64,000 nt of DNA from an uncultured Planctomycetaceae bacterium (GTDB lineage Bacteria; Planctomycetota; Planctomycetia; Planctomycetales; Planctomycetaceae). A program made the translations under genes and the position numbers. Below are positions 1 through 64,000 of this stretch, one piece after another. The notes beneath the pieces were generated by a model. The model ran no database searches. It was not told where the DNA came from and saw only the letters and a list, made by a program, of their open reading frames with translations. The DNA lies in NCBI GenBank assembly GCA_963815195.1, contig CAWFGE010000019.1, forward strand, positions 160,001-224,000, in the 5' to 3' direction. Position 1 is the stretch's first letter, and each line of letters opens with the position of its first letter.

Positions 1-1290
1 CTTGGAGGCGCCGGGGCTGGTTTCATATCCGCCTTGGCTGTAGGCGATCTCGGTGCCGATGTAGCCGGGGGCATAGTCGCCGTACGCCGCCATCGCCACG
101 AACAAATCCGGCCGAAGCTTCTGGGCGGCTAGTTGATATTCCACGAACAGCTCGCCCGGCATCAACAGCACGCGGGCCTTGCCGAGCGACAAGCACGCGA
201 GGTCGATCGCGTCCCGCCGCCCGCACCGGCGAAGCCATGTCAGGTTCTTCGCGGCGGCATAGCGGGCGGAAGGCGACGCCGATGTGTCCGCGATCGCTTT
301 CTGAAGCGCCGCTTCGTCGAGATGCTCCGCCGCCGGCAGGACGACCGGCTCGAGTTCCCAGCGCACGTCGTCGGCGGACAGCGGAGACTTCTTCGTGCTC
401 TCCCACGCCTGTTTCATGCCGGCGGCCACACGGTCGGCGAGAATCTGCCGATTCTCGTGCGAGCCGTCGTTCCACTTCCCCGCCCCGACATTCCCGCCCG
501 CGCCGTTGAAATGAATGTGCGGGACGCCGGTCTCCTTTTCGCGGGCGTTCCGGGCCAGCCCGGGAAAATCGGGATTGGCAAGCCCCGTGCGGTAATAGCT
601 CTGCGGATGCGTCGCGTAAAACGTGACCGCTGCGATCGGCTTGTCGCCGTTCCAAAAGCTGATGAGTTTGAGCTGCGGATCGATCGTGCCGGCCGGGAAG
701 GCGCGGATTTTCGGATCCTTGGTCGCCGTGTAGCGGGTGTGGATGACTTTTCCGTCAGGCCCCAGAATCCGCCGATTGGATGCGACCTTCTCCACAATGC
801 CGACGCCTAACCCCAAATGCGTGACCGGCTGAGCGTCCGTGATCGCTGTTTGAACGGCCTTCGCCGACCGGCGAACCACGTCGCGGGCAAACCGCGGATC
901 GAACCCTGCCCCGGCTAACCCTTGTGCGTTCAAAAGCTCCTCCGCCGAGAAATCGCACCGCGGGGCATCGTGTTGATGGAGCGTATGCACCGCCACGCGG
1001 CTCGGCTCCGTGCCCGCGGCTTCCGCGATCGCTTCGCGAAACACCGTCTGGCCGCCGCTGCTGATCCCGATCCAATCCACCGCGCACAACACGATCGGCT
1101 TCCCGGCCCCGACAAGCACCACGCCGCGAAAGCTCAAAGGCGTCTCGACGGCCTTGGTCGGATCATAAGCCAAAGGCGACCCCACCGGCGGCGAAGCATC
1201 CACGGCAAACACCCCCACCGAGAGCGTCTCCGCCTTGAGCGGCGCGACCAGAACCGCCAACAACAAAAACAAAGCCAATCGAGCCATCAT
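1..1290 (-). CDS. Secreted conserved protein, neutral/alkaline ceramidase-like hydrolase family (3' end runs off the window)
   Basis: Read manually; missing from the ORF track because it has no stop in the window. ATG at 1290 follows GGGAGGG. Sequence MMARLALFLLLAVLVAPLKAETLSVGVFAVDASPPVGSPLAY..., with motifs HTLHQHDAP, YATHPQSYY, HFNGAGGNV, MPGELFVEYQL, AYGDYAPGYI. Frame is open to position 1. Confidence 0.7.
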   Translation of the reverse strand, partial: MMARLALFLLLAVLVAPLKAETLSVGVFAVDASPPVGSPLAYDPTKAVETPLSFRGVVLVGAGKPIVLCAVDWIGISSGGQTVFREAIAEAAGTEPSRVAVHTLHQHDAPRCDFSAEELLNAQGLAGAGFDPRFARDVVRRSAKAVQTAITDAQPVTHLGLGVGIVEKVASNRRILGPDGKVIHTRYTATKDPKIRAFPAGTIDPQLKLISFWNGDKPIAAVTFYATHPQSYYRTGLANPDFPGLARNAREKETGVPHIHFNGAGGNVGAGKWNDGSHENRQILADRVAAGMKQAWESTKKSPLSADDVRWELEPVVLPAAEHLDEAALQKAIADTSASPSARYAAAKNLTWLRRCGRRDAIDLACLSLGKARVLLMPGELFVEYQLAAQKLRPDLFVAMAAYGDYAPGYIGTEIAYSQGGYETSPGASK

Positions 1291-1408
1291 GATCCCTCCC
1301 GAAAACCGGTCTCGTGGAATTCTCAACACGCCCAAAGCATACCAAACAACAGAGGTTCCCGCAGGCGTTCCGGTCCGCCGATCCGCTCTGGCTTTCCGGG
1401 GTGCACAG

Positions 1409-1559
1409 CGTAGGGTGGGCAGATTTGGGCGAGTCCGGCAGATGCCATCATGCAGGCCCCCGTCCCTGTTAGAATTACGAAATAGGACAAGGATGTCGTT
1501 GCGCATTTTTTATCTCCGCAAATACCGTAGGGTGGCCCCGGTTGCTTGCCAACCGGGGC
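1409..1559. repeat. GTAG-type REP-like palindromic elements in the intergenic region
   Basis: CGTAGGGTGG at 1409 and 1526. The second copy is followed by the hairpin GCCCCGGTTG-CTTGC-CAACCGGGGC (1535-1559). Confidence 0.55.
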
Positions 1560-1585
1560 GGCGTCGCCGGTCTGCAAAGCCTCTA

Positions 1586-3100
1586 TTAAAGATGATACAA
1601 CTCATCATACTTCCCGTGCAGGTGGGTCATCAGCGGTTTGTGCGACAGGGGTTCGCCGGTGACGATGCGGACGAGCTCGGTGGGCGGGTACTGCCGGCCT
1701 CGGCGGTGGATGTTTTTGTTGAGCCACTGTAGCAGCGGGGCGAACTCGCCGCGGACGAACTGGGCGGAGAGATCGCCCAATTCCTTCTGGGCCGACTCGA
1801 AGAATTGGGCCGCGTACATATTGCCGAGGGCATACGTCGGAAAATAGCCGATCAGACCCGCGCTCCAGTGGATGTCCTGCAGGCAGCCCAGCGAATCGTG
1901 CGGCGGCGTGAGACCGAAGAACTGCTGGAACTTCTCGTTCCAAACGCCGGGGGCGTCCGCCGGTTTCAAATCGCCCGCAATCAAGGGTTGCTCCATCTCG
2001 AACCGCAGCATGATGTGCAGGTTATACGTCACCTCGTCGGCTTCCACGCGGATGAACGACGGCTGCACATCGTTGACGGCGAAATGAAAATCCTCCAAGG
2101 CGACACTGCCCAGGGCTTCGGGAAACGCTTCCTGCGCGGGGCCATAGAGATTTTGCCAGAACGCCAAACTCCGGCCCACGAAGTTTTCCCACATCCGGGA
2201 TTGCGATTCGTGAATCCCCAAGGAGACCGAATCGCCCATCGGCGTGCCATAGGCTTCGCGATCGAGTCCCTGCTCGTACATCCCGTGGCCCGCTTCGTGC
2301 AAGGTGCCGAAGAACGCGCCGGGGAAATGGTGCTCGTCGTAGCGGGTGGTCAATCGGCAGTCGCCCGGTCCGAAGCCGCTGCAAAATGGGTGGGCCGCTT
2401 CGTCGAGCCGGCCTTCGCCAAAGTTGAAGCCGATCTTGGTCGCGGCGGCGATGCCGAACTTCCGCTGGGCGTCGATGGGGTAGCTCCGCGTGATGATTTC
2501 GCGGTCGGGCGTTTTTCCGGAGTCCCGAATCGCCGCGACCAGCGGGACCAACTCATCCCGGAGCGCCGCGAACGCCTTCGTCACCTCGGCGGTTTTCGCA
2601 CCGGGTTCGTAGCGGTCCAGCAGGGCATCGTAAGGCACGCCGCCGTCGTAACCGAGGGCCTGGGCTTCTTCGCGTTTGAGGTTGACGATCTGCTCGAGCC
2701 AGGGGAGGAACTTGGGAAACGCCTTCTGCTTGCGGGCGTCGATCCAGGCCTGCTGCCCGAGCGAGGTCACGCGGGACATTTCCTCGACCAGCTTTTTTGG
2801 GAGCTTCGTGGCCCGGTCGTAATCCCGGCGGGCTTCGCGGACGTTGACCGCCATCGGCCCGTCGGCCCGTCCCAAATCGGTTTGTTCCAGTTCGCCGAGC
2901 AATTCGCCCACGCGGGAAGCGGTCCGCTGTTCGTGGGCCAGGCCGGACAGCAGACTGACTTGATTCGCCCGATGCTCCGCGCCGCCGGGCGGCAGGTAGG
3001 TTTGCTCATCCCAACCCAGGACGCTCCCGCACGATTCCAAAACCGCCGTCTTCCGCAAGTGGTCCACGAGTTCGGCATACAAGCTTTGTGCGTCCGCCAT
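1586..3100 (-). CDS. Carboxypeptidase M32 (carboxypeptidase Taq family)
   Basis: 504 aa with the M32 signatures LGWDEQTY, HPF, LTTRY, HEAGH, HESQS, IRVEADE, QDIHW and GYFPTY. Confidence 0.95.
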   Translation of the reverse strand: MADAQSLYAELVDHLRKTAVLESCGSVLGWDEQTYLPPGGAEHRANQVSLLSGLAHEQRTASRVGELLGELEQTDLGRADGPMAVNVREARRDYDRATKLPKKLVEEMSRVTSLGQQAWIDARKQKAFPKFLPWLEQIVNLKREEAQALGYDGGVPYDALLDRYEPGAKTAEVTKAFAALRDELVPLVAAIRDSGKTPDREIITRSYPIDAQRKFGIAAATKIGFNFGEGRLDEAAHPFCSGFGPGDCRLTTRYDEHHFPGAFFGTLHEAGHGMYEQGLDREAYGTPMGDSVSLGIHESQSRMWENFVGRSLAFWQNLYGPAQEAFPEALGSVALEDFHFAVNDVQPSFIRVEADEVTYNLHIMLRFEMEQPLIAGDLKPADAPGVWNEKFQQFFGLTPPHDSLGCLQDIHWSAGLIGYFPTYALGNMYAAQFFESAQKELGDLSAQFVRGEFAPLLQWLNKNIHRRGRQYPPTELVRIVTGEPLSHKPLMTHLHGKYDELYHL

Positions 3101-3236
3101 GAGTTTCCTGCCTTTTTTGTGTGGAATGGAATAATGGTTCGTTGGTCTCTCGAATCATAGCGAATCCAAACCGCGCGGCACAGACATTCCTTTCAATCAA
3201 CACACACAGAATCAACGTACGCGATATTGCCCCGGA

Positions 3237-3293
3237 AAATCCGAAATCCGAATCTCGAATTCCGAAACAAATCCCAATGTCCGAAATTCCAAA
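3237..3293. repeat. Degenerate heptamer tandem repeat (AAATCCG-like)
   Basis: AAATCCG AAATCCG AATCTCG AATTCCG ... TCCGAAATTCCAAA, intergenic. Confidence 0.6.
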
Positions 3294-3650
3294 ACGAGCC
3301 AGCGTCGGAACTCGATTCCAACTCCGACGACCGGGACACAGCATCCACAGATGCGCCTCTCGGCGTGCGGCGGGTTTGTGACAGAGTGCGGACGGATGGG
3401 GTTGAACGCGCGCGGGTTTTTCCGGGGATTTGACAGCGTGGAGTGGAGGACTCAAATCGTGCGCAATTCAAAGGTCTCTCTGACCACTGATTCGATTCAA
3501 TCCGGATGGACTTGAGCTTTCTTCGCACATGGCTGGCCCGCTGGCCCGCTCGCCGATGGATTGGCCTACTTCTTGACAAAAACCGGCTATTGGGAATAGT
3601 AGAGTAGCCCGTTCCCATTTCGAGGAGCCTTCAACGGACCGCCCGATATC

Positions 3651-4712
3651 ATGCACAGCGTCCACACCCCAAGTTTCCCTGGAATTCTGGATGCCCTCCA
3701 GGCGAGTGTTATCGTTTCGACCTATCAGGCGGGGAAGTTGATTTTGCTCCGCAACGAGAACGGAACGCTCAATACGCATTTTCGTAATTTCCAACAGCCC
3801 ATGGGCGTGGCTTTACATGATGGGCGGCTGGCTGTCGGCACTCTCCATGAGATTTGGGAATTTCATAACACCCCCGCCGTCGCTCAAAGATTGCCGAGCG
3901 AACCCTGCCGGACCGATGCCTGTTATCTTCCGCGGTCCTGTGATGTGACCGGCGACATCCAGATTCACGAGATGGACTACGACCGCGATTTGGAATTGTG
4001 GTTTGTCAATACGCGGTTTTCTTGCCTTGCCACGCGGAGTCGAGAATACAACTTCGTGCCGCGCTGGAAGCCGGGTTTCATCTCGGGATATACGCCGGAG
4101 GATCGCTGCCATCTCAACGGCTTGGCGATGGCCGACGGCCGGCCGAAATATGTGACGGCGCTCGGCGAGACCGACACGCCGGCGGGTTGGCGGGAGAACA
4201 AAGCCTCCGGCGGAGTCGTGATGGACGTCGAAAGCGGCGAGATCATTTCGCGGGGCTTGTCCATGCCCCATTCGCCGCGGGTGCACCAAGATCGGTTGTG
4301 GGTGCTCAATTCGGGAGACGGCGGGTTCGGCTCTGTGGACCTGAAGACGGGGCGGTACGAACCGGTTTTGGAGCTTCCGGGATTCACGCGGGGCCTGTCC
4401 TTTCTTGGCCGCTTCGCCTTCATTGGACTCTCCCAGGTCCGCGAGTCGGCCGTATTCAGCGGCATTCGCATCGCCCAAATGGAGGAAACCGAGCGCTGGG
4501 CGGGCGTGGCGATTGTAGATATTGAAAAGGGCGACCTGGCCGGCTTTCTCAAGTTCCAACAGGACGTCCACGAAGTCTTCGCGGTCTGCGTCTTGCCCGG
4601 GGCCGTGTGGCCGGATGTGATAAATCACGATGCGGACCTGATCGGCCAATCTTACGTGCTGCCGGATGACGCCCTGGCCCAAGTCCCCCCCGAGTTCCGC
4701 ACGCGCTCCTAG
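3651..4712 (+). CDS. TIGR03032 (DUF4915) family protein
   Basis: 353 aa with motifs STYQAGKL, TGDIQIHEM, FVNTRFSCL, PEDRCHLNGLA, GLSMPHSPR, LPGFTRGL and GLSQVRE. Confidence 0.9.
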   Translation: MHSVHTPSFPGILDALQASVIVSTYQAGKLILLRNENGTLNTHFRNFQQPMGVALHDGRLAVGTLHEIWEFHNTPAVAQRLPSEPCRTDACYLPRSCDVTGDIQIHEMDYDRDLELWFVNTRFSCLATRSREYNFVPRWKPGFISGYTPEDRCHLNGLAMADGRPKYVTALGETDTPAGWRENKASGGVVMDVESGEIISRGLSMPHSPRVHQDRLWVLNSGDGGFGSVDLKTGRYEPVLELPGFTRGLSFLGRFAFIGLSQVRESAVFSGIRIAQMEETERWAGVAIVDIEKGDLAGFLKFQQDVHEVFAVCVLPGAVWPDVINHDADLIGQSYVLPDDALAQVPPEFRTRS

Positions 4713-4929
4713 CGGCCGGAACATATTCGATTCGCGTCTCTGGCAACGCATTTCCTGGCCCCCTTTCCCGCATTGATCGGAAAAATGCCGATTTTCGGCA
4801 ACGGGGGAATTCCCAAAAAAATCATCGGGAATCCTCTTTTCTGTTTGCGTGGGGAAATCCCCCTGGCTATCGTAGTCGTAACCCTCTCTATAGATAGAAC
4901 TCACTTCTCGTCCTCGGTGGAGTCTCCCG

Positions 4930-7900
4930 ATGAAATTCGCCCCGTTTGGAGGTCGGCTGCCAAGATTCGATTGGTCCATCGCGCTTCGCGTTCGAGAAAT
5001 GTTTCACCGACCCCATCGGCGGACTGAGTTCCGCCGCCTCCTTTCCATGCGTGGACTTTCCCGGGCGGGGATCATCGCAGAGGTGTTGGAGGATCGAACC
5101 TTATTGTCCACGATTGTGGTCGATACGTTGGTGGACGAAAACAACGGCGTCGGCACAGGCGGTGTGAGCTTGCGCGACGCCATTGCCGCCAGCGGTTCGG
5201 GCGACACGATTACATTTCAGTCAGCGCTTGCCAACGGAACGATTCTACTCACCAACGGGGAGTTGCTGGTCGATAACGCCCTGACGATTGATGGGGGCCT
5301 GAGCAACATCACCGTCAATGCCCAGGCTGGCAGCCGGGTGTTTCACGTCGATGATGGCGACAGCAACAATCAAGCCGTCGTGACGATTTCCGGGTTGACA
5401 ATCACCGGGGGACATGTGACGAGTGGAAGCGGGGGCGGAATCGACAACAGCGAATCCCTGACCGTCACAAACTGCACCATCTCGGGGAACTCGGCGTTTA
5501 ATAACGGCGGTGGGATTTTTAGCATTCAGAGCTTGACTCTCGCGAACTGCACCGTCTCGGAAAACACCGCGTTTAACGGTGGCGGTATCGAAAACAAATT
5601 CGGGACGGCGGCTGTCGTGAACTCCACCATCTCCGGAAATCTCGCTGAAGACGGAGGCGGTGGGGGATTGTATAACTATGCCGGCACGGCGACCATTACA
5701 AACTCCACCATCTCGGGAAATACCGTGTCCGGCGGCAGCCTCAGCGGCGGCGGAGGCGTTGCAAATGTCTTCGGCACGGCGACCGTCGTGAACTCCACCA
5801 TCTCCGGAAACTCCACTCAAGGTCAAGGTGGCGGCTTTAACAACCTCCTCGCAACGTTGAATGTGACAAATTCCACCATCGCCGGCAACGCGGCGTCCGG
5901 CAGCAGCGGCGGAGGCGGCCTTTATAACGGCAGCAACTACTTCCCCGGCACGGCCAATCTGAATAACACAATCATCGCCGGGAACGCGGGAGGGGACCTT
6001 TCGCAACCGGGCACGTTTTCGGGGACGAACAATTTAATCCAGGACGGAAATGCCCCCGCCGGCCTTGCAAACACGCGGACGGGAAATCCCTTGCTGGGCC
6101 CACTGGCCGACAATGGCGGGCCGACCAAGACGCAGGCCCTCCTGGCCGGCTCTCCTGCTTTCGACGCGGGGAGCAACTCGGCCGCCGTGGACGGCCAGGG
6201 CAATCCTCTGACCACAGACCAACGCGGGCAGACTCGGTTTGTGGGCACGGTGGACATTGGGGCGTTCGAAGTGCAATCCCAGTCCGCCGTGATCACCGTC
6301 AATACGTTTGGAGATGAGAACAACGGCGTCGGCACAGGCGGTGTGAGCTTGCGGGACGCCATCCTTCTGGCTAACGCCAATCCCGACATGGAATATGAAA
6401 TCCGTCTGCAAACGGGGACTTACTCGCTGAGCATCACCGGTGCGGGCGAAGATGCGTCCGCGACGGGCGATCTGGACATCCTCAACACAGCGGGTATCAC
6501 AATCACCGGGACCGGTGCCGGACAGACAATCATCAACGCCAGCGGCAACGGCGACCGCGTCTTCGACATCCACACCGGCGCTGCGCTCAGTATTGAAAGC
6601 GTGACAATCACGGGCGGCAGCATCACCGACAGCCCGGGCGGCGGCGGGTTCCTCGTTGACGGCGGCATGCTGACCGTCACCGGCGGCAGCATCACTGGCA
6701 ACACCGCCGTCATGGCCGGCGGCGGCGGCATCCGCAACCAGAATTCCGGCAGTGTGACCCTCACAGACACGACGCTATCGCAAAACTCAACTGGTGGCAG
6801 TTTCGGCTTCCTCACTGGCGGTGCCATCTCCAACGTTTCTGGCAGCAGCGTGATCATCACCGGCGGCAGCATCACCGGCAACTCGGCTAGGGATGGAGGC
6901 GGCATCCACAACGAGGGTTCCGGCAGCAGCGTGACAATAACCGGCAGCAGCATCAGTGGTAACTCGGCCGACTACGGTGGCGGAATCCGCAATGACGCCA
7001 GCGTGGCCATTACCGACAGCACGGTGTCCCATAATACGTCCAGTACCGGCGGCGGCGTCTTCAACGAATCCCGCGGCAGCGTGACCGTCACCGGCGGCAG
7101 CATCACCGGAAACTCGTCCTCCGACGGCGGCGGGATTCGCAACGACGGCAGCCTTACTATTATCGGCGTCAGCATCACAGGCAACACCGTCAATTTCTAT
7201 GGTGGTGGCATTGAAAGTTCCGGCAGCCTGATTGTCGTTGATAGCACTTTCTCGCAAAACTCGGCCGGTAGCACCGGCGGCGGCGTCAGCGCTGGGGGCA
7301 ACCTGTCCATTACCAACACCACTTTATCGCAAAACTCCGCCGACAAGGGGGGCGGTGTGTATACAAGTTTCGGCAGTGTGACCATCACCGATACCACGCT
7401 AATGGAAAACTCGGCCACGAACGGAGGGGGGCTCTTTACCTCGCGTTTCGGCACCAGCGTGGCTATCACTGGTGGCAGCATCATCGGCAATTCGGCCAGC
7501 GCCAACGGCGGCGGGATTAGAAATGAAGATTCGGGAAGCGTGACCATCACCGACGGCACCCTCTCGCAAAACTCGGCCAACCGCGGCGGCGGCATTTCCA
7601 ATGACGGCTCCGGAAGCCACGTGACGATTAATGGCGGCAACGTCACCGGCAACAGCGGCATCGGAATTCAAAACCGGAATTCCGGCAGCCTGACGATCAT
7701 GAACACCACCGTCTCGCAAAACACCGGGGGCGGGATCAACAATGAGTCGTCCGGTAGCATCACTGCCGTGACCATCACCAACAGCACCGTCTCACAAAAC
7801 TCCGGAGGCAGTTTCGGCGGGGGGATTGTGAACTTTGGTTCCGCCAGCAGCGTGACCGTCACCGGCGGCAGCATCCTTAGCAACTTCGCCGGCCTAGGGG

Positions 7901-10900
7901 GAGGCGGTATCGCCAACTTTAATGGGGGCGGCGTGACCATTACAGGCAGTACCCTTTCGCAAAACTCCGCCGGCGGCTACGCCGGTGGAGGCGCCATCAA
8001 AACATTTGGCGGCAGCGTGACCATCACCAACAGCGTGCTGTCGAAGAACTCGGCCGCCGCGGGCGGTGGCGCCATCAGTATCGAGGACGCCGCCATCGTA
8101 ACAGTCACGAATAGTACGTTGTCCCAAAACTCGGCCGGATCCGGCGGCGGAGTCGCAACCAGCTTTGGTGGTATGTTGAATGTGACCGACTCCAACTTCG
8201 TGGGAAATACGGCAAACAACGATGGTGGCGGCATCCGCATCTATTCCGGCACGGCGACGGTCGTTAACTCCACCCTCTCCGGAAATACCGCAAACCTCAA
8301 TGGCGGCGGCATAAGCACCTACGGCAGCAATTACGGCAGTTCCGGTCGGGTGATTGTCATCAACTCCACCCTCTCCGGGAACACCGCGAACAACAACGGT
8401 GGCGGCATCCGCAACGCCGGGACGGCAACAGTCATCAACTCCACCGTCTTCGAGAATAGCGCTCAAGGCGTCGGTGGCGGGATCGTTAACTCGACGGGGA
8501 CAACCACCCTCAACAATTCAATTGTTGCCGGAAGTGCCGGGGGCGAACTGGCGGGTTCATTTTCCGGAACGAACAATTTGGTACAGGATGGATCAGGAAC
8601 GGGCCTTGCCAACACCATCACGGGCGATCCATTGTTGGGACCGCTCCAAGACAACGGCGGCCCGACGAAAACTCACGCTCTTCTCAGCGATTCCCCGGCC
8701 ATCAATAGGGGCAAAAATGCGGCCGCTGTCGATGCGTCCGGCAATCCCTTGATCTCCGACCAGCGCGGACGCGAGCGGTTTGCGGGAACCGTGGACATTG
8801 GCGCCTACGAATTTGCGCCCTCTTGCTCACCGTCAATACCCTCGCGGACGAAAATGACGGCATCAACGTGGGCGGCATCAGCTTGAGGGACGCGATCGCC
8901 ACCGTCGGCGCAGGCGGCCTGATCGTTTTTGACGCCTCGCTTGGCAATGGGACGATTCTCTTGAGCAATGGCGCATTGCCGGTCGACAAAAGCGTGACCA
9001 TCAATGGGGAACTGAATAACATTAGTATCAGAGCCCAAACCGGTCACCGCGTGTTCTTCATTGATGACGGCAATGCTCTCGAGTTGGCCAATGTGACGCT
9101 TTCCGGCTTGACGATCGCCGGCGGCAGCAGCACCGAGAGCGGAGGCGGGATCTATAACAAGGAAGCCCTCACGGTCACCAAATCCACGATCACCGGCAAT
9201 ACCACGATGAGTAGCGGCGGAGGCATCTACAACAACGAAGGCCTTTTGAATGTGACCGAATCCACAATCTCCGGAAACACGGCCGAGAGTGGCGGAGGCA
9301 TCTATAACGACGACGGCGTCTTGAATGTGGCGAAATCCGCCATCTCCGAAAACACCGCGATCAAAGGCGGCGGCGTGTTTAACTATGACAGGGCGAATAT
9401 CACGGAATCCACCATTAGCGGAAACGCCGCGACCAGAGGCGCCGGTCTGTTCAACTTCTACACAGCGAATATCACGAACTCCACGATCAGCGGAAATGTT
9501 GCGTCCACTCGCGGGGGCGGTCTCTTCAACGGCAAGAGCCCCAATTATGCCGCAGGCACGTTGACTGTCACAAATACCACAATCGCCGCGAATCTCGCTC
9601 AAACTCAAGGGAACGGAATCTTTAACGATGTCCAGGGCGTGGCGGTTCTAAACAACACGATTATTGCCGGCGGCGACGGAGGGAATCTTGTCGGAACCGG
9701 CACCTTTTCCGGAACAAACAATTTGGTTCAAGACGGAATCATCCCTACGGGGCTTGCCAACACGATCACAGGCGACCCTATGTTAGGCCCGCTTCGAGAT
9801 AATGGCGGCGTGACGCAAACGCATCTTCTATTGAGCGGTTCCCCTGCCCTTGATACCGGAAAAAACTCGGTCGCCGTCGATGCAATGAGCAACCCTCTGA
9901 CGGCGGACCAACGCGGGAGAGACCGGTTTGTCGGGACAGTGGACATCGGTGCCGTGGAAATGGTGAAGTTAGCGATCGCGGCGGATATCCAGAGCCAAAC
10001 CGAAGGGGACAGCGGAACCACCAGTTTCACCTTCACGGTCACGCTCAGCGGGAGTCCCTCCGGCAAGACGACGGTGGATTATGCCGTTGTCGGGAGCGAT
10101 GTGGATGCGGACGATTTTTTGGGCGGGGTTTTTCCCTCTGGAATGGTCACCTTCAACCAGGGCGAAACGCAGAAAACCATCGCGATTCCAGTGGCCGGCG
10201 ACACCAAGGTCGAGGCTTCGGAATCCTTCACCGTGGCTCTCTCCAATCCTACATCGGAAGCGGTAATCGATGCTCCGGCGGTTGACATAAGCGACGCTTC
10301 AAGCACCATCCTCAATGACGACTCCGCCACGCTCCATTTGACCGGGGTGGATCAAGCGGAAGGCGACGGCGGCGGTCAGACGGCGTTCCTATTCGCCGTC
10401 ACGTTGGACCATGCCGTTGAAGGCGGGTTCGATCTGGCCTTCACGACGAACGACGGAACCGCGACGACGGCTGATAACGATTACATAAACAACGACAGCA
10501 TGGTGACGTTCGCCGGAACGGCTGGCGAAGTGCAAACGATTACCGTGCAGGTCAACCAAGATGCCAAAGTCGAACCGGACGAAGTCTTCAACGTGGCCTT
10601 GGGGGCGATCAGCTTGTCGGATGGAGGCATTAGTCCGGGCCGCGTGACGATTGTCGGCGGCACGCGGAACGGCATCATTCGCAACGACGATTCAGCTAAG
10701 CTCATTTTGGCAAGTGTCCTAAACATCAGCACGCAACAACTCGAAGGAAACGATCCAGGTTCGGCGGCCCAGTTTCAGTTTTCCGTGACCTTGGATAATC
10801 CCGTGCCGGGTGGATTCACGCTCCGATACTTGGTCCGAGATGGAGCCATTAACCCGGCGATCAATCCGGGGAAAGCGGAGCTTGGCAAGGATTATATCGT

Positions 10901-12977
10901 CGATGATAGCGCTCCTTACAATCAGTTCTCCGGCGGCGTGGGGACGTTGACCTTTGCCGGGAATGCCAACGAGCGTCTGTTTCTCGACCTGAATGCCATT
11001 GGCGATACCATTGTCGAGGCCGATGAGTTCTTTAACATCGAGTTGGACACGATCACTCTCTTCGACAACACCATCGAGTCCGGCCTGGTCACCGTCAGCG
11101 ACGAAAGACCAGGCGATCGGCGGCAGCAGGGTGTGATCCTTAACCACAACCTCAATGGCAATGGCGCTGCCGAAGATACCAGCCTGCTCAGCTTGGCCTT
11201 TGTGGGGAAATTCCCCTCGCCAAATGGCCCCGTTGCACGCTTTCAGGTCACTTCGAGCAATGCCGTTCAAGAGGGATTCCAGGTCGATGTGGTCGTGGAC
11301 CTTGTCAACGGGGCATCGAGCGGGTTGACGTTCGCCGCGTCGAGTTCTCGAGGAACTGCCAATTTTTCGGGCGATGCGGGTGAAGGACGTACCGTCGACG
11401 TCCCGATTCCTCCATCGGCGAATATGATTAGTGCGATGCTGGGGAACGTTTTGCCTTCGGGGGCTGGAGTGAACGCTGGGGATATTATTCCAGGGGCACC
11501 TTTGACGGTCACGCTTCCAGATAACGAGATTTTGGTGGCTGGCCCCGGGCCGGGAAGCCTTCCTTACGTTCAAGTGTTTAAGGGCAGCGAGAACATAGGC
11601 TTCAACGCCTACGATCCCGGGTTTAAGGGGGGAGTCCGCGTGGCGACCGGCGATGTGACCGGCGATGGAGTTCCAGACATTATCACCGCCGCGGGACCGG
11701 GCGGCGGGCCGGACGTGCGGGTGTTCGACGGCGCGACGAACGGGTTGATGATCGCCGGTCCCTTGCGCGACTTCTATGCCTATCCGGGCAACTTCATCGG
11801 TGGCGTGTATATTGCGGTCGCCGACCTGGACGGCGACAACCGGGCGGACATTATCACCGGCCCCGGCGCCGGCGGCGGTCCCAACGTGCGGGCGTTTCGA
11901 GCCAGCGATGGGGCGATGATCATGAACTTCTACGCCTACCCGGGCAACTTCCCGGGCGGCGTGCGCGTGGCCGTCGCCGACGTAAACGGCGACGGGACTC
12001 CCGACATTATTACCGGTCCGGGACCGGGTGGCGGGCCGGACGTGCGGGTCTTCGACGGCACGACGAACGGGAAACTTATCGACGGTCCGTTGCGCGACTT
12101 CTACGCCTACGGCAACTTCACCGGCGGCGTGTATGTTGCGGCAGCCGACTTGGACGGCGACAACCGGGCGGACATTATCACCGGCCCCGGCACCGGCGGC
12201 GGTCCCAACGTGCGCGCGTTTCGAGCCAGCGACGGGGCGATGATCGAGAACTTTTACGCCTACGCGAACTTCACCGGCGGCGTGCGAGTGGCCGCCCACG
12301 ACGTGGACGGCGACGGGACCCCGGACATTGTTACCAGTCCGGGACCGGGCGGCGGTCCCAACGTGCGGGCATTCGATGGGACGAAGAACGGGACGATGAT
12401 CGCGGGTAACTCGGGCAACTTCAATGTGTACAATCCCGAGTTCACGGGCGGCGTGTATGTGGCCGCGACGGACGCAAGCGCGGCCAACTTTGTGGATGTG
12501 ATTGCGGAAGCCGGCCCACGCGGCGCCAACGCGGCCCCTCTAGCGCAATCCGATCTGCCTCCGCTTGTGGACGAGGCAATCCGGGAGTTCGAGCAAGCTG
12601 GCCTTGCTGTTCCCGGGGCCTTGGCGGACGTGCATATTCAAATCGTGGACCTGCCGGGCGATGAACTGGGGGAAGCCATCGGCAACACGATTCTTTTGGA
12701 TGTCGATGCCGCCGGTTTTGGCTGGTTCATCGATCCCACCCCCGCGGACGATGTGGAATTCCAAACGGGCGCTCCCGAAGTCCAGGGACGCGTGGACCTG
12801 CTCACCGTCATCACGCACGAATTGGGTCACGTAATAGGCCTGACACACGACAAGGATCACGCGAGCTTCATGTCTGACCGTTTGCCATTAGGCACTAGAT
12901 ATTGAATTGAAGACGAAGATCACTCGGCACTGGATTCCATCTTCGCGAACCCATCGCTGTCCGAATTGCTATTGTGA
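4930..12977 (+). CDS. Giant repetitive extracellular protein (~2680 aa): planctomycete LEDRTLL motif, 3 CSLREA-like modules, GGG(I) beta-helix repeats, 3 choice-of-anchor Q-like modules, Calx-beta, FG-GAP repeats and a C-terminal HELGH zincin motif; frameshift near 8820 and an in-frame TGA at 12903
   Basis: ORFs 4930..8886 and 8823..12905 join at a CCC run near 8818. Motifs: EVLEDRTLLS, (V/I)SLRDAI x3, GPLxDNGG x3, DxxVExDE, DVxGDGxPDIITGPGPGGGPxVRxF repeats, VITHELGHVIGLTH. After TGA 12903-12905 the frame continues IEDEDHSALDSIFANPSLSELLL to a stop at 12977. Confidence 0.85.
11620..12470 (+). repeat. Intragenic near-identical duplications of FG-GAP modules (~324-327 bp period)
   Basis: TGGACGGCGACAACCGGGCGGACATTATCACCGGCCCCGGC at 11827 and 12151; GCGGGCCGGACGTGCGGG at 11704 and 12031. 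Confidence 0.85.
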
Positions 12978-13109
12978 CTCCGCTCCTGTGACAAACGCTT
13001 TTCCGATTGATGGCCGAACTCGATGAGACAACCTAACAGGTGCCAACCGGCGACGTCGGGTAAAAAGTGCTTGCCGGATCATAGCGGCCCAAAGAGATCT
13101 CGTGGCGAT

Positions 13110-15284
13110 TCAAGGAGGATTGGCGGCGATCACGAGTTGCACGGCATCGACAATGACATAGCCATTGGTGTCGGCGTTTGTGATTGCGATTGTATTTTCG
13201 CCGGATTGGAAATCGAATGTGCCGACCGTTCCGAACATACCGTGGTTGGGTTTCATTTGTTGGTTGACCTTCACCGTCGTGGTTCCGCCTTGGTGCTGCA
13301 CAGTGACGGGCACGTTCGTGGCGCGGTTCCCGTTGGCGGTCCAGGCGATGCGGATTTCGTACCGGCCGGCCTTGGGAACCTTGACTCGAAAACGGGCGGA
13401 CTGCTCGCCTTTGTTCGCGTTGCCGTCGTGCCGATAGCCTGTGCCCACGTAGGGACCGATCACCTGGCTCACCTCCTCAAAACCCTTGTGCTTGGCGTCG
13501 TCGTCATCGACCACGATGCCTTTGAGCGACTTCACGTCCACAGATTGAGCGGCGTGCATCACGGGACCGGTCCAAACCAGGATCTGCTTGTCGGCGAGCA
13601 ATCGCTCGCGGAGTTTGGGATAGTCCACGTCTTGAACGGCCGCATTTGCGTCAATCGCCTGCACGGCCGCCGTCGCCGCCGACTCGCCGAGCACCATAAA
13701 CACCGGCTCCATGCGAATCGAACCAAAAGCGATATGCGAAGCACTCAGGCACACCGGAACCAGTAGATTGTCGCATTCGTTTTTCTTGGGCACGAGGGAT
13801 CGGTAATCAATCGGATACGGCGAAAAGCCGCCGACTTCCACATCGCCTTCGTTCCGGACATGCCGGTCCGCGTCCACGTAGCGCTGGACGTTGTGCGAGT
13901 CCATCGTGTACGCGGCCAGGCCGATGGGACGTTCGGCTTTGGCGCGTCCCTGGCAGTTGTGTTGGGTCATTACATATTCCCCGATCATCCGCCGGGCTTC
14001 CCGAACGTAAAGCTGGTTTTGCCAACCGTTGCCCTCCTCGAATTCATCTTTGCACATCCCCCAGCGGGCCACTTCACGGCGGATGTGATCCGGCACGCGC
14101 GGATGATTCGCCAAGGTCCACATCAAACCCTGCTGGTAGGACTGGTGCCGCGCCAGAATCTTTTCGCGTTCCGCATAACTCGCTCCGGGATAATCATAGT
14201 TCTGCCCAATGAAATCCGTGGAAAAGCCGGTGCGGTTGTTGGTGTCCGTCTTGCGGTTGGGCATGGCGGAGTTGATCCAGGGCATGCCTTTCTCGCCGGC
14301 CTCAAAGTTCCGCAGCAGCAATTCATATTGTAGCGGGTCGTAGTCGGCGGGCCTGGCAAAGGGGATGCGATTTTCCGGATGATCGGTCAGACACATTCGC
14401 AGGCAATAGGCTTGCACCCGCCGATCGCCCGCGCCTTCTTCGCCGGGCCCGTTTGAGTCGATGCCCGGCAGCAGGCCGCTTTGAGGATCGCCGGCTTTCT
14501 TGTAAGGATCGACGCCAGGCGCGAACTGATGATACCGCGCCTGGCGAGTCTGCACGCCGTTGAGGGTTTCCCCGTAGGTCTGATTGCTCTCGCGGCCTAC
14601 GGTGTAGGAAACGCCCGCGGCGGCCAGTAAATCGCCTTCATAAGTCGCATCCAGAAAGACCCGGCCCCGGAACGTGCGGCCGCTTTCCATTGTCATCGCG
14701 ATAATTCTCGGCCCCTCTTTCTTCACGCCTGTTGTCATGGCTTTGGAATTGGGGACGAGCGTTCGATCAAGCCGCTGGTGATATATGACGGGAATCTCGT
14801 GGTCTCGGACCAGATCTTGCATAATCGAGAGCGCCGCCGAAGGCTCGAAAGTCCACATGGTGGCTTCCTTCGCTCCGCTGGGGCTTTGGCCGCCGCCGCG
14901 ATAGGTTTCCCGGCGTTGCCATTTCCAGTGTTTGGGGTCTTCATAGTATTTGCGGACGTGCTGATAGAACTCGCGGGCCACGCCGCCGATGGCCGATTTA
15001 TTGCCGATGTCGGTCTGCCCCAATCCGCCGGTCGTCAGTCCGCCGATGCGGCCTGTAGGTTCGATGACGACGACCGACCCGCCCATCCGCCGCACCTGCA
15101 CCGCCGCCGCAATTCCCGCCGAGGTGCCGCCGTAGATGACGACGTCCCAGGAGGGCGCGGCAGCCAAGGCATTTATGGGTTGAAGCATCAAACTGGCACA
15201 CACCGCAAAGACAAAGCCCCCAGTCAGCCAATGGAAACGGACGGGCCGATGATTTTGGGATGTTTCGGGCAATGAGAGGGACAT
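13110..15284 (-). CDS. Secreted FAD-dependent oxidoreductase (PF12831-type, often annotated xanthan lyase) with a C-terminal Golvesin/Xly CBD-like domain
   Basis: Motifs DVVIYGGTSAG, GGLTTGGLG, DATYEGDL, YVREARRM, YTMDSH and SIRMEPV; C-terminal GYRHDGN...NRATNVPV...VIVDAVQ. Likely start is the ATG at 15284, downstream of GGAG. Confidence 0.85.
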   Translation of the reverse strand: MSLSLPETSQNHRPVRFHWLTGGFVFAVCASLMLQPINALAAAPSWDVVIYGGTSAGIAAAVQVRRMGGSVVVIEPTGRIGGLTTGGLGQTDIGNKSAIGGVAREFYQHVRKYYEDPKHWKWQRRETYRGGGQSPSGAKEATMWTFEPSAALSIMQDLVRDHEIPVIYHQRLDRTLVPNSKAMTTGVKKEGPRIIAMTMESGRTFRGRVFLDATYEGDLLAAAGVSYTVGRESNQTYGETLNGVQTRQARYHQFAPGVDPYKKAGDPQSGLLPGIDSNGPGEEGAGDRRVQAYCLRMCLTDHPENRIPFARPADYDPLQYELLLRNFEAGEKGMPWINSAMPNRKTDTNNRTGFSTDFIGQNYDYPGASYAEREKILARHQSYQQGLMWTLANHPRVPDHIRREVARWGMCKDEFEEGNGWQNQLYVREARRMIGEYVMTQHNCQGRAKAERPIGLAAYTMDSHNVQRYVDADRHVRNEGDVEVGGFSPYPIDYRSLVPKKNECDNLLVPVCLSASHIAFGSIRMEPVFMVLGESAATAAVQAIDANAAVQDVDYPKLRERLLADKQILVWTGPVMHAAQSVDVKSLKGIVVDDDDAKHKGFEEVSQVIGPYVGTGYRHDGNANKGEQSARFRVKVPKAGRYEIRIAWTANGNRATNVPVTVQHQGGTTTVKVNQQMKPNHGMFGTVGTFDFQSGENTIAITNADTNGYVIVDAVQLVIAANPP

Positions 15285-15612
15285 GCGGTCTTTACTCCGA
15301 TCCGTTGGTTTCATGCGCTGTGATAGGTTTCGCTCGATGGGGATTGATGATACCCGGCCTCCCGCATCGGTGAAAGCCGAGGGCTGCTCGTGCCCTTGCA
15401 CGTTTTCGACCAGGATTTCTACAACACGCTCTATTTGAATGAGCGTATCGGATACTGACTGAGGACTCGCCGGTAGATGTCCCTGAAAGCCGGAGGTCCG
15501 ACGAAGTCTTCCTCCGTCGAACTTTGCTCCGGCTGAAGTCGCCCCGAGGCCGATCGTCGTCAACCCTACAGCGCGATGAGGGCTCAGTCAACGAGTTACA
15601 GTCCCGTAGGAT

Positions 15613-16386
15613 TCACGACGGAACCTCGCTATCGGAACCGAGGCGCCCCAGGCCCGCGTGCTGGAGTCTGAGTGCCGATTCGTAGCGCGAAAAGGCGGCT
15701 TCGTCGCGGCGACAGCTTTCTCCACGAAAGACCATCGCGAACGCCCGACGATGCCGGTCGACCGTGCGGTTCGGATCGGCCCGGTGAATCGTGTTTCCGT
15801 GATGGGCCACCAGATCACCGACACGAAGGTGGACCGCCCGTTCGGCATTTCGGTCGTCCGACCCGTAATCGGTGATCCCTTGCGAGAATCCCAGCACCTC
15901 CGTCCGGCCGTGAGGACGAATCCCGCACCGATGCGAACCGGCGACGTAGCGCAGGCAACCGTTGTCCTCGTCCACGTCGTCTAGCGCGAGCCAAAGGGTG
16001 GCGACGTTCGGCGGATCGAGACAGAAATAATAGTTGTCCTGATGCGGCGGCGTGGGATGGTCGCAGCCGGGGGGTTTGTTGAACCATTCCGGTTCCTGCG
16101 CATCGGCGGCTTCTCCCAGCAGTCTTGCCGCGAGCTGCCTCCAATGCGGATTGCGTCGGTACGCTTCGAAGAACGGATCGCAGCCCATATGCTGCAACTG
16201 CTTTAGCGAGCCGGGGTCGTTACGGTCGTGGTAAAAGGCGTGCGCATCGGCAAGCGTCGGGACGACCTGGGCGATATAGCGGCCCAGTTCCCGCTCGAGT
16301 TCCAGGAGTTCCCCGCCGGAGAGAAACTGCCGAACGACGACGAAGCCGTCGCGATCAAAGTCTGCCTTAAGCGCCCTATCCGTCAT
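15613..16386 (-). CDS. Phytanoyl-CoA dioxygenase (PhyH) family Fe(II)/2-oxoglutarate oxygenase
   Basis: FDRDGFVV, FNKPP, PHQD (HxD), NGCLRYVAGSH, HHGNTIH, RRA. Overlaps the upstream gene by 4 bp. Confidence 0.9.
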   Translation of the reverse strand: MTDRALKADFDRDGFVVVRQFLSGGELLELERELGRYIAQVVPTLADAHAFYHDRNDPGSLKQLQHMGCDPFFEAYRRNPHWRQLAARLLGEAADAQEPEWFNKPPGCDHPTPPHQDNYYFCLDPPNVATLWLALDDVDEDNGCLRYVAGSHRCGIRPHGRTEVLGFSQGITDYGSDDRNAERAVHLRVGDLVAHHGNTIHRADPNRTVDRHRRAFAMVFRGESCRRDEAAFSRYESALRLQHAGLGRLGSDSEVPS

Positions 16387-17312
16387 GCCGTTTGGTCCTC
16401 AGCCAGTTGATCCAGAGCCTGTTTTACGATATCGACCCCCACGAGTTCGCTCCAGGCGGCCAGCAATTGCTTCACGACCGGGCCGACTTGCCCATCCCCC
16501 ACCGGCAGCCCGTTGAACCGCGTGGCCGGCATGATGCAATACGGGGTGCTCGTGAAGAAGACCTCGTCGGCGGTGTAAAGGTCGTAGGGTTGCAGTTGCG
16601 TTTCCTCGGACGGAATTCCGATCTGCGCTGCCAGTTCGAGCACCGTGTCTCGACTGACACCGGCGAGGCAGTTCGACGTTGCAGGCGTCTTTAGCACCCC
16701 GCCGGCGACCAGAAAGAGATTTCCCCCCTTGTTCTCGGCCACGTTTCCGTAGATGTCGAGAATCACTCCCTGAGCCCCCTGGTCGACAAGTTTGACTTCG
16801 GCTTCCGCCAGCGTGTAGGCCATGCGGCTCCGGTTCTTGATACGCGCATCGAGCGATTGCGACGGAATCATCCGACTCATCGCCGTCACCGCGTGGCAGC
16901 CGTCGGTGTAGAATCGAGCCCAGCCGCGCAAGTCCATCGGCAGCGTGTAGATCATCACGGTGGCGGGCGTCTGCTGAACCGTGGGATCGGGGCCCGGCCT
17001 CATCAGTCCCCGCGAGATGTTGTGGACGAGCCAGCAGTCTTCGCCGGGGGCGTAGGTCGTCAGGTTGGCGTCCAGCGTCTGCCGTGTGATCCACAACAAT
17101 TCCGCGGCGCCATAGCCGGGATCGATACGAGTCACCTTCAACGACTTGAACAGCCGGTCGATGTGCTGTTCGAGCTTGAAGGGACGATGCCCGAACGTGC
17201 GGGTCGATTCGGTGACCGTGTCTCCCAAGAGAACGGCACTGTCGAAGATGGAGATCTTCGCCTCCGCTTCCGGAACCAATTGGCCGTTCAGATAGACCCG
17301 TCGTGATGACAC
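16383..17312 (-). CDS. Aminotransferase class IV (branched-chain/D-amino acid aminotransferase-like)
   Basis: VYLNGQLVPEAEAKISIFD, HIDRL, ARIKNRSR (PLP lysine), ENKGGN, LAGVSR, ADEVFFTST. GTG start at 17312 after GAGGAG. Confidence 0.88.
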   Translation of the reverse strand: MSSRRVYLNGQLVPEAEAKISIFDSAVLLGDTVTESTRTFGHRPFKLEQHIDRLFKSLKVTRIDPGYGAAELLWITRQTLDANLTTYAPGEDCWLVHNISRGLMRPGPDPTVQQTPATVMIYTLPMDLRGWARFYTDGCHAVTAMSRMIPSQSLDARIKNRSRMAYTLAEAEVKLVDQGAQGVILDIYGNVAENKGGNLFLVAGGVLKTPATSNCLAGVSRDTVLELAAQIGIPSEETQLQPYDLYTADEVFFTSTPYCIMPATRFNGLPVGDGQVGPVVKQLLAAWSELVGVDIVKQALDQLAEDQTA

Positions 17313-17601
17313 GGCAACTCCTCGCCTCATTTTGTTATTATCTCAAAGTGGAAACGGTCGCGTGGCTGGAGCGCAAATTCCTCTTTGGACAGGCGTAATT
17401 TGCAAACACTGGGGCAATGGACGAGCTAGAAAATTGTCACACGGCCCCAGCGCTCAAAACCCTTTTTGTCCTCGGGACTTTCTTTTGCGCCCCAGCCACC
17501 CTTTCACCGTCGCTTTACAGTTTGAGTTACCATTCTCAGGATGATAGCTTACTCATCGGCCAGGCGGATTTCACCTCACTCGGTTCAAAGGGCGACGGAC
17601 C

Positions 17602-18961
17602 ATGACGGACAATTCTTCAGGCAGCCAGGATTCAGGACGGGTGCGGCGTTCGATGGCTCTCTACCGCCGGGCCGCAGAGATCATTCCCGGCGCGACGCAG
17701 CTCATCAGCCGCCGGCCGTCGAAGTTTGCCTGCGGCGTGTCGCCGGTTTATGCGGCCCGCGCGAAGGGCTCGCGGATTCTGGGATGTCGATGGGAACGAG
17801 TACATCGACTGGGTCAGCGGCATCGGAGCCATTATCCTCGGATATGCCGATCCCGTCGTGAACGACGCCGTCGCTCGGCAGATGGCCGACGGCACGATCT
17901 ACTCGATCAATCACGAGCTGGAACTCGAACTGGCCGAGTTTCTCATCGAGACGATCCCCTGCGCCGAGATGGTCCGCTACGCGAAAGGAGGCGGGGAAGC
18001 GTGTGCGATCGCGGTCCGCATCGCCCGCGGAGCGACGGGCCGGGACAAGGTGCTGTTCTGCGGATACCACGGCTGGCACGACTGGTACTTGGCGGCGAAT
18101 CTGTCGGCGGAGGCCGCGCTCGATTCGCATCTGTTTCCCGGCATCGAACCGATCGGTGTGCCGCGGGCGCTTAAGGGAACCGCGATTCCCTTTCCCTATG
18201 GAGACCTCGACGCTCTCGCCACGCGGCTCGAAGACCATCGCGGCGAGGTGGCGGCGATCATCATGGAGCCGCTGCGAAGCGAAGAACCGCCGGACGGTTA
18301 TCTCGCGGGCGTTCGCCGGCTGGCCACCGAGTTCGATGCGGTTCTGATCTTCGACGAAGTCTCCACCGGGTTTCGCGCTTCGGCCGGCGGAGTCCAACCA
18401 GTCCTCGGCGTGATCCCCGACATGGCGGTGTTCGCGAAGTCGATCTCCAACGGTTTTCCGATGGGAGCCGTCGTTGGGAAGAAGGCCGTGATGGAACCCG
18501 CCGCGAGAATGTTCATTTCCAGCACCTACTGGAGCGACACGATCGGCCTCCGCGCCGCATTGACCACGCTCAAGGAGGTTGGCTCCCGTGATGTGCCGGG
18601 GACCGTTCGCCGCATCGGCGCGGCGATCAAGTCCCGGCTCAATGAACTGGCGGAGGACTGGAACGTGCCGGTCACCTGCGGCGGAATCGACTACCACCCG
18701 CATCTGCATTTTCACGTGGAGGACGCGGTGCTGAAATCGAAGCTCAAAACATTGTACATTCAGGAAATGGCAAAGCGCGGCTGCCACGGATATCCAGCGT
18801 TCTATCTCAATGCCGCCCAGACGGACGCGGACATCGAACACACCGTCCACGCCGCGCGCGAGGCTTTCTCCCTGATGGCCGAAGGGCTAAAGCGAAACCG
18901 CATCGACCGCCTGCTGGAATGCGAGCTCCAAGAAGACGCATTCCAACGTCTCGTCCGCTGA
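17602..18961 (+). CDS. Aminotransferase class III (glutamate-1-semialdehyde aminomutase-like); frameshift near 17775
   Basis: ORF 17602 (IIPGATQLISRRP...ARAKGS) joins ORF 17726 (WDVDGNEYID, GYHGWHDW, IFDEVSTGFR, FAKSISNGFP). Confidence 0.85.
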
Positions 18962-19074
18962 GAACGGAACCCAGACGGTCAGGGTTGGAATTTGTCGGTA
19001 TTGTCGACGCCCGAAGCCGTCCGTGTTACAAAGGACGCAGTTGCATTACCACGAGCTTACCTGGAGCGTCAACC

Positions 19075-20541
19075 ATGAAAGCGATTTTGCCCATCGTGAT
19101 TTTTTTCGGCTCTTCGTTATCGTTCGCCGACGATTGGCCCCAGTTTCGCGGTCCCAATTGCAGCGGAATTTCCACCGCGATGCAGGAACTGCCCGTGGAG
19201 TTCTCCTCCACCAAGAACGTGAAATGGTTCGCCGAGATGGGCGACGGGATCGGTAGCCCGGTCGTGGCGGCGGGGCGGGTGTTTGCCTCGGCCATGAAAG
19301 ACGACCACACGGTGGCTTTGCTGGCTTTTGATGTCGAGAGCGGGCAAAAGCTCTGGGAACGGAGTTGGGAAACCGGCCAACTGCCCGAGGTGCATCAAAC
19401 GAACAGCCACGCCAGCACGACCCCCGCCGCCGATGCCGAACGCGTCTATTTCTACTTCAGCACGTTGGGCATGTTGGCGGTCGATGCGCGGACAGGCAAA
19501 GACGTCTGGCGGAAAAAACTGCCTACGCCGTTCTTTGTGTTCAAGTGGGGGCCGGGCATGTCGCCTGTCCTCTACAAGGACCTGGTGCTGTTCTGCCAGG
19601 ACGATGATTTGTCCCCGGCGTTTTACGCCTTCGACAAGAGGACCGGAGGGATCCGCTGGAAGGACGACCGCAGCGACATGGCGGTGAACTATTCCCATCC
19701 CGTGGTCTGTTCGACGGACAACGGGGATGAAATCGTGGTGGCCGGCACGGGCATTCTCGTCGGCTACGACCCGGCCACAGGCCAACGGCTTTGGAAAGCC
19801 AAAACGCTTCTGCGGAACATCAAAACCACGCCGGTCGTCGTGGGGGATGTGATCTACATTTCTTTGCAGAGCGCAGGAATCGCCAACCAATGGCTGGCCA
19901 CGGCCGATCGTTCCGACACGGGCAACAACGACGGCAAGCTTTCCAAGGCCGAGATGCAAGCCTTTGTGGGGGAGCGAAAAATCCCGGCGGAGTTTTTTCG
20001 CCGTACTTTCGACCGCGGCGACCTGAACAAGAACGGCGTGTTGGAAGGCCGGGAGTTGGATGCCGCTTTTCTCGATCCCGAAAACTTCGCCGGGGCCCGC
20101 TTCGATGCCGAGGATCCCGCGGACGAATTGATCCTCGCGGTCAAAGCGGGCGGACGGGGCGACGTCACCGGCACCCACGTGCTCTGGAAACACAAGACCA
20201 AATACACCGACCACATCGTCTCGCCGCTGGTGTCCCAGGGCCGCATGTTTCTGCTCAAAGGCGGCGGGATCACCACGGTATTCGATCTCAAGGACGGCCG
20301 ACCGCTCCGTAACGTCAAACGCATCCCCAACACCAGCAACTACTTCGCTTCGCCCGTCGCCGGTGATGGAAAGATTTTCGCGGCGGGGGAAAACGGCGTC
20401 ATTGTGGTGCTGGAAGACGGCCCGGATTACAAAGTCCTTGCCGAAAACGACCTGGGCGACGACATTCTGGGCACACCCGCCATTGCCGACGGCCGGCTGT
20501 TCGTTCGCACGCGCGGCCGGCTGTATTGCCTTGGAAAGTAG
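19075..20541 (+). CDS. PQQ-binding-like beta-propeller protein with an EF-hand-like insertion
   Basis: Signal peptide followed by DDWPQFRGPN; SPVV, TPAAD, SPVAGDG, TPAIADGRLFVRT; EF-hand-like loops DTGNNDGKLSKAE and DLNKNGVLEGRE. Confidence 0.85.
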   Translation: MKAILPIVIFFGSSLSFADDWPQFRGPNCSGISTAMQELPVEFSSTKNVKWFAEMGDGIGSPVVAAGRVFASAMKDDHTVALLAFDVESGQKLWERSWETGQLPEVHQTNSHASTTPAADAERVYFYFSTLGMLAVDARTGKDVWRKKLPTPFFVFKWGPGMSPVLYKDLVLFCQDDDLSPAFYAFDKRTGGIRWKDDRSDMAVNYSHPVVCSTDNGDEIVVAGTGILVGYDPATGQRLWKAKTLLRNIKTTPVVVGDVIYISLQSAGIANQWLATADRSDTGNNDGKLSKAEMQAFVGERKIPAEFFRRTFDRGDLNKNGVLEGRELDAAFLDPENFAGARFDAEDPADELILAVKAGGRGDVTGTHVLWKHKTKYTDHIVSPLVSQGRMFLLKGGGITTVFDLKDGRPLRNVKRIPNTSNYFASPVAGDGKIFAAGENGVIVVLEDGPDYKVLAENDLGDDILGTPAIADGRLFVRTRGRLYCLGK

Positions 20542-20634
20542 CCGGCGATCCGCCGTGTTCGCGCATTGATTGCATAAGAGTAAATTGATGGAAATCCGAT
20601 TTACGTCCCGTCTCGAATGCGGAAAAGCAGAGAT

Positions 20635-22037
20635 ATGAGCATACACCGCAGACAATTTGTCGTTGCCTCTGCCCTCGGTTTTGCCGGCTGGTCGTTTGGT
20701 GCCCCTCCGCCTGCCGCCTCTGCCAACGGACCGTCCACGGGTCGTGCCTCGGCCAAATCCACCATTCTCTTTTTCCTCTGTGGCGGCGCATCGCACATTG
20801 ATATGTGGGATTTGAAACCCCATGCTCCCGGGGAGTACCGCGGCCCTTTCCAGCCGATCGCGACATCGTCGCCTGGAGTCCACTCTGCGAGCATCTGCCC
20901 CTGTTGGCGAAGCAGGCGCATCATCTCGCGCTGGTCAATTCGGTTGGTGCAAGCGTGAGCACCAACGATCATCATGCAGGCTATTACTACAATTTGACGG
21001 GGCACGCCCCGGATCAATCCTTTCAAGCCTTGGGCAACAATCGCACGCCGTTTCCCAGCGATTGGCCTTACATGGGAAGTGTCGTGTCGGCGAAACGGCC
21101 AGCCCATAAGTTTTTGCCCAATGCGATTACGTTGCCCCACAAGCCCAGCAAAGCTCCGTACACCCGCCCCGGCCAGTTTGCCGCTCGACTGGGAGTCGAA
21201 CACGATGCCCTCTACCTGCTGGGCAACGTAGAACAGCCTCTGACTTTCCAGGCCCCCGCCCTGATCCTGGAAGGAGAACTCACCGCTGACCGGTTGACGC
21301 GCCGGCGTGCGTTGCTGCGGGACATTGATGCCGCGCACCGCACTTTCGAAAACTCCGCAACGGCCCGAACTTGGCAGCAGCATCAGGACCGCGCGATCTC
21401 CTTGCTCATGTCGTCGCACACGACCCGCGCGTTCGATGTCGGGGATGAGCCGGAATCTGTGCGGCGGCGCTATGGCGAAACCGTCAATGGGATGAGCCTG
21501 CTTCTGGCACGGCGGCTGGTCGAAGCCGAGGTGCCTTTTGTCACGGTGTTCTGGAAGGAGCACGAAAACAAGCTGGCCAAGAAATGCAAAAGTGCGGGCG
21601 GTTGGGATACGCATGGCAACAACTTCAAGTGCTTGAAGGACGATTTGCTGCCGGAGTTTGACCGCGGGTTCTCGGCCTTGGTTGAAGACTTGGCCCTGCG
21701 TGGCTCGCTCGACGAGACACTGCTCTTGGTGACCAGCGAAATGGGACGCAAACCCAAAATCGGCGATCGGAGAAGCGGCGGTGTCTCCGGGGCCGGCCGC
21801 GATCATTGGACCCATTGTCTGACGGATGTTTTAGCGGGGGGCGGCATTCGAGGCGGCCAGACCTACGGCTCCAGCGACCGCCATGCGGAGTATCCTGCGG
21901 ATAAGCCGGTGACGCCCGCCGATGTCACGAAAACCGTCTATCATGCCATGGGAATACAGGATCTCATCGCCTATGACACCCAGAACCGGCCCTATCAACT
22001 CCTGGAAGAAGGCGAAGTACTGACTTCGCTGTTTTAG
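20635..22037 (+). CDS. DUF1501 domain protein with a Tat-like signal; frameshift near 20870
   Basis: HRRQF, ILFFLCGGASHIDMWDLKP, LLARRLVEAEVPFV, GWDTH, SEMGRKP, GRDHW, GGGIRGG. Confidence 0.9.
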
Positions 22038-22600
22038 CCGGGAGATTTCCATCTTCGCGGCCGTGAGGATGGGAGGCTCCGGAATCCCAGAAATAAAACC
22101 CCAACGGGGGTCGAGGTATATCACGATGGGATCGTTCGGACCGAATTTGGCCCGCTTGTTTTCAAGGTCGTTCAGCCGGAGTCGAATGCCGTCCCCCACA
22201 TCAATGTTCCGGGCCATTGCAAGAACGCTCAGACACCTTCGTCGCGATGGTCGGGGAGTCAAGCATTTCCTCCAACGAGCCCCTTCGAGCCGATCGCGAT
22301 GCACGTGCGGCAAGAGCCGGGGTACAAGCGGCGAACATGTGGCGAAAGAGCAGATCAGCGGCCTCGAACGTGGGGCAAAGGCTCCCGTTTGAAGCCGGGG
22401 CGTTTCAGCATTCGGAATCGCTCAACATCGTCCAAAGGCAAGTCTTCCGATCCCGTATGCAAGGCCAGCGATACCACTTCTCGCATAGGTCGTCGCTGCC
22501 GATTCGGTCGATCGGCCGGGACGGATCGCCCCCCTTTTCTCTTCAGCGGAAAGGCATTAGCATGGATGCGATGTCCCGAGGTTCTGCTTGAGATGATTTC

Positions 22601-22801
22601 ATGGGCGTGGAACGGCAAGCCAAATGCTTCGACGGAGGCTTCCGTCTCGACCGTCGCCGCTGTTTGCAGATTAAGGCGTTGAGCTGGCTCGGATTGGACA
22701 TCCCGGCTTTGGCAAGCCTCCGACAGGAGACCTCCGGCAACGCGCAGAGTGGAAGTTCCTGCGTCTTGATCTTCCTTACCGCAGAAGCAGTTCGGGTGTG
22801 A
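22601..22801 (+). pseudogene. Truncated 5' fragment of a second DUF1501 gene
   Basis: CFDGGFRLDRRRCLQIKALSWLGLDIPAL...SSCVLIFL resembles DUF1501 N-termini. Similarity ends at the stop codon of the convergent gene at 22776. Confidence 0.55.
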
Positions 22802-23597
22802 TCTTGTTGGCTTTCAGCGTCTCCATTTTTTCGGGCTTCACCGTCACCATCAAGCTTTTGGCGACCCATCCCGTGGCTTCGTGCCAGATGACCAGTTCGC
22901 GCGTTCCCGCGGGAAGATGCTTGAGCTCGAATCGGCCCTCGCGGTCCGTGAGGGCCACGTAGGGATGATCCTTGATGAGGCAGTACGCCGCCCCCGTTGT
23001 GAAGATGCTGCTGTCGAGGCGGCTCGGAATGCGGCCGGGCTCCGGTTTGGCCGGTGTCCACTTCCGCGGTTTGCCGTCGGCGGGGACCAGGATGTTGAAG
23101 TTTTCGTTTCTCGAAAAGAAGCCGCGAAAATTCGTGGCTTCGCCGCCCATTTCGTCCGAGATCATTTCCAACGGCTGCCCGACTTGAAGCGAAAACACCC
23201 GCGGCCGGAATTGCCGTTCCGCAAACGTCAACTTCACGGGGACGGGAGTTTCCTTGACGTACGAGGGATGGACTCGTTCCGGGCGGTTCGCGAGAAACAC
23301 GAACGCATTCTTCACGCCCTTGGTTTTTGCATCCACAATCAGCCGGCGATTGGGGATTTTGTGGACGAGTTCCGGCTCCGCCCCCAGCGGCACGGGAAGC
23401 GTCAACGGTCTCGCGAGGGGCAGATCTTCGAAATACTCTTTCAGCCGCGGATCGTCCAACTCCGCGTCCAGAATCACCTGGCCGGAAACATGCCCCCAGC
23501 CGGAGGCCTTCGGCGTTTCGCGGGCGGGTTCCTCCGCCATCGCCGTCCCCAGCAGCGACACAAAGACAAGCAACGTGAGCAATGTTTTGGGGATCAT
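22776..23597 (-). CDS. Secreted planctomycete protein with a cupredoxin/carboxypeptidase-regulatory-like fold
   Basis: Signal peptide MIPKTLLTLLVF...; GWGHVSGQV, GVKNAFVFL, FRPRV, DHPYVALTDREGRFELKHLPAG, IWHE. Confidence 0.7.
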   Translation of the reverse strand: MIPKTLLTLLVFVSLLGTAMAEEPARETPKASGWGHVSGQVILDAELDDPRLKEYFEDLPLARPLTLPVPLGAEPELVHKIPNRRLIVDAKTKGVKNAFVFLANRPERVHPSYVKETPVPVKLTFAERQFRPRVFSLQVGQPLEMISDEMGGEATNFRGFFSRNENFNILVPADGKPRKWTPAKPEPGRIPSRLDSSIFTTGAAYCLIKDHPYVALTDREGRFELKHLPAGTRELVIWHEATGWVAKSLMVTVKPEKMETLKANKITPELLLR

Positions 23598-23854
23598 TTT
23601 GTCTCTCCCAAAATGAGGGACTCGCCGATTCCAAAGCAGATAAGGGCATTCGCCGATTCTTTTGGAGAATTGCGAGTACCGCAGCTCATGATGCCAGACC
23701 CGCCCTAGGGTCGCAAGCCTTTCGTTCAGACGCAAGCGGGCGGGCATTGGTTTGACAGCGAAGCCCGTTCCATGTCAGTATGCTGAAAGTGATTCATCAA
23801 CCGGGCTGGATTGTAGGATTCGGGCCGGGGACTTCAGCAACGAGGAGCAAACCC

Positions 23855-25509
23855 ATGCCCCCCAGGTCTTTTGGCAGTTTTGTGTTCGCGCTCGCTTTCG
23901 GGCTTTTGATCGGCGGTTCGTTCGCGGCTCAGGCGGCGGAACCGGCGAAGAACGGGGATTCGGGCAAGCTCTCGTTGGTGCTCCGGCAGCGAGAATCGGC
24001 GGGGAAGGACGCGGGGCCTTATCGTGTGACCTTTACGCCCGAGACTTGGGACGCGCGGAAGTCGGCGGTGATCGTCTGCGATATGTGGGACACCCACCAC
24101 AGCGAGAATGCCGCCCACCGCACGGCGGAACTCGCGAAGCGGATGAACCAAGTCCTCATCGAAGCCCGCCGGCGCGGGGCGACGATTATTCATGCCCCGA
24201 GCAGACTGCATGGCGGCTTATGAAAACCATCCCGCCCGCAAACACGCCCAAGCCGTGCCCCGGTCCAAGAATCTGCCCGAGGAGATCGGCAAGTGGTGCT
24301 ATCAGATCCCGGAAGAGGAACAGGGCAAATACCCCATCGACCAGAAAGACGGCGGCGAAGACGACGACCGCGAAAAGCTGAAAATCTTCCAGGCCCAGCT
24401 CGAAGCCCAGGGCCGAAATCCGAAAGCCCCCTGGAAATCGCAAATCGCCACGCTCTCGATCGAGGACCGCGACTACATCAGCGACAACGGCGAAGAGATT
24501 TGGAGCATCCTCGAGCAGAAGGGGATCGACAACGTGATCCTCTTGGGCGTGCATACCAATATGTGCGTCCTGGGGCGGCCGTTCGGACTCAGGCAGATGG
24601 CCAAGAACGGCAAGCACGTCGTCTTGATGCGGGACATGACCGACACCATGTACAACCCGCAAAAGTCGCCTTTCGTCAGCCACTTCACCGGCACCGATTT
24701 GATCGTCGAGCACATCGAAAAATACGTCTGCCCCACGGTGACGAGCGATCAAGTCCTCGGCGGCAAGCCGTTCCGTTTCAAGGGCGACAAGCGAAAACGG
24801 CTGGTGATGATCATCGCCGAGCAGGAATACCGCACCGACGAATCCCTGCCCGCGTTCGCCCTCGAGCAGTTGGGGCACGACTTTTCGGTGGACTATATCT
24901 TTGCCGACCCGGAAGACCGCAACAAACTGATGGGAATCGAGCTTCTGAATGGGGCCGACGTGCTACTCGTCAGCGTTCGGCGGCGGGCGTTGCCTACAAG
25001 AGCAGCTAGCGGCGATCCGGCGGTTTGTGGAAGCGGGCAAACCGGTCATCGGCATCCGCACCGCGAGCCATGCGTTCGCGCTGCGAAACGCGAAGCCTCC
25101 CGCAGGGCATGCCGTCTTGCCGGAATTCGATCATGACATTCTGGGCGGGAACTATCACAACCACCACGGCGAAGGCCCGAAGGTTCAAATCGAAGCCGCC
25201 GAGGATGCGAAAGATCATCCCATTCTCCAGGGCGTGGATTTAAAAAACCTCGCCGGCAACGGATCGCTGTACATGACGAAGCCGTTGACGGAATCGACGA
25301 CGCTGCTGCTGACCGGCTCCATCCCCGGCAAAGACAGCGAACCGATCGCCTGGATCAACCGCCCCGCCACGGGGAACCGCGTGTTCTATACGTCGCTCGG
25401 CCACATCGACGACTTCAAAGAACCCGCGTTTCAGCGGCTGCTCAAGAATGCGATCGTCTGGAGCGTGCAAAAAGGCGAGCCGGAGGTGTCAGCCTCCGGG
25501 TCACGTTGA
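23855..25509 (+). CDS. Isochorismatase/cysteine hydrolase-like domain fused to a ThuA-like domain; frameshifts near 24200 and 24995
   Basis: Three consecutive ORF pieces: IVCDMWD...IIHAPS; GVHTNMCVLGRPFGLRQM, RDMTDTMY; GIRTASHAF, HPIL, RVFYTSLGH. Confidence 0.8.
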
Positions 25510-25590
25510 GCGCGTGTTGACTTCGTACTTACAAATCGTAAGCAAAATAAACATTCAAAGTAACCGGGGGGCTTACGCCCCCCGCTCGCC
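25484..25590. repeat. REP-like palindromic pair (GGCGAGCGGGGGGCGTAAGCCCCC family)
   Basis: AACCGGGGGGCTTACGCCCCCCGCTCGCC (25562-25590) is the reverse complement of 39836-39864 with 1 mismatch. A degenerate partner GGCGAGCCGGAGGTGTCAGCCTCCGGG lies at 25484-25500, inside the CDS end. Confidence 0.7.
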
Positions 25591-25619
25591 ATTTTCTGAT
25601 TTTTCCCTGCGAGCATTAT

Positions 25620-28600
25620 ATGAATCGTAGCCGATTATTTGTGCTGATCCTTGCTTCCATCGTTTGCTCGGCGTGGGTTTGGACCAAGAGCCGCGGAGAA
25701 GGCGGCGAGTCGAATGGACTTCGCATAAGCGTGCCGGGGACTTGGGAGGAAGTCGCTCCCAGAGCAGTTCGGGAAGTACGACGGTTACGTCGTGGTATCG
25801 CTGCGAAGTTCTGGTGCCGGAGGACTTGGAAGGGGTTGGAACTGCAGCTTTCGGTCGAGAAGGTCGATAACGCCCACGAAGCCTATTTCAACGGCCGGCG
25901 GATCGGGGGCACCGGGAGTTTTCCGCCGAAGTACGAAAGCGGGCTCGCGGCGAAGCCTCAGTATTACCCCGTCTCGGTCAGCTATGTGAAAGCCGGCGAG
26001 AAGAACACGATCGCGATTCGCGTTTATGACGCCGACGGCCGGGGTGGGTTCAAAGGCAAAGCCCCCGTGCTGATGGCGGCGGACTCGGCGATCGTCCTCA
26101 AAGGCGATTGGCAATTCCGCACCGGCGACGACAAGAAGTGGGCCAACGTGCCGGATGTCGAGGTTGCGAGCGTGCCGAGTTTCAAAGACCTCGTGCCGCG
26201 GTCCACGCTTGTCGCTGAGAACGAGTCGAACCCTGGGGCTCTCTCACCCGAAGAAGCCGCGAAGACGTTCACGGTGCCGGAGGATCTGGTCTGGCAGCAG
26301 GTCCTTTCCGAACCTGCCATTCGCCAGCCGATCTTTCTGAACTTCGACGAGCGCGGCCGATTGTGGGTGATGGAATATCGCCAATACCCGTATCCCGCCG
26401 GTCTCAAAATGGTCAGCAAGGACAAGTTCTGGCGGGCGGTTTACGACAAGATCCCCGAACCGCCGCCGAACGGTCCCAAAGGGGCGGACCGCATCAGCAT
26501 CCATGAAGACACCGACGGCGACGGCACGTTCGATCGCCATAAGGTTTTTGTGGAAGGCCTGAACATCGCCACCTCGTTTGTGCGCGGCCGGGGCGGGGTT
26601 TGGGTGCTCAATCCGCCGTATTTGCTGTTTTATCCCGACAAGAACGGCGACGATGTACCCGATTCGGACCCCGTGGTGCATCTGTCGGGTTTTGGGATGC
26701 AGGATACGCATTCGGTCGTCAACAGTCTCAGGTGGGGGCCGGACGGTTGGCTGTACGCCGCCCAAGGCAGCACGGTCAGCGGCAACGTGATTCGGCCCGG
26801 CCTCGACAAACAGCCCCGGTTCTCGATGGGCCAATTGATTTGGCGGTATCAGCCCGAGACCAAACGCTACGAAATCTTCGCGGAAGGCGGCGGGAATGCG
26901 TTCGGCGTCGAGCTTGATTCCCAGGGCCGAATTTATTCGGGCCACAACGGCGGCAACACCCGCGGATTCCACTACGTCCAAGGCGGGTATTTTCAGAAGG
27001 GCTTCAGCAAGCACGGGCCGCTCTCGAACCCGTACAGCTTCGGCTACTTCCAGCCGATGCAGCACCACTCCGTGCCGCGGTTTACGCACAACTTCATCAT
27101 CTACGAAGGCAGCAGCCTGCCCGAGAAATACCACGGCCGGCTATTCGGCGTGGAACCCTTGCAGGGCCGGGTCGTGATGAGCGAAATCACCGCCGACGGC
27201 TCGACTTATAAAACCCAGGACCTCGGCCATCCGGTGACCACGACCGACCACCAGTTTCGGCCGGTGGATATCAAGCTCGGTCCGGATGGGGCGATCTATG
27301 TGGCCGACATGTACGAACCGCAAATCAGCCACCGCCAGCATTTCTCCGGTCAGATCGACAAAACCAACGGCCGCATCTATCGGCTGCAAAACAAAAATGT
27401 CCCCACGCCTGTGAAATTCAATTTCAGCCGGTTGTCGTCCCAGGAACTGGTGGGCCTGCTCGACCATCCCAACAAATGGCAGCGGCAAACGGCGCTCCGG
27501 CTGTTGGGCGATCGCAAAGACGCTCGGGTCCTTCCGCTCTTGAAACAGAACATCACCGAGCAGCCTGGGCAGCTCGCGCTCGAATCGCTGTGGGCGCTTT
27601 ATCAGACTGGCGGGTTTGATGAGCAGATCGCGTTCAAAACCCTCAACCATGAAAACCCCACCGTGCGAATTTGGACGGTGCGGCTGTTGTGCGATGATTA
27701 TCAAGTCTCCGACGGCATCGCCCGGCGCTTGCCGAGCGGGCGCGGGAGGAATCCTATGTGCAAGTCCGCAGCCAGTTGGCCTCGTCCGCGAAGCGGCTGC
27801 CCGCGAAGCAGGCGCTCCCGATCATGGTCAGTCTGATTGCGCATGATGAAGACGCGGGCGACGTGCATTTGCCGCTGCTCTTGTGGTGGGCGATCGAGTC
27901 CAAAGCCGCATCCGATCCGCAGGCGATCCTCGAGATCTTAAAAGACAAAACCCTCTGGCAGCGGCCGATCATGCAGCAAACATTGCTCAGTCGTTTGATG
28001 CGCCGCTATGCCCAATCAGGCACGCGGAGCGATCTTCTCATTTGTGCGAAGCTCTTCGAACTCTCGCCCGACAAAGACAGCACCAATGAGTTGATGAAAG
28101 GATTTGAAGAAGCCTTCAAAGGCCGGAACCTCACCGGCATCCCGGCGGAACTCGCGTCAGCCCTCACGAAAGCGGGCGGCGGGTCGATCACTTTGGGGAT
28201 CCGCCGGGGCGATGCGGAGGCCATCGCCAAGGCCCTCCAAACAATCGCCGACGATAAAGCCGACGCGAAACAGCGGGCCGGGTTGATCCAGGTATTCGGC
28301 GAGGTGAACCTGCCCGAATCGGTGCCGGCTTTGCTCAAAGTGCTCGAAAGCACGAAAGCCGCTTCGCTTCAAAAAGCCGCGCTCACCGCGCTTCAGCGCT
28401 ATTCCGCGGAGAACATCGGCCAGGCGGTTTTGAAGGTCTATCCGCAGTTTCCCGAACAGGTGCAAACCGTCGCCCAGACGCTGCTCGCCAGTCGGAAGGC
28501 CTGGGCCCGGCAGTTTTTGGAAGCGATCGACCAGAACCAGATCGCCGCGGATTCCATTTCTTTGGATCTCGTCAGGCAGTTGACGTTCCACCGCGACGAC

Positions 28601-29125
28601 CGGATGGCGGAGCTCATCAAGAAGCATTGGAAGGACTTGAAAGGGGCTTCCACCGCCGAGATGCAGGAGCAGATCGAACGACACTCGGCAACTCTCGCCG
28701 AGGGCCAAGGCGATCCGTACAAAGGCAAGGAGATTTACACCAAGACCTGCGGGAAGTGTCATATCCTCTTCGACGAAGGCGGCCGGATCGGTCCGAACCT
28801 CACGACTTACAAACGCGACGACACCTCGCGGATATTGATGAACATCGTCAACCCCAGCGCCGAGATCCGGGAAGGCTTCGAGTCGTACCTGGTGCTCACC
28901 AATGAGGGCCGGACGGCAAGCGGGTTCTTGTTCGATCAGGACAACCGCGTGGTGGTGCTCCGCGGCGTGGACGGCCAGAACATCACGCTGCCCCGCGACC
29001 AGATCGAAGAGATGCTCCCGCAGAAAAAATCCCTGATGCCCGAAGGCCTTTTGAAACCCATGACTCCGCAACAAGTCCGCGACCTGTTCGCCTACCTGAA
29101 GAGCGCTCAGCCCTTGAATAATTGA
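25620..29125 (+). CDS. PVC-type heme-binding CxxCH protein (membrane-bound dehydrogenase-like propeller, HEAT repeats, cytochrome c) with an N-terminal beta-galactosidase jelly-roll domain; indels near 25760-25825 and 27740
   Basis: FDERGRLWVMEY, EDTDGDG, WGPDGWLY, FRPVDIKLGPDGAIYVAD, CGKCH, IGPNLT, NIVNPSAEI, SLMPEGL, DLFAYL. Confidence 0.88.
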
Positions 29126-29287
29126 TTCCGAGGCAAGTCCTGCACTCGGAATGCTTCGGCCGTCGCCGAGAGATTTGTTTCATCTCACGCAATCGAATAG
29201 AACATACATCATAAAGTTCGCTGCGGTGCGCCCGGCATGGGCGCACCGCTTCGTAAGCCTTTCTCCCTTTCCTTCGAAACGACCAAT

Positions 29288-31582
29288 ATGCACTTTAAAA
29301 CCCTTCGGGCGATGCTGGCGCCCCTTGTTTTATTCATCACGACGACATGCTGCTTCAGTCAGGAGATCGCGGACGACTGGCGGTACACGCTCCGCCGGCC
29401 CGCCGACGGTTGGCAAAAGGCCGACCTTGACGATACCGGCTGGAAAGAAGGTTCCGGCGGTTTCGGCATGCGGGACACGCCCGGTTCCCGCGTGGGCACG
29501 ACCTGGGCGACCAACAACATCTGGCTGCGGAAGACGTTCACGCTCAAATCCATCCCGGCGAAGCCTGCGCTGTTGATTCATCACGATGAGGACGCCCAGG
29601 TCTCGATCAACGGCACCCAGGTCGCGGCCGTCAAGGGTTTTACGGTGAAATACGAAGTCGTGCCGCTAACGCATGACGACAAGTCGGCCCTCAAGGTCGG
29701 AAAGAACGTGATGGCCGTCCATTGCCGGCAAACGGGCGGCGGGCAGTTTATCGATGTGCATCTGATCGATGCCGACCATGTGCCGAAGCTCCCGGCTCCC
29801 AAGCGCGAGACGAAGCCGTTCCTTTCGGAACTCATCACGAAATGGGGCGAAGCCGTCACGCCGGAAAACGCCTGGACCGAATACCCCCGCCCGCAGTTCG
29901 TGCGAAAGAATTGGCAGAACTTGGGCGGCCGATGGGACTATGCCATCACGCCCGTTGAACAAAAGCAACCGCCCAAAGAATGGACCGGCAAGATCCTTGT
30001 GCCCTTCTGCCTGGAATCCAAGCTCGGCGGCGTCCAGCGGCTCTTGGATGCCAGCGAAGCCTTGTGGTATCGCCGGACGTTTAACATTCAGCCCGCCGCA
30101 GGAAAACGGGCGCTGTTGAATTTTGAAGCCGTGGATTATCGCTGCGAAGTCATTGTGAATGGCCTGTCGGTTGGCAAACATCAGGGCGGGAACACGCCGT
30201 TTTCGATCGACATCACCAAAGCCGTTCAGCCGGGCGAAAACACTTTGATCGTTCGCGCCCTCGATGCAACCGAGGCCTGGCAACTTCGCGGCAAACAGGT
30301 TTTGAATGCCCGCGGGATCTGGTACACCCAAGTCTCCGGCATCTGGCAAACCGTGTGGCTGGAACACGTTCCCGACCGTTATATCGAAAAAGTCAAAATC
30401 ACCACGAGCGCCAAAGACGGGACGATCACCGTTCGCTCCATTCTTCAAGGTGAAGCCCAAGCCGGCGAGAAACTCAGCGTCCGCGTGCTCGATGGCAAAC
30501 AGACGGTCGCGGAAGCCAAGGGTGACACAGACGGGCTGACGCTTTCCATTCAGAATGCCAAACTCTGGTCGCCAAAAGAGCCGCATTTGTACGATCTGGA
30601 AATCGCTTTGCTCAGCCAAGGCAAACCGCTCGACACGGTGAAATCTTACACCGGCATTCGGGACGTGGGCAAAGTCCAGGACGAGGCGGGGAACTGGCGG
30701 TTTACGCTCAACGGCAAACCGATCTTCCACTGGGGGCCTTTGGATCAAGGCTGGTGGCCGGACGGGCTTTTGACGCCGCCTTCGGACGAGGCGATGAAGT
30801 TCGATATCGAGTATCTCAAATCGGCCGGCTTCAACATGATCCGCAAGCACATCAAAGTCGAACCCCGCCGGTATTATTACCACTGCGACCGGCTGGGGAT
30901 GCTGGTCTGGCAGGACCAGGTCAGCGGCGGACAGCAACCCCCCTGGACTCGCCTCAAACCCAATCCCCAAGATGCCAAGTGGCCCGAAAAAGAGCAGAAG
31001 GAGTTTCTCTTGGAACTCGACCGCATGATCGATGACCTGGAAAACCATCCTTCGATCGTGGTCTGGGTGCCCTTTAACGAAAGCTGGGGCCAGCACGACA
31101 CGCTCGAAGTCGGCCGCTGGGTCGAAAAACGCGACCCCACCCGGCTGGTCAACATCGCCAGCGGCGGCAACTTCTGGCCCGTGGGCGACGTTGTGGACGC
31201 CCACGCCTATCCGCATCCCCGGTTTCCCTTCGAGCAGGGCGCGGGCGGCCGGTTCAATGACTTTATCAAAGTCATGGGCGAGTTCGGCGGGCATGGTTAT
31301 CCGGTCCCCGGCCACCTCTGGGACGCCGACCGTCGCAACTGGGGCTACGGCGGACTCCCGAAGAACAAGGAGGAATACAAAGACCGCTACGTCACGTCCC
31401 TGAAAATGCTCAACGAACTGCAAAGCCAAGGCATCGCCGCGGGTGTCTACACGCAGACGACCGATGTCGAAGGCGAGATCAACGGGCTGATGACGTATGA
31501 CCGCAAAGTCATCAAGATCCCGGCGAACGAACTCGCCGAGCTGCACAAGATGCTCTTTACGAATCCCCCGAAAGAAAAATAG
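29288..31582 (+). CDS. Glycoside hydrolase family 2 with an N-terminal sugar-binding domain
   Basis: EYPRPQ, FEAVDY, SGIWQTVWLE, GPLDQGWWPDG, FNMIRKHIK, NHPSIVVWVPFNESWG, GEFGG, YTQTTDVE. Confidence 0.92.
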   Translation: MHFKTLRAMLAPLVLFITTTCCFSQEIADDWRYTLRRPADGWQKADLDDTGWKEGSGGFGMRDTPGSRVGTTWATNNIWLRKTFTLKSIPAKPALLIHHDEDAQVSINGTQVAAVKGFTVKYEVVPLTHDDKSALKVGKNVMAVHCRQTGGGQFIDVHLIDADHVPKLPAPKRETKPFLSELITKWGEAVTPENAWTEYPRPQFVRKNWQNLGGRWDYAITPVEQKQPPKEWTGKILVPFCLESKLGGVQRLLDASEALWYRRTFNIQPAAGKRALLNFEAVDYRCEVIVNGLSVGKHQGGNTPFSIDITKAVQPGENTLIVRALDATEAWQLRGKQVLNARGIWYTQVSGIWQTVWLEHVPDRYIEKVKITTSAKDGTITVRSILQGEAQAGEKLSVRVLDGKQTVAEAKGDTDGLTLSIQNAKLWSPKEPHLYDLEIALLSQGKPLDTVKSYTGIRDVGKVQDEAGNWRFTLNGKPIFHWGPLDQGWWPDGLLTPPSDEAMKFDIEYLKSAGFNMIRKHIKVEPRRYYYHCDRLGMLVWQDQVSGGQQPPWTRLKPNPQDAKWPEKEQKEFLLELDRMIDDLENHPSIVVWVPFNESWGQHDTLEVGRWVEKRDPTRLVNIASGGNFWPVGDVVDAHAYPHPRFPFEQGAGGRFNDFIKVMGEFGGHGYPVPGHLWDADRRNWGYGGLPKNKEEYKDRYVTSLKMLNELQSQGIAAGVYTQTTDVEGEINGLMTYDRKVIKIPANELAELHKMLFTNPPKEK

Positions 31583-31600
31583 CAGCGGGTTTCAAGCGAC

Positions 31601-33502
31601 ATGCGAATGCAAATGCAACTTCTGTTTTGGCTGCTGACGGCTCTTTGCATGTCTTCAGCGGTTCAGGCGGCCGAGAAGCCGAATGTGCTGTTGATCCTCG
31701 TGGATGATCTGAAGCCTGCGCTCGGATGTTATGGCGACCCGGTGGCGAAGACGCCGAACATCGATCGGCTCGCCGCGAGCGGGATGCGGTTCGATCTGGC
31801 GTATTGCAACCAGGCGGTGTGCGCGCCGTCGCGGTTCACGCTGCTGTTGGGTTCGCATTCGACTTCAACGGGGTTGTATTTTTTGGGAAGCCATTTGCGA
31901 GAGATTGTGCCGAGCGCCGTCACCATGCCGCAGTTCTTCGCAGAGCAAGGCTACCGCACGGAATCGCTGGGCAAGGTGTTCCACATCGGGCACGGGAACT
32001 TGGGCGACCCGGGCACGTTTTCGGTGCCGCACTATAAAGAAAAGGTCATCGAATACCTCGACCCCGCGAGCACCGACGGCGGCAAGCTCACGCGGGAAGA
32101 AGCCTATTTCACCAACCAAGAGCTCGGTAACATCGGTTCACTCCCGCGCGGGGCGGCGTTCGAGTCGCCCGACGTGCAGGATGAAGCCTACGCCGACGGC
32201 CGCGTTGCGGCGGAAACGATTCGCCGTTTGCAGGCCGCGAAACAGAGGAGGCGACAAGAAGGCACGCCGTTCTTCATCGCCGCGGGTTTTGCCCGGCCGC
32301 ATCTGCCGTTCAGCGCACCGCGAAAATACTGGGATCTGTATGATCCCCAAAAACTGCCAATGCCCGAGTACGAAGAATTGCCCGCTGGCGCTCCCGCCGT
32401 CGCGGGGAAGCGCGGCGGAGAGATCACCAACTACAAACCCGTGCCCCCGCGCGGCGATGTCGGCGAAAAGCTCAAACGGCAACTGATTCACGGCTATTAT
32501 GCGTCCGCGAGTTTTGTCGATGCCCAGATCGGCAAAGTGCTCGATGAACTCGATCGGCTGGAACTTGATTCCAACACGATTGTCGTGTTGTGGGGCGATC
32601 ATGGATTTCATCTGGGGGACTTGGGGATTTGGACGAAGCACACGAATTACGAACAGGCCAACCGCATTCCGCTGTTGTTTCGGGCCCCGGGCGTGACACA
32701 GGCCGGCTCTTCGACGAAGCAGTTGGCCGAGAGCGTCGATGTGTTTCCCACACTCGCGGAACTCGCCGGTTTGCCAAAGCCGGCCGGTCCGCAACCGATC
32801 GACGGCGTGAGCCTTGTTCCCGTTTTGAAAGATCCCGCCGCTCGGGTTCGGGATCACGCGTACCAGGCATACCCGAAGGCCAAGCTCGGCCGGGCGATTC
32901 GCACCGAGCGGTATCGGCTCGTGGAGTGGAAGAAAATCGGCGAGGCCGCGGACCAGGCGGAGTATGAACTCTACGACTACGAAGCCGACCCTTTGGAAAC
33001 CGAAAACCTCGCGAAGAAGCATCCGGAAGTCGTCAAGCGTTTGCAGGCGGTCCTGGCGAAATACCCTGCGCCGGTGGAACGCGGCGTTTCGCGAAGCCCG
33101 CAGATCGCGAACCGGCCGCTGACGATCGAAGCCGTTGTGAAATCCGATCATCCGCAAGGCGTCGTGCTGGCCCAGGGCGGCCGGCAGCATGGCTATGCGC
33201 TTCATTTCATCGAGGGCAAACCCGCCTTTGACGTGCGGATCGACGGCAAGGTCACGCGATTGGCCGCCACGGAGCCGGTGCATGGCGAGGTCAAACTGAC
33301 CGCGACGCTGGACCCAAAGTCGATGACGCTCGCAGTCAATGGCGGGAAGGCTTTAACTCATGCTTCGCCGGGTTTGATCCCCGTCCAGCCGATCGATGAA
33401 TTGAGCATCGGCTCCGATGAACGCACCGCCGCGGGGGATTACTCGTCCCCCAACCGTTTCCGGGGCACGATCCTCCGCACGAAGGTCACGCCGGGGAAAT
33501 GA
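31601..33502 (+). CDS. Sulfatase (iduronate-2-sulfatase-like) with a C-terminal LamG-like domain
   Basis: KPNVLLILVDDL, formylglycine motif CAPSR, GKVFH, RPHLPF, WGDHGFHLG, WTKH. Confidence 0.93.
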   Translation: MRMQMQLLFWLLTALCMSSAVQAAEKPNVLLILVDDLKPALGCYGDPVAKTPNIDRLAASGMRFDLAYCNQAVCAPSRFTLLLGSHSTSTGLYFLGSHLREIVPSAVTMPQFFAEQGYRTESLGKVFHIGHGNLGDPGTFSVPHYKEKVIEYLDPASTDGGKLTREEAYFTNQELGNIGSLPRGAAFESPDVQDEAYADGRVAAETIRRLQAAKQRRRQEGTPFFIAAGFARPHLPFSAPRKYWDLYDPQKLPMPEYEELPAGAPAVAGKRGGEITNYKPVPPRGDVGEKLKRQLIHGYYASASFVDAQIGKVLDELDRLELDSNTIVVLWGDHGFHLGDLGIWTKHTNYEQANRIPLLFRAPGVTQAGSSTKQLAESVDVFPTLAELAGLPKPAGPQPIDGVSLVPVLKDPAARVRDHAYQAYPKAKLGRAIRTERYRLVEWKKIGEAADQAEYELYDYEADPLETENLAKKHPEVVKRLQAVLAKYPAPVERGVSRSPQIANRPLTIEAVVKSDHPQGVVLAQGGRQHGYALHFIEGKPAFDVRIDGKVTRLAATEPVHGEVKLTATLDPKSMTLAVNGGKALTHASPGLIPVQPIDELSIGSDERTAAGDYSSPNRFRGTILRTKVTPGK

Positions 33503-36500
33503 GGAATCGTCCGCTGAGGATGACTCGAGCCGATCGACCCGCGATTGATAAACCTGCGCGCCGGTCCGCTGGAAGCATTCGCGCGCATCCAGACGGTGAA
33601 GGATCCGATCCGGATCTTCGTCGGGAAGACCTTCGGCAAGTTCCAGGTGCAAGAGGCCTTCCTCGAAGGGCATGCGGAATTTCTTGGCGAGCCGCAGGGC
33701 CTTGTTCCAGCATCGGACGGCTTTTTTTCGTCGGCCCTGCTGCTGGTGGAATTGGCCTTCGTGCAATCCGGAGCGAACTCGGCCGACCGGATACATCACG
33801 CCGAATTCCCACAGCGACCGCCGGACCGCCTTGATCCGCCTTTCCAGATTTTGGCGTTGCTCCGGATCCGTCTCCTCGGACCAGAGGCCGTGATAGATCA
33901 TGAAGATTGCCGAATACGCCGGCAGCACGAAATGGCTGATCTGGTTGGATTCCGCGATCACGGTGCTCGTTCGCTCGGCCTCTTCAAACGCGGCTCGTTT
34001 TTCTCCCAGTCGCCATAGCGCCTCGCCGAGCATCCCCTGCCCGAGAATCTGATCGGCCGGCGTGATGTCGTTGTGTTTAAGACATTCCTGAAGCTCCTCC
34101 GCCAATTCGCGAATCGGGTCGGCGTCCTGGGATCGGGCGAGCAGGCACCGGAGCCGCCAGGTTAAGCCCCACAGTTGAATCTGCGGCATGCGGTCGCGCC
34201 GGCCGGCTTTGAGCATCTCTCCCGCGTACTTCTCGCACCGCGCCAACTCGCCCCGCCGCCAACTGCAGATGACATAGGTGTATGTGCTTTCGGCCCATCG
34301 CCGGCGCGCGCCGATGCCTTCGGCCAACGCCATGGCGCGGGTGACGATCTCATCGGCCGCGTCCCATTCTCCGACGGTCGCCCAATAGATTCCCACGATC
34401 AAGCCGACGTAGGACGTGCAGTCGGGATCGTTGACTTCCGCCGCCACTTGATGGGCACGTTCGGCATAGAGCCTCGCCCTTCGGTGCAGCATCAACAAGC
34501 CCGCAACGACCGCGGCATTCGCGTAGCAGCGGGCCAGCACGGACGACGGACCGACGGCATCCGCGAGGTTCAGTGCCTTGAACACGGCGTGAATCGTCGG
34601 CAGCCGGGCATTGTTGAGGTAGTGGATCTGAGCCAACCGTTCGTAACACTGGGCGGCTTGCAGCAAACGCGCGGGATGGTTCGCCGGCCGCCGGGGGAGC
34701 AATCGCAACAACCACCCGAGCCCGCACTGTTTGCCGAACTCCAGGAGCGTGCTGGCGATCGTGCCCGCGCGGTTTTGCGAAAAGGGAAACCCAAGCCGAT
34801 CGAGTGCCGACCGAAAATGCTCGAGGCTCGCCGCCAAATCGCCGATGTTGTAGCACGCCTCGGCCACCTGCCGTTCCCATTGGGTCCGCTGCTCCAAAGG
34901 CACGAGCTCGCCGCCGGCGTCGTCGATCTCCATCGCCTGGCGGAAGAACTGAATCACCTCGGCATTGGCAAATTGCCTGGCCGCGCTCTCGCCGGATTTT
35001 TCCAGATACTCGAGGGCCTTGGCGGTCTGGTCGGTGCGGCTCCAATGCTTGGCCAACAGCGCAAAAAACGGAGCCAGGTCCTCCCCGTGCTCCCGTTCGT
35101 ACCACTCGGCAATCGAGCGGTGAAGTGTCTGGCGCTGCGTGGGCGGGATGAGATCGTAGGCGACTTCCTGCGTGATCACGTGCCGAAACTGGTAGTCGTG
35201 CTCATTGTCCAGATCGTGGGCCGTGATCAGATCCCGCCGCGTGAGTGCCTGGAAGCTGGCGGGTTGCAGCGGGCGGTCCTCTTCCACGGGGAACATATCT
35301 TTCAAGATTCTGCAGGAGAACGATCGGCCGACGACGCTCGCCACTTTCAGCGTCAGTTGCTCGCCGGGCACGAGCCGGTCGATGCGGCTCGTCACCACGC
35401 CTTGCACCGTGTCCGGGAAACCGAGATTGGACAGGTCGGAGTCCGACGTCAACACGCAGCGGCCGCCGGCGATTTCGATCGCCCCGGCATCGCGGAGCGC
35501 AAACGCCAGTTCCTCTCCGAACAGCGGATTGCCCTGGGCTTTCGCGCGGATCAAATCCGCGACCTGCCGGGGCAGTTCGTTCGCGCCCAAGCTCCGGCAG
35601 ACCAGCGTTTCCACGTCGTCTTCCGACAACGGGGCGAGCGAAATCCGCGTGATGTTTTTCTGCTTCTGGATCCGCAGATAATCCCCGGGCGGCTTGTCGC
35701 CGAGCGGCCGGGTGACGATGAACAGCAAAAAATCGTCTGCCGACTCCGCGACCATTCGCGTGAGCGTCCACGAAGCCGAGTCCATCCAGTGGCAGTCTTC
35801 GAGAATGATCTGAACGGAGTGGAGGCCGGCTTCGATCTTCAACAGCCGCCTGAGCAAATCGTTCGTCATCGTGACGCGGGCTTCCTGGGTCAGCTGCGAA
35901 GTGAGTTCATTGTCGGAAAGCTCGGTCGCCAGCACGGGATTGAGCAGCGGCGCAAGTTCGGCGGAGAGGCCGTGCTTCTCGAGCAGATTGGGCAAGTGGT
36001 TTCCCAGATCGACGGTTTGCAAGGAGTCTCCATCGGAGCCTTCGACGGGAAACAGAGCGCGAAACACGCCGCGCCAGGCGAAGTAGGGCGTGGAGCGTTC
36101 GATGTCCAAGGCGGTGCCGATGTAGGTCGTCATGTCTTTGGTTTTCGCCCCTTCGCGGAGCGCCGCGACCAGGCGGGACTTCCCGATGCCCGGTTCGCCG
36201 TCCACGATGGCGATGGAACCTTTCGACTGCTCGATGAGCAGCCGCTGGAGCGCGTCCAGCCGGCGTTGTTCGCCTTCGCGGCCGATCATGGGTGTGAGGC
36301 TTCGCGGATTGACCGTCGACCGCCGCTTGCGCGGGGCGGTACACCGGCACCGGGGCGGACTTGCCTTTGAGAGTCACGGGCGGAAGCGTCTCGAAATCCC
36401 ACCGCCGCCGGGCCGCGGCAAACGTGGCCTCATCGCAGAGGATGTCCCCTTTGGCGGCCTGCATCAAGCGGGCGGAAAGATTGACCACGTCGCCGATCAT

Positions 36501-37610
36501 CGTGTACTCGCAGCGCCGGCGATTGCCGATGATGCCGCAAAACACCCGGCCGCTCGTGACGCCCACCGAGCACGCCCGCCCGAGCGCCGCAAGGCCGGAC
36601 TTGATGTCCACGGCTGCCAAGACGCCGCGGAGTTCATCGTCTTCGTGCGCCAAGGGCGGCAAGCCCAGCGCCGCGACGAAGGTGATGCCTTTGTCGTCCG
36701 CGCTCAACTTGTTGACGCTGCCCTCGTAGCGGTAGAGCGCGGTCTGCAAGGCCTCCATCACGCGCTGCGCTTCGGGCAGCGGCGTTTGACAAGTCAACTC
36801 CGGGAGGTTGATGAACAGCACCGTCAGCCGGCGGAGTTCCCCCAACCAATTTGCATGCCCGCCTTCGAGCCGCTTGTGAATCGCCGCCGGGATGTAGCCC
36901 AGGATCTTCGACTCCGCCGCTTGATCGAGTTCCGGAATCTCCTGCGGCTCGAACGACGGATCGGTCGACAAGGCCTCCAACCGCAACTGGCGGCCGGAGA
37001 GCCGCCGGCCCAGGGCGGAATCGGCCAAAAGTTCCAATGCATTCGGTCCCAAAACAACGTCGCCGCGGTCGGCGGCGTCCGCGGCGTCCGTGGCTTCGGC
37101 GATCGGACTTCCGGAGACCACATATTCCCATCGCCCGAACATCCCGCCCACGCTCGCCGTGCCGATTTCCCCGGTGCCGATGCCGATGCGGAGCGACAGC
37201 TTGTCCCCATCTTTGGTTTTGCGGTCGCGCAATCGGCTTTGAGCCGCCAGCCCGCAGCGAGCCGCCGCCTGCACCGAATCGGCGAGTTCTCCCTGGGCAG
37301 CCGGCCAGACGGCGAGCAACGCATCGCCGGCAAACTTGACGATGTCTCCACCGGACGACATCACAATTTCGATGAGGTCGCCGAAATAGTCATTGAGGGT
37401 TTGCGTCAGTTCCTCCACACCGGCGGAGCCGCGCTGACCCAGCCGTTCACTCAGGCTGGTGAACCCGGAAATATCGGCGAACAGCACCGTCCCGGCGAAC
37501 AGGTCCTTCCGCGGAGCCAGTTGATCGCCGTCGCCGTCGGCCAGTTGCCTGAGCACTTCCAAAGGGAGGAACCGCGAAAGATTATCAGCACGGGAAGTTG
37601 TGGACACCAT
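33353..37610 (-). CDS. Class III adenylate/guanylate cyclase (two cyclase domains) + STAND/AAA ATPase + TPR region, soluble adenylyl cyclase-like; frameshift near 36295
   Basis: FADISGFT, DIVKFAGDA, DDKG, YTMIGDVVNLSARLM; Walker A GEPGIGKS; ILEDCHWMD; GNPLF; RIDRL; YQFRH; helical repeats. Confidence 0.88.
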
Positions 37611-37890
37611 GCCGGCCCGCTCCATGGAAGATGGGAGGAAGAATCCCGCCCCCCGGCGATGCCCGATTGATTCTCGGCGAGACGGGAGCGTGGAATGACG
37701 CAAACAACCCGAACGGATTTCGGGTGCTTAAACATGGCATTCGGCTCAACGTTCTGCGGAAGCACGTTTCTTTTTTGCATCAAAACCCGGCCGCAGAAAA
37801 CCAATTGGCCCTCAGAACGCAATGCTTCGCTATAACGCGACACCGGAAAAAACCGGAAAATCGATTTGATCGTTACAGCTTTACGGTCGG

Positions 37891-38835
37891 CTAACGTTCC
37901 CGCCAAAGCACCGCGTCGGCGATGCCGAGCTGTTGTTGGACCTCCGCAATGTCCTTGCGAAACCGGCGGGCGTCCGTCGGATAACCCTTGGTGGGTTTTA
38001 GATCGGGAAGATGGGTTTGCCAGAAGCGGTTAAAAGTGATCATGGCGACTTCGCGGAGATATTTCGAGATCATCGAGGCCGCCGCGACCGGGAAATGTGA
38101 TTCCGCTTTCGTTTGAAAACATAGCTCCGTCCGCCCCACGCGATACCGGCTGCGGGCGGTCCCCTCGTCCAGGCGGAAGATAAACTGGCCGTCGAGCACC
38201 TCCGCCAGCAGCTCATCATACCGGTTCCGCCCGCCGTGCTTGTCGGCGACGATCGACACCGGCTCGGGGTGTTCGGGATCCCAAAGGGTCCTCAAAAGCG
38301 CCAGGCTCATCCGCGACAACGCGAGCCCCTTGCTGCCGTATCGATCGACGGTGCGGTTATATCGCTCGGTGAAAACGACATCGCTCGCAACGCCCCGCAG
38401 GCTGACGCCCGCGTCGTCGCAGGTCCTTTGCCACTGGGCCGGGAGTTCCTCATCGAGGGGACTCACCGCGGGCAGAATCAGATCATCAGCAAACCAAGGT
38501 TCGTTCTTCGCGTGCTGCCGGCAACCCGGAGCCAGGGCGTCCAAGAGTTCGTGAAAGCCTTTCGAAGCCGCACAAAACGTGCTCGCGAGTGTGTGGACCG
38601 CCTCTTCCAGGTCGCCGAGTCCGCGGGACGGCGTGTAGACCTTTTTCGAGTCCCCGACATAAATGCGGCCCGGCGGTTTTTGTTTTTCGTCCATCGTCGC
38701 CACGGCGGGGCTCAGGGCGTCCCAAAGATCGATTTCAAAGGGAGAACCGGGAACTTCCCAGGCGGTGACGGTGATGACGAGCGGTCCGAGGTTCGGCCCA
38801 TATCCCGCTTCGTCCATCCCCAACACCAGGCCCAT
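37891..38835 (-). CDS. Ribonuclease HII-like protein
   Basis: GMDEAGYGPNLGPL, GDSKK, ADKHGGR, VAAASMISKYLRE, KGYPTD. Confidence 0.8.
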   Translation of the reverse strand: MGLVLGMDEAGYGPNLGPLVITVTAWEVPGSPFEIDLWDALSPAVATMDEKQKPPGRIYVGDSKKVYTPSRGLGDLEEAVHTLASTFCAASKGFHELLDALAPGCRQHAKNEPWFADDLILPAVSPLDEELPAQWQRTCDDAGVSLRGVASDVVFTERYNRTVDRYGSKGLALSRMSLALLRTLWDPEHPEPVSIVADKHGGRNRYDELLAEVLDGQFIFRLDEGTARSRYRVGRTELCFQTKAESHFPVAAASMISKYLREVAMITFNRFWQTHLPDLKPTKGYPTDARRFRKDIAEVQQQLGIADAVLWRER

Positions 38836-38895
38836 GTTCGCTCCTCATACTGATTCGATGAAGTCCATGCCGCTAGATCAACCGCCCCAGACATC

Positions 38896-39771
38896 TTACA
38901 AAGCGCTCGTGCCATAATATCGTTCTACCGGCAGGCCGGTTTTTTGGGCGACGGTCTCGGCGATCGCGTCCACCTCGGCGTCGGCGAGCGGGGCGACGTA
39001 GGACTCGGCGGGTTGGCGGGCGATGGTGTAGATCTGGATGAGCTTCAAGCGGCCGCCGGCTTCGGTGATTTCGTTGAGTCGCTCGCAGTAAGCGGCGATT
39101 TCCTCAGGCGCCGGGGGGATGTTTTCGATTCGCATGAACAGCGTTTGAATTACCAAGGAGCGGACCTTCGCGGCGGCGGTGATGTTCTCCAGCACCTGCC
39201 GAAACGGGATCTTTGTCCGCTCCACAAGCTGGTAATAATCGTCGGTGCCTGCGTCGAGCTTGGCCCAGATCTCGCCGTTGTTCTGGTCGAGGATTTCCAA
39301 GCCGGCTTTCACCGCCGGGCGGTGGAACATGCTCGCATTGGTGATCAGCACCATGTTCACGCCGGACAGGCCGTGTTGTCTTTTCAGCTCGGCCACGGAC
39401 CGCATGAGTTCATCAAAGTTGCGGTACGTCGTCGGCTCGCCGTCGCCCGAGAATGCGATGTCGTTCAACCGGCGGAGCGGTTCGGGGACATCGGCGAATT
39501 TCTCGTCCCGGTAAATTTCGCCGGTCTTGACGAACCCGAGCATGTGATCGAGTTCGGCCATCAAGCGATCCATCTCCACGAACCGCGTCTCGGCTTCGCT
39601 TCGCCGGTCGACCTGGCAGTAGATGCAATCGAAGTTGCAGACTTTGTCCGGGTTGAGGTTCACCCCAATCGAAATCCCCTTGCTCCGCCGGGAGAGCACG
39701 GGGTACACGAATTTGTTCTCGTGATACGAGCGGGAATGATCGGTATAAAGCGGCAGAGCAGGATTTGGCAT
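38896..39771 (-). CDS. Radical SAM protein (COG0731/Tyw1-like Fe-S oxidoreductase)
   Basis: YPVLSRRSKGISIGVNL, CNFDCIYC (CxxxCxxC), FSGDGEPT, LITNA, AKLDAG. Confidence 0.88.
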   Translation of the reverse strand: MPNPALPLYTDHSRSYHENKFVYPVLSRRSKGISIGVNLNPDKVCNFDCIYCQVDRRSEAETRFVEMDRLMAELDHMLGFVKTGEIYRDEKFADVPEPLRRLNDIAFSGDGEPTTYRNFDELMRSVAELKRQHGLSGVNMVLITNASMFHRPAVKAGLEILDQNNGEIWAKLDAGTDDYYQLVERTKIPFRQVLENITAAAKVRSLVIQTLFMRIENIPPAPEEIAAYCERLNEITEAGGRLKLIQIYTIARQPAESYVAPLADAEVDAIAETVAQKTGLPVERYYGTSAL

Positions 39772-39835
39772 GGCGTTTCGTTAGGATTCGGGAATAAGGA
39801 ACGTGAAGAAAATAACTTCAACATGGGGACAAAAA

Positions 39836-39864
39836 GGCGAGCGGGGGGCGTAAGCCCCCTGGTT
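39836..39864. repeat. REP-like palindrome, same family as 25562-25590
   Basis: GGCGAGCGGGGGGCGTAAGCCCCCTGGTT. Confidence 0.7.
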
Positions 39865-40023
39865 ATGTCGAGTCGTTCAATATCTTAGATTATTTCCTTG
39901 GCGATCCTAAAGAAGGCCGAATTCAACCTTATCGGGATTCTATTTTAGTGACGCCGCGACGGCATCGCGATGTGGGCGGCCGGATCTCCCATCGCTCGAC
40001 TTGATTTCCTCCGTCGCCACGAT

Positions 40024-41589
40024 TTACTTCTTTCCCGCCGCAAAGGCAGCTTGCAGCTTCGGGTGGGACAGATCGAGCCGGTACATGATTTGGTTGTAGT
40101 TATACCGCGGCGTGGCGGGGGAGTTGGTGAAGGTGTTCGCGTAGGTGCCTTCAAAATAAATCATCCGCCCGCCCTCTTCATTGAAGAAGGGATGATGGCA
40201 GGGATTGTAGAAGCTCTGCTTGTTGTGCGTCACGATCCGCACCGCTTGGCGGAACGGGCCTTGGGGCGACGGGGCTTCGGAATACCACACCTCGCCCAAC
40301 ATCGACGGGCTGCTCTTGTCGAAGCTCTGCTCGATGGCGATCAAGATGTACCGCTTGCGAAACGGGTTCCAATAGACGCTGCCGGTGTGCATCAGGATGT
40401 GACGACTCGGGTTCTCCGCATCGACGGGCAGATACCGCGCTTCTTCGGGGCGGATGAGTCCCTGCTTGAGCCAGCGCTGTTCCGTTTTCTGCGTCACCGG
40501 CGGACCGGCTTGCCAACGCCAATCGAGTTCGCCCGATTCTTTCCGGCGGGGCCGGGCGGTTTCCGGATGGGATTGAGGATCGACGCAGGACCAGGATTCA
40601 TATTTCGACGGATCCAGCACCGCGGAGAGTTCCGCCCGCACCCGCGTGACGGGAAAGGGAATCCCGCACATCAGATAATCCGTGTCTCCGTCGCGGACCG
40701 GGATCGGGTGATTCTGCAGAGACCGCCACTCATCGTCTACGGGGAGATGCGTTTCGACTTCAAAGAGTTCCCGTTGATCGTTGTACAACATCATGCCCTG
40801 CTCGTAAGCCTTCGCCAAACCGGGCCGGCGGGAGAAGTGCCCCACCAGACGCGTTTTGCCCCCGGCGTCGTTCACCGTGCAAACGCCGTCGATCCAAACG
40901 ACGCCCTTGGAATTTTCGACCTCTGCCATCGCCCGCGCGAAGCCATCTTTGCCGGTGAAGTAGTCGTAGTTGATGCCCTCGGCCGGCGGCAAGTCACTTT
41001 TAACAGGCAGCGGCGATGTGCCGCCCGCCATGCGGAACAATCCCAAAGGATAGGACAAGCGGTTGGTGTCGCCCCAGAACCAGTAAATCTTGCCGCCGTA
41101 AACCGCGGCTTGCACCGAATCCTGCCCCGCGACTTTGCCCGCACCCAAGGGCTCTTTGAGCGGCGTTTTCTTTCCAAGCAGCACCGAATCCCGATACAGC
41201 CCCTGCCCCGTCGCCCGGTACAACCGCTCGGCGAGGTTGATCCGCTCCAAAGCAATCGCCCTAGTCTGGCCCGGCTCGATCTTGAGCCGCACGCCGGCGA
41301 TGCCGAAGCCGTCTTTCGGCACGTTGTAGCCCGGGGCTTCGATGCGGAAGAAAATCGTCTGCCCGGCGTGTCCTGGTTCCGAGTAGGCAATCCGCCCCGC
41401 GTTGTCGGTGACGTAGCGGACATCGTTGACCGTGACCAACTCCACCAAAGGCACGCCTCGCTTGGTCTCCTGGTCGATGACCTGAATCTCAAAATACAGG
41501 GCAGGCTCGGCAGCCGAACTTCCAGAAATCGTCCCCAACAACGCGGCCAGGAAGCACACAGCGAGCGGTCGATTGACTTTCATCTTCAT
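40024..41589 (-). CDS. Secreted conserved hypothetical protein (N-terminal beta-sandwich, probable beta-propeller)
   Basis: Signal peptide; RGVPLVEL, AERLYRATGQG, WFWGDTNR, FYNPCHHPF, IYFEGTY, TPRYNYNQIMYRLDL. Confidence 0.75.
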   Translation of the reverse strand: MKMKVNRPLAVCFLAALLGTISGSSAAEPALYFEIQVIDQETKRGVPLVELVTVNDVRYVTDNAGRIAYSEPGHAGQTIFFRIEAPGYNVPKDGFGIAGVRLKIEPGQTRAIALERINLAERLYRATGQGLYRDSVLLGKKTPLKEPLGAGKVAGQDSVQAAVYGGKIYWFWGDTNRLSYPLGLFRMAGGTSPLPVKSDLPPAEGINYDYFTGKDGFARAMAEVENSKGVVWIDGVCTVNDAGGKTRLVGHFSRRPGLAKAYEQGMMLYNDQRELFEVETHLPVDDEWRSLQNHPIPVRDGDTDYLMCGIPFPVTRVRAELSAVLDPSKYESWSCVDPQSHPETARPRRKESGELDWRWQAGPPVTQKTEQRWLKQGLIRPEEARYLPVDAENPSRHILMHTGSVYWNPFRKRYILIAIEQSFDKSSPSMLGEVWYSEAPSPQGPFRQAVRIVTHNKQSFYNPCHHPFFNEEGGRMIYFEGTYANTFTNSPATPRYNYNQIMYRLDLSHPKLQAAFAAGKK

Positions 41590-41622
41590 ATCACCGATTG
41601 TTAATGCAATGAGTTTGGTTTT

Positions 41623-41646
41623 CGTAGCGGTGGCTTCCAGCCGCCG
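41623..41646. repeat. GTAG-REP-like element
   Basis: CGTAGCGGTGGCTTCCAGCCGCCG; its reverse complement with 1 mismatch lies at 47249-47272. Confidence 0.7.
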
Positions 41647-41721
41647 ACCGGACCGTTTCATAGGTTCATTAAGGCAAACTTCCGCCAAAATGAAAACCCC
41701 CATGATAAAAGGGCGAGCGAT

Positions 41722-43422
41722 ATGGTGCGATGGATCTTGTTGGGATTGACCTTATTCGGATCGGCGGGGCCCGTGCTGGCTCAACCGTCCGCATCCTCGA
41801 ATGATAAAACGCAGCCGTTCTTCGTGTTTCGCGATGCGACCGAAGAAGCCGGGATCTTGCCCGCGGCGAAGGGCATCATGGGGCATGGAGCGGGTTGGGG
41901 GGATGTCAACGGCGACGGCTGGCCCGACTTGTACGTCGCGACGTTCCATTACCCGGACACCCAGCCGAATTTGCTGTTCCTCAATCATCAGGGACATTTC
42001 GAGCAGGCCGACCAGAAATCTGTGCGGATTTCCACGCGGGCGACCGGGGTGATGCTCGCCGACCTGGACAACGACGGCGACTTGGATCTGTATGTCGCCA
42101 GCATGCCCGGCCCCGCCGGCAGCAAGCTCGCCGAGCGCAACGGCCACCCTTTCGCCGGGTGTTCGCTGTTTCGAAACGAAGGCGGCGGAAAATTCACCGA
42201 CATCTCCCAAGGCAACGGAGCCTGCCCGCCCGCGTTCGGCGGTCGCAGCACCGCGGTCCTCGATTACGACGGCGACGGATTTCTCGATCTGCTCGTCGGC
42301 GAAGATCCCATTCCCGGCTACAACGGCTCTAAAACCAAGACCTCCAAGCTGTTCCACAACGAAGGCGGCCTCAAGTTCCGCGATGTCTCCCGCGAGGCCG
42401 GGATTTCCGAAGACCACGCGGGCCTCGGCGTGGCGGCGGCGGATGTCAATGCCGACGGCTGGCCCGATTTCTTCCTGGTGTCCACCTTGGGGATTCATCT
42501 CTACTTGAACGACGGCCACGGCAAGTTTCACGAGGCCCCCGAAGTCAGCCGGGTCATGGCGTGGCCCAAAGCCAAGGGCGACGACATGGTCTGCGGCGTC
42601 GCGGTCGGAGATGTCAACGGCGACGCCCGGCCGGATGTCGTCCTCGGCCAGCATTTCAGCCGGCCCTGGCTCGAAGGCGTGGCGAACCGGCTGTATCTCA
42701 ACCGGGGCGTTGTAGACGGTGTGCCCGAGTTTGAAGATGTCACCGAAGCCGCCGGTTTAATCCCCCTGCCAATGAAAGGCCCGCACGTCGAAATTCAGGA
42801 TTTCGACAACGACGGCCGGCCCGACATTTACACGAGCATCGTCAAGTTCAAGGACGGAAAATCCTACCCGGTGATCTTTAAGAACCTCAGCGAGCGAGAC
42901 GGCCGGCCTCGCTTCGAAGAACGCGCGCTCGGCGTCAATGATTTTCCCACCGCGGAAGACAAGGCGGTCAAACGGACGGGCACGTTTTTCGACAAGATGG
43001 TCGCCGACCGCAAAATCATCTACACCGCGCCGGGGCCTGCCTGCGATTACGACCGCGACGGGCGGTTGGATTTATTCCTGGCAAACTGGTGGGCCGAGTC
43101 GCCTTCGATGCTGCTGCACAACGAAACGCCCGGCGGCAATTGGCTGGACGTGAAAGTCCAAGGCAAGGACGGCGTGAACCGCATGGGCATCGGCTCCCGC
43201 GTGTTTGTTTACTCGGCGGGAAAGGCGGGAGACGAGAAATCACTCCTCGGCGTTCGCGAGATCTCCAAGGGCTTTGGTTACGCTTCCTCCCAAGAAGCCG
43301 TCGCCCATTTCGGTTTGGGAAAAACCGACTTCGTGGATCTCGTCATTGCACTGCCCCACCGCAAGGGGACGCTGACGAAGAAGAACATCAAAACCAACCA
43401 GCGCATTACCATCAAACAATAA
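41722..43422 (+). CDS. CRTAC1-family protein (FG-GAP/VCBS repeats + ASPIC/UnbV domain)
   Basis: Repeated DxxxDGxxD motifs (DVNGDGWPDL, DLDNDGDLDL, DYDGDGFLDL, DFDNDGRPDI); NWLDVKV, NRMGIGSRV, AHFGLG. Confidence 0.9.
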   Translation: MVRWILLGLTLFGSAGPVLAQPSASSNDKTQPFFVFRDATEEAGILPAAKGIMGHGAGWGDVNGDGWPDLYVATFHYPDTQPNLLFLNHQGHFEQADQKSVRISTRATGVMLADLDNDGDLDLYVASMPGPAGSKLAERNGHPFAGCSLFRNEGGGKFTDISQGNGACPPAFGGRSTAVLDYDGDGFLDLLVGEDPIPGYNGSKTKTSKLFHNEGGLKFRDVSREAGISEDHAGLGVAAADVNADGWPDFFLVSTLGIHLYLNDGHGKFHEAPEVSRVMAWPKAKGDDMVCGVAVGDVNGDARPDVVLGQHFSRPWLEGVANRLYLNRGVVDGVPEFEDVTEAAGLIPLPMKGPHVEIQDFDNDGRPDIYTSIVKFKDGKSYPVIFKNLSERDGRPRFEERALGVNDFPTAEDKAVKRTGTFFDKMVADRKIIYTAPGPACDYDRDGRLDLFLANWWAESPSMLLHNETPGGNWLDVKVQGKDGVNRMGIGSRVFVYSAGKAGDEKSLLGVREISKGFGYASSQEAVAHFGLGKTDFVDLVIALPHRKGTLTKKNIKTNQRITIKQ

Positions 43423-43445
43423 TCCGCCATTCGCACAGGGGAAAG

Positions 43446-44825
43446 ATGATGTTGATCTCTTCGATTCAGAACCGACTTTTTCAGACGGCCCTTTTGGGGT
43501 TGCTGCTCAACACGGCGGCTCTCTTCGCACAAAAGAAGGCGGAGGACTTGACGTTTCCGCCGAAGCTGCCGGGCGGGAAGACCGTCGTCACCGACAAATC
43601 CGCGGAGTTTTTGAAGCCGGCGGACACGTTGAAAGACGGTGTCGCGATTGCCAAGACGCCGCCGACGGTGGATTTTCTGTTTTATCCCGGACAGAACTAT
43701 CCCGGCAAACCCTGGTCGAACTGGGGCGACTCGATCGCGGCGGACGGGAAATATTACTCGGCCATCGGCGATCATCTGGCGATCAACGGCAAAGGCGACG
43801 GAACCCACGGCACCGGAACCGGGCATGTCTTCGAGTACGATCCGCAGACGAAACAACTCCGCGAACTGGTCGATCTCGCGGCGTTCCTCAAACTGCCCGA
43901 AGGCCATTACACGCCGGGCAAAATCCACACGCCCTTGGCGATGGGCAGCGACGGCTGGTTGTATTACGCCACGCATCGCGGCTCCCCCCGCGCGACCACG
44001 GCCGAGTTTCATTACGAGGGCGATTGGATTTTCCGCACCAATCCCAAAACCGCAAAAACGGAGATCGTGGCCCACGCCCCGGTGCCCAAGCATTCCATCC
44101 CCGCCGCGACCTTCGATCCCGACCGCCTGATTTTCTACGGAGCCACCGCCCCGGCCGTCGATCGCGAAGAGGAAGGCATCCGCTTTTTCGCCTACGACTG
44201 CAAAAACCACAAGCTCTTGTACTCCGGTCCCAATGGCCCGGCCCGGTATCTGATGTTCGCCCGCTCCACCGGCCGGGTGTATTATGTGCCGGGAGCCCAG
44301 GAAGGTGAGTTGATGCGGTTCGATCCGGAAGTCGGCAAGCCGCAAAAAGTCGAAGGCAGCCGCATCGGCATCCGCGCCGCCACAGAGGAACCGCGCGACG
44401 GATTGATTTATACCGTCTCCATTGGCCAGCGTTCCTCCGATGCCGACGTCTGGTCCTTTAACACGAAGACCGAGGAGACGAAAAAGATCGGCACGGCGGC
44501 GGTGGGCGGGCAAGCTTATGTCGCCTCGATCGATGCCGACCCCAGCGGGCGGTATTTGTATTACGTTCCCGGAGCCCACGGCGGCAGCGACCGCGACGGC
44601 ACCGCGGTCGCGCAGTTCGACGTCAAGACCGGCAAGAAAAAGGTCATTGCGTTTCTGGAGCCGTTTTACACCAAGAAATACGGCTTCACGCTCAAAGGCA
44701 CTTACGCCACGGCGGTAAGTGCCGAGGGCGATAAGCTGTACGTCACGTGGAACGTCAGCCGAGGCAGCCGGGCCTGGGACTGCTGCGGGATGACGGTGAT
44801 CCACATCCCCGAATCCGAGCGGTAA
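43446..44825 (+). CDS. Secreted conserved hypothetical protein, probable beta-propeller
   Basis: Signal peptide; WSNWGD, YYSAIGDH, GKIHT, DGWLYYATHRGS, YLYYVPGAHG. Follows the CRTAC1 gene by 23 bp. Confidence 0.7.
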   Translation: MMLISSIQNRLFQTALLGLLLNTAALFAQKKAEDLTFPPKLPGGKTVVTDKSAEFLKPADTLKDGVAIAKTPPTVDFLFYPGQNYPGKPWSNWGDSIAADGKYYSAIGDHLAINGKGDGTHGTGTGHVFEYDPQTKQLRELVDLAAFLKLPEGHYTPGKIHTPLAMGSDGWLYYATHRGSPRATTAEFHYEGDWIFRTNPKTAKTEIVAHAPVPKHSIPAATFDPDRLIFYGATAPAVDREEEGIRFFAYDCKNHKLLYSGPNGPARYLMFARSTGRVYYVPGAQEGELMRFDPEVGKPQKVEGSRIGIRAATEEPRDGLIYTVSIGQRSSDADVWSFNTKTEETKKIGTAAVGGQAYVASIDADPSGRYLYYVPGAHGGSDRDGTAVAQFDVKTGKKKVIAFLEPFYTKKYGFTLKGTYATAVSAEGDKLYVTWNVSRGSRAWDCCGMTVIHIPESER

Positions 44826-44838
44826 GGATCCCTCGATC

Positions 44839-44939
44839 AATAATTGTCCGATTTATTAGCCGCAGGGCGCTAGCCCCGGTTCATGGGAAGAACCGGACAC
44901 AAGCTACGCGCGTTCCGGCTGATAATTAGACAGTTATTT
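44839..44939. repeat. ~100-bp palindromic REP/MITE-like element
   Basis: Imperfect terminal inverted repeats AATAATTGTCCGATTTATTAGCCG / CGGCTGATAATTAGACAGTTATT around the REP-like core AGGGCGCTAGCCCCGG. A related core GGCGCTAGCCTCCGG occurs near 57967. Confidence 0.55.
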
Positions 44940-44978
44940 CTCGAATGGTGCTAAGCTAATAAGGCAGTTCGAGCAAAA

Positions 44979-45020
44979 GCAAAACCCGCGAAAGGCTCAT
45001 GGCCCTTCGCGGGTTTTTGC
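44979..45020. terminator. Bidirectional intrinsic terminator
   Basis: AAAACCCGCGAAAGG...CCCTTCGCGGGTTTTT between convergent genes. Confidence 0.85.
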
Positions 45021-45103
45021 ATTGAGATTGAAACCAAACAGCCAAGCCGCTCGTCTCTTCCCGGTTGCGGCCTATGCTCCTTTGTGGCCTTTGCCCCTTT
45101 CAA

Positions 45104-46863
45104 CTATTTCATCATGTCCTTCACAAAGCCCAGGAGGGGGCTGTTGAAGCCGCTGGGATCGTTCCAGGACCACATGGACCGCACGAGATCGAACATCATC
45201 ATCCCGCAGACGACCATCAACAGCGTGGAGAGCAGCAAGCCAACGAACGGGCCGGTGCCCCAATCGGCCTGGACGGGGGCGGGCATGGCTCCGGCGGCCA
45301 CGCCGGCGGGCGCTCCACGAAGTCCGGGTGGCTCGTGCCGGTGTCGAAATCGTCGTCGAAGTCGTCGGCCCCTTCATCGAACACGTCGAGATCGTCGAGT
45401 TCGTCGTCCTCGCCGACGACATCCTCCACCACGTCGAGGTCGTCTTCAAATCCGTCGGCTTCGTCGAATTCATCGGCTCCGAATTCGTCCCCGGAATCGA
45501 ATTCGTCGAAGGACTCGTCGAGATCGAACTCGTCCGCGTCTCCGGTCAGATCGAATTCTGCCGAGACGTCGCCCGATTTTTTGACGACCGTCGCCCCGCG
45601 GTCGTCCACTTCGTCCTCGTCGTCGAACATGATGACGTTGGTGCCGTCGTGGTCGCTGCCGGGGTTCATCGTGAGTTCAAACTCGCTGTCGTCCTCCATC
45701 GCGGGGACATCCATCGCCGTGTCGTCTCGGTCTTCGATGTTGGCCTTTTGCTTCATCATGGGGATGGTGCGGTCGTCGGCGTCGAGGGCGATGCCGCTGT
45801 CTTCGAAGCTTTCGAGGGCGATGCCGCTGTCGGCGGGGCTGAGTTCGATGCCGCTGTCTTCGGCGAGTCCGATGAAATCATCGGACTCGTCATCCATCAG
45901 CGAGATGCCGCTGTCGTCGAAGCCTTCGAGCGAGATGCCGCTGTCGTCGGTGGCGAGATGCAAATCGCTGTCGTCGTCCGCGCCGGCCCCGTTGTCGCGG
46001 CCTTTCGTGAGGCCGGAGTCGCTGCCGACTTTTTCCAAAGAGATGCCGCTGTCGGCCGCCAAGGTGATGCTGCTGCCGTCGCCCAGGGAGATGCCGCTTT
46101 CGTCCTCGTCAAAAACCGAGGCGTCGGTGCCGGCGACTTCGAGGGCGATTCCGCTGCCCGGGGGCGGAGGCACCAAGGTCACGTCGCTGTCGGAGTCCTC
46201 TTCCATATCCATCGCGGGCATGTCGTGTTCCGTCTTGGGCGGTTCGTCGTCCGGCACGAGCTGAACGTCGCTGTCGGAATCGTCGTCCATAATCCGCACG
46301 TCGCTGTCGCTGCCGCCCACGATCAACACGTCGCTGTCGCTGCCGCCCACGAGTTTCACGTCGCTTTCACTGCCGCCGACGAGTTTCACGTCGCTGTCGC
46401 TGCCGGGATCCGTCAGCCCCGCATCGACGAGCCGCACGTCGCTGTCGGAATTGCCCATCGAGAACAGATCCGAGCCGCCGATGTCCGTGAGCAGCTCGTT
46501 GGGAATCAATTGCACGTCGCTGTCGGAGGACATGCCCACCAGGAAGGGGTCGTCATCGTCGTCATCGTCGAGCGGATTGCTGCCCCGGATGACCGTCGGC
46601 TGCTCGCTGACGAGATCCTCTTCCTCCATCCCCAAAATCGAACTGCCGGCTTCGAGTTCCTCGTCCGTCAACAGCGGGACGTCGGGGTTCGAGTCGGCTT
46701 GCTGCGTGCGTTTGAGTTCTTCGATGTCGTCGGCTTTGAACTTCCAGGTTCCGCCGTCGGAAAACCCGCGAATCTCACCGCGCTCGCGGAGTTGTTTGAG
46801 TTCTTCGACCGAGACTCCGGCTTCGCGGGCCGCTTCCTCAAGACTTAAATACTTTTTGGCCAT
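45104..46863 (-). CDS. Helix-turn-helix (excisionase/HTH_17-like) protein with a long acidic repeat region and a C-terminal TM helix; frameshift near 45300
   Basis: N-terminus KYLSLEEAAREAGVSVEELKQLRERGEIRGFSDGGTWKF; repeated DSDV and DSGI motifs. The C-terminus lies in ORF 45104..45301 (FVGLLLSTLLMVVCGMMMFDLVRSMWSW). Confidence 0.8.
46297..46405 (-). repeat. 30-bp intragenic tandem repeat (GGSDSDVKLV-like units)
   Basis: CACGTCGCT(G/T)TC(G/A)CTGCCG starts at 46297, 46327, 46357 and 46387. Confidence 0.85.
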
Positions 46864-47208
46864 TGATTTCCGACTCCAGTTGTTGTGGGAATCCCGTCAG
46901 GCGCGAGAAAAGCAAGGGAGTGTTTTCGATGTATGGAAATGCCGGTGCAGTTTGACAAGATCGGCTCAAGAAACGAACCGCTTGATTGTCCGAGAATGGT
47001 GTGTCCATGCGGGGGAAAGGGGAAAAACCCTCTTCCCCGATAAGAATTCCTTCTCAATCCATTCTAAAGGCCAATGACGCGCTTGCAAGGGCTTTCCCAA
47101 TCCAAACAGGCCGAAACGACGGAAATGAAGGCATGATAACACCTTTAGGGAAACCACCCCCCGTTGTGCGAAATACAACGGAGACAAAGTTCCAGCGCCA
47201 CGTCGACA

Positions 47209-47272
47209 CGGCGGCATCTTGCCGCCGAAGATCGCTACGGAAAATGGCCGGCGGCTGGAAGCCACCACTACG
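47209..47272. repeat. REP-like pair
   Basis: Palindrome CGGCGGCATCTTGCCGCCG (47209-47227) plus CGGCGGCTGGAAGCCACCACTACG (47249-47272). Confidence 0.65.
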
Positions 47273-47402
47273 GAAATTGGCACCGCTTTCCGAGAAACAA
47301 GTCCCCAGTTTTTCTTTGATCGCCTGTTGAATTCGAACGGCGTTCTACGTTTGTCTTCCTGGGAACGGAGGAACCACACGTCAAAAGGCAAAGAGAACCC
47401 CC

Positions 47403-48713
47403 ATGTCCTTTCCATTCGGCTCCAGGATCATCATTCTCTGGCTCGCCATGCCCGGGTTGGCTTTGGCGGAACATCCCCGGCACGAATTGCCTTCGATTCA
47501 AACCCTCAAGACCTTCCTGGAAGATGGAATTGTCCGGCAAGCGGATCTGGATCAAATACTGGCCGCCGCGAAACAGGCTCGGCTCTTGCATTCCAAAAGT
47601 CCGATTCCGGATTACGCCCACGGATTGGTGCTCTTGAAGCGAGACGAGTTGGCGAGGGCTCTGGATTGTTTTGAAGCCTCGCTCAAGCGCGACCCCACGT
47701 ATTTGCCGGCGTGGAGAGCCAGGCTCCGCACGCGGTTGCTTCGCGGGCAAACCGACTCCTTCCGGGCGGAATGCCTGTCGCTGGCCGAAATCGTCGGCGA
47801 CGATGCGATGCCTTGGGAGAGCGAAGACCGTCACGAAGCCGCCGCCTGGCTGGGCCGGATTGCGGGGTTTCTGTCGCTCCCGGAAGTGGAACTCATGCCG
47901 GCGAATTCGCGGGATTATTTCGAATGGATGTTGACCTCGGCCTTTGGAAAGTCGCAGCAATCCGGCGACGCCAATTCCTATTATGCCGCCGGCCGGCAGA
48001 CTCTGTTGGAAGATTATGAGCATTTCAAAAAAATCCTTAAGGAAGAGCTTGACGCAAAACTTCATCAGCAGGAAAGCCACCTGGCCGAACTGGAATTTCG
48101 CCGGCGGGAACTCGAGCAAAGGGCCGAGTCGCTGGAGCGAATCGCGGAGCAGTTGAAAAACCGGCTGGCCGACCGCCGGGAAGACGCCGCCCGGGAGTTG
48201 AAAACGCTGGGCAAGGGCTACGATGCCTTAAATCAGACCAGATGGCGGGTCCTACAACTCATGCGGCAAACCCAACAGGATGTGGTGCGATTGCATCTCG
48301 AACTGGCCACACGAGGCATCTTCGGGCTTGAAGCCGAGCGTCAGCCGGTGATGCTTCAACTCCGGCAGGAGCTTCTCAAATATCGCAATCAGTATCTCGT
48401 GCTCCAATGGCAAGGAGCGAACGTGCAAACACAGGGCCGGCGAATCGTCGCGGACCGCGCGGACGCGGCTCGCCGATACGAACTGGTCAAGAAACGAATC
48501 GGACATCAGATCGAGACGGTCAATCGGCGTCAACAACGATTTCAAACGGAATCGGAAAAAATCCAGGACGAGAGTCAAATCCTGTCGGAAACCTCTTTGC
48601 AGCAACAACTCTCCGATGCGTCCCGCTATTTGGAACTCGACGAACAGGCCGAGCTCGCACGGTTCATCGAACAAGCCGGCCGTCAACAGGCAACACTCGG
48701 TTTCTCCCATTGA
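47403..48713 (+). CDS. Secreted TPR + coiled-coil hypothetical protein
   Basis: Signal peptide; TPR-like YAHGLVLLKRDELARALDCFEASLKRDP; long Q/E/R/L heptad region. Confidence 0.7.
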   Translation: MSFPFGSRIIILWLAMPGLALAEHPRHELPSIQTLKTFLEDGIVRQADLDQILAAAKQARLLHSKSPIPDYAHGLVLLKRDELARALDCFEASLKRDPTYLPAWRARLRTRLLRGQTDSFRAECLSLAEIVGDDAMPWESEDRHEAAAWLGRIAGFLSLPEVELMPANSRDYFEWMLTSAFGKSQQSGDANSYYAAGRQTLLEDYEHFKKILKEELDAKLHQQESHLAELEFRRRELEQRAESLERIAEQLKNRLADRREDAARELKTLGKGYDALNQTRWRVLQLMRQTQQDVVRLHLELATRGIFGLEAERQPVMLQLRQELLKYRNQYLVLQWQGANVQTQGRRIVADRADAARRYELVKKRIGHQIETVNRRQQRFQTESEKIQDESQILSETSLQQQLSDASRYLELDEQAELARFIEQAGRQQATLGFSH

Positions 48714-48743
48714 ATCTCACACGAATACAAGGAACCCACTCCG

Positions 48744-50598
48744 ATGAAGAAACACTCCCTGTTGCTAACGGCCGGTGCCGCGATCACGTTGGCGTTCGCG
48801 CTGGCGGCGAATGCCGACCGTTCCGGTCATGACAATCCGCCGGAGTCCCTGTTGGAAAAAGCCGCCCAGGCGGAAGTCCAAGGTTCTTCCGAAACTCGCG
48901 ATCGGTTGTTGAACTCGATCGTCAGCGATGCGCCCCACGATCCTCAGGCGCTGGCAGTTGGGCCAGATCCGGCGGGACGGCCAATGGATCCGTTTTTCCG
49001 AACTGGCCGATCAACTCAGACACGACAAAGCCCTCGACGAATACCGCGAGGTTCGCGAGAAATACGGCGCGACCTCCCGCGAGCAGTTGGATTTGGCCGA
49101 CTGGTGCCGATCGAATCACCTGCCGGAACGAGAACGCGCCCATTTGACCGCCGCCTTGGAACTGTCGGACAATCCCGACGACCCCGCATTGCGGGCAAGG
49201 TTGGGATTTCGGCAGGTCAACGGCCGTTGGCGGACCCAAGCGGGTTTGGAGGAACTTCAGCAAACCCGCACGGAGCACCAAAAAAACCTCAGGACATGGA
49301 GGCCCAAAATCCAACGACTGTCCGCCCAACTCGACAGCTCGCGAACGGCGATTCGACAAAAGGCCCAGGCGGAGCTGAAAGCGATCTCGGACCGGGCGGC
49401 ATTGCCGGCCTTGGAAGCCGTGCTGGGCCACGGGGACTTGGAATCGGGCCGGCTGCTGGTGGAGTTGTTGGGGAAATTTCGTTCCCACCAGGCGGCCGAT
49501 GTCTTGGGGCGGGTCGCCGTACTTTCGCCTTGGGACGTTGTTCGGCAAGAAGCCGGGAAACAGTTGCGTTCCCGTCCCTACGGAGCCTACGTTCCGCAAC
49601 TCTTGGCCTCGCTGAGCACGCCGGTGGCCGTGAAGACTCAATTGCTGGTGAATGCCAACGGCGTGCAATTGTCGGAGGAGTTTACGCGGGAGACGCAATC
49701 GGCCCGCCAGGTGCTCGACCGTCGCGGCAGAAAATACATTGTTCCCGTGAATCAGGGAGGAACTTCGTCGATCCTGGGATTGATCCGCGACAGGCGCCGC
49801 CTGGACCGAGCCGCCGCCAATGCCGCGCTGGAAGCCCAACTGCAAGCGGCGGCCTCCGAGAGCGCCGTCGATGCGCAGAACGGAAGGATCGACGCTTTGA
49901 ACGACCGCGTCTGCGAAGCGCTCGCATCTTCCACGGGGGTCGGGCTGCCGGCCGATCCCACGGAGTGGTGGAAATGGTGGAACGACTACAACCAACTCAC
50001 AACGGAGGACAAGGCCTACCAGCACGTCCAATTTCAAAACGCCGCCGTGGAAATGGTGCCGGTCGGCACGCCGACCGCTTCGCAGGGCAGCGGCTCCGAT
50101 TTCGGGTCCAGCTCCAATTCCGGATCGGGCTCCGCGACTCCGCCCCGCGAGTGCCTGGTGGCGGGAACGGCGATCTGGACCGACCGGGGCTCCATGCCCG
50201 TGGAAGCGGTTCAGGTGGGGGATCTCGTGCTGGCCAAAAATCCGGAAACGGGAGAGTTGGACTATCATCCCGTATTGCGGACGACCGTTCGCGAAGCCGA
50301 GCCGGTGATGAAAGTCACCACGCCCGGCCGTTTTCTCCGGGCCACGGGCGGACATACGTTTTGGATCTCCGGCCAAGGCTGGACGAAACTCCGCGACGTG
50401 AAACCGGGACAGCGATTCCACACCGCCACCGGTCCGGTCGAGATTCAAGAGTTGGAGAATGACGGGACCGAAAAGACTTACAACCTCCTCGTCGCCGATG
50501 TCCACACCTACTTCGCGGGCGAGGATTTGATTCTCAGCCACGATGTCACCGTGACCCGGCCCGTTGATGCCCAGGTCCCCGGCGTCCTGCTCGATTAG
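48744..50598 (+). CDS. Secreted protein with helical/HEAT region and a C-terminal polymorphic-toxin-type HINT domain; frameshift near 48950
   Basis: N-terminal MKKHSLLLTAGAAITLAFALAA joins ORF 48928. HINT domain ECLVAGTAIWTDRGSMPVEAVQVGDLVLA...TYNLLVADVHTYFAG...LSHD. Confidence 0.85.
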
Positions 50599-50662
50599 CC
50601 GCAAGCACGCCGGCGAGCCAACGGCGACAGCCGCGAACGGACCGGGCTTAAGAAATCCCCCC

Positions 50663-50736
50663 AAGACCCAAGCCCTGAAACAGCGAAACAAGCCTCGGAA
50701 AATGGCTTGCTTCGCTGTTTCAGGGCTTGGGTTCTT
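50663..50736. terminator. Long (~30-bp stem) inverted repeat, probable terminator
   Basis: ACCCAAGCCCTGAAACAGCGAAACAAGCC...GGCTTGCTTCGCTGTTTCAGGGCTTGGGT followed by TCTTTT. Confidence 0.7.
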
Positions 50737-50768
50737 TTCTGTCCGTCCCGCACGCGCCTTTTTTTAAT

Positions 50769-50803
50769 TGTCTATTGACATAGTGAAATAGTACAACAAT
50801 AAT
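50769..50803 (+). promoter_or_regulatory. Sigma70-type promoter with a candidate GntR/YtrA operator
   Basis: TTGACA (50775-50780)-N17-AATAAT (50798-50803), overlapped by the imperfect inverted repeat TGTCTATT...AATAGTACA. Confidence 0.65.
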
Positions 50804-50847
50804 ATGATTGTTTCGATTCTCTTTGTCGGAAGGATTTCGTCCGCGGC

Positions 50848-51252
50848 ATGTCCCTCACGGTTCAGCTCAACAAGGAAAACGGCATTCCGCTGTATGTGCA
50901 GTTGGAGGAGCAGATCCGGCTGCTCGTGCATCGGGGCGAACTCGTGGCCGGGGATTTGATGCCCACCGTCCGCGAACTCGCGGTGCAACTGGAAATCAAC
51001 AGCAACACCGTCGCGAGAGTCTATCGCGACTTGCAGCAGGACGGGATTTTGACGCTTCGCCGCGGAGTCGGCACGTTTGTTTCGCGGGACGCGAAAATCG
51101 AACCTTTGCCCCGGCGGGACCTGAAGATCCTGGAAAAGCAGGCGGACGCGCTGATCGCCACCGGCCTCCGCATGCAATTGACGCCGGTGGAATTACTTCA
51201 ACTCATCGAAACCCGCTGGAAGGAGAACGCCGATGTTCACGGGAAGCAATAA
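50848..51252 (+). CDS. GntR family transcriptional regulator, YtrA subfamily
   Basis: 134 aa; PLYVQLEEQI, GDLMPTVRELA, NSNTVARVYRDL, RRGVGTFV. Confidence 0.92.
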   Translation: MSLTVQLNKENGIPLYVQLEEQIRLLVHRGELVAGDLMPTVRELAVQLEINSNTVARVYRDLQQDGILTLRRGVGTFVSRDAKIEPLPRRDLKILEKQADALIATGLRMQLTPVELLQLIETRWKENADVHGKQ

Positions 51253-52099
51253 CGTGATTGCCTGGACTTTGCTGCTGCTCACCGGCCTGGGGTCGGCTTT
51301 GGCTTACGAACAAGGCGTCCCGCCGGCATTTGTCGCCGGCGGCGCCTTCGCGGGCGTGCTCCTCAGTCTTTCCCCTCGAATCGTCAAGGAATGGGAGCGG
51401 GGCGTGCTCTTGCGGCTGGGCAAGTTCCGCCATGTGCTCCCGCCAGGGATTTCCTGGATCGTGCCCGGCGTGGATGCGATTGCATCCCGCGTGGACATGC
51501 GGATTCGCTCGACCACGTTCTCGGCGGAAAAAACGCTCACGCGGGACACGGTCCCGGTCAACGTCGATGCCGTGATGTTCTGGGTCGTGACCGATGCCCG
51601 CCGGGCGATTCTGGAAGTGGAGGAATACGCGAAGACCGTGGGCTGGGCGGCCCAGACGACATTGCGGGACATCATCGGCAAGGCCGATCTGGTCCGGATG
51701 ATTTCCGACCGCGAAAACCTCGATGTGGAACTCCAGCGGGTGATCGACGCGAAGACGAGCGAGTGGGGCATCACAGTGCAGTCGGTGGAGATTCGGGACG
51801 TGCGGATTCCGCCCGGCCTGGAAGATGCGATGAGCCGCAAGGCCCAAGCCGACCGCGAAAAAGAGGCCCGCGTGATCCTCGCGGAGTCCGAGCTGTTGAT
51901 CGCCGAGCAGATGCGGCAGGCGTCGGAAGTTTACAGCAAAAATCCCGTCGCCATGAGGCTTAGGGCCATGAACATGACGTACGAATCGATCAAGGAACGC
52001 GGGGCGCTGATGGTCGTCCCCAGCGGCATGGCGGATTCCATCAACCCCGGCATCATCGGCATGGCGGCCGCGGGATTCCGGCAGAACGGAGAGGACTAA
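51233..52099 (+). CDS. SPFH/band 7 (stomatin/slipin) family protein
   Basis: Two N-terminal hydrophobic segments; EWERGVLLRLG, LTRDTVPVNVDAV, AQTTLRDIIG, WGITVQSVEIRDV, AQADREKEAR. Confidence 0.92.
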   Translation: MFTGSNNVIAWTLLLLTGLGSALAYEQGVPPAFVAGGAFAGVLLSLSPRIVKEWERGVLLRLGKFRHVLPPGISWIVPGVDAIASRVDMRIRSTTFSAEKTLTRDTVPVNVDAVMFWVVTDARRAILEVEEYAKTVGWAAQTTLRDIIGKADLVRMISDRENLDVELQRVIDAKTSEWGITVQSVEIRDVRIPPGLEDAMSRKAQADREKEARVILAESELLIAEQMRQASEVYSKNPVAMRLRAMNMTYESIKERGALMVVPSGMADSINPGIIGMAAAGFRQNGED

Positions 52100-52680
52100 A
52101 TGGACCGCTGGATTCTCGTCCGATCCAAACGCCTGCACGACCGCCGGGTCGTCACGCCGGAACGAACCGTCGATCGGGCCACGCTGATTCCATTCTTCGA
52201 TCGCGAAGGCCGGAGCCAGTCGTTCCTGCTCGTCGATCCCGCATCCTCCGAACTGTTCCTCGGCGCTGGGCGGAATCGGTCCGCGTCCCGTTGTGGGGAC
52301 CGATCCGCATCAAAGACCCTTTGGAAATCCTGGCGGACGACAACATCGAAAACCTTTTGCCGCTTTGGCATTACGATCCTTGGTGGCTGCTGAGAGAACC
52401 CCGTTACGAAGATAACGAATTGGCGGCCGTGCTTCCCGGCACGAACTGCGTCAGCGACCTGGCCGCGGGCACCCAGAGCCTGCTGTTTTCCGGAAACCTC
52501 TTGCGGGTTCGCTGGGTAACTACGAAAACAAAGGATGGATGCCGGACCGACCGCTTTCGATCCTCGATGCTCCCCGAATACAATCGAGTCCCGCGAAGGG
52601 AAACAGGGACGCGGCGGACCGGCTGGCAGTTGGCCCCGTTTTGGGAATCTTCCGGGCGGAATTCTCGTGAACCGTTTTGA
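52100..52680 (+). CDS. Hypothetical protein, probably one gene split by a frameshift near 52290
   Basis: ATG immediately follows the SPFH stop, with GGAGAGG upstream. ORFs 52100..52393 and 52291..52680 overlap in different frames. Confidence 0.5.
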
Positions 52681-52749
52681 AATGTGCCGCGTTAACAAAG
52701 ACCACAGTCCGAGTGCAAACCAATCACTCTCTCAGGAAAGGATAACACG

Positions 52750-54631
52750 ATGCTTACGAGACATGTTCTGCGATTGATGTTGCTGGCCGTCCTTGCGGTG
52801 ACATGGATGCAAAGCCCCATTGTCTTCGCCCAAGCCGACGCGAAGGCGGAAGACAAAAAAGAAGCGAAACAGGAAAAGAAGACCCCCACGAAAGTCGTGG
52901 TGCCGGTGTTTTCGCTGTCGTCGTCGATCACGGAAAAGCCCGCGGCGGAGGAGCTGATGTTCGCCACGAGCGGGAAGCCGGAATCGTTTTTGTCCTTTAC
53001 CGAACGATTGCGGAAAGCGGTCGATGACGATGAGGTGAAGGGTGTCGTCTTCCTTTCGGGCCATGCGAGCTTCGGGATCGCCCAGACCGAGGAATTGCAT
53101 CAGATCATGGCCGATCTCAAGAAGGCCGGCAAAAAGATCTACGCCCACGCCGACGACCTGGACACCAGGCGGTTTGTGCTCTTTTCCGGGGCGACGCATT
53201 TGGCGGTGTCTCCCACCGGGCATCTGTTTGTGACGGGAATCTACGGCGAGCAGCTTTATCTGCGGGGCTTGTTCGACCGCATTCGCGTCAAGCCGGATTT
53301 CCTTACTTGCGGAGCGTATAAAAGCGCTGCCGAGATGTTCATGCGAAAATCCGCCTCGCCCGAAGCCAAGGAAATGTACGGCTGGCTTTACGATGGGCTT
53401 TACGATTCTTACCTCACCGCGATCGCCGACGGCCGCGGCGTGAAGAAAGCCAAGGCCCGCGAGTGGATCGATCAGGGTTTGTACTCCGCCGAGTCCGCGA
53501 CCAAAGCCGGCTTGATCGATGCCGCCGAGTACCCGCAAGACTTCGAAGCCCGCATCCGCAAGGACCTGGGCGAAGGCATGGAGTTCGATCATCGTTACGG
53601 CAAGAAAAAGAAGAAGGAGATCGACCTCTCCAACCCGTTCGCGGCCCTGCAAATTTGGGCGGAACTGCTCAGCGGGGGGAAGAAAGCGGAGTCCACCAAA
53701 AACGCGGTCGCGGTGGTTTATGTGGAAGGCGCGATCATGCCCGGCAAAGGCACGCCGTCGCTGTTCGGCGATTCCGAAGCGGCGTACAGCGATCCCATCC
53801 GCAAGGCCTTGGACAAGGTCGCGGACGACAAATCGATCAAAGCGGTCGTGCTGCGGGTGGATTCGCCCGGCGGATCCGTCGTCGCCAGCGAACTGATTCT
53901 CAATGCGACCCAGCGGGTGAAAAAGAACAAGCCGCTGATCGTTTCGATGGGCAACGTCGCCGGCAGCGGGGGTTATTATGTCTCCTGCGGCACGGACACG
54001 ATCTTCGCCGAGCCGGGCACGATCACCGGGTCCATCGGCGTCCTCACGGGCAAGCTTGCGACGCAACAGATGTGGGACCAGATCGGCATCAACTTCGAGC
54101 CGCGGGCCCGCGGCAAACGGCGCCGCCTTGCTCAGCTCCGCGTCGACCTTTACCGACGAGGAGCGGGCCGACCTGCAAAAATGGATGGACGAAGTTTACG
54201 AAGACTTCAAAGACCACGTGCTCGCGGTCCGCAAAGATCGGCTCACGAAACCGTTGGACGAACTCGCCGAGGGCCGGGTCTTCACCGGCAAGCAGGCTCT
54301 GGAATATGGCCTGGTCGACAAGCTCGGCGGCCTGAACGATGCGATCAAATTCGCCGCGAAACAAGCCAAGGTGGAAGATTACGAAGTCCGCGTCGTGCCC
54401 GAAACCAAGAGCTTTTTTGAAATCCTGGCGGAGGATTTGAGCGGCGAGACCAAAGAGAGCGACAAGCACCTGCGCCTGGGTGCGGGTGGCTCCCTGTGGG
54501 ACGCCGTGCTGCCGATGCTCAAAGGCCTCGACCCCCACCGCGTCCGCGCGGTCCACCGAGCCATCCAGCAACTCGAGATCATCCAGCAAGAGCGGATGTC
54601 GCTCTCGATGCCGATCCTCAATTTGGAATAG
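52750..54631 (+). CDS. sppA: Signal peptide peptidase SppA (protease IV, two-domain S49 type); frameshift near 54115
   Basis: GAYKSAAE (Lys), LRVDSPGGS, VSMGNVAGSGGYY (Ser), TITGSIGV, GRVFTGKQA, GLVDKLGG. Confidence 0.88.
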
Positions 54632-54651
54632 CGGCGGGCGACGACGGCTTC

Positions 54652-54691
54652 GAAATCCAGGCGAAGCGCCGCGGCGCTTCGCCTGGATTTC
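54652..54691. terminator. Perfect 40-bp palindrome between convergent genes
   Basis: GAAATCCAGGCGAAGCGCCG|CGGCGCTTCGCCTGGATTTC followed by TTGTTTT. Confidence 0.75.
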
Positions 54692-54725
54692 TTGTTTTGC
54701 GCCTTCCGAGGCAATCGAACGAGGG

Positions 54726-57700
54726 CTACTCCGGCTTGACCAGAATCCACATCGGCGAAGCCCAGACGAGTTCGCCCGCCGCCCCTTCGAGATCGGGCAC
54801 CTGCTCGCCGCGGACATAATAGTAGCTCGTCTTGCCGGCGGTCGGATGCGGATCGGTCCATTGGAAATGCACATCGTTCTGGTTCGGCTCGACGATGTGC
54901 ACTTCTTCGTCGTCCTTGATGATCGTCACCTTGGCGATCTTTTCGCGCCGATCAGATGCACGTCAATCGTCGGGGCGGTCTTCGTGGTGAACTCCTCGCC
55001 CATGAAATGCACCGTGCCGCCGACCTTGCAGCGGACGTCCGCGACGATGTTGTCCGTCGAGCCGTACACCCGGCGTTTGCGGATGGCGTCGAGGATGCCT
55101 TTCCGCGTCGGCTCGGTCACCAGGACGTTACAGTAGCTGAGGTGCGTGGAGATGTGGTCGCTGCTGGACTCGAACGCCAGGCGGTAGCCTTTGAGCAGAG
55201 CCAGATTGACGAAGCCTTTGGGACGCCAGCCGCCGAGGCTTTCTTTCTCCGGCGTGGACTGTTTGAGACGGGCTTCGGTCACGGCGGACCGGGGCGCGTC
55301 GGGGCGTTCGTAGTTGTTGCGGTCGCCTTGATAGATTTCCACGAACGGCTCGACTTCGGGATCGTTGTTTCGCCAATCGGTGCCCATGTTGGTCGCCGAC
55401 GTGTGTGAAGCGCAGATTCCGCCGAAGTAGTGCAAATACATATAGAGCAGATTCGTGTCGGGGGCGGGGGCGAACTTGTCGGGCGAGGAAATGGGCAGCC
55501 GGGGCAGCGACCGCACGCCGCGGTAGGCGAACATGCAGTTGCGATGCCCTTCGGGATACCGCACGCTGCGTTCGTAGCTGTAAACGGGAACGAAATGGCC
55601 CGGCAGCGTGAACAGCGTGACGGCTTTCTGCGTGGTCCACCAGGAATACTCGCGGCCGTTGCCGAAATCGTGGTCGCCGTCGCCGATCCAATCCATGCAA
55701 GCCGCATCGATGGCATACCGCCACAAGTCGAGCAGCCCGCCGTCGCCTCCGCCGTCGGGAGACAGTTCGGTGTGCCGGTGAAATTCGCCGCGCCAGATCC
55801 GCAGCGTTTCATCGCCGAGCTCCACGCGATAAGCCCGCATGCGCTGGATGTCCTCGCGTTCGGCGGGCACGTCGGGGGCGATGCCGGCGGGCGTTTCCGC
55901 GGGAATCGCCGCCAGCTTCGGTTGGCCGGCCGCGTTCTCGAAATGCGTTCCCTCAACCACGCTGTAGAGCAAATTGTTGTTCGGATCGATTTGATTGAGA
56001 TTCCGCCGGCGGATTCGCGGGGGGCGGTTGGGCTGTTGTTCCGCGGCCTTGATGTCGGCGTCGTCGCTGGTGCCCGGCAGATGCACATCCTCCATGTCGA
56101 GCGGGTTGACTTCCCCGCGGCCGTCGCCCGAGAACACCGCCAGGATGTCCGAATTTCCGACCGCCACGAGAGCCGGGCGGTTGTCGAGAATATTGTTGGT
56201 GTGCGGGATCCACACCGCGTCCGCCCAGCCGTCCGCTCCCAGTTTCGTGAGATATTCGCACCACACCGAGCCGACGTTGACACGCCAGTTGCCCCCGGGC
56301 TTGCCGCGAAACGCGAGCCAAACCTGGCCCTTGCCGTCGCAAGCCAGGCGGGGATAAGTCGGGGCGATGTTCACGATCGGCGACCGCCGGGGGCCTCGCT
56401 GTTGCCGATTCGGATTGCCCGCCGCACCGCGCCGCCGGGGCGTCGCCGAGGGGACGGCGTCCATCACGTCTTCGGGCTCGAACCATTGGCCTTTTTGATC
56501 CCGAACCTTCACCGCCAGACTCCGGCCCGTCTGGTACAGCGGGATGCCTTTCTTCTTTAAGGCGCCGAAATCTTTGCCCCATTGGTCGCCGCTGGATTCA
56601 TAAGCGATCCACAACCGGCCTTCCGCGTCGTAAACCAAGGAGGGCCTGACTTCAAACCCCAAAGACGCGGCCACGGCTTCGGGCGGACTCAGACGTCCCT
56701 CTTCGCCCCGGCTCGCGACATACACATCGTAATCGCCTTTGTCGAACGTGTCCCAGGCGACCGCCAAGTGGCCTTTCGAATCCGCGGCGATCGCCGGTTC
56801 CCATTCGTTGCCCTTAAAGTTGCTCGCGCGAACCGGCTTAGAAAACCCGCTGCCGGTTTGATGGGACGTGAAGACGTGAAAATTCTCTTCGCGGGCGCCG
56901 ACCCAGGCGACCCAAACGTTTCCGGCAGCGTCCGCAGCCGCGCAGGGCATGAAGTCGGTGCCCGGCGTTCCACTGATATTTACGGGGTCGGCGGGGTTCT
57001 TGCCATCGGCATCGAAGCTTCGCGCCATGACTTCCCAATTGCCGTAATCGAGGTTCTGGTCCGCATCGCGATGAGCCGAATAAAACACCCACACCCGGCC
57101 GTCGCCTGCGACCGCAATCGCCGGCCGATAGAGTTCCAGTTTGCCGTCGGTGACGGGAATCGGATCGCTCCAGCGTCCGCCGCGGAGCATCTGCAAATAA
57201 AGCTGCTCGCCACCCGCGGGTTGGGCGAGATAATCCAGGTCGCCGGGCTGTTCGATCATGCGGACCGGCGTGTTGAAGTTATTGACCGGGCCGGACTCCT
57301 TCGTCGCCGGCCGTTCTCTGAGGCCCTGGAAATCCCGCCCGTGCGTGAACGCGAGATACACCACATACACCGTGCCGTCTTTGCCCGTCGCCACCGCTGG
57401 GTAATCTTCGTCGGCCATCGTCGCGGCGAGGGCGTGAACCGTCGGCACGCGCTCCACAATGACGTTGCCCGCCTTAAATGGCTGGCTCACGCCATAAGAC
57501 AATTGATCGAGCCGAAACTTGACGGTGGCCGGTTCGGTCACGAACTCCAATTCTTCATTGGGCCGGCACCCGGTCAGAGTGACGAGGATCCCATTGTCGG
57601 AGATCGGCAACTTCAGACCGGCCGCGATCCGCTGCCGCTGGGCCGCGTTCTGTGCATTCGCCCGCCGGGTGCGGACCTTCCAGGTGTTGTTCTCGGCGGA

Positions 57701-57931
57701 GTCGTTCTGCGACCACCGCCAACCGCGGATCGATTCCACCTTGCCCGATCCGGCGAGCAGCTTTCCGCTCCAGTCGGTCGGGGTTTGATCCTTCATGCCG
57801 AAGCGGATGCGGAGCGTGACCGGGTTCTCATCCGCGGCCCGGCCCAGGCCGCTCAAAACGACCAGGCAGAAAAGCATTCCGGGCACAAACGAAAGGACAA
57901 GGCCTTCACAAAACGGGGATTTGCGCTGCAT
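54726..57931 (-). CDS. Large secreted protein: beta-propeller region + PHP-like (DUF3604/CehA-McbA-type) metallohydrolase domain; frameshift near 54940
   Basis: Repeated PAIA..D..G..WV motifs; WRGEFHRHTELS, GDHD, GHRN, SHTS, VEIYQ, SSDH; C-terminal SYYYVRGEQ...WASPMW in ORF 54726..54929. Confidence 0.75.
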
Positions 57932-58032
57932 GTTGCACCTCGAAAAGAATGAGAATCTGAGCGGTAGGCGCTAGCCTCCGGTCTCCGGCCGCTCACTTTG
58001 GCGGAATCTGCATTATCAACACATTCTGAAAA

Positions 58033-59262
58033 TCATCCGGCCACGAATTGTGACATCACGCGGGTCACAAGCCAATATCCACCAACCACTGCGACGGAAA
58101 TCGATCCCGCCGGCACCAGGCGCGCCACGAGCTGCTCATTTCGCCTGGTGAGCCATAACAGGGGGAGAAAAACCACCGCCACGCCCAGTTGCCCGGCTTC
58201 GACGCCGAGGTTGAATTCCAACAGCGGCCAAAGCACGCCGCCGGGAATCGTCCCCAAACCGATGTCGCGGAGGGCCGAGGCGAACCCCAACCCGTGCACC
58301 AATCCGAATAAGCACGTCACCGCCGCCCGCCGCCAGAGCGCCGGCGTGCCGAACAGGTTTTCGATGGCCACATACACGATCGACAACGCGATCACAGGCT
58401 CCACAATCTCGCCCGGCAGCCGCACGACGTCGAGGGCCGCGAGCGCCAACGTGATGGAATGCGCCACGGTGAAACACGTGATGATCACCGCGGCTTCTTT
58501 GAACTTCGTGCACGTCAACAAGAGCGCGGCCAGAAACAACAAATGATCGTAGCCGGTGATGATGTGCTCGACGCCGAACAGAAAAAACGAGATTCGCGAA
58601 GACGGTTGGCCCGACACCGGCGCGGTCTTCGGCTTTCGAACCACGGGGGCCGACTCCTTGACCTCGGCGGACGATTCTTTCGAGCCAACGCGTTGGGCCG
58701 GTGGCCCGTTGGTTTGAGCGGGCGGCTTCACGGCCGAGCCCTTGGCGGGCGGCACGGCGGTGAATCCCGCGTCCCGCTCCACCGTCAACACATCCTCCAA
58801 GCGGATCAGGCCCCGCTCCCCATCGGCGGGCGTTTCGCGGCGATCTTCGATAAACAGCAATTGCCGATGCCCGCGCGGCATGTGGATCAGGTGCTTGGAC
58901 CACACGAGCAATTCCACGGTCTCGTTCGACGGAGAAAAATCGTAATCGACATCGACCTCGATCAAGCCCACTTCCAAAAGGAACGCCTTGACCTTCACGG
59001 GCCGGAGCGGCTGTTCGTCGATCTGCAATTCCACAACCTCGCCCGCCGACTTTTCCAATTCGCGGCACACGTCGGCGACGTAGTCGGGATATTTCCCCGG
59101 CGGAAACCAGTCTCCCAAATCCCGCGTGTGCAGCGTGAGCGCGGCTTGCATCCGTCCCGGCATGACCGTGACGTGCATCCCGCTGAATCCTTCCGGATGC
59201 GCGAACGCCGCCGAGACACAACACAACTGCAACAGCCCCGCCAAAAGCCAGCCAATCGCCAT
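58033..59262 (-). CDS. HupE/UreJ family metal-transporter-like membrane protein with an N-terminal exported domain
   Basis: AFAHP signal-peptide end; GVEHIITGYDHLLFL, FTVAHSITL, VEPVIALSI, FGLVHGLGFA, FNLGVEAGQ. Confidence 0.88.
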   Translation of the reverse strand: MAIGWLLAGLLQLCCVSAAFAHPEGFSGMHVTVMPGRMQAALTLHTRDLGDWFPPGKYPDYVADVCRELEKSAGEVVELQIDEQPLRPVKVKAFLLEVGLIEVDVDYDFSPSNETVELLVWSKHLIHMPRGHRQLLFIEDRRETPADGERGLIRLEDVLTVERDAGFTAVPPAKGSAVKPPAQTNGPPAQRVGSKESSAEVKESAPVVRKPKTAPVSGQPSSRISFFLFGVEHIITGYDHLLFLAALLLTCTKFKEAAVIITCFTVAHSITLALAALDVVRLPGEIVEPVIALSIVYVAIENLFGTPALWRRAAVTCLFGLVHGLGFASALRDIGLGTIPGGVLWPLLEFNLGVEAGQLGVAVVFLPLLWLTRRNEQLVARLVPAGSISVAVVGGYWLVTRVMSQFVAG

Positions 59263-59490
59263 CCGCCTCCCCTCGCCGCCGGAACGAGGAGATCGATAAA
59301 GCCAAAACGTGGGCGGGTTTCGCCGCCGGGATGTCGATGCGTGTTCCAACCCCGATGACTCCGGCATCCAGGACGAGAGATGATAAGGAAAACGGTCCAA
59401 GGCCGATGGGATGAGTAGATTCTACCGCGATTCTCAGCCCACGCAATTCAGCACGTTCCCCGGATCATCTTTCCGGCTCATGGAACCCGT

Positions 59491-60786
59491 TCACTTCTTG
59501 GCGGGCAATTCCAGGGACATGAGTTTATCGGCGTCGCGGACATAAAGTCGGCCGTTCGCCAAGGCGGGCAAGGCGCGGATGGTATTGTTGCTGAGGCGCG
59601 TGCGGGCCAGTTCGCGATAGGCGGCCGTGTCGAGGGCGGCCATCACGAGTTCGCCGTCGGTGGTGAGGATCAACAGTTTGCCGTCGGCCGCCAAAAGCGT
59701 GGCGTATCCCAGCCCGGCTTTTTCCCAGAGGACTTTTTGCGCCAAGGGATCGATGCAGCGGAGCACCGGTTCGCCCACATCCTGCCGGCCGTGGATGCCG
59801 ATGAGCTTTCCTTTATGCTCAATGGGCGTTGTGTATTGGCTAGAAAGCAGGTCGTCGTTTTGCCAGAGGATCTTGGCGTTGTTCGGTTCGATTTTCGCGA
59901 ACACCGCCCCGGCTCCGTAGCTGGCGGTGACGAAGAGCTTGTCGCCCAAAATCACAGGATTGGCCGCACTGACTTTGGGGCCGGGGGCATTATAGGGAAA
60001 CCGAAACTGCAACTTGCCGTTGGCGGGATCGACCGAAACCACGCTCAGCCGCGCGATGACGAGCACGTGCCGGACGTCGTTCACGGTTGCGAGCATCGGC
60101 GAGGAATAGCCGGCCCGTTCCTTGGTGCTTTTCCAGAGTGTTTTTCCATCCTTGAGGGCGAACGCCACGATGCCCGCCTCGGCCGCGTCGCCGCCCACGT
60201 TGACGATCAGTTTGTCATCGACCGCCAGAGGCGTGCTGCCGATGCCGAAGTAACCCTCCGGCGGTTCGCCGCGGAACGGGCGTTTGGAATTGTAATCCTG
60301 ATAGGTGTCGCGGTGCCAAATTTCGTTTCCCGTGGCGAAATCCAGACAGCGAAGCTGCCCCATTGCTCCGTAAACGTACACGCGGTTTTTGTGAATCAAA
60401 GGCGTGCACCGGGGGCCGTTGTCGGAAATAAACGAAGGCACATAGCTCGCCTCAAAATCTTTCTTCCACAACAACTTGCCGGTCCGGGCATCCAAGGCTT
60501 CCACACGCTCCGAGCCGCCCACGCGATGAAACACGACGAGTTTCCCATCGGCGACCGCGGGGCCGGCGAACCCGTCGCCCACTTCGTGAGTCCAGGACGT
60601 CTTCAACCCGCCGTCCGGCCAGCGGTCGGCCAGGTTTTCCTTTTCCGCGATCCCGTTCCGGTTCGGCCCCAGAATCTGCGGCCAATCCCCGGCCCGGCTC
60701 GTTCCGGTGGATAATAAAAGAGCAACCGCGGTCGTCCCTGCCAAGAAAAAACGCATCGGATCGAAACTCGACAAAAGAGGGTTCAT
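59491..60786 (-). CDS. PQQ-binding-like beta-propeller protein
   Basis: GDWPQILGPNRNG, GPRCTP, GSTPL, GYSSP, PALANGRLYVRD. Confidence 0.88.
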   Translation of the reverse strand: MNPLLSSFDPMRFFLAGTTAVALLLSTGTSRAGDWPQILGPNRNGIAEKENLADRWPDGGLKTSWTHEVGDGFAGPAVADGKLVVFHRVGGSERVEALDARTGKLLWKKDFEASYVPSFISDNGPRCTPLIHKNRVYVYGAMGQLRCLDFATGNEIWHRDTYQDYNSKRPFRGEPPEGYFGIGSTPLAVDDKLIVNVGGDAAEAGIVAFALKDGKTLWKSTKERAGYSSPMLATVNDVRHVLVIARLSVVSVDPANGKLQFRFPYNAPGPKVSAANPVILGDKLFVTASYGAGAVFAKIEPNNAKILWQNDDLLSSQYTTPIEHKGKLIGIHGRQDVGEPVLRCIDPLAQKVLWEKAGLGYATLLAADGKLLILTTDGELVMAALDTAAYRELARTRLSNNTIRALPALANGRLYVRDADKLMSLELPAKK

Positions 60787-60879
60787 GGATTTTCAAACGC
60801 CGGCCTCTCAGAATAAAACAACAACGGCCAAATTGCGAATGTCCGCGTGAAACCTCTCCTGGAAACTTCCAAACGAACC

Positions 60880-61956
60880 ATGCCCCACACCAACACCACG
60901 ACCGTGATCATCGGCCAAGGCCTGGCGGGGACGGTCTTGGCCTGGCAGCTTCTGTGGCGGGGGGAATCGCTCGTGATGATTGACGACGGTTCCTTCCCCA
61001 CCGCGTCCCGGATCGCGGCCGGCCTGGTGACGCCCATCACCGGGCAGCGGCTCGTGCCCAGTTGGCGGTTCGCCGAGTTCTGGCCCGCCGCGCTAGGCTT
61101 TTATCGCCGGGTCGAGCAGGAAACCGGCCGATCGTTCTTCCGAGAAGTGCCGATGCTGCGGCTCTTCGGAAGCGAACAGGAACGCCTGCGGTTTTCGCAA
61201 TCACCATCCGCCGATTCCCCGGTTGCTGTCAAATATCCAGAACCACTCGTGGACGAGACCGCCTTCAAAAATGCATGGGGCGGATTTGAGATGCTCGGCG
61301 GACAGTTGGATGTCTGCGGGTTCCTGGAAACTTCGCGATCCTGGTTTGAAGACCGCGGGCTGTTGCGAACGAGTCGTGTCAATCTCCCCGCGGACCTGGA
61401 GTTGCAAATCGAATCCGTCGCCTTTTCCAAGTGGTACCTTGAAGCGAAGCGGGTGGTTTTTTGCGAAGGGTTTGCCGGTCGGAGAAATCCTTGGTTCCAG
61501 CGGGTGCCGTTTGATGCGGCCAAGGGGGAGATTCTGACGATCCGCGTGCCGGGCCTCGAGGAACAGCGGATCATCCACTGCGGGATTTGGCTGGCTCCGT
61601 TGGGAGAGGAACTGTTCCGCGCGGGAGCGACGTATGATCGGGAGAACCTGAACAACTTGCCCACAGAAAGCGGACGCGAGGAAATCTGCCGGCAGCTTCA
61701 AACCTTATTGCGATTGCCGTTTGAAGTCGTCGATCATCACGCGGCCGTGCGTCCCGTTGTGGTCGGCCGGCATCCGGTGATCGGATTGCATCCCCAATTT
61801 CCGCCGTTGGGTTATTGCAACGGCCTCGGTTCCAAAGGGGCACTCCAGGCTCCGTTCGTTGCGGAGCAGTTCGCGAGGTTTCTCCAAGGCGCGGGCGAGA
61901 TTGAAGACATCCTGAACCTCCGGCAGCGGTTTGGCGATATGTTATGGAACGATTGA
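60880..61956 (+). CDS. FAD-dependent oxidoreductase (DAO family; similar to the MnmC oxidase domain)
   Basis: IIGQGLAG, ASRIAAGL, VVFCEG, AKGEIL, GATY, AAVRP, NGLGSKG. Confidence 0.85.
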   Translation: MPHTNTTTVIIGQGLAGTVLAWQLLWRGESLVMIDDGSFPTASRIAAGLVTPITGQRLVPSWRFAEFWPAALGFYRRVEQETGRSFFREVPMLRLFGSEQERLRFSQSPSADSPVAVKYPEPLVDETAFKNAWGGFEMLGGQLDVCGFLETSRSWFEDRGLLRTSRVNLPADLELQIESVAFSKWYLEAKRVVFCEGFAGRRNPWFQRVPFDAAKGEILTIRVPGLEEQRIIHCGIWLAPLGEELFRAGATYDRENLNNLPTESGREEICRQLQTLLRLPFEVVDHHAAVRPVVVGRHPVIGLHPQFPPLGYCNGLGSKGALQAPFVAEQFARFLQGAGEIEDILNLRQRFGDMLWND

Positions 61957-62510
61957 CTGAGAAAGCCCATCAAATCGTGCGCTCTCGTGTGAGGCCGGGC
62001 GATGTGGCGATCGATGCCACCGCGGGGAACGGATACGACACCTTGTTCCTCAGCGAAGCCGTGGGAGACGCGGGGCTTGTGTTTGCCTTCGATGTGCAGC
62101 CGGCGGCTCTTGAGCAAACCGCCGCGCGGTTGGAAAATGCCGGCCGAAGCAACGTGCTGCTCGTGCCGCACAATCACGCGGAGTTGGCGAGTCACATCCC
62201 CGCCGAGCACCACGGCCAAATCGCCGCGGTGATGTTCAACCTGGGCTACTTGCCGGGATCCGACAAATCGTTCCACACGAAACCGGAAACCACAGGGTGG
62301 GCCATCCTGGGCGCGTTGCCTTGGCTCCGCGCGGACGGCGTTTTGACCGTGCTCGCCTACACGGGGCATCCCGGTGGGCTGGAGGAAGCCGCCGCCGTGC
62401 ACCAATTGCTGCAAAGCCTTTCTGGAGAGGAATTTACAGTCGAAACTCATGTCCCGGACCGGCCGTCGGCTCCACAACTGTTCGTGGTCGCCCGGCGGCA
62501 TAATCCGTAG
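61944..62510 (+). CDS. mnmM: Class I SAM methyltransferase, YtqB/MnmM-like (PF06962-type)
   Basis: GDVAIDATAGNGYDT, FAFDVQ, MFNLGYLPGSDK, AYTGHPGGLEE. Overlaps the upstream gene by 13 bp. Confidence 0.78.
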   Translation: MERLTEKAHQIVRSRVRPGDVAIDATAGNGYDTLFLSEAVGDAGLVFAFDVQPAALEQTAARLENAGRSNVLLVPHNHAELASHIPAEHHGQIAAVMFNLGYLPGSDKSFHTKPETTGWAILGALPWLRADGVLTVLAYTGHPGGLEEAAAVHQLLQSLSGEEFTVETHVPDRPSAPQLFVVARRHNP

Positions 62511-62639
62511 CGGATCGAGGATTTTCTTCCGAAAACGATGTTTCTCCGCGGTCGAAATCCTCGGAATTCGTATGATACAATGCATTGACCACGGAAGAAT
62601 TAAAAACTCAATAGTTCCAAATTACGGTAAAAAGGACCG

Positions 62640-62846
62640 AAGGTCCGGGCCTATGTCAGCCCAGGGCAAGCGCAGCGCCGCCCTGGGTTATGGATGATAA
62701 ATGAAACGCAAGCCCAGCGGGGCGGCCCTAGAGGGCACGCGCAGGGGCAGCTTCAATCCCACGCACGCATTACGTATCTTCGGTTTAGGACCGCCCCTTT
62801 GGGCCTATTGCATTTTGTTTGTTCCTGGTCCCCAGGGCTGCGCCCT
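62640..62846. repeat. Composite palindromic REP-like element interrupted by IS110 at CT 62845-62846
   Basis: Left hairpin AGCCCAGGGC...GCCCTGGGTT (62658-62689); inner imperfect inverted repeat 62712-62730 / 62786-62804; right hairpin CCCAGGGC-TGC-GCCCT, cut off before the expected GGG. Confidence 0.75.
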
Positions 62847-62859
62847 TATAGGATTTGCT

Positions 62860-63150
62860 GAGGGATGGATCGGCCGCGGGAGAGGGCGGGGGACGCAAGT
62901 CTCTCCCCACGGACTCTTCCGCGCCGGAGCCGATCCAGCGCCGTTTTTTTCCTGTTTTTCCAGCCCCAACTTTGAGAGGATCAAAATCAGGCACGCGTCG
63001 CCCCGCTACGAATCGTGCGCCCCATCGCTTCAACGATTGAGCCCAGACTTTCGAGCGGGACGATGCTCTTGGGAACCAACGAATCACTCCAGATGATGAC
63101 GCCAAAACGTCTCGGACTATAAGGTTTTCGCCCGCTCCCAAGATCGCGTG
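62860..63150 (+). ncRNA. Putative IS110 bridge RNA (5' stem-loop, target-binding loop, donor-binding loop)
   Basis: Hairpin 62866-62937. Target loop 62995-63066 with TGCGCCC (63016-63022) and AGCCCAG (63040-63046). Donor loop 63067-63143 with CTATAAG (63117-63123). TGCGCCC and CTATAAG match the junction; AGCCCAG matches the predicted right flank. RNA ends are approximate. Confidence 0.8.
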
Positions 63151-63192
63151 CCCTTTTTGATTGTGTTTCACTTTAACAGGAGACGATCCCCC

Positions 63193-64000
63193 ATGCACTC
63201 GAATTTGCTCGACCCCAATGCCTGTGTGCTGATCGGCCTCGATTGGGCCGACCGCGAACATGCCGTCTGCCGGCTGCTTCCCGACGGCGGAACCGAACAC
63301 CGGCAACTCGAACACACGCCCGAAGCGATTGCCGACTGGCTCGCCGGCCTGCGGAAGCAATTCCCCGGTCGCCCGATTCGGATCGCGTTGGAGCAAAGCT
63401 GCGGCGCGCTGATGAGCGCTCTGCCGTTTCGCCGACCTGGAACTCGAACTGTATCCCATCAATCCCAAGCAGCTGGCCCGCTATCGGGACGCGATTCATC
63501 CTTCGGGAGCGAAATCCGATCTAGACGATGCGCAGCTCTTGGCCCGCTTTCTGCAAAACCATCAGGAGCAACTCCTCCCGTTCGTGGCGGACGATCCCGA
63601 AACCCGCCGCCTGGCCGAGTTGTCCGAACTTCGCCGCAAGCTGGTCGATGACCGCAAAACCCTTGTGCAGAAGCTCGAAGGCACGCTCAAGCTGTATTTT
63701 CCGCAACTGCTCGAATGGTGTGCCGGGAAGAGTCGCCAACCCCTGTTGCTCGCCGTGCTTCGCCGCTGGCCGAGCTTGGGCGATCTTAAGCGGGCTCATC
63801 CCAAAACGCTTCGCACGTTCCTCGCCGAGCATGGCCTGCGGAACCCCGACCAGCAAACCGAGTGGATCGACAACGTCCGCCCCGCCACCCCGTTGACCGA
63901 GGATGCCAGTTTGATCGAACCCCGCGCGATGTACGCCCAAAGTCTCGGCCGGCAAATCGAGGAACTGAACGAGGCCATTGCCAAATTCGAGAAGCAACTG
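63193..64000 (+). CDS. IS110-family DEDD transposase/recombinase (partial; frameshift near 63430)
   Basis: AGGAG then ATG at 63193. IGLDWADREH (D), IALEQS (E), then in the shifted frame YPINPKQLARYR...GAKSDLDDA (D,D) and LRRKLVDDRK...LKLYFP. Confidence 0.92.

Follow-up and report, generated by a model that had tools for sequence, protein, structure and literature searches.

The window, a stretch of 64,000 nucleotides corresponding to G000:C19:160001-224000 (G000 being the genome that carries it), contains close to its right end a palindromic repeat interrupted by an insertion sequence of the IS110 group. To the left of the repeat, at 60847-62510, a DAO-family FAD oxidoreductase gene overlaps a PF06962 methyltransferase gene, a pairing that we take to resemble the split MnmC/MnmM pathway of tRNA wobble-uridine modification. 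The repeat and the element are laid out as follows.

62633..62730, + strand: left arm of the host repeat, with hairpins A, B and C in the layout found across the family
62634-62646, + strand: outer hairpin A of the left arm, followed by a spacer of about 10 nt
62658-62689, + strand: hairpin B of the left arm, with a long loop and a spacer after it
62712-62730, + strand: inner hairpin C of the left arm
62731..62785, no strand assigned: variable repeat centre, the position of a Y1 transposase gene of about 150 amino acids in relatives
62786..62846, + strand: right arm up to the insertion, with hairpin C at 62786-62804 and hairpin B at 62831-62846
62839..62846, + strand: left target (6 nt) and CT core, the CT at 62845-62846
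62847..64000, + strand: IS110 element of 1656 bp, extending beyond the window as far as G000:C19:224502 (window equivalent 64502)
63193..64000, + strand: IS110 recombinase gene, ending at window equivalent 64474; 427 amino acids in intact copies
G000:C19:224503-224532, outside the window: rest of the right arm (30 nt), beyond the element

The repeat is built of two palindromic units inverted around a variable spacer. Its inner inverted repeat (62712-62730 with 62786-62804) is 19 nt long and 84% complementary, and an intact 282-nt copy folds with a z-score of −11.6, a stability equalled by 0 of 200 shuffled sequences. The right hairpin B is stem P1 of Acido-Lenti-1, an Rfam family, and the element cuts its 3′ strand; the target and core occupy the 3′ strand of this 8-bp stem (z = −4.6). 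The element ends 502 bases beyond the window with CT at both junctions, and its first 30 nt have a G+C content of 53% compared with 62% for the host repeat.

An earlier note on this DNA had described a left hairpin, an inner inverted repeat and a right hairpin ending in CT, and all of these pieces were found, although the repeat begins at about 62633, slightly to the left of the 62640 it had given. From the symmetry of the repeat it had also predicted what lies beyond the element, and 15 of the 16 bases after the CT agree at the distal junction (G000:C19:224502, outside the window). Full symmetry did not hold: the loop of the left hairpin is longer, and sites of the left-arm type are never occupied (see below).

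Searching G000 by BLAST identified four further copies of the element, on contigs C18, C13 (two copies) and C15, giving five in total, and a search with PF02371 returned the same five and no additional IS110. All five share an identical left junction and identical first bases on the right, and CT flanks both ends in 5/5 copies; rejoining the flanks restores a free arm with the target otherwise unchanged. The two checks that the earlier note had proposed thus both came out in its favour in G000, 4/4 other copies having inserted at this CT of the repeat and uninterrupted repeats being present. The earlier note had supposed the landing site to be neutral; the five insertion sites lie between long open reading frames in codirectional, convergent and divergent arrangements, as judged from ORF lists with no gene caller.

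The recombinase is intact, at 427 amino acids, in the C18 copy and in the C13 copy at 491 kb. The intact C18 protein exceeds the cut-offs of both PF01548 (N-terminal DEDD domain) and PF02371 (C-terminal domain), the NF033542 model scores 171.9 bits against a cut-off of 140, and residues D17, E67, D110, D113 and S327 were assigned by motif and by alignment to chains of 8wt6 and 9t56. In the assembly, the window copy is frameshifted by 2 nt near 63415, the C15 copy carries one inserted nucleotide, and the second C13 copy has lost about 300 bp internally. Some of these indels may be assembly errors. Such errors are hinted at because an ORF adjoining the C18 copy (L002 3160-3937), which we take to be recA-like from its sequence, is broken across two frames. 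Contigs of two sequencing runs lack the window frameshift, and those contigs may collapse all copies. Contigs of four DNA runs contain neither a circle junction nor a joint that skips the element, which is uninformative either way. A 71-nt piece of genome G130 (L110, G130:C24:151874-151938) matches the left end of the element weakly, at 73%; it is possibly a remnant, and the recombinase search of G130 gave no match.

The repeat of about 230 bp is present at 57 loci in G000 (62 merged BLAST loci minus five distal stubs of interrupted copies), 35 of which are at least 170 bp long, including the five occupied ones. About ten copies are nested in a larger MITE-like unit of about 400 bp with terminal inverted repeats of about 17 bp (G000:C8:188.2-188.7 kb; C12:362.8, 707.1 and 852.8 kb; C19:112.7 kb; C22:6.7 kb; C18:85.5 kb; C13:490.7 kb; and about four partial copies). 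This unit itself adjoins CTAG-containing palindromes; for two of the IS110 copies this makes three levels of nesting.

Predicted bridge RNA and its guides

The left end of the element is non-coding over 346 nt, and its predicted fold comprises a stem-loop at the 5′ end and two stems that open into large internal loops. Folding of 62860-63190 gave a z-score of −3.15, with 0 of 100 shuffles as stable. The following parts could be assigned.

62849..62854, + strand: candidate −10 box of a putative promoter, its function suggested by analogy with IS621 (available part of PMC11208160)
62863..62936, + strand: 5′ stem-loop of the predicted bridge RNA, from the fold prediction
63001..63059, + strand: predicted target-binding loop, with an inner hairpin between the two guides
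63016-63022, + strand: putative left target guide, pairing 7/7 with the target through the C of the core
63040-63046, + strand: putative right target guide, pairing 7/7 with the target
63047-63048, + strand: putative handshake dinucleotide of the target loop
63071..63139, + strand: predicted donor-binding loop
63090-63097, + strand: putative left donor guide, with 6 matches, 1 mismatch and 1 wobble against the right end
63117-63123, + strand: putative right donor guide, pairing 7/7 with the core plus left end
63124-63125, + strand: putative handshake dinucleotide of the donor loop

The right target guide, AGCCCAG, is identical to 62658-62664 in the left arm, as the earlier note had pointed out. 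The left donor guide is imperfect beside the core, at a position that varies among relatives while the donor is nearly invariant. When the handshake rule described in the accessible part of PMC13626964 is applied, the handshake bases form no Watson–Crick pairs before strand exchange and three after it, and insertion would therefore be favoured. Only when the ends are joined as a circle would the candidate −10 box be preceded, at a distance of 17 nt, by a TTGAAA −35 box from the right end; of the 71 related loci with a parsed right end, 69 have a TTG 20-24 nt ahead of that end. An Rfam search of the element gave no bridge-RNA match.

Related elements provided a comparison of guides with flanks. 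The target loop could be parsed in 32 of the 88 loci examined, and four rows with duplicate guides, including the off-target copy in the congener G070 described below, were dropped. Left guides matched their own left flank at an average of 5.33 of 6 positions, compared with 3.43 when shuffled (n = 24), and right guides their own right flank at 3.73 of 5 compared with 1.97 (n = 26); in neither case did any of 10,000 shuffles reach the observed value, with the caveat that related loci are not independent, though their guides differ widely. The predicted guides can thus pair with both target and donor, and across relatives they vary together with the flanks.

From IS621 we infer that the element would excise as a circle, that its joined ends would create a sigma-70-type promoter, that a bridge RNA would be transcribed from the left end and that the recombinase would use the CT core to join the circle to its target. 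The guides would address a 13-bp site that in G000 is almost confined to the right arm (Acido-Lenti-1 stem P1).

Occupied and free target sites

The five occupied repeats are only 84.7-95.9% identical to one another, whereas the IS parts of the same copies are 99.6-100% identical, indicating that the five insertions were separate and recent. The alternative, in which the element inserted once and repeat and IS were then copied as a unit by mobility of the repeat or of the surrounding MITE, would fit the C18 copy and the C13 copy at 491 kb best, as these share the larger MITE-like unit and its outer flanks and have repeats that are 95.9% identical. Yet within this pair, too, there are 9 differences in the repeat but 1 in the 1659 positions of the IS, other pairs have 21-34 repeat differences against 0-6 in the IS, and guides track flanks across relatives. 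Copying of a repeat–IS composite was therefore rejected, the repeats being far more diverged than the IS copies, and we regard it as extremely unlikely.

The exact 13-mer target is occupied five times and free twice in the 8.9 Mb of G000, one free site lying in a truncated right arm and the other within a long ORF. Inside repeats, 5/6 exact sites are occupied as against 0/16 sites with one mismatch (13 with an intact core and 3 lacking the CT itself; Fisher p = 2.3e-4, a value that overstates the difference and serves as a guide at most, because there are just five events and the repeat copies are related). Sites that match the core and right target alone, of the four commonest types and with left-arm sequence, are occupied in 0/36 cases. 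Targeting in G000 is thus narrower than the repeat as a whole: exact sites are nearly filled and variants are free. The earlier note had proposed the multicopy repeat as a landing site for the element, and this much stood, but usable copies are restricted to the minority with the exact 13-mer; likewise, the uninterrupted 21-mer that it had named is present, but in its exact form just once in the genome, in a truncated right arm.

Among the free right arms, about ten lack hairpin B (for example C16:46123, C12:852922 and C18:197660), the hairpin having been lost through a short deletion between direct repeats, so that the IS target is removed. Other free right arms in G000 carry stem-preserving double changes.

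Together, these results make it highly probable, in our assessment, that a guided IS110 bridge-recombinase element has as its target the arm of a deleted Y1-element repeat, with its exact sites nearly filled. The IS110 would fill nearly every site that its guides match exactly and leave variants free.

The congener G070 carries an element with a recombinase 93% identical to that in G000 and with identical target guides, but the sole copy detected (L007, G070:C25, about 392.5 kb) lies in unrelated sequence. The left target is matched at 3/6 positions and the right target at 0/5, while two exact in-repeat sites are free in G070, which has 2 exact sites among 12 within three mismatches. The expectation that other copies would sit in the same repeat was therefore borne out in G000 and not in G070, and the G070 copy counts against strict targeting; G070 is a 50-contig assembly from which IS copies may have been lost. 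The right flank of this insertion fits the right arm of the donor at 4/5 bases, with the fifth a possible wobble. It is likely a natural donor-like insertion of the ‘RD-only half-match’ class, which was reported in vitro in 2026 (10.64898/2026.08.31.748434), as judged from the match of the flank.

Pairing may also be only part of what the element recognizes. Guide pairing would then be required and the target-containing hairpin would gate insertion as well, adding to guided targeting rather than replacing it. The location of target and core within the 3′ strand of the 8-bp stem points this way, as does the exact 13-mer outside a hairpin that is free at one site each in G000 and G070, and ISPpu10 offers a precedent (available portion of 10.64898/2026.03.19.712850). 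However, the free G000 site lies inside a long ORF, so selection is just as good an account of it. Among relatives, 41 empty sites were rebuilt, of which only 11 fold at z < −2 in a 40-nt window, and the G070 insertion site lacks a strong hairpin (z = −0.5). We hold such a dual match to be possible but less likely than not. As a requirement throughout the clade a hairpin is unsupported: it is common but not general, because just those 11 of 41 rebuilt sites fold strongly.

Identity of the host repeat

Each arm of the repeat contains an outer hairpin A, a hairpin B and an inner hairpin C, and in relatives of the family the arms enclose the gene of an IS200-like Y1 transposase of about 150 amino acids. 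Six repeat centres in G000 hold short pieces resembling the N or C terminus of this transposase (E 0.004-4.4, individually weak matches that were listed because they lie near repeats); no transposase remnant was detected in the centre of the window copy (62731..62785). The remnant is reversed relative to the arms at C19:127.8 kb, C10:261.4 kb and C7:224.9 kb, and the outer end types are exchanged in the window copy (62633-62657), G000:C16:46123 and C15:228324. Because outer ends are swapped in three copies and remnants inverted in three, inversions between the inverted repeats are suggested to have occurred.

Related Y1 transposases, also of about 150 amino acids, are found in many phyla, with both DH[IV]H and Y---Q--HH in 72/80 loci, and the partner transposase has an invariant WQ in 7/7 aligned sequences. 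The genes are flanked by inverted sequence at 48 of the 70 testable loci among these 80, compared with 4/60 for a distal control. Arms of the same architecture also surround Y1 transposase genes in records whose labels include Verrucomicrobia and Acidobacteria, among others, so the earlier description of a multicopy planctomycete repeat was right as to copy number and too narrow as to host.

Hairpin B, the spacer and hairpin A together constitute the Rfam family Acido-Lenti-1 (RF01687), whose model positions 1-46 are matched by the right arm; the gathering score is 37 bits over the whole model. G000 contains 46 hits, 25 of them over the cut-off. Nineteen lie in the host repeat family (5/19 over the cut-off), and most of the remainder belong to a sister repeat family with the same layout. 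The window copy, split by the IS110, scores 18 bits, and two copies in G070 with the exact target reach 39.4 and 39.3. Across the phylum, 14 of 61 genomes contain Acido-Lenti-1, frequently in inverted pairs. It lies beside 31/80 of the Y1 genes at E ≤ 0.05 and beside 12/80 at the gathering score, with 49/80 having no hit at E ≤ 0.05; 37/57 hits at Y1 genes fall within 150 bp, and 32 of these 37 point outward. In the sister family, the G000 copy at C23:554.7-555.2 kb (L262) has the three-hairpin layout and keeps only the 3′ half of the transposase gene, and at the same locus in G070 (L261, G070:C26) the gene is whole with Acido-Lenti-1 on both sides. An intact transposase with the host family's own arms was not found in G000 (94.6% complete), G070, G130 or G168, and the intact genes found in genomes of the genus carry other arm families.

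A classical RAYT partner was sought in G000 and rejected: PF01797 gave six hits, none near repeats and all at least 9 kb from any Acido-Lenti-1. With the RAYT model NF047646 the partner reaches 22 bits, far below the cut-off of 80, it has Y---Q--HH and not the class-2 Y---NP, and the terminal GTAG tag is absent from the repeat ends inspected. Because the class-2 RAYT and GTAG-tag tests fail, we do not class the repeat as a REPIN. From its arms and motifs it is probably a gene-less, internally deleted, non-autonomous form of a subclass-1.2-type Y1 element, REPIN-like in organization; the parent would carry a Y1 (HUH) transposase between inverted three-hairpin arms.

If the arm were instead a functional small RNA or regulatory hairpin, insertion would not be neutral and the free sites would reflect selection. 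Rfam types the entry as ‘Gene; sRNA’, Weinberg 2010 graded the motif as probably an RNA (PMC2864571, in the part available), and the stems show compensatory changes. Such changes suit a hairpin of single-stranded DNA equally well, however, and the motif is multicopy, often in inverted doublets, and points outward at both ends of Y1 transposase genes, while occupancy follows the guide match. We consider a functional RNA very unlikely, and favour the deleted Y1 element. In the titles, abstracts and passages covered, no paper connects Acido-Lenti-1 or subclass 1.2 with transposase ends or with targets of IS110; the supplements of Weinberg 2010 may bear on the matter.

The relatives of the IS110 element raise a broader reading, in which the clade is a specialized parasite re-aimed at A, B and C hairpins and at GTAG REPs, with the repeats escaping by mutation. 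Several of their targets are hairpins (A, B or C) in arms of the type seen in the host repeat, and many targets terminate in CTAC, which is complementary to the GTAG REP tag. Acido-Lenti-1 lies at or near the junctions in 4 of 20 relatives' loci, picked by eye. At L008, L010, L025, L026, L037, L041, L042 and L044, the insertion directly precedes the AC with which a hairpin ends, at GTAG-type REP ends. Double changes that preserve the stem, changes in the loop and loss of hairpin B would retain or abolish the fold but would in each case break the guide match, leaving just six usable arms in G000, five of them now filled. Re-aiming of the guides and the identity of the repeat are supported, in part by loci picked by eye; escape from targeting is unsupported, as G070 has similar variants but no on-target copy, and the combined reading seems to us unlikely. 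Were it true, an arms race of RNA guide against non-autonomous repeat would have left a natural record here, and an orphan Rfam ‘RNA’ would be settled as mobile DNA.

Comparison with known systems

Insertion of IS110 elements into REP-type palindromes is established for IS621, ISPpu10 and ISPpu9, the last of which, from Pseudomonas putida, reportedly uses such palindromes. The repeat in the window and the element within it, as first noticed in the earlier note, are real, and its interpretation of a repeat-targeting IS110 is supported. New here are a natural occupancy series of exact and mismatched sites and a target that would be the Acido-Lenti-1 arm of a gene-less Y1 element. G000 amounts to a natural test of bridge-RNA specificity, since exact, one-mismatch and half-match sites occur together and the exact ones alone are filled, and G070 adds an apparent natural ‘half-match’ insertion of the type reported in vitro in 2026. 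The element also adds an uncharacterized clade of 427-aa recombinases with a predicted 7-nt right guide, many naturally reprogrammed guides and two intact copies.

IS621 of Escherichia coli, a member of the IS110 group, uses a bridge RNA and inserts into REP sequences (PMC11208160, available in part). The present element resembles both IS621 (PDB 8wt6) and ISCro4 (PDB 9t56) in its DEDD and Transposase_20 domains and CT core, in a long non-coding left end with a predicted 5′ stem-loop and two guide loops, in a predicted handshake bias to insertion and in a palindromic extragenic repeat as target; the candidate circle-junction promoter would be a further parallel. The IS621 handshake moves from 1 to 3 Watson–Crick pairs (excerpt of PMC13626964). 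In contrast to the 328-341 residues of the IS621 and ISCro4 chains, the recombinase here has 427 and is only distantly similar (E 2e-7 and 2e-9). The native IS621 right target guide is 4 bp according to the accessible part of 10.64898/2026.08.31.748434, whereas the putative guide here pairs over 7 nt, and the target is an Acido-Lenti-1 arm and not an E. coli REP.

ISPpu10 of P. putida inserts at one CT of a multicopy intergenic REP and tolerates distal left-target mismatches in a reporter assay (both from the portion of 10.64898/2026.03.19.712850 available). Like ISPpu10 and ISPpu9, to the extent that these are described there, the element uses a single CT site of a multicopy intergenic repeat with a stem-loop overlapping the left target. 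Unlike with ISPpu10, the stem here spans the core and both target halves, and no site with a single left-target mismatch is occupied (0/13 with an intact core).

For the Y1 element, Quentin 2018 (PMC6006769) gives no REP for subclass 1.2 TnpA-Y1 and puts TIRYT examples in 2.1, 2.2 and 2.5. The partner transposase resembles subclass 1.2 as described there in being an HUH enzyme of about 150 amino acids with DH[IV]H, WQ and Y---Q--HH motifs. A low-copy gene, long inverted repeats and gene-less doublets are shared with TIRtrons/TIRYT (excerpt of PMC3733652) and with REPIN-RAYT or ‘IS200 group 3’ (excerpt of 10.1101/119735). Unlike REPIN-RAYT systems, the arms lack the terminal GTAG tag and the transposase falls far below the NF047646 cut-off. 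Acido-Lenti-1 itself, catalogued as a small RNA, appears here to form the terminus of a Y1-transposase element and to serve as an IS110 target.
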